From positions 1-11,439 of the forward strand of contig JBIOKB010000027.1 in the NCBI GenBank assembly GCA_044451405.1: a DNA stretch of 11,439 nucleotides. The letters run 5' to 3'. Shown here piece by piece: positions 1-11,439 of this stretch. Below the pieces are notes generated by a model. The model ran no database searches, was not told the origin of the DNA, and worked only from the letters and a program-made list of their open reading frames with translations. Origin of the DNA: Candidatus Babeliales bacterium (GTDB lineage Bacteria > Babelota > Babeliae > Babelales > Vermiphilaceae). Positions within the stretch are counted from its first letter, which is position 1. Each line of letters opens with the position of its first letter. A program made the position numbers and the translations under genes.

Positions 1-1430
1 GCGATAAATGAAACATAGAGCTGATTAAGCTGGATAACATTCTTGCCCCCTACGATATGCTGCGTACCCCCGTTGAGTTCAATGTAGTTAGGGAATCTAT
101 AGCTGAGTCGCCAGCTAATGCGATGTGAGTTCACTTCCGTCAATTTTGCAAGCGATGCCGTATCAAAAGTAGCATCACTACACACCTTGAAACAATCTTT
201 TGCTTTGTGGGTATAATCGTAAAAAATGCCCAGCACAAAATCCTTTTTAAAAATGTTGTAAAAGTAGTTACCAATACCAGCGAGCACGCGCGGCGCGCGT
301 TTAATACGTGTGCGCACTGCGGCATCGGCAAATGCAGGAATAGTAGAATCGTATTCGCTGAACGTAGTTACTACATCACCAAATACTGGTGGCACCGATT
401 GTATAAGACCACCTAAAGGATTTCCTTTCCCTATTACATTATGTACGCCATCAACCGGACCATTAAATTGTTTAAGTTGTGCAATACGACGCATGCCATA
501 AAATGTAGGGCTTATATCCACTGAAACTTGGAGTGCTGGATTAATCCCTGCCCAGGGAGAATGCAAAAGAGCGTTTGAGAAAAAGCCAACTGAGGATCCA
601 CCACCTTGACTTAAATCAATGGGCCACAAATTGCTGGCTATATCAGCAGTTGTTGTTGGCACCATCCAGGTAACACCCACTTGCAATGCATCAACATAAT
701 TGAAATACTTGGCACCATCTATATATCCAAAAAATGTTATATCACCTAACCCCGTTTTTCTTTGTAATGAGTGATACGTTAATCCTTTTGGCTCTAAGAT
801 AGAGGCAACAAAAAAATCGTAGACATCTTCATAAAAGCTAAAAAACTGGGCCAGTGTTGATTGGCTCACCGGCAAATTGGTACCCATCGGACTTAACAAA
901 CTGCCGCTATCAAAATCTATATGTAAAATATTAAATTGCGTTTTAATAGGAACGTTTAATCCTATAACAACATCCATACGTTCTGTTTCACCCAAGCTAC
1001 GGCGATATGAAGCAGTAAATAACGCTACGAGTTCTCGTGTTTCAGCATCAAATTCAAGCTCAACCGGAGCTAAGAGTGTAGTTAAGACATCGGTAGTTAA
1101 CGGATCACCTGGTATAGTGATTTTATTTTCAGCCGATAACTTGGCAAGTAAAAAAATATCACCAAAAGAGAAACGATCACTGCCAAAAATGGTTTTTGCT
1201 AACGGAGCAATACCTCCATTGCATCCATAGCCTTGATCACCAATAGTTAAACTGATGGTGGCAGGAAAAGCCCAAGGACGCTGCATTGCCTGGTCAAGAC
1301 GATCTTGATAATAGTCTCTTCCCAACAGTGTTGTTGAATCATCTGAACTAACAGACAGGCCCGCACGTGCTAACGTAACACTAAAAAGTGCAAGAACAAC
1401 TGATTTTATTGTTGTTTTATAGATACTCAT
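1..1430 (-). CDS. Exported protein, probable outer-membrane beta-barrel; 3' end runs off the window (>=476 aa)
   Basis: Not in the ORF track because it has no stop inside the window. Manual translation from ATG at 1430 (MSIYKTTIKSVVLALFSVTLARA|GLSV..., signal-peptide-like) is open down to base 3. It contains KTGLGDITFFGY...VGVTWMVPT and amphipathic aromatic strands DFVLGIFYDYTHK, RISWRLSYRF and QLYVSFI. Confidence 0.85.
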   Translation of the reverse strand, partial: MSIYKTTIKSVVLALFSVTLARAGLSVSSDDSTTLLGRDYYQDRLDQAMQRPWAFPATISLTIGDQGYGCNGGIAPLAKTIFGSDRFSFGDIFLLAKLSAENKITIPGDPLTTDVLTTLLAPVELEFDAETRELVALFTASYRRSLGETERMDVVIGLNVPIKTQFNILHIDFDSGSLLSPMGTNLPVSQSTLAQFFSFYEDVYDFFVASILEPKGLTYHSLQRKTGLGDITFFGYIDGAKYFNYVDALQVGVTWMVPTTTADIASNLWPIDLSQGGGSSVGFFSNALLHSPWAGINPALQVSVDISPTFYGMRRIAQLKQFNGPVDGVHNVIGKGNPLGGLIQSVPPVFGDVVTTFSEYDSTIPAFADAAVRTRIKRAPRVLAGIGNYFYNIFKKDFVLGIFYDYTHKAKDCFKVCSDATFDTASLAKLTEVNSHRISWRLSYRFPNYIELNGGTQHIVGGKNVIQLNQLYVSFI

Positions 1431-1470
1431 TATTTTCACTCAAGCAAAGATCTTATTCATATCGATACCT

Positions 1471-1500
1471 AAGCTATAAATGAGCATGATGTGCTGTCAA
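1471..1500 (-). promoter_or_regulatory. Putative sigma70 promoter for the 1..1430 gene
   Basis: Minus strand TTGACA (1495-1500), 18 nt spacer, TAGCTT (1471-1476). Confidence 0.35.
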
Positions 1501-1536
1501 TAAAAATGCGCCCGTCATGGCGCACCATGACGGACA
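1499..1536 (-). terminator. Rho-independent terminator downstream of the 1560..2048 gene
   Basis: Minus strand UGU-CCGUCAUGG-UGCG-CCAUGACGG-GCG then CAUUUUUAUU. Perfect 9-bp stem (1512-1520/1525-1533), extended by G-U pairs only on the minus strand. Confidence 0.7.
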
Positions 1537-1559
1537 AGCCCACAGGAAAACAAGGATTT

Positions 1560-2048
1560 CTATGTAGTATGTGACTGTAATCGATACGCAAGTGATGCAC
1601 GATGCTGCATTGTTTGAAATTCATGATAATACTGTTCAAGTGTAGTAAGTATACAGTTAAAATATGCAGCACGTTCATGATAATTTAAATAGGTATTATC
1701 AGCGGTAAGAAGTGGATTATAGGTAGCAAAATCCATAATCAGATTATAGAGATATACCACTGATGGCACACTCTCTGCTAAACGTTGTTCGCGCTCATGC
1801 ACGGCATCTTCAACACGCGTACCTGTTACATCAGTTTGAAGATATTCAACAAGTGTTAATTCTGCTTCGAGCACACACAACAATTGTTCTAAAGAATTTT
1901 CAGTAGAGGCATCGCTTTTTTTAACAAAGCGCACTGCTTCATCGAGATTGTGCTTTAACACACGCTCATCTACCGCAGAAGAATTCCCGATTGCCATAGC
2001 ACTTATAAGCACAACACCTATAACCACAGAACATTGATATCTGTTCAT
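1560..2048 (-). CDS. Hypothetical exported helical protein (162 aa)
   Basis: Part of ORF 1560..2129. The likely start is MNRYQ at 2048, after RBS AGAGGGGG. Hydrophobic N-terminus VVIGVVLISAMAIG. No recognisable family. Confidence 0.75.
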   Translation of the reverse strand: MNRYQCSVVIGVVLISAMAIGNSSAVDERVLKHNLDEAVRFVKKSDASTENSLEQLLCVLEAELTLVEYLQTDVTGTRVEDAVHEREQRLAESVPSVVYLYNLIMDFATYNPLLTADNTYLNYHERAAYFNCILTTLEQYYHEFQTMQHRASLAYRLQSHTT

Positions 2049-2067
2049 TTCCATTTCCCCCTCTTGT

Positions 2068-2111
2068 CCTACGTAGCCTGCCGAGCTGATTGCCCGGATA
2101 GGCGAAGTAGG
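2068..2111 (-). repeat. Structured TTCGCC...GGCTAC hairpin element (non-tRNA copy) just upstream of an RBS
   Basis: Minus strand CCTAC-TTCGCC-TAT-CCGGGC-AATCA-GCTCGG-CA-GGCTAC-GTAGG. Same core as the elements after tRNA-Arg and tRNA-Leu, with different but complementary outer arms. Confidence 0.6.
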
Positions 2112-2294
2112 ATGATACCATAGTATCAATTTTAATTTTCAAATCGGAATGATTTTTAAGAAAAGATTATTTTATACGTAACTACAGTACAAAAACATGC
2201 ACAATTTTTATTATGATCCTAACCCTTTTATCAACACCACTATCTTTGTATACTAAATAAAATAAAAACTCATGATTTTTTAGCCAGGAACTGT

Positions 2295-3194
2295 ATGATT
2301 CTCATTATTATATTGTATGCGCTGTGGGCTGCATCAATCTCATCAAGCAAAATTCTTCTTACCTATTCATCTCCCCTCTTTTTAACGGGGATTCGTATGC
2401 TTATTGCAGGGTTGTTATTGCTTGGCTACCAATATTTTTATGCACATCATCATTTTCGTTTTCACAAAGAACATACCTATTTGTATGGGCAAGTCATTGT
2501 CTTTGGCATCCTTATTTCTTATTTTCTGCGTTTTTGGGCGCTTGAATATATCACCGCTACTAAATTACTCTTTTTGTATAACCTTGCGCCGTTTATGTCC
2601 GCTCTACACTCCTACTTCTTCCTTAATGAACGCATGAGCACACGTAAATGGATTGGCATGTTGATCGGCTTTATTGGTCTATTACCTATCTTGCTTAATT
2701 CATCAGAGCAAGAAAAATCAGTCGGCGAATTATATTTTATTTCCTGGCCAGAACTGGCAGTTATCCTATCAGTTGCTACCAATAGCTACAGTTGGATTGT
2801 TATGCGCAAACTCGTGCGCGATGAACACTATTCACCCATGATGATTAACGGTATTTGTATGACGCTTGGTGGCCTACTTGCCCTTTTCATTGCCATTCCT
2901 CTTGAATGGCCGTGCCCTGTTACGAATGTATGGGCTTTTATTGGTTGGCTTGCGTTTATTATCATTATCAGCAACATCGTAAGTCACAACTTATATGGAT
3001 ATTTACTCCGTGATTACACCGCCACCTTTTTATCATTTGCCGGTTTTATGAGCCCGTTGTTTGCAGGGCTGTATGGCTGGCTATTTTTTCATGAAACAAT
3101 TACCTGGCACTTTTATGCATCAAGTATTATTGTATTTATCGGGTTATTTCTCTTCTATCAAGATGAAATACAAGAGCAGGAAACGCTTATTTAA
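2295..3194 (+). CDS. EamA/DMT family transporter
   Basis: 299 aa with about 10 hydrophobic segments in two repeats. Motifs PLFLTGIRMLIAGLLL, LAPFMSALHSYFFLNER...KWIGMLIGFIG and PLFAGLYGWLFFHETITW. Confidence 0.9.
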   Translation: MILIIILYALWAASISSSKILLTYSSPLFLTGIRMLIAGLLLLGYQYFYAHHHFRFHKEHTYLYGQVIVFGILISYFLRFWALEYITATKLLFLYNLAPFMSALHSYFFLNERMSTRKWIGMLIGFIGLLPILLNSSEQEKSVGELYFISWPELAVILSVATNSYSWIVMRKLVRDEHYSPMMINGICMTLGGLLALFIAIPLEWPCPVTNVWAFIGWLAFIIIISNIVSHNLYGYLLRDYTATFLSFAGFMSPLFAGLYGWLFFHETITWHFYASSIIVFIGLFLFYQDEIQEQETLI

Positions 3195-3854
3195 TTACAA
3201 AATTACACATCCGCAGCATCCTTTTTTATTCGCCTGCGCATGTGCAGCAATGTCAGCTGCTAATTCTTTATCCAACTGATCATCTAGAATGGGCTCAACA
3301 CGTTTATTTTCCACTCGAGAGTCAATGTATATTCCTAGTTGGACAATAACATTTCTTATGAGTTGATTTCCCACCTCTTCACGTTGATGTGTATCCAAAC
3401 CTGGCAGACACGCTACTACCCTGGCCATAGATTTTCGTAAATTAGGCTCTTGCGCAAGAATCTTTTGATGAACACTGTCTTCAAGACTCTTTTGACGAGC
3501 ACTATTTTTAGGAGAATTCTGACGACTTGATAGTGGAGATCCTAATATAGCATATGATCGTTCTGTCCCTTCTTCTGTATCGGTATCACGCTCATCAGCA
3601 GAACTCCGTCTACTGCCAGAACTTTTACTCCCATTACTTTTTGAACGAGGAAACAATAGTGAACTGGTACCAGAATCAGAGTGTGGTAACATATCACGAG
3701 ATTGTATATGCACAGGCTGCAAACTAACTGCTCCTACTTCTGCAACAAGCGAGGAAAGTGATCGTTCCGACCCTGGACCCTTCTTATCAGCCGCATAACC
3801 AACCAAAGAACTGCATACTAACAGTACGTATCCCAACCGCATACCTTCATTCAT
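3195..3854 (-). CDS. Secreted Ser-rich protein with C-terminal CaaX box (KKGCCGCVIL); candidate host-prenylated effector
   Basis: 219 aa. RBS AGGGGGGAG. Signal-like MRLGYVLLVCSSLVGYA|AD. Ends TGT GTA ATT TTG TAA. Confidence 0.85.
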   Translation of the reverse strand: MNEGMRLGYVLLVCSSLVGYAADKKGPGSERSLSSLVAEVGAVSLQPVHIQSRDMLPHSDSGTSSLLFPRSKSNGSKSSGSRRSSADERDTDTEEGTERSYAILGSPLSSRQNSPKNSARQKSLEDSVHQKILAQEPNLRKSMARVVACLPGLDTHQREEVGNQLIRNVIVQLGIYIDSRVENKRVEPILDDQLDKELAADIAAHAQANKKGCCGCVIL

Positions 3855-3866
3855 ATTCTCCCCCCT

Positions 3867-4490
3867 TTACAATATTACACAACACCTACGTTGACTCTGT
3901 TTTTGACGCAACTTTAGAATCTCTGCAGCTAATGTTTGCTCTGGAATCATAGGATTTATCACCTGTAACACTTTCAACAGATGTACTGCAGTAATATTAT
4001 CTCTGAATGCTATTTTATCAGCTGGTAATCTTGCAAAAATTTTTGTCAGCGCAGGTTCAAGTATTTTTATATCAGAAGCAAGTTCTTTCTCGTTTATAGA
4101 ACATTGGGACTGTTGAACTGTACCACGAGTATCATCTGCTAACGCTATTAAATATTCTCTCTGTTTATTCTTAAATAGCCCACTACCAGAATCAACCCCA
4201 TGATCACGTCGCTGCTCATCGGTAAGTGGTTCAGCAAAACTCGATTCAGCAGTAGGAGTACTAAAGGTATCTTCTAAATCTCCTTCAGTTGGTTTCATTT
4301 TGGCAACTTTCTCAAGCAACGCAGTCTGCAAATCATCATGGGACACAGATGAAGCTAATCCCTGTTCACTACTACGTGAAATAGATCGGTTCGGCAATCG
4401 CGCTGATCCTCCTTTTGGCTTTTCTTCAGCGGCAGATAGCATTGATACTATAAAAATGTGCATCATTACAGCGTATACCACCCTAGACAT
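3867..4490 (-). CDS. Secreted protein with C-terminal CaaX box (RQKQSQRRCCVIL); candidate host-prenylated effector
   Basis: 207 aa. RBS GGAGGG. Signal-like MSRVVYAVMMHIFIVSMLSA|AE. Ends TGT GTA ATA TTG TAA. Lies 12 nt upstream of the next gene. Confidence 0.85.
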   Translation of the reverse strand: MSRVVYAVMMHIFIVSMLSAAEEKPKGGSARLPNRSISRSSEQGLASSVSHDDLQTALLEKVAKMKPTEGDLEDTFSTPTAESSFAEPLTDEQRRDHGVDSGSGLFKNKQREYLIALADDTRGTVQQSQCSINEKELASDIKILEPALTKIFARLPADKIAFRDNITAVHLLKVLQVINPMIPEQTLAAEILKLRQKQSQRRCCVIL

Positions 4491-4505
4491 ATACCCTCCA
4501 TTTCA

Positions 4506-5651
4506 TTATAGAATTACACAACATGGTGAACAACTCGAACAACAACCAGCACAGCATCCTACTTTAAACGATTTTTCTATCTCATCAGCAAAGTGTTGAT
4601 CTTGTTGAACAGAAAGTATTGTTGGCATTGGCAACGTACTACTTTTGGTTCGGTGATGAGCATGATACAAAGAAGCAAGTGCTTGGCGTGTCTTTTCTTT
4701 CGCAGTTCTATTTAACTTTACCGAATCTTTTATCGTATCACGTAACGCAGATCGTAATCTTTCTTCTGTTTTTGGTACTTCGAATTTAAGTTTTCTATAA
4801 TAAGCGAGCGTGTTAGGCGACAGATCTCCTTGCAACCATTCATCGCGTGCAACATCACCGCCTGAAGCAATCGACCCTCCTCTACTACCAGCACCAAGCG
4901 CTGCAAAATCTACATGCTGCTCATCAGTAATTTCTTCACCATCAATAGTTTGCAAATTGCCACTTGCAAGTAATCTGTCGCCTGGTTTAGCTTTTTGTTC
5001 TTCTTTAACAATTTTACGAAAATGCTTGCGCGTCTCGGGAGTATTTTTACCTGCAATATTGCACCTATTTTCAACAAGCAGTTTTATTACAGGATCATCT
5101 TCTTGTGATCCTGCAGAACTTCGTCTACTTTTTGGGCTAGTGAGAACAGCAGCTACACTGTGTCTCGGACTCGGTCTTGGACTACGCATAGTACTCAAAG
5201 CAGCACTTGCGTTTATTGGGTTCTTAAGTGTCGCACCAGCACCACTTCTTTGACTCGGACTTGGTCTTGCATACGTAGTAACAGGCAGCGCATCTCCTGT
5301 CGCACTATCCTTAAAAGTAAAAGATCTAGTAATACGAGCACCATAGGGCACTTCTCCAGTGCCTGGCTCAACGGTAACACGCAAGTCTCTCCTACTGCTA
5401 GCTTCAACTTCTTTATCAGATTCTTCTTCTAATATAGGTTGTGCTGGAGGCATTCTTTGCATACGCATAGCTCCCTCAAATGGCGGGCCTTCCGATGAAA
5501 CTGAACGAGCCAACAATGGTTCTTGTGCATCAGGATTTTCTGCAAATGTTACTTCTTTATGTGGACTCGTTTTTTTGGATTTTTCTGATGCGCATATAAA
5601 ACCGGATGCAAGAAAAAGAACGAGTATAGTGTAATAGTTGATGGTTTTCAT
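4506..5651 (-). CDS. Secreted Ser/Arg/Pro-rich protein with Cys-string plus CaaX box (GCCAGCCSSCSPCCVIL); candidate host-lipidated effector
   Basis: Part of ORF 4506..5699. The likely start is MKTINYYTILVLFLASGFICA|SE at 5651 after GAGTGGGG (381 aa). Ends TGT GTA ATT CTA TAA. Lies 15 nt upstream of the next gene. Confidence 0.85.
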   Translation of the reverse strand: MKTINYYTILVLFLASGFICASEKSKKTSPHKEVTFAENPDAQEPLLARSVSSEGPPFEGAMRMQRMPPAQPILEEESDKEVEASSRRDLRVTVEPGTGEVPYGARITRSFTFKDSATGDALPVTTYARPSPSQRSGAGATLKNPINASAALSTMRSPRPSPRHSVAAVLTSPKSRRSSAGSQEDDPVIKLLVENRCNIAGKNTPETRKHFRKIVKEEQKAKPGDRLLASGNLQTIDGEEITDEQHVDFAALGAGSRGGSIASGGDVARDEWLQGDLSPNTLAYYRKLKFEVPKTEERLRSALRDTIKDSVKLNRTAKEKTRQALASLYHAHHRTKSSTLPMPTILSVQQDQHFADEIEKSFKVGCCAGCCSSCSPCCVIL

Positions 5652-5781
5652 ATATCCCCACTCATATAATAATGAGCACCCATGTGGTGCATATCTCAAC
5701 TATACAAACAACGAAGCTCATTTTTCCATTGTTTAGAAAAATGAGCTCACCAAACATTGGTAAAATACGATTAAAATTAAG

Positions 5782-5970
5782 TTATTTAAGATTAATTAAG
5801 CAGGCTTCTTTATTAACTTCATCAACAAATGATGTTTCAACATCCTGGGATTCTTCTGGAAAAACCATAGAAAAACACTGCAAACAGGAGCCTTCTCCTT
5901 GTTGGTGCCTCCACAGCATAAAAAATGTAAGAAAAACCAATCCTACCAGTACCCAAACTACTTTCTTCAT
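5782..5970 (-). CDS. Small membrane-anchored hypothetical protein (62 aa)
   Basis: MKKVVWVLVGLVFLTFFMLWRH N-terminal TM/signal after RBS-like AAGGGGG. Contains a CLQC motif and an acidic tail. Confidence 0.6.
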   Translation of the reverse strand: MKKVVWVLVGLVFLTFFMLWRHQQGEGSCLQCFSMVFPEESQDVETSFVDEVNKEACLINLK

Positions 5971-5986
5971 CCATTTCCCCCTTTTA

Positions 5987-6015
5987 ATCATAGCATACCA
6001 CATATCAATTGACAA
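5987..6015 (-). promoter_or_regulatory. Putative sigma70 promoter for the leftward genes
   Basis: Minus strand TTGTCA (6010-6015), 17 nt spacer ending TGC (extended -10), TATGAT (5987-5992). Confidence 0.4.
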
Positions 6016-6095
6016 ATAGAATAATTCAAGTAGGCGTTTTACAAAACACGTATAATCTCACATACTGAATAAAAAGCTTATTTAAAGGGACTTTT

Positions 6096-6713
6096 ATGAA
6101 GAAACTCGTATATCTATTCCTACTAACCATACCTGCAAGCCCAGTACTTTATGGGCAACAAGCAACTCATTATGGAGCCTACGCTAAGGCCGGAGCTCGC
6201 CATCTTTTTTCTACTGATGGAATCAAAGATATTGCCGCTGTATATGGCATTGTCGTGGGTATGACCCTCATTCATGAACTAGGTCACGCTGTAGTAGCAA
6301 AATTAAAATGCGGTGCACCAATAGATATTGTTATTGGTGGCGAACGAAGTGGAAAAGATTCCCTCTTAAGAAAATATACTGGTATTGAAGTCGCTGGATT
6401 CAATCCATTAAAAGTTGGTACCGACTGGGAAAAATACAAGTCAAAAGATGCAAAAAAAGCAGCTGAGCAAGAAATCATAGTTGGCATAGCCGGCCCACTC
6501 GCACAAGCGATGACCTGTTATTGTATATATAGATGGTTGCAAAATAAGGATAAGTTCTATCTTGCCAAGACAACAGCTATAGGTGGAATAGGTGATACAA
6601 TTCTAGGGGTTAATGGTATTCTTGGTGCACTGTTTCTTCCATGGACCGATTCAGCACGGATCGTGCAAAACATTAAACAATACTTTTCAACTAAATCTCA
6701 TCACACGTCATAA
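6096..6713 (+). CDS. Site-2 protease/peptidase M50-like zinc metalloprotease
   Basis: LIHELGH (HExxH) in a hydrophobic segment, IAGPLAQ motif, and LPWTDSARI corresponding to the NxxPxxxxDG third-ligand motif. N-terminal signal-like sequence. Confidence 0.75.
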   Translation: MKKLVYLFLLTIPASPVLYGQQATHYGAYAKAGARHLFSTDGIKDIAAVYGIVVGMTLIHELGHAVVAKLKCGAPIDIVIGGERSGKDSLLRKYTGIEVAGFNPLKVGTDWEKYKSKDAKKAAEQEIIVGIAGPLAQAMTCYCIYRWLQNKDKFYLAKTTAIGGIGDTILGVNGILGALFLPWTDSARIVQNIKQYFSTKSHHTS

Positions 6714-7201
6714 AACATGCGCAGCAATACAGGTAATCCTGGTTTACTGGCATCTCCTGCCTTCAGGCGATCAACAACCTCCTGAGGAGTTAACCAATAA
6801 TATTCACAAAAATCATCGTGATTATAGTTTGGTGTGTCATTCTGGTAAATGCGGTACACCTTCATAAAGAATTTAACCTCATCTTTATAGGGATTTAAAT
6901 ATCCCATGCATTCATAGGGAACCGAGGTAATATCAAGATTAATTTCTTCCTGGGCTTCTCGAGCAAATGCAGTATCATAATCTTCACCACTTGCAACACA
7001 TCCACTTACACTCATATCCAGCGCTAGAGGGAGCAGTTTTTTAGTGGCAGTGCGGCGTGGAATCCAGAGTTGCCCTTTATCATTTTGAATAAATGCATTA
7101 ACTGCTCGTATCTTACCTGGGGCAGTGACCCATTCTGAACGCCATACCTGGCCTATAACCTGGTCATGCTCATCAACAAGATCTAGTAATTCGTCATCCA
7201 T
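6701..7201 (-). CDS. Nudix hydrolase (IPP-isomerase-like/YfcD-like subfamily)
   Basis: Nudix box GCVASGEDYDTAFAREAQEEINL. N-terminus ELLDLVDEHDQVIG and PRRTATKKLLP are typical. Confidence 0.9.
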   Translation of the reverse strand: MDDELLDLVDEHDQVIGQVWRSEWVTAPGKIRAVNAFIQNDKGQLWIPRRTATKKLLPLALDMSVSGCVASGEDYDTAFAREAQEEINLDITSVPYECMGYLNPYKDEVKFFMKVYRIYQNDTPNYNHDDFCEYYWLTPQEVVDRLKAGDASKPGLPVLLRMFYDV

Positions 7202-7218
7202 GGGAACCTCGGAGATAA

Positions 7219-7560
7219 TTAAAAATCGAGCATCTTTTTGCCCGAGATAAAATGGGCATGCAAATGGAATACACTTTGTCCTGCATCAGGACCATTATTG
7301 ATTAGTAAGCGAAATGCTTGGGACCCTGATAAATGTGAAGCAAGCTGCTTTGCCATCAACATGATATACGATGGAATAAACGCATCGGATTCAGATAATG
7401 ATGTGATATCTTTTATGTGTTTTTTAGGAATAATGAGATAATGAACGGGCGCTTTTGGCGCAATGTCTTGAATAACCAGAATCTGATCTGATTCTGCTAC
7501 TACTTTTGCAGGCACTTCACGTGCGATTATACGACAAAATATACAAGAAGCTTCAGACAT
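7219..7560 (-). CDS. hinT: Histidine triad (HIT) nucleotide-binding protein
   Basis: CIFCRII, DIAPKAPVHYLIIPKKH and AGQSVFHLHAH (HxHxH). Confidence 0.95.
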   Translation of the reverse strand: MSEASCIFCRIIAREVPAKVVAESDQILVIQDIAPKAPVHYLIIPKKHIKDITSLSESDAFIPSYIMLMAKQLASHLSGSQAFRLLINNGPDAGQSVFHLHAHFISGKKMLDF

Positions 7561-7577
7561 AGGTTCCCTCTTAAATG

Positions 7578-7661
7578 TGGCACTGCCCAGTCAGCGAAGA
7601 TTGGCGCTAGCCAGGCGTAGCCTAATCAAACTTCGAAGTTATTCCCTAAGGCGAAGACTGG
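7578..7661 (-). repeat. tRNA-3'-linked structured repeat (full unit plus degenerate second unit)
   Basis: Minus strand CCAGTCTTCGCC-TTAG-GGAATAACTTCGAAGT-TTGAT-TAGGCTACGCCTGGCTAGCGCCA, then ATCTTCGCTGACTGGGCAGTGCCA. Matches 9717-9779. Confidence 0.8.
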
Positions 7662-7735
7662 TGCGCCTAAGAGGAGTCGAACCTCTAACCTTCAGATCCG
7701 TAGTCTGACGCTCTGTCCAGTTGAGCTATAGGCGC
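7659..7735 (-). tRNA. tRNA-Arg(ACG)
   Basis: GCGCCTATAGCTCAACTGGACAGAGCGTCAGACT-ACG-GATCTGAAGGTTAGAGGTTCGACTCCTCTTAGGCGCACCA. 77 nt with encoded CCA. Confidence 0.97.
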
Positions 7736-7789
7736 TTATTTCAAGGTAAAAGGATTTAAAAAGTGTACTGTACACGGTGCGATTTGTCG

Positions 7790-7810
7790 ATTCCCTAGGG
7801 CGAAGACTGG
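7790..7810 (-). repeat. Truncated copy of the tRNA-3'-linked repeat
   Basis: CCAGTCTTCGCCCTAGGGAAT, 20/21 identical to the start of the tRNA-Arg copy. Confidence 0.75.
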
Positions 7811-7899
7811 CGGAGAGAGAGGGATTCGAACCCTCGCGCCCGGTTTACCCAGACTCTTGCTTAGCAGGCAAGCGCTTTAGACCACTCAGCCATCTCTCC
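7808..7899 (-). tRNA. tRNA-Ser(GCT)
   Basis: GGAGAGATGGCTGAGTGGTCTAAAGCG-CTTGCCT-GCT-AAGCAAG, long variable arm, GGTTCGAATCC, ends CTCTCCGCCA. Ser(GCT)-Arg(ACG) order as in the conserved serV-argV arrangement. Confidence 0.97.
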
Positions 7900-8072
7900 A
7901 AACTCGCACAATGTCAAATATTCCAAAAAGGATAAGCAATCTATCATTTTATGCAAGAATATTCTTGTTCCCAAAGGGGTTACCAAGTCCCCAATGTAAG
8001 ATGCTGTATGGGAGATACTAAATACGCTATAGTAAGAAGCTGTACTTGATGCTTAACAAAGGAGGATAAGCT

Positions 8073-8369
8073 ATGTCATTTGCCTTTGAAGTAAAAGTGG
8101 TTCCTAACGCAAAAAAACATAAATGGATGTTGGATAAAGCAGGGCGCTTAGTTTGTTATATAAAGAGTAAAGCAGAAAAAGGTGCTGCAAATAGAGAGTT
8201 ACTTAAAGAAACTGCTGAAATTCTTGGTGTTCCTCAAAGTAAAGTTACCCTTGTTTTAGGCTTTGAAAGCCGCAAGAAGCTTATAAAAATTAGTGATGCA
8301 CAATTGACGTATGAACAATTACTCTCATTGCTGGGCTTAGAACAACAAACATCCCTTGTTAAAAAATGA
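8073..8369 (+). CDS. yggU: DUF167/UPF0235 (YggU) family protein
   Basis: VKVVPNAKK, AEKGAANRELLK and LVLGFESRKK. RBS AGGAGG. Confidence 0.85.
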   Translation: MSFAFEVKVVPNAKKHKWMLDKAGRLVCYIKSKAEKGAANRELLKETAEILGVPQSKVTLVLGFESRKKLIKISDAQLTYEQLLSLLGLEQQTSLVKK

Positions 8370-8384
8370 GATCAGGAAACCATC

Positions 8385-9584
8385 ATGCCCTATTTTAAAT
8401 GGTACGGCGTTGATATCACTGGTACGTATCGCTCCGGATATTGTTTTGCTCCTTCCCAAGAACTTTTAGATTGCTTGCTGATTAAACAGGAAGTTGCCTT
8501 ATTAAAAGCACAACCAGTTTCTATGCCTCGGTTGGGACATGGTATTACAAAGACGTGCATGGTACAGCTATTGTCTCAACTTGCAGTGCTCGTACATTCA
8601 GGTGTTTTTCTTGCCGATGCACTTATTATTGTAGCTGAACAATCATCTAATCCGTATATGCAAGAAATGGTATACGCATTGGCTGAACACATACATAAAG
8701 GCATCTCATTCAGTGATGCTTGCAAATATTATCCACATTACTTTACACCACTTATGATTCACACCATCCAGATTGGCCAAGAAACGGGCGCATTAGCATC
8801 TGCACTAGAACAGGTGTGTGAACACATACTGATGATGGAAAATTTTAATAAAGAACTTAAATCAGCAGCGCTTATGCCCGCTATAACATTTCTCTTTTTT
8901 GTGTGTATAGCAGCAACGATTGTTTTTGGCATTATGCCCCGCTTTATACAAATGCTTTCACTCAAACATACAGATATACCACCAATTACCCGTTTTTTAA
9001 TGCATATTAGTTCCAGTATTTGCATATACCATGTACTCGGCGCTGTGCTGGTAATTGCACTCGGGATACTATGTACTACATGGTATTACCGTTCTACAAA
9101 GGGCAAGTATGTTATTGATAAAAGCATAACGCATATTCCATGTATTGGCCCTCTTACAACTACCATGTGGAGTATTTATTATCTGCGTTCATTAGCATTG
9201 CTTATCAAAACTGGCATGCCGTTGGTTCCTGCTATGCGCATAGCAGCACATACCATTGATAATGCGTATTGGCATCTATCAGCACTACACATGAGTAAAG
9301 AAGTTGAAGCAGGAAAATTGTTAAGTCAGGCTATGGTACAGGAGCAGCGATTGTTTGGCCGCGATATTCAAGCGTTAGTCGCAGTAGGAGAACAATCAAC
9401 ACGGTTAAGTGATCTTCTTACCCATGCTGCAGATAATGCACAAAAGCATGTTAAGCGCCAACTTGCATTCTATGTACAAGTATTTCAACCACTGCTACTT
9501 TTGATCATTGGATTATGTATAGCAGGGCTTATTGCTGCTACGTATATTCCTATTCTTACTATGAGTAGTTCGCTTGGATTCTAA
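8385..9584 (+). CDS. pilC: Type II secretion system F / type IV pilus inner-membrane platform protein
   Basis: 399 aa with two T2SSF repeats: QLAVLVHSGVFLADAL...IQIGQETGAL and LALLIKTGMPLVPA...VAVGEQSTRL. Three TM segments and a PilC-like N-terminus MPYFKWYGVD. Confidence 0.88.
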   Translation: MPYFKWYGVDITGTYRSGYCFAPSQELLDCLLIKQEVALLKAQPVSMPRLGHGITKTCMVQLLSQLAVLVHSGVFLADALIIVAEQSSNPYMQEMVYALAEHIHKGISFSDACKYYPHYFTPLMIHTIQIGQETGALASALEQVCEHILMMENFNKELKSAALMPAITFLFFVCIAATIVFGIMPRFIQMLSLKHTDIPPITRFLMHISSSICIYHVLGAVLVIALGILCTTWYYRSTKGKYVIDKSITHIPCIGPLTTTMWSIYYLRSLALLIKTGMPLVPAMRIAAHTIDNAYWHLSALHMSKEVEAGKLLSQAMVQEQRLFGRDIQALVAVGEQSTRLSDLLTHAADNAQKHVKRQLAFYVQVFQPLLLLIIGLCIAGLIAATYIPILTMSSSLGF

Positions 9585-9589
9585 CTGGA

Positions 9590-9618
9590 TTGACGCTCAG
9601 TGCTCTTTTGGGTACCTT
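9590..9618 (+). promoter_or_regulatory. Putative sigma70 promoter of tRNA-Leu
   Basis: TTGACG (9590-9595), 17 nt spacer, TACCTT (9613-9618), 15 nt upstream of the tRNA. Confidence 0.5.
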
Positions 9619-9633
9619 ATACCTCTATATAAT

Positions 9634-9719
9634 GCCGGGATGGCGAAATGGCAGACGCACGGGACTCAAAATCCCGCGGTAGCAATACTGTGTCGGTTCA
9701 AGTCCGACTCCCGGCACCA
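9634..9719 (+). tRNA. tRNA-Leu(CAA)
   Basis: GCCGGGATGGCGAAATGGCAGACGCA-CGGGACT-CAA-AATCCCG, variable arm, GGTTCAAGTCC, ends TCCCGGCACCA. Confidence 0.97.
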
Positions 9720-9779
9720 GTCTACGCCGTACGCTGGAATAACTTCGAAGTGCCACCTAGGCTACGCCTGGCTTCGCCA
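9717..9779 (+). repeat. tRNA-3'-linked structured repeat (full unit)
   Basis: CCAGTCTACGCC-GTACGCT-GGAATAACTTCGAAGT-GCCACC-TAGGCTACGCCTGGCTTCGCCA. Shares the blocks GGAATAACTTCGAAGT and TAGGCTACGCCTGGCT exactly with the tRNA-Arg copy. Confidence 0.8.
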
Positions 9780-9790
9780 TCTTTTTGCCT

Positions 9791-10213
9791 TTACCAACTC
9801 CCACCATGTACTTCAGGCTCTGGCGTATCCATTTGTTTTATATAGGCAGCTATATAATTGTACTGTTTAATTTCCCATGCATCATCGATCACAACTCCTG
9901 TTGTATTAGGTTTTATTTCAACAGGAAGCGTTGCATAACCTCCTCTTTCTAATCCAACAAATGTGATAACAAACGTATAGCTACCTGGTCCATTGAGTAT
10001 TACTATGTTTTTTACTTGGTTTGGTTCAAGTATGTAATCTGCTTGACCTTTGATAACATATGGCGTAATTACACCCGTATATTCAAGTGTTGCTGTCTGC
10101 ACCTGAAGCCTAATTTTTTTACTCCCATTTTTAACCGAAACTGTTTTTGGCGTCGCATCAAGTACCATCACTATACCCATAAGACTAACTACCATCACGT
10201 ACCGCATCTTCAT
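9791..10213 (-). CDS. Hypothetical exported protein (140 aa, probably beta-rich)
   Basis: RBS AAGGAGGGG. Signal-like MKMRYVMVVSLMGIVMVLDA|TP. No recognisable family. Confidence 0.75.
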   Translation of the reverse strand: MKMRYVMVVSLMGIVMVLDATPKTVSVKNGSKKIRLQVQTATLEYTGVITPYVIKGQADYILEPNQVKNIVILNGPGSYTFVITFVGLERGGYATLPVEIKPNTTGVVIDDAWEIKQYNYIAAYIKQMDTPEPEVHGGSW

Positions 10214-10368
10214 ATTCCCCTCCTTAATACATAATTTTCTTTTACTTCAGCCTAACAACACTCCTCACGCATACGCTACAATCATTCCATAATTCTTACC
10301 TCTTTCTTGCGTTGCCCTATAACACTAATTACACTTAGGTAAAGTTTGATTATTGCTTAGGAATCTTC

Positions 10369-11004
10369 ATGGTTGAATATGGAATTATAGGATCAAAAGG
10401 TTTATTCGTCGGTTTTGTTCTTGCCATGATGTTGGGGCCCATTGGCATCTTTTGTATTCAACAAACACTCCGTAAAGGATTTAAGGCAGGATTTGCTGCG
10501 GGTCTTGGTGCAGCAGTAGCTGATGGCATCTATGGAATGATCGGAGGTTTTGGCCTTACCTACATTTCAGATTTTCTTCTTAATTATCATCTTATATTGC
10601 ATATTATTGGCGGCACATTTTTAGCATTCCTTGGATTTAACACCTTCATGCGCAAAGAATCTCCGGTTAATATTACTGTTGAACGGCCAAATCTTCTGGG
10701 ATTATTTAGCACCACCTTTTTTTTGACCCTTGCTAACCCCATAACCATTTTGGCATTCACTGCATTACTTGCCAGCATTGATATTGAAGTTGATGGATGC
10801 TGCATACCAATGGCAATAATATTATTTACCAGTATCTTTATTGGTTCTACTTTATGGTGGTTTTTCCTCGCAAGTATTATTAGCACCTTCCGTACAAAAC
10901 TATCACTCAACTTTATCCGACAACTTAACATGCTTGCCGGAATTGTAATTCATGTGTTTGGGTTACTCATTGTAGCTAAAGCGCTCTATAAATTGCTGGT
11001 GTAA
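10369..11004 (+). CDS. LysE/RhtB family translocator
   Basis: [49 protein letters not shown] and FIGSTLWW. Confidence 0.93.
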
Positions 11005-11030
11005 ATTCCTTTTTTTCTTCTAAAAAGTAG

Positions 11031-11058
11031 TTGATTTGCTTGCACTTTTGAGTACAAT
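11031..11058 (+). promoter_or_regulatory. Putative sigma70 promoter of tRNA-Ser(TGA)
   Basis: TTGATT (11031-11036), 16 nt spacer, TACAAT (11053-11058). Confidence 0.4.
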
Positions 11059-11075
11059 TTAATCTTATTATTCTC

Positions 11076-11163
11076 GGAGAGGTGGCAGAGTGGCCGAATG
11101 CGGCGGTCTTGAAAACCGTTATCCTGAAAGGGATCGTGGGTTCGAATCCCACCCTCTCCTCCA
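11076..11163 (+). tRNA. tRNA-Ser(TGA)
   Basis: GGAGAGGTGGCAGAGTGGCCGAATGCG-GCGGTCT-TGA-AAACCGT, variable arm, GGTTCGAATCC, ends CCTCTCC-T-CCA. Confidence 0.97.
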
Positions 11164-11197
11164 GTCATTTCCTTCAGAAATGACTGGCAGGCCAGTC
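11161..11197 (+). repeat. Variant tRNA-3'-linked hairpin
   Basis: Perfect 11-bp stem CCAGTCATTTC-CTTCA-GAAATGACTGG that includes the tRNA CCA, followed by CAGG-CCAGTC. Confidence 0.65.
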
Positions 11198-11310
11198 TTT
11201 CTAATCGATTCTATTAACCACAGTTTCATTTCAAATTCCCCTTTTCTTCACACTATTTTTCACGTATCCTAATGCAACTCAACGTATCATGTGTGCATTA
11301 TGGGAGATAG

Positions 11311-11439
11311 ATGGAAATTCCAACTATTACTACACCACGACTTACACTACGCGCCTTGAACATGGAAGATGCACCAGCAGTTTTTGCATACGCATCTGAT
11401 CCTGATGTCACGCTATTTACGCACTGGTCAACACATACA
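11311..11439 (+). CDS. RimJ/RimL-type GNAT N-acetyltransferase, N-terminal part (runs off the window)
   Basis: RBS GGGAGA, then MEIPTITTPRLTLRALNMEDAPAVFAYASDPDVTLFTHWSTHT, matching the classic T-x-RL-x-LR...EDA...SDP-V start. Confidence 0.85.
   Translation, partial: MEIPTITTPRLTLRALNMEDAPAVFAYASDPDVTLFTHWSTHT

Follow-up and report, generated by a model that had tools for sequence, protein, structure and literature searches.

Three tandem genes with signal-peptide-like starts and CVIL tails as candidates for host lipidation in a likely member of the Dependentiae

Host prenylation of bacterial proteins is best illustrated by Legionella pneumophila, where the C-terminal CaaX of AnkB and of PelC/PelE is read by the host farnesyl and geranylgeranyl machinery, leading to anchoring in host membranes (PMC2916131, PMC13081727). 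For Salmonella GtgE, host prenylation of the C-terminal CaaX is described as promoting membrane association (PMC13423502). The tetrapeptide CVIL is itself a eukaryotic tail. The CVIL peptide of Rap2B was co-crystallised with geranylgeranyltransferase I (GGTase-I; PDB 1N4Q) and the localisation of FBXL2 depends on its CVIL tail (PMC9141697), while the fusion GFP-BD-CVIL, with the tail of rice CaM61, was geranylgeranylated in tobacco cells (PMC4536634). So far, host prenylation is known for a handful of injected Legionella and Salmonella proteins. To our knowledge, all host-prenylated effectors are substrates of type III (T3SS) or type IV (T4SS) secretion systems. In Salmonella SifA, prenylation is combined with S-acylation of a neighbouring Cys; such dual lipidation (prenyl and S-acyl) also occurs in Ras and Rho proteins.

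We found no literature linking the Dependentiae with CaaX boxes or prenylation, with the reservation that supplementary tables may list C-terminal motifs. The words 'prenyl' and 'caax' were absent from the searched passages of the Babela massiliensis paper (PMC4378268), and 'caax' was absent from the searched passages of papers on TM6/Dependentiae biology.

The window (the whole stretch of DNA analysed, 11,439 nt) carries three minus-strand genes of the same orientation, g1, g2 and g3, whose products all have C-V-I-L as their last four residues (Table 1). The preliminary description had reported three co-oriented tandem genes 12 and 15 nt apart, each with a ribosome-binding site (RBS). Coordinates and sequence agree with it: the gaps are 3855-3866 between g1 and g2 and 4491-4505 between g2 and g3, and purine-rich RBS-like strings are positioned 5-8 nt 5' of each ATG. 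The g1 stop codon abuts the stop of a convergent EamA transporter gene (2295-3194, plus strand). An outer-membrane-like protein is encoded next to the locus.

The start of g2 at 4490 is supported by its homologue P0008. For g3, the mechanical list of ORFs gave a TTG start at 5699; we took position 5651 instead, because the homologues begin at the methionine of MKTINY located there. Upstream of g3, a terminator-like hairpin and an overlapping promoter-like site, if real, would make g1-g3 their own transcription unit. Both are weak candidates, the number of promoter-like sites found being 7 vs 8.5 expected from shuffles.

Table 1. Features of the three-gene locus in window coordinates; a slash marks the approximate boundary of a signal-peptide-like segment.
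Feature	Position	Strand	Description
g1	3195..3854	-	219-aa orphan protein, signal-peptide-like start, C-terminus NKKGCCGCVIL
g2	3867..4490	-	207-aa orphan protein, signal-peptide-like start, C-terminus QSQRRCCVIL
g3	4506..5651	-	381-aa orphan protein, signal-peptide-like start, C-terminus CCAGCCSSCSPCCVIL
g1 signal-peptide-like segment	3789..3854	-	MNEGMRLGYVLLVCSSLVGYA/AD; by eye and heuristic
g2 signal-peptide-like segment	4428..4490	-	MSRVVYAVMMHIFIVSMLSA/AEE; by eye and heuristic
g3 signal-peptide-like segment	5589..5651	-	MKTINYYTILVLFLASGFICA/SEK; by eye and heuristic; conserved in P0002, P0003, P0009
g1 tail	3198..3218	-	CCG-CVIL, KKG before; read from sequence
g2 tail	3870..3884	-	C-CVIL, RR before; read from sequence
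g3 tail	4509..4556	-	CCAGCCSSCSPC-CVIL; CaaX box with seven further Cys ahead
RBS-like string, g1	3857..3866	-	AGGGGGGAGA; read by eye, in the 12-nt gap before g1
RBS-like string, g2	4494..4499	-	GGAGGG; read by eye, in the 15-nt gap before g2
RBS-like string, g3	5655..5659	-	GGGGA; read by eye, before g3
Terminator-like hairpin	5748-5714 (within 5699..5748)	-	15 pairs; upstream of g3; consensus match
Promoter-like site	5728-5699	-	overlaps the hairpin upstream of g3; consensus match

By eye, the N-termini of g1-g3 have a basic residue, a hydrophobic core of 12-16 residues and a small-x-Ala site, with putative cleavage at GYA/AD, LSA/AE and ICA/SE, respectively. All three pass a crude home-made heuristic, and the n-h-c layout is conserved in the homologues. 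The genome also encodes a signal peptidase I (SPase I). Leader calls throughout this work were made by eye and with home-made heuristics; between 26 and 47% of all ORFs are flagged by these. Atypical leaders occurred as well; the proteins encoded at C6 12084-12686 and C34 5408-6325 fail the stricter heuristic.

The protein bodies resembled nothing described in the resources searched, as g1-g3 had no match above threshold among Pfam, NCBIfam and PDB profiles. The AF2 model of g1 had a mean pLDDT of 43, with values below 50 for residues 1-117 and helices between 115 and 181. For g3 the ESM Atlas model had a pLDDT of 0.39; the Atlas gave no usable feature match, and its structure rows were all at TM <0.25. 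The middle of g3 is a long Ser/Pro/Arg-rich region of low confidence with a conserved RRxS-acidic motif, followed by a helical part and by a cluster of eight Cys within the last 16 residues, closing in CVIL. An RRxS-plus-acidic motif is conserved in two of the three families, which hints at host kinase sites. The three proteins had been described as one family. Such paralogy could not be demonstrated: no mutual BLASTP match was seen at E<1, and hhalign probabilities were 34%, 25% and 3% over 16-29 columns.

The tails, on the other hand, are identical in sequence and different in codons. As the preliminary description had it, CVIL is spelled TGT GTA ATT TTG in g1, TGT GTA ATA TTG in g2 and TGT GTA ATT CTA in g3, with TAA as the stop codon in each. 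Homologues retained the tail as well. All six full-length metagenomic homologues (34-60% identity) end in CVIL with Cys upstream, so that not only the Cys at -4, on which the preliminary description had laid weight, but the entire tetrapeptide is kept. The homologues of g1 (P0005 and P0006, 60 and 55% identity) end in CCDCVIL and CCSCVIL, and that of g2 (P0008, 43%) in QSQCCCVIL. Those of g3 (P0002, P0003 and P0009, with 53, 35 and 34% identity) all end in CVIL; in the 3-sequence alignment the last five residues are invariant, the C-terminus of P0009 being GCCSSCVIL. Two fragmentary homologues lacking the C-terminus, P0010 and P0012, stand outside this count. The naive product of identities to the fourth power gives 7e-9 for tail retention, a value that ignores rate variation and relatedness. 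We conclude from these alignments that the tail is under strong purifying selection.

Outside this set, homologues were scarce. The sole match in the metagenome scan was a 2.6-kb contig on which a g3 homologue is represented by its first 72 codons. A look-up of sequencing runs for the locus had no match. Among the genomes of 40 relatives we detected no homologue of g3 or of the C34 protein; g1 had one match (E 0.008, with two in-frame TGA) and the C24 protein also had one (E 1e-4).

We then considered the C-termini of all 1,011 crude ORF-genes (longest ORF of at least 80 aa, greedy removal of overlaps) in the window's own genome. CVIL was found four times at the terminus and never internally, compared to 0.007 termini predicted from composition. 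When the last 20 residues of each protein were shuffled 1,000 times, CVIL termini had a mean of 0.005 and a maximum of 1; thus, the observed CVIL termini are not due to chance. The preliminary description had proposed a comparison of CaaX termini with shuffled ones and with signal peptides, and both associations were present. Strict CaaX termini numbered 7 vs 1.24 expected (P 3e-4), and C-[VIL]-[VIL]-[LMFI] termini 5 vs 0.19. The leader heuristic was passed by five of the seven strict-CaaX proteins compared to 26% of genes (Fisher P 0.015), and its looser version by 6 of 8 CaaX proteins compared to 28% of genes (P 0.008).

The enrichment in this genome is small in absolute terms. Canonical termini were 8 vs about 2 expected, a count of 8 also turning up in one or more of 1,000 shuffles, and Cys at -4 (19 vs 14 expected) was equal to the counts at -5 and -6, with no visible peak. 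A second Cys at -10 to -5 was found in 4 of 8 CaaX proteins compared to 69 of 1,003 others (P 1e-3), and polybasic stretches upstream of the CaaX tails were not enriched. The C34 protein is a further CVIL protein, with a weak ankyrin-repeat match below the Pfam cut-off. The same genome encodes, at C6 21627-23066, a protein with a leader, ankyrin repeats and a MYND finger.

Across the phylum we collected 31 full-length proteins ending in CVIL, in 20 clusters unrelated by BLAST, from 8 genomes of 4 families and from metagenomes. A hydrophobic leader at the start was visible by eye in 30 of the 31. In five relatives, pattern matches with CVIL-stop closed an ORF of at least 100 aa in 13 of 18 distinct cases; for CVIF-stop the count was 0 of 9. 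The DNA pattern used first, TGYGTNATHYTNTRR, was not strict enough: in low-count genomes most of its matches were chance, 1 of 25 falling within an ORF of at least 60 aa; with a stricter pattern the figure in such genomes was 2 of 30. Most of the high counts in G006 (1 of 6 real) and G023 (0 of 4) came from chance matches or a short repeat.

The pattern was most pronounced in G086, a genome selected for its CVIL count (census of 929,894 bp). Here, Cys occupied position -4 in 68 genes vs 12.6 expected, compared to 10-32 at the neighbouring positions, and C-x-[ILVMF]-X termini numbered 37 vs 1.9 expected (maximum 9 in 1,000 shuffles). A leader-like start was present in 34 of these 37 proteins (Fisher P 6e-9), and an upstream Cys in 13 of the 37 compared to 92 of 944 others. 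The tails were CVIL (12), CTIL (5), CAIL (4), CIIL (4), CSIL (1) and CEIL (1), i.e., C-[V/T/A/I/S/E]-I-L in 27 proteins, with a1 free, a2 Ile and X Leu. This pattern matches the way GGTase-I reads its motif, in which the isoprenoid is contacted by the side chain of a2 but not by that of a1 (PMC9141697). Some of the CaaX genes of G086 are arranged in tandem, up to six in a row, and some members of these arrays are recognisable paralogues.

The census was equivocal in G009, the relative chosen a priori. The terminus C-[VIL]-[VIL]-L was absent there, strict CaaX gave 3 vs 1.36 expected, and a looser motif gave 8 vs 2.65, a number equalled by one or more of 1,000 shuffles; the automated test flagged 3 of the 8 as leader-like (Fisher P 0.67). 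The array put forward in the preliminary description thus exists, while its portrayal as a single local array has to be revised: it is one small instance of a design seen in at least four families and far more massive in G086. The recurrence of the same design across the phylum suggests that the host fastens the parasites' secreted proteins to its membranes.

Judged by its gene content and clade shape, the bacterium is most likely an obligate intracellular, protist-dependent member of the Dependentiae (TM6/Babelota). The genome (1.02 Mb, 95.7% complete) has three ATP/ADP translocase (TLC nucleotide-translocase) genes, which, along with its size, contradicts a free-living life style. Components of a type II secretion (T2SS) or type IV-pilus-like apparatus are encoded in the genome, i.e., two secretins (gspD copies), GspE and, within the window, GspF; FHIPEP of the T3SS and VirB4 of the T4SS had no match in the 95.7%-complete genome. 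Such content (small genome, translocases, two gspD, a type II/type IV pilus apparatus and no other system) fits the Dependentiae as described in PMC4776705. In the collection searched, the phylum comprises 261 species genomes of a single order, 0.5-2.4 Mb in size. Among named genomes, GspF matched only two Deltaproteobacteria MAGs, at 25% identity, and the outer-membrane-like protein next to the locus led to no informative taxa in the Atlas. A search for the DsbA family had no match in the genome, so exported thiols may stay reduced.

We consider it moderately probable that g1-g3 are Sec-exported effectors which a protist host geranylgeranylates and probably S-acylates. On this reading, the bodies would be fast-evolving, largely disordered and effector-type. 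Sec would export the protein over the inner membrane and signal peptidase I would remove the leader. The protein could then exit via the type II secretion/type IV pilus-like apparatus, the only route detected, or in vesicles, and arrive in the host cytosol. There, host GGTase-I would read C-V-I-L as a CaaX box and modify the Cys at -4 with a C20 isoprenoid, host Rce1 and ICMT would complete the tail, and S-acylation of the extra upstream cysteines would make the anchoring in the host membrane stable. Leader cleavage, exit route, arrival in the host cytosol, lipidation and body function are all inferred. A Sec leader leads to the periplasm and not to the host cytosol, and the known effectors are T3SS or T4SS substrates; therefore, an extra step is needed here. 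Type II substrates of Legionella are described as reaching the macrophage cytosol (PMC5478897). In Chromulinavorax, 44% of CDS carry leaders and the cell lies in the host cytoplasm (PMC6561590).

A broader proposition, to which we give an even chance, is that in a phylum without an injection system a Sec leader and a CaaX tail (mostly C-x-I-L, often with extra Cys) together form a two-part address code on unrelated, rapidly evolving proteins. General or type II secretion would act first, and anchoring by host geranylgeranyl- and acyl-transferases would follow. In some genomes, the products of about 4% of predicted genes, in tandem arrays of up to six, would be sent to host membranes by this code. 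It would imply a so far unrecognised way for proteins to pass from the periplasm of a bacterium living inside a cell into the cytosol of that host.

Exact CVIL dominates the CaaX tails in several genomes. This dominance is tighter than a generic CaaX box needs, and there could be a more specific reader. A dedicated bacterial reader would suit such a preference; the tail might then be a sorting or lipidation tag at whose Cys an enzyme acting after Sec lipidates or cleaves the protein for T2SS surface display, as with MYXO-CTERM and myxosortase. The logic of MYXO-CTERM is indeed equal (leader, invariant C-terminal Cys within GCGC, dozens of clients per genome, T2SS; PMC11980579), the g1 tail reads GCCGC, and the leader-like N-termini would direct the proteins to the periplasm. 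We nevertheless find a bacterial tag unlikely. Only three residues follow the Cys, without the transmembrane helix and Arg-rich cluster of MYXO-CTERM, and the a1-free, a2-Ile, X-Leu pattern of G086 is the rule of eukaryotic GGTase-I. Candidate processing enzymes also went undetected: in the genome there was no match to PF02517 (Rce1/CPBP), for which the same search was positive in 11 of 14 control genomes, none to PF04140 (ICMT), and none to PF00432 (prenyltransferase beta subunit, the subunit family covered). PF00432 had no match either in five relatives that had been picked because their CVIL-pattern counts were high.

If the N-terminal segment were a membrane anchor or another targeting element instead of a cleaved leader, g1-g3 would be bitopic proteins of the envelope or the vacuole membrane, working on host membranes, with the Cys tail S-acylated or inserted without prenylation. 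The heuristics behind our leader calls are crude, as their broad flagging of ORFs tells, and the two atypical leaders point the same way. Still, S-acylation by itself does not call for fixed residues at a2 and X, the homologues of g1-g3 conserve the n-h-c order typical of leaders together with the small-x-Ala site, and SPase I is at hand, so we regard an uncleaved anchor as slightly less probable than a bacterial tag. Least probable, in our estimate, is a signal with no lipid at all, with the likeness to CaaX incidental: the tail would be a ligand of a PDZ domain or tail-specific protease, or a Cys cluster for metal or disulfides, in the host or in the periplasm. A V-I-L-COOH end fits the hydrophobic type of C-terminus that PDZ domains and tail-specific proteases bind, and the eight closing Cys of g3 exceed what lipidation needs. 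Such a signal, however, leaves unexplained the fixing of Cys at exactly -4, as in G086, the free a1 next to a fixed a2 and X, and the farnesyl-type variants (CIIM, CIIQ, CIIS, CLIM) on similar leader-bearing proteins.

Should host lipidation of g1-g3 and their like be true, the host-prenylation trick would be in wholesale use in a widespread phylum of protist parasites that has hardly been studied. As export in this phylum is limited to Sec and type II-like systems, one would have to ask by what route such proteins get to the host cytosol. A leader combined with CaaX would provide a simple sequence rule for finding host-membrane-targeted effectors among orphan genes, and the short tails are directly testable without culturing the bacterium.

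The CaaX effectors of Legionella resemble the proteins described here in the C-terminal CaaX, and the weak ankyrin match of the C34 protein echoes AnkB. They differ in lacking Sec leaders and in being delivered by the Dot/Icm type IV system, whereas every candidate here has a leader-like N-terminus; moreover, g1-g3 have no sequence similarity to them and no Pfam family above the cut-off. Salmonella SifA shares host prenylation of a C-terminal CaaX for membrane association, and the CC-VIL tails would have their closest counterpart in its dual lipidation. Unlike g1-g3, SifA and GtgE are type III substrates, encoded by single genes and not in arrays, with no Sec leader. MYXO-CTERM proteins of Myxococcota share the leader, the invariant C-terminal Cys, the dozens of clients and T2SS delivery (PMC11980579), while the helix and Arg-rich cluster after their Cys and their CPBP protease have no counterpart here. 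Rap2B, FBXL2 and rice CaM61 have the identical tetrapeptide CVIL on cytosolic eukaryotic proteins, compared to bacterial, leader-bearing and sequence-unrelated proteins in the case of g1-g3. The nearest likeness in export is with Babela massiliensis and Chromulinavorax destructans, in which Sec leaders are described on many ankyrin and other host-directed proteins and T2SS is the sole system detected (PMC4378268, PMC6561590).

The preliminary description had presented g1, g2 and g3, the neighbouring genes that all end in CVIL (see table), as three co-oriented tandem genes with an RBS each. We confirmed this arrangement on the minus strand, with gaps of 15 nt and 12 nt, and found a purine-rich RBS-like string within both gaps. 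The synonymous tail codons also proved to be as claimed (TGT GTA ATT TTG, TGT GTA ATA TTG and TGT GTA ATT CTA). A mechanical ORF listing puts the start of g3 at TTG 5699; we took the Met at 5651 instead because the homologues begin there. Just upstream of g3, a hairpin resembling a terminator and a site resembling a promoter were picked out, by consensus matches only. At the other end, g1 is convergent with an EamA transporter gene, and the stop codons of the two abut.

Coordinates of the array, its neighbours and related loci elsewhere
Feature	Location	Strand	Description
g3	4506-5651	-	381 aa, C-terminus CCAGCCSSCSPCCVIL
g2	3867-4490	-	207 aa, C-terminus RRCCVIL
g1	3195-3854	-	219 aa, C-terminus KKGCCGCVIL
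Small membrane-anchored protein	window 5782-5988	-	directly upstream of g3; CxxC motif (MKKVVWVLVGLVFLTFF...)
Counterpart of the 5782-5988 gene	L008 (metagenome contig) 2049-2237		beside g3 homologue
GspF-type platform protein	window 8385-9584	+	T2SSF, E 1.5e-44; 2.7 kb from array
Leader-bearing protein	window 3-1439	-	479 aa, 3'-open at window edge, no Pfam match
Leader-bearing protein	window 6096-6713	+	205 aa, HELGH motif
tRNA Arg-ACG	window 7659-7735		among protein genes
tRNA Ser-GCT	window 7808-7899		among protein genes
tRNA Leu-CAA	window 9634-9719		among protein genes
tRNA Ser-TGA	window 11076-11163		among protein genes
Leader-ankyrin-MYND protein (L045)	G000 (window's own genome):C6:21627-23066		C-terminal MYND zinc finger, E 5e-13
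Leader-bearing orphan (L042)	G000:C20:15700-16194		164 aa, ending GDGCCDDCCGCCCIPL; nine-Cys tail
Six-gene tandem array	G086 (relative):C1:54586-57001 (within L188-L247)		small leader-bearing CaaX genes
Four-gene tandem array	G086:C11:6917-8449 (within L188-L247)		small leader-bearing CaaX genes

The three proteins share an architecture of a leader-like start, a long Ser/Pro/Arg-rich region, a helical part and, ahead of the CVIL end, a Cys cluster. Each N-terminus has a basic residue, a hydrophobic core of 12-16 residues and a small-x-Ala site, an assessment made by eye and with a home-made heuristic. Structure models of the Ser/Pro/Arg-rich region have low confidence (AF2 pLDDT below 50 for residues 1-117 of g1, Atlas pLDDT of 0.39 for g3). 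A motif of RRxS and subsequent acidic residues, speculatively a possible host kinase site, is present in 3/4 members of the g3 family and 3/3 of the g1 family, and in 0/2 of the g2 family. Searches of Pfam, NCBIfam and PDB returned no relative of g1-g3.

Among 1,011 ORFs of the window's own genome (a crude set: longest ORF of at least 80 aa, greedy overlap removal), CVIL was the most frequent terminal tetrapeptide, tied with DGNL. It closed four proteins and never occurred internally, with 0.007 terminal cases expected from amino-acid composition. Across 1,000 shuffles of each protein's last 20 residues, terminal CVIL averaged 0.005 and never exceeded 1. For g3 and g1, two homologues each were retrieved from 5.8 billion proteins, and for g2 one; an exhaustive profile search over 1.84 billion representatives then brought in two fragments and a further full-length relative of g3. 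Every one of the six full-length homologues (34-60% identity) ends in CVIL with preceding cysteines, and the Cys at -4 is thus kept. Judged by these comparisons, the CVIL tails of g1-g3 are beyond chance and evidently under selection. Three of the six homologues come from contigs each recorded as 10,967 bp, which hints at a conserved array without proving it.

On the 2.6-kb metagenome contig L008, a g3 homologue keeps the neighbours that g3 has in the window (Nudix, HIT and the small membrane-protein gene); the small membrane protein has no family match. The tail of a GspF homologue is also found there, near the g3 homologue, and the closeness of the GspF gene to the array may be coincidental. 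For the protein at the window edge, the nearest Atlas clusters were unnamed bacterial proteins, with a further set in which 21% of members carried the outer-membrane domain Phenol_MetA_deg; the protein itself probably belongs to the outer membrane and is lineage-specific. The HELGH protein had sub-threshold matches to M50 site-2 protease families (23 bits vs a cut-off of 27).

The three genes had been called a family. We found no BLASTP match among them at E<1, and profile-profile comparison aligned no more than short local stretches (probabilities 34%, 25% and 3%), so that the term is not borne out. In the CaaX-gene arrays of G086 some members can be recognised as paralogues, which makes it reasonable that g1-g3, too, arose by tandem duplication and then diverged rapidly.

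The gene calls and leader tests behind the CaaX censuses were crude. Strict CaaX termini numbered seven in the window's own genome, where the internal rate predicts 1.24 (P 3e-4), and five of the seven proteins passed the leader heuristic, vs 26% of ORFs (Fisher P 0.015). Beyond g1-g3 these were proteins ending in CVIL (C34, with a weak ankyrin match), CIIM (C6), CCIIQ (C24) and CLFA (C11), all of them orphans like g1-g3. The looser motif gave eight termini vs about two expected, a count that one or more of 1,000 shuffles equalled, and the census of ORF C-termini had no visible Cys peak at -4. An extra Cys at -10 to -5 was present in 4/8 CaaX proteins vs 69/1,003 others. Non-canonical tails, CIPL and CAQI, also occur, the former on the leader-bearing orphan L042. 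The leader-like N-terminus, ankyrin repeats and MYND finger of L045 indicate that eukaryote-type domains ride on leaders in this genome.

In genomes with low counts, DNA-pattern scans for C-V-I-L-stop gave mostly noise, with 1/25 and 2/30 matches closing a long ORF. In five relatives selected because their counts were high, 13/18 distinct cases closed ORFs of at least 100 aa (G086 5/5, G055 3/4, G110 3/4, G050 2/3, G113 0/2), compared to 0/9 matches of the same pattern with CVIF. Further CVIL-stop contexts gave 6/6 in G086, 1/6 in G006 and none in G023 (0/4), G079, G050 and G039 (0/2 each). The count in G006 was inflated because one 15-mer is a short dispersed repeat, found with the same 16-codon upstream frame at G006:C1 369420, 753408 and 972662 and at G006:C6:8797. 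Overall, we gathered 31 full-length CVIL-ended proteins, drawn from metagenomes and from eight genomes in four families; BLAST separates them into 20 unrelated clusters, and 30 of the proteins start with a hydrophobic leader, as judged by eye.

Two relatives were covered nearly completely. G009, of the same family as the window genome, was chosen beforehand because its genome is one contig, of which 1.2 of 1.229 Mb was covered, and its outcome was equivocal. No terminus in that 1.2 Mb fitted C-[VIL]-[VIL]-L, and strict CaaX termini numbered three vs 1.36 expected. The looser motif gave eight vs 2.65 expected (Poisson P 0.006), a count also reached by at least one of 1,000 shuffles; the automated test accepted 3/8 of these proteins as leader-like (Fisher P 0.67), inspection by eye 6/8. 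G086, of another family (28.5% GC), was chosen for its CVIL count (929,894 bp, 28/30 contigs). There, Cys stood at -4 in 68/981 ORFs vs 12.6 expected, with 10-32 at neighbouring positions. Termini of the form C-x-[ILVMF]-X numbered 37 vs 1.9 expected (maximum of 9 in 1,000 shuffles), and 34/37 of these proteins were leader-like vs 47% of all ORFs (Fisher P 6e-9). The tails were CVIL (12), CTIL (5), CAIL, CIIL and CIIN (4 each), as well as CSIL, CEIL, CIIS, CLIM, CVIQ and CFIQ. Genes of its two tandem arrays encode leader-bearing proteins of 107-201 aa ending in CVIL, CTIL or CIIL. The three-gene array described earlier is real but not a single local case: its leader-plus-CVIL design recurs in at least four families, and G086 is a much stronger instance than the window itself.

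The window (contig 27) belongs to a genome of 1.02 Mb, 40% GC and 95.7% completeness, within a phylum set of 261 species genomes of 0.5-2.4 Mb in a single order. It has three TLC nucleotide-translocase genes, two secretins on one contig, a GspE ATPase, GspF (in the window) and signal peptidase I. Single-marker searches of this 95.7%-complete genome found no T3SS (FHIPEP), T4SS (VirB4) or DsbA. Size and gene content match the TM6/Dependentiae as described in PMC4776705, where genomes measure 1.0-1.5 Mb and carry two copies of gspD along with type II/type IV pilus genes, and where the TM6 genomes studied have ATP/ADP translocases. By these traits the bacterium is most likely a member of the Dependentiae.

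Host prenylation appears to be the best reading of the CaaX tails, because they follow the eukaryotic rule beyond a mere Cys-x-x-x (a1 variable, a2 almost always Ile, X Leu), because CVIL itself is the Rap2B tail, because farnesyl-type variants (X = M, Q, S) are present on similar proteins, and because the tails are enriched in neighbouring cysteines, which classically act as the second signal. In the relevant section of PMC9141697, GGTase-I reads its substrates by the same rule, and the Rap2B peptide crystallised in the enzyme is CVIL. The reading is also favoured because the bacterium depends on a eukaryotic host and single-marker searches of its genome found no prenyltransferase beta subunit, Rce1/CPBP protease or ICMT. 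As to delivery, secretion of leader-bearing, host-directed Dependentiae proteins into the host cytoplasm via type II, the sole system present, has been inferred (PMC4378268 and PMC6561590), and Legionella type II substrates reportedly reach the macrophage cytosol (PMC5478897).

Against host prenylation, the reading would need a hypothetical further step that takes the proteins from the periplasm to the host cytosol. The dominance of exact CVIL is also tighter than a generic CaaX would need, and the modest CaaX numbers in the window's own genome and in G009 argue against it as well. The closest bacterial rival is a sorting tag like MYXO-CTERM, described in PMC11980579; g1-g3 lack the transmembrane helix and Arg cluster that define it, and the single-marker search of their genome found no CPBP protease.

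The Legionella AnkB and Pel proteins and Salmonella SifA and GtgE use the same host-prenylation trick as proposed for g1-g3. To our knowledge, these effectors are all injected by T3SS or T4SS. A full-text search of open-access main articles found no literature joining Dependentiae with CaaX or prenylation; 'caax' was absent from the accessible text of papers on TM6/Dependentiae biology, and both 'prenyl' and 'caax' from that of the Babela paper (PMC4378268). What would be new here is that a known host-enzyme trick is paired with putative Sec leaders, is used by a phylum lacking injection systems and in places reaches a very large scale.

Follow-up and report, generated by a model that had tools for sequence, protein, structure and literature searches.

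A three-gene cluster of a Babelota genome encodes predicted secreted proteins with cysteine-rich CaaX tails, candidates for lipid anchoring by the host

Introduction

Three adjacent genes of a Candidatus Babeliales genome (GCA_044451405.1) encode orphan proteins that start like exported bacterial proteins and end in CVIL, the form of a eukaryotic CaaX prenylation box. What is such an end doing on bacterial proteins, and what is the role of the cysteines just upstream of it? Intracellular parasitism of protists is the lifestyle of the described members of Babelota, according to the account in PMC12172432. That their secretome reaches the host cytosol has hitherto been an assumption. Host prenylation of bacterial effectors is already established in Legionella and Salmonella, and the general trick is known. 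A literature search, which reached few subscription journals, found no report of host-prenylated effectors from Babelota or with a Sec signal. A CaaX box is a built-in delivery reporter because it is usable only by cytosolic eukaryotic enzymes. From their sequences, the three proteins are probably effectors secreted through Sec and type II secretion, which the host would geranylgeranylate and S-acylate and which would be anchored on a host membrane.

The gene cluster and its proteins

The window, that is, the whole stretch of 11,439 nucleotides that was analysed, is contig C27 (JBIOKB010000027.1) of a 1.02 Mb genome that is 95.7% complete. Three co-oriented ORFs lie on its minus strand, with intergenic gaps of 15 bases (ORF3/ORF2) and 12 bases (ORF2/ORF1). 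The features are as follows.

4506..5651, minus strand: ORF3, a 381 aa orphan with a Cys-string CVIL tail (from the ORF list; no Pfam match; three full-length homologues)
5589..5651, minus strand: predicted Sec signal peptide of ORF3, 21 aa (by our own rule; putative cleavage site)
4506..4559, minus strand: ORF3 tail GCCAGCCSSCSPCCVIL plus stop codon, 7 Cys (from the sequence)
4494..4499, minus strand: Shine-Dalgarno-like GGAGGG in the ORF3-ORF2 gap (read from the sequence)
3867..4490, minus strand: ORF2, a 207 aa orphan with a signal-peptide-like N-terminus and an RRCCVIL tail
4431..4490, minus strand: predicted Sec signal peptide of ORF2, 20 aa (putative cleavage site); the copy in the orthologue is almost invariant
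3867..3914, minus strand: ORF2 tail KLRQKQSQRRCCVIL plus stop codon; RR is lost in the orthologue
3858..3865, minus strand: Shine-Dalgarno-like GGGGGGAG in the ORF2-ORF1 gap (read from the sequence)
3195..3854, minus strand: ORF1, a 219 aa orphan with a signal-peptide-like N-terminus and a CCGCVIL tail
3792..3854, minus strand: predicted Sec signal peptide of ORF1, 21 aa (putative cleavage site)
3195..3227, minus strand: ORF1 tail KKGCCGCVIL plus stop codon; the orthologue retains CCxCVIL

The short gaps suggest a single operon, and ORF3, ORF2 and ORF1 are likely to be transcribed as one. A promoter scan found 7 matches against 8.2 expected, which is chance level. The ORF1 start at 3854 is backed by a ribosome-binding site and by the orthologue. 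An EamA gene adjoins the cluster; its two closest relatives, at 58-60% identity, belong to Dependentiae/Babeliales.

Each protein starts with a basic residue and a hydrophobic run, and has an Ala where the signal could plausibly be cleaved. Bacterial lipoproteins were considered and ruled out, there being no conserved lipobox Cys: Cys20 in the ORF3 signal peptide is not a lipobox residue because it is replaced by Tyr in 3 of 4 homologues, ORF2 has no Cys at the lipobox site, and the ORF1 Cys sits within the hydrophobic core. A Pfam search with ORF1-ORF3 gave no match above the cut-off; a weak gp25 match on ORF1 (E 0.006), below the cut-off, was discarded. No Pfam match to a P-loop G domain or the Ras superfamily was found in the three proteins or in their five homologues. 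The blocks GKNT, RGGSIA and GDVA in the protein bodies are conserved across homologues. The AlphaFold model of ORF3 is largely of low confidence (mean pLDDT 43.9) and of insufficient quality for a fold search; it has predicted helices at about residues 187-220 and 279-366 and a long low-confidence Ser/Arg/Pro-rich region.

Full-length homologues number one apiece for ORF1 (65% identity) and ORF2 (48%), and three for ORF3 (59, 45 and 41%). Two fragments (P0011 and P0013) were excluded from the tail counts, and a profile match to P0012, a protein with sushi repeats, was judged spurious. The three nearest homologues come from one source, on contigs of equal size (10,967), and the three-gene cluster is thus probably conserved. 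Searches for ORF3 in 60 relatives and in a further 79 genomes from the family were negative, so that it looks lineage-specific; a metagenome scan for it returned a single fragment, from the N-terminus, where a contig ends.

The three proteins show no significant similarity to one another by BLASTP, pairwise profile comparisons among them gave probabilities of 46%, 5% and 3%, and no paralogue of any of them was found in this genome. By hhalign, ORF1 and ORF2 can be aligned weakly over their last 25 residues (probability 46%, E 2e-4), and the codons TGT GTA AT are common to all three ORF ends. Common descent of the three tails is possible on these signs.

The CaaX box at the protein ends

CVIL is invariant in all five full-length homologues at 41-65% identity, as is the presence of a signal-like N-terminus. 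Among the 905 ORFs of at least 100 aa in this genome, an end of the form C[VI][VIL]X occurs in 6 of the 272 that are signal-peptide-like, a set defined by a crude rule of our own making, and in 0 of the 633 others. In the signal-peptide set 0.11 such ends are expected (binomial p 2e-9 for the 6 observed, which represent four independent loci, three of the six being the tandem ORF1-ORF3), and the same pattern at each of 20 other offsets was found 0 times. The remaining three CaaX ORFs are unlinked and end in CIIM (contig C6), CCIIQ (C24) and CVIL (C34); upstream Cys is lacking in two of the six proteins. Cys at position -4 shows no enrichment when taken by itself: it is present in 18 of the 905 ORFs, with 9/272 signal-like against 9/633 others (Fisher p 0.07). 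The CaaX box is thus not a product of chance and is a conserved feature.

The cysteines upstream of the CaaX box

The initial annotation gave the tails of ORF1, ORF2 and ORF3 as KKGCCGCVIL, KLRQKQSQRRCCVIL and KVGCCAGCCSSCSPCCVIL, which is exact, the last having 7 Cys in 16 residues. Cysteines are concentrated in this part of the proteins: at -16..-5 of the three tails they account for 9 of 36 residues, against 3 of 681 in the bodies. In 8/8 tails (three proteins and five homologues) the CaaX Cys is preceded, within about 12 residues, by 1 to 6 further Cys, and what all 8 have in common is CVIL plus at least one Cys just upstream. At least two upstream Cys are present in each of the five full-length homologues.

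The same annotation took each tail for a different Ras-like second signal, a Cys pair in ORF1, a polybasic patch plus CCaaX in ORF2 and a 7-Cys string in ORF3, with each perhaps sending its protein to a different host membrane. The tails do differ in Cys number (3, 2 and 7 for ORF1, ORF2 and ORF3) and in net charge (+1, +4 and +1). The CCxC spacing is retained in the ORF1 orthologue. In the distant ORF3 homologue P0005, the 7-Cys string is almost letter-identical though residues -60..-20 are only 12% identical. A functional precedent is available as well: palmitoylated GobX and LpdA are reported to occupy different compartments (PMC5780409). The distinction between the types does not survive comparison with the orthologues, however. 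The ORF2 end SQRRCCVIL corresponds to SQCCCVIL in the orthologue, where Cys takes the place of RR and the net charge at -19..-5 is +1 instead of +4; the polybasic patch beside the CaaX box, the K-Ras4B type, thus fails the conservation test. In ORF1, KKGCCGC is KTACCDC in the orthologue, one Lys being lost and an Asp gained. The ORF3 string, with Cys counts of 3, 5, 7 and 7 among four orthologues, overlaps the ORF1 type. Seven Legionella CaaX effectors (Pels) bear on both sides of the question, as described in PMC13081727: they localize to distinct membranes on ectopic expression, but during infection all seven end on the cytosolic face of the vacuole. Three separate address codes are thus unlikely. 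The part of the annotation that does gain from the comparison is the combination of a CaaX box with a second signal of palmitoylatable Cys, as the tails are conserved and all five homologues have the upstream cysteines. The upstream cysteines would be better understood as a single second signal that the three tails have in common and that varies in length.

CaaX boxes in related genomes

Relatives were sampled through 100 loci selected for ankyrin matches in five genomes of the same family, which provided 374 distinct ORF ends. At -4, 7 of the 374 have C[VI][VIL]X, the pattern fixed beforehand; no other offset has it more than once in either class. A broader CaaX pattern, picked after inspection of the list, was found in 12 of the 374 against 0.32 expected, and among these 12 ends two pairs resemble tandem paralogues. 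By genome the 12 are distributed as 7 in G023, 4 in G017, 1 in G027 and 0 in both G010 and G014, where G023, G017 and G027 had been chosen for their excess in pattern counts, so that the genomes were not picked blind. One contig of G023 (C2) encodes four more signal-peptide ankyrin proteins, with the ends CMIQ, CVIS, CVIS and CITS. CaaX boxes on secreted proteins thus recur in the family, but patchily.

Upstream Cys was found in 0 of the 12 CaaX tails of the relatives, and the net charge of these tails is that of the background (0.25 vs 0.23, p 0.84). A second signal is thus no general need in the family, which is a counter-point to the role proposed for it here; the Cys second signal is seen only in the lineage of this genome. 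The N-terminal signal peptides and the wider CaaX set, neither of which the initial annotation brings up, are the features that tell more.

When CaaX-stop patterns were counted in the DNA of 61 genomes and set against the same pattern with the stop moved by one codon, the totals were 330 vs 291 and 1250 vs 1208, hence no order-wide excess; counts of this kind are swamped by chance matches. For this genome alone the count was 22 vs 12. At 30 loci from the 330-match count, the end of a long gene was found at none: 28 had no ATG frame, and the frames at the other two measured 34 and 47 aa. A CCaaX gene end lay at the picked match in 0 of 20 regions selected around pattern matches, and 30 CVI-X-stop loci contained an open frame of at least 100 aa in two cases and a plausible gene in one.

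The tails might also be the whole point of the proteins. As abundant decoy substrates they could occupy GGTase-I, DHHC enzymes or prenyl chaperones, with mislocalization of host Rho and Rap GTPases as the result. The bodies are mostly low-confidence or disordered and have no recognised domain, the tail is their most conserved part, and the CVIL motif was the one used in a co-crystal structure with GGTase-I cited in PMC9141697. A decoy would, on the other hand, have no use for the conserved body blocks, and the relatives carry the CaaX box on ankyrin proteins, where the role of an anchor is simpler. A decoy function is accordingly rated as very unlikely.

Export and lipidation

The genome encodes parts of a type II secretion system (T2SS): two secretins, a GspE-type ATPase and GspF. 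No secretion system other than type II was detected in Babela, as stated in PMC4378268, which also lists 79 signal-peptide ankyrin proteins, and signal-peptide proteins are put at up to 44% of the genes in Babelota (PMC6561590). Neither the PPTA family (prenyltransferase alpha subunit) nor the DHHC family was found in this 95.7% complete genome, the DHHC control having matched in no prokaryote; any lipidation would thus probably be the host's. DHHC enzymes are described as eukaryotic in PMC5780409.

The pathway would begin with Sec export and cleavage of the signal peptides, which are conserved in the homologues. The outer membrane would next be passed, likely by type II secretion, for which genes are present. 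The proteins would then have to enter the host cytosol, because prenyltransferases are cytosolic. There the host GGTase-I would geranylgeranylate Cys -4, since X of the CaaX box is Leu. After removal of -aaX and methylation, host DHHC enzymes would S-acylate the upstream cysteines. By the rules set out in PMC9141697, Leu at X directs geranylgeranylation, and a prenyl group often has to be complemented by palmitate or a basic patch. The outcome would be a stable anchor on a cytosolic face, most likely that of the membrane around the replicating bacterium or of the plasma membrane, from which the long disordered Ser/Arg-rich region and the short helices would be displayed to host partners.

The upstream cysteines could serve another end even if the host prenylates the proteins: they might form disulfides or bind metal, unacylated, either protecting the CaaX Cys in the periplasm or allowing oligomerisation. 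The 7-Cys string has CC, CxxC and CxC spacings, which are able to bind Zn or Cu. The proteins would cross the periplasm and the genome encodes VKOR, so that oxidation of the Cys strings there is possible; DsbB was not found in this genome. Against such a use, the number and spacing of the Cys vary among orthologues, which ill suits a metal site or fixed disulfides, the host cytosol is reducing, and a position next to the prenyl site is the typical context of S-acylation. Disulfides or metal ligands are therefore quite improbable, and acylation by the host is the preferred role for these cysteines.

Access to the cytosol is the weakest link of the proposed chain, because Babela grows inside a vacuole (PMC4378268). 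Chromulinavorax, by the description in PMC6561590, appears in the cytoplasm and releases what look like vesicles. Substrates of Sec and the T2SS could, as a counter-point, remain in the vacuole lumen, away from the prenyltransferases. Taken to its end, this would mean that the proteins never meet the host enzymes, in the periplasm or in the vacuole lumen, and that the tail has a bacterial purpose or is a relic of gene duplication. No route across the vacuole membrane is known, and the weak ORF1/ORF2 end alignment together with the shared codons would allow the tails to be one event. Yet the CaaX box stands exactly at -4 in unrelated proteins, at three other loci of this genome and on ankyrin proteins in three other genera, and X varies among L, M, Q and S. 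We know of no bacterial sorting signal of the CaaX-at-end form. Proteins that never leave the bacterial or vacuolar space are the most remote of the alternatives weighed, and delivery to the cytosol followed by host lipidation is retained.

A wider proposal, quite conceivable but held tentatively, is that Babelota deliver signal-peptide proteins by Sec and type II secretion into the protist cytosol, with host prenylation as a recurring anchor, and that tunable palmitoylation strings of as many as 7 Cys, which mimic Rap2-like tails, are an addition made by this lineage. If true, the CaaX boxes would show for the first time, at the level of sequence, signs that the large orphan secretome of Babelota enters the host cytosol by means other than type III or type IV injection. 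The Cys-string tails would likewise extend prenyl plus acyl anchoring, represented among bacteria by SifA, to an unrelated phylum and to another secretion route.

Comparison with known systems

ORF1-ORF3 resemble the Pels/CMPs and AnkB of Legionella pneumophila, bacterial proteins with a C-terminal CaaX box that are reported to be host-prenylated and anchored on the cytosolic face of the vacuole; the Legionella proteins also act in protist hosts, and some have ankyrin repeats (PMC13081727, PMC4951486). Unlike these Dot/Icm type IV substrates, ORF1-ORF3 have Sec-type signals, and their lipidation is predicted. No sequence similarity of ORF1-ORF3 to the Legionella CaaX effectors was found. Salmonella SifA has a CaaX box with a second signal, as is proposed here; it is geranylgeranylated by GGTase-I and S-acylated, and its S-acylation site is dispensable for survival, as reported in PMC4951486, which counts against the dual anchor proposed here. 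SifA differs in being a single type III substrate, whereas here there is a cluster of three genes whose Cys strings comprise as many as 7 residues, and no domain was found in common. By analogy, the three proteins would work like host-prenylated effectors of the Pel, AnkB and SifA type but would be delivered by a different route. Within the phylum, the secretomes of Babela massiliensis and Chromulinavorax destructans, as described in PMC4378268 and PMC6561590, similarly include Sec-signal orphans presumed to act in the host; the string 'prenyl' is absent from the main texts of these two papers.

The closest eukaryotic likeness is to the hypervariable regions of Rap2b, H-Ras/N-Ras and K-Ras4B, which combine a CaaX box with upstream Cys or basic residues. 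A CCaaX end is present in yeast Ras2. Unlike Rap2b and Ras, the three proteins have no GTPase domain (no Pfam match), the likeness covers about 9 low-complexity residues, and the polybasic type is unconserved. The resemblance of the ORF1 tail to Rap2B, pointed out in the initial annotation, is borne out by the Rap2b end printed in 10.1101/2021.12.06.471477, DEGCCSACVIL. From the sequences, the Rap2b-like end is best read as convergence. It is closest in P0010, the ORF3 homologue with the 3-Cys form, whose end GCCSSCVIL is identical to the printed Rap2b end at 8 of 9 positions (10.1101/2021.12.06.471477).

Cysteine tails elsewhere in the genome

Outside the cluster of ORF1, ORF2 and ORF3, the genome (G000) encodes three unlinked signal-peptide proteins in which a CaaX box forms the ORF end:

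C24:5716-6681, minus strand, ending SPSCCIIQ
C34:5408-6325, plus strand, ending MRTCVIL, with a weak ankyrin match
C6:12084-12686, plus strand, ending EDSCIIM

The X residue is of the farnesyl type in two of the three, and two of the three lack an upstream cysteine. Contig C6 also encodes a signal-peptide protein with ankyrin-like repeats (21627-23066, plus strand) and a C-terminal Cys/His pattern, which by eye we take to resemble a eukaryotic MYND zinc finger.

A 164-aa signal-peptide orphan with no Pfam match (G000:C20:15700-16194, plus strand; L090) ends in an acidic string of seven cysteines, GCCDDCCGCCCIPL. Proline at the a2 position makes this a poor CaaX box, and the tail may therefore serve for acylation only. 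Additional cysteine tails of non-canonical form were seen in the same genome:

C14:22149-23237, plus strand, signal-peptide alpha/beta hydrolase-like protein ending DACCAQI
C11:16586-17554, minus strand, orphan ending WNCLFA
C5:10956-11351, minus strand, small protein ending FPCCRRKR

CaaX and CaaX-like ends in relatives

Two genomes of the same family (G017, G023) and a further genome (G054) carry such ends:

L044 (G023:C2:104000-123999), 4825-6459 and 13587-16394, minus strand, four ankyrin proteins ending CMIQ, CVIS, CVIS and CITS
L074 (G017), 1501-2832, minus strand, 443-aa signal-peptide orphan ending DKKQRCVIT
L023 (G054), 1414-1518, plus strand, short frame ending SNVSCCIIA

Three of the four ankyrin proteins are in tandem. 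The L074 orphan combines a CaaX-like box with a basic patch. The CaaX tails of some relatives are basic, with a net charge of up to +6 (loci L163 of G023, L120, L173 and L186); judged by these four loci, the family does have K-Ras-like tails. Taken together, the relatives' CaaX tails are not more basic than background. The SNVSCCIIA frame could be the 3' part of a longer gene using a different start codon.

Other features of the window

ORF1 and ORF3 share the word RRSS within a Ser-rich disordered region (3560-3640 and 5100-5190, minus strand), and SPR words are repeated in ORF3 and its homologues; both are possible host kinase sites. The remaining features are:

3-1430, 1560-2129 and 9791-10213, all minus strand, three additional orphan ORFs that lack a Pfam match and contain signal-peptide-like stretches
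5714-5748, 15-pair hairpin
7659-7735, tRNA Arg-ACG
7808-7899, tRNA Ser-GCT
8385-9584, plus strand, GspF/PilC-type type II secretion membrane protein
9634-9719, tRNA Leu-CAA
11076-11163, tRNA Ser-TGA

The GspF/PilC-type gene lies 2.7 kb from the cluster. The hairpin is directly upstream of ORF3 and is possibly the terminator of the preceding gene.
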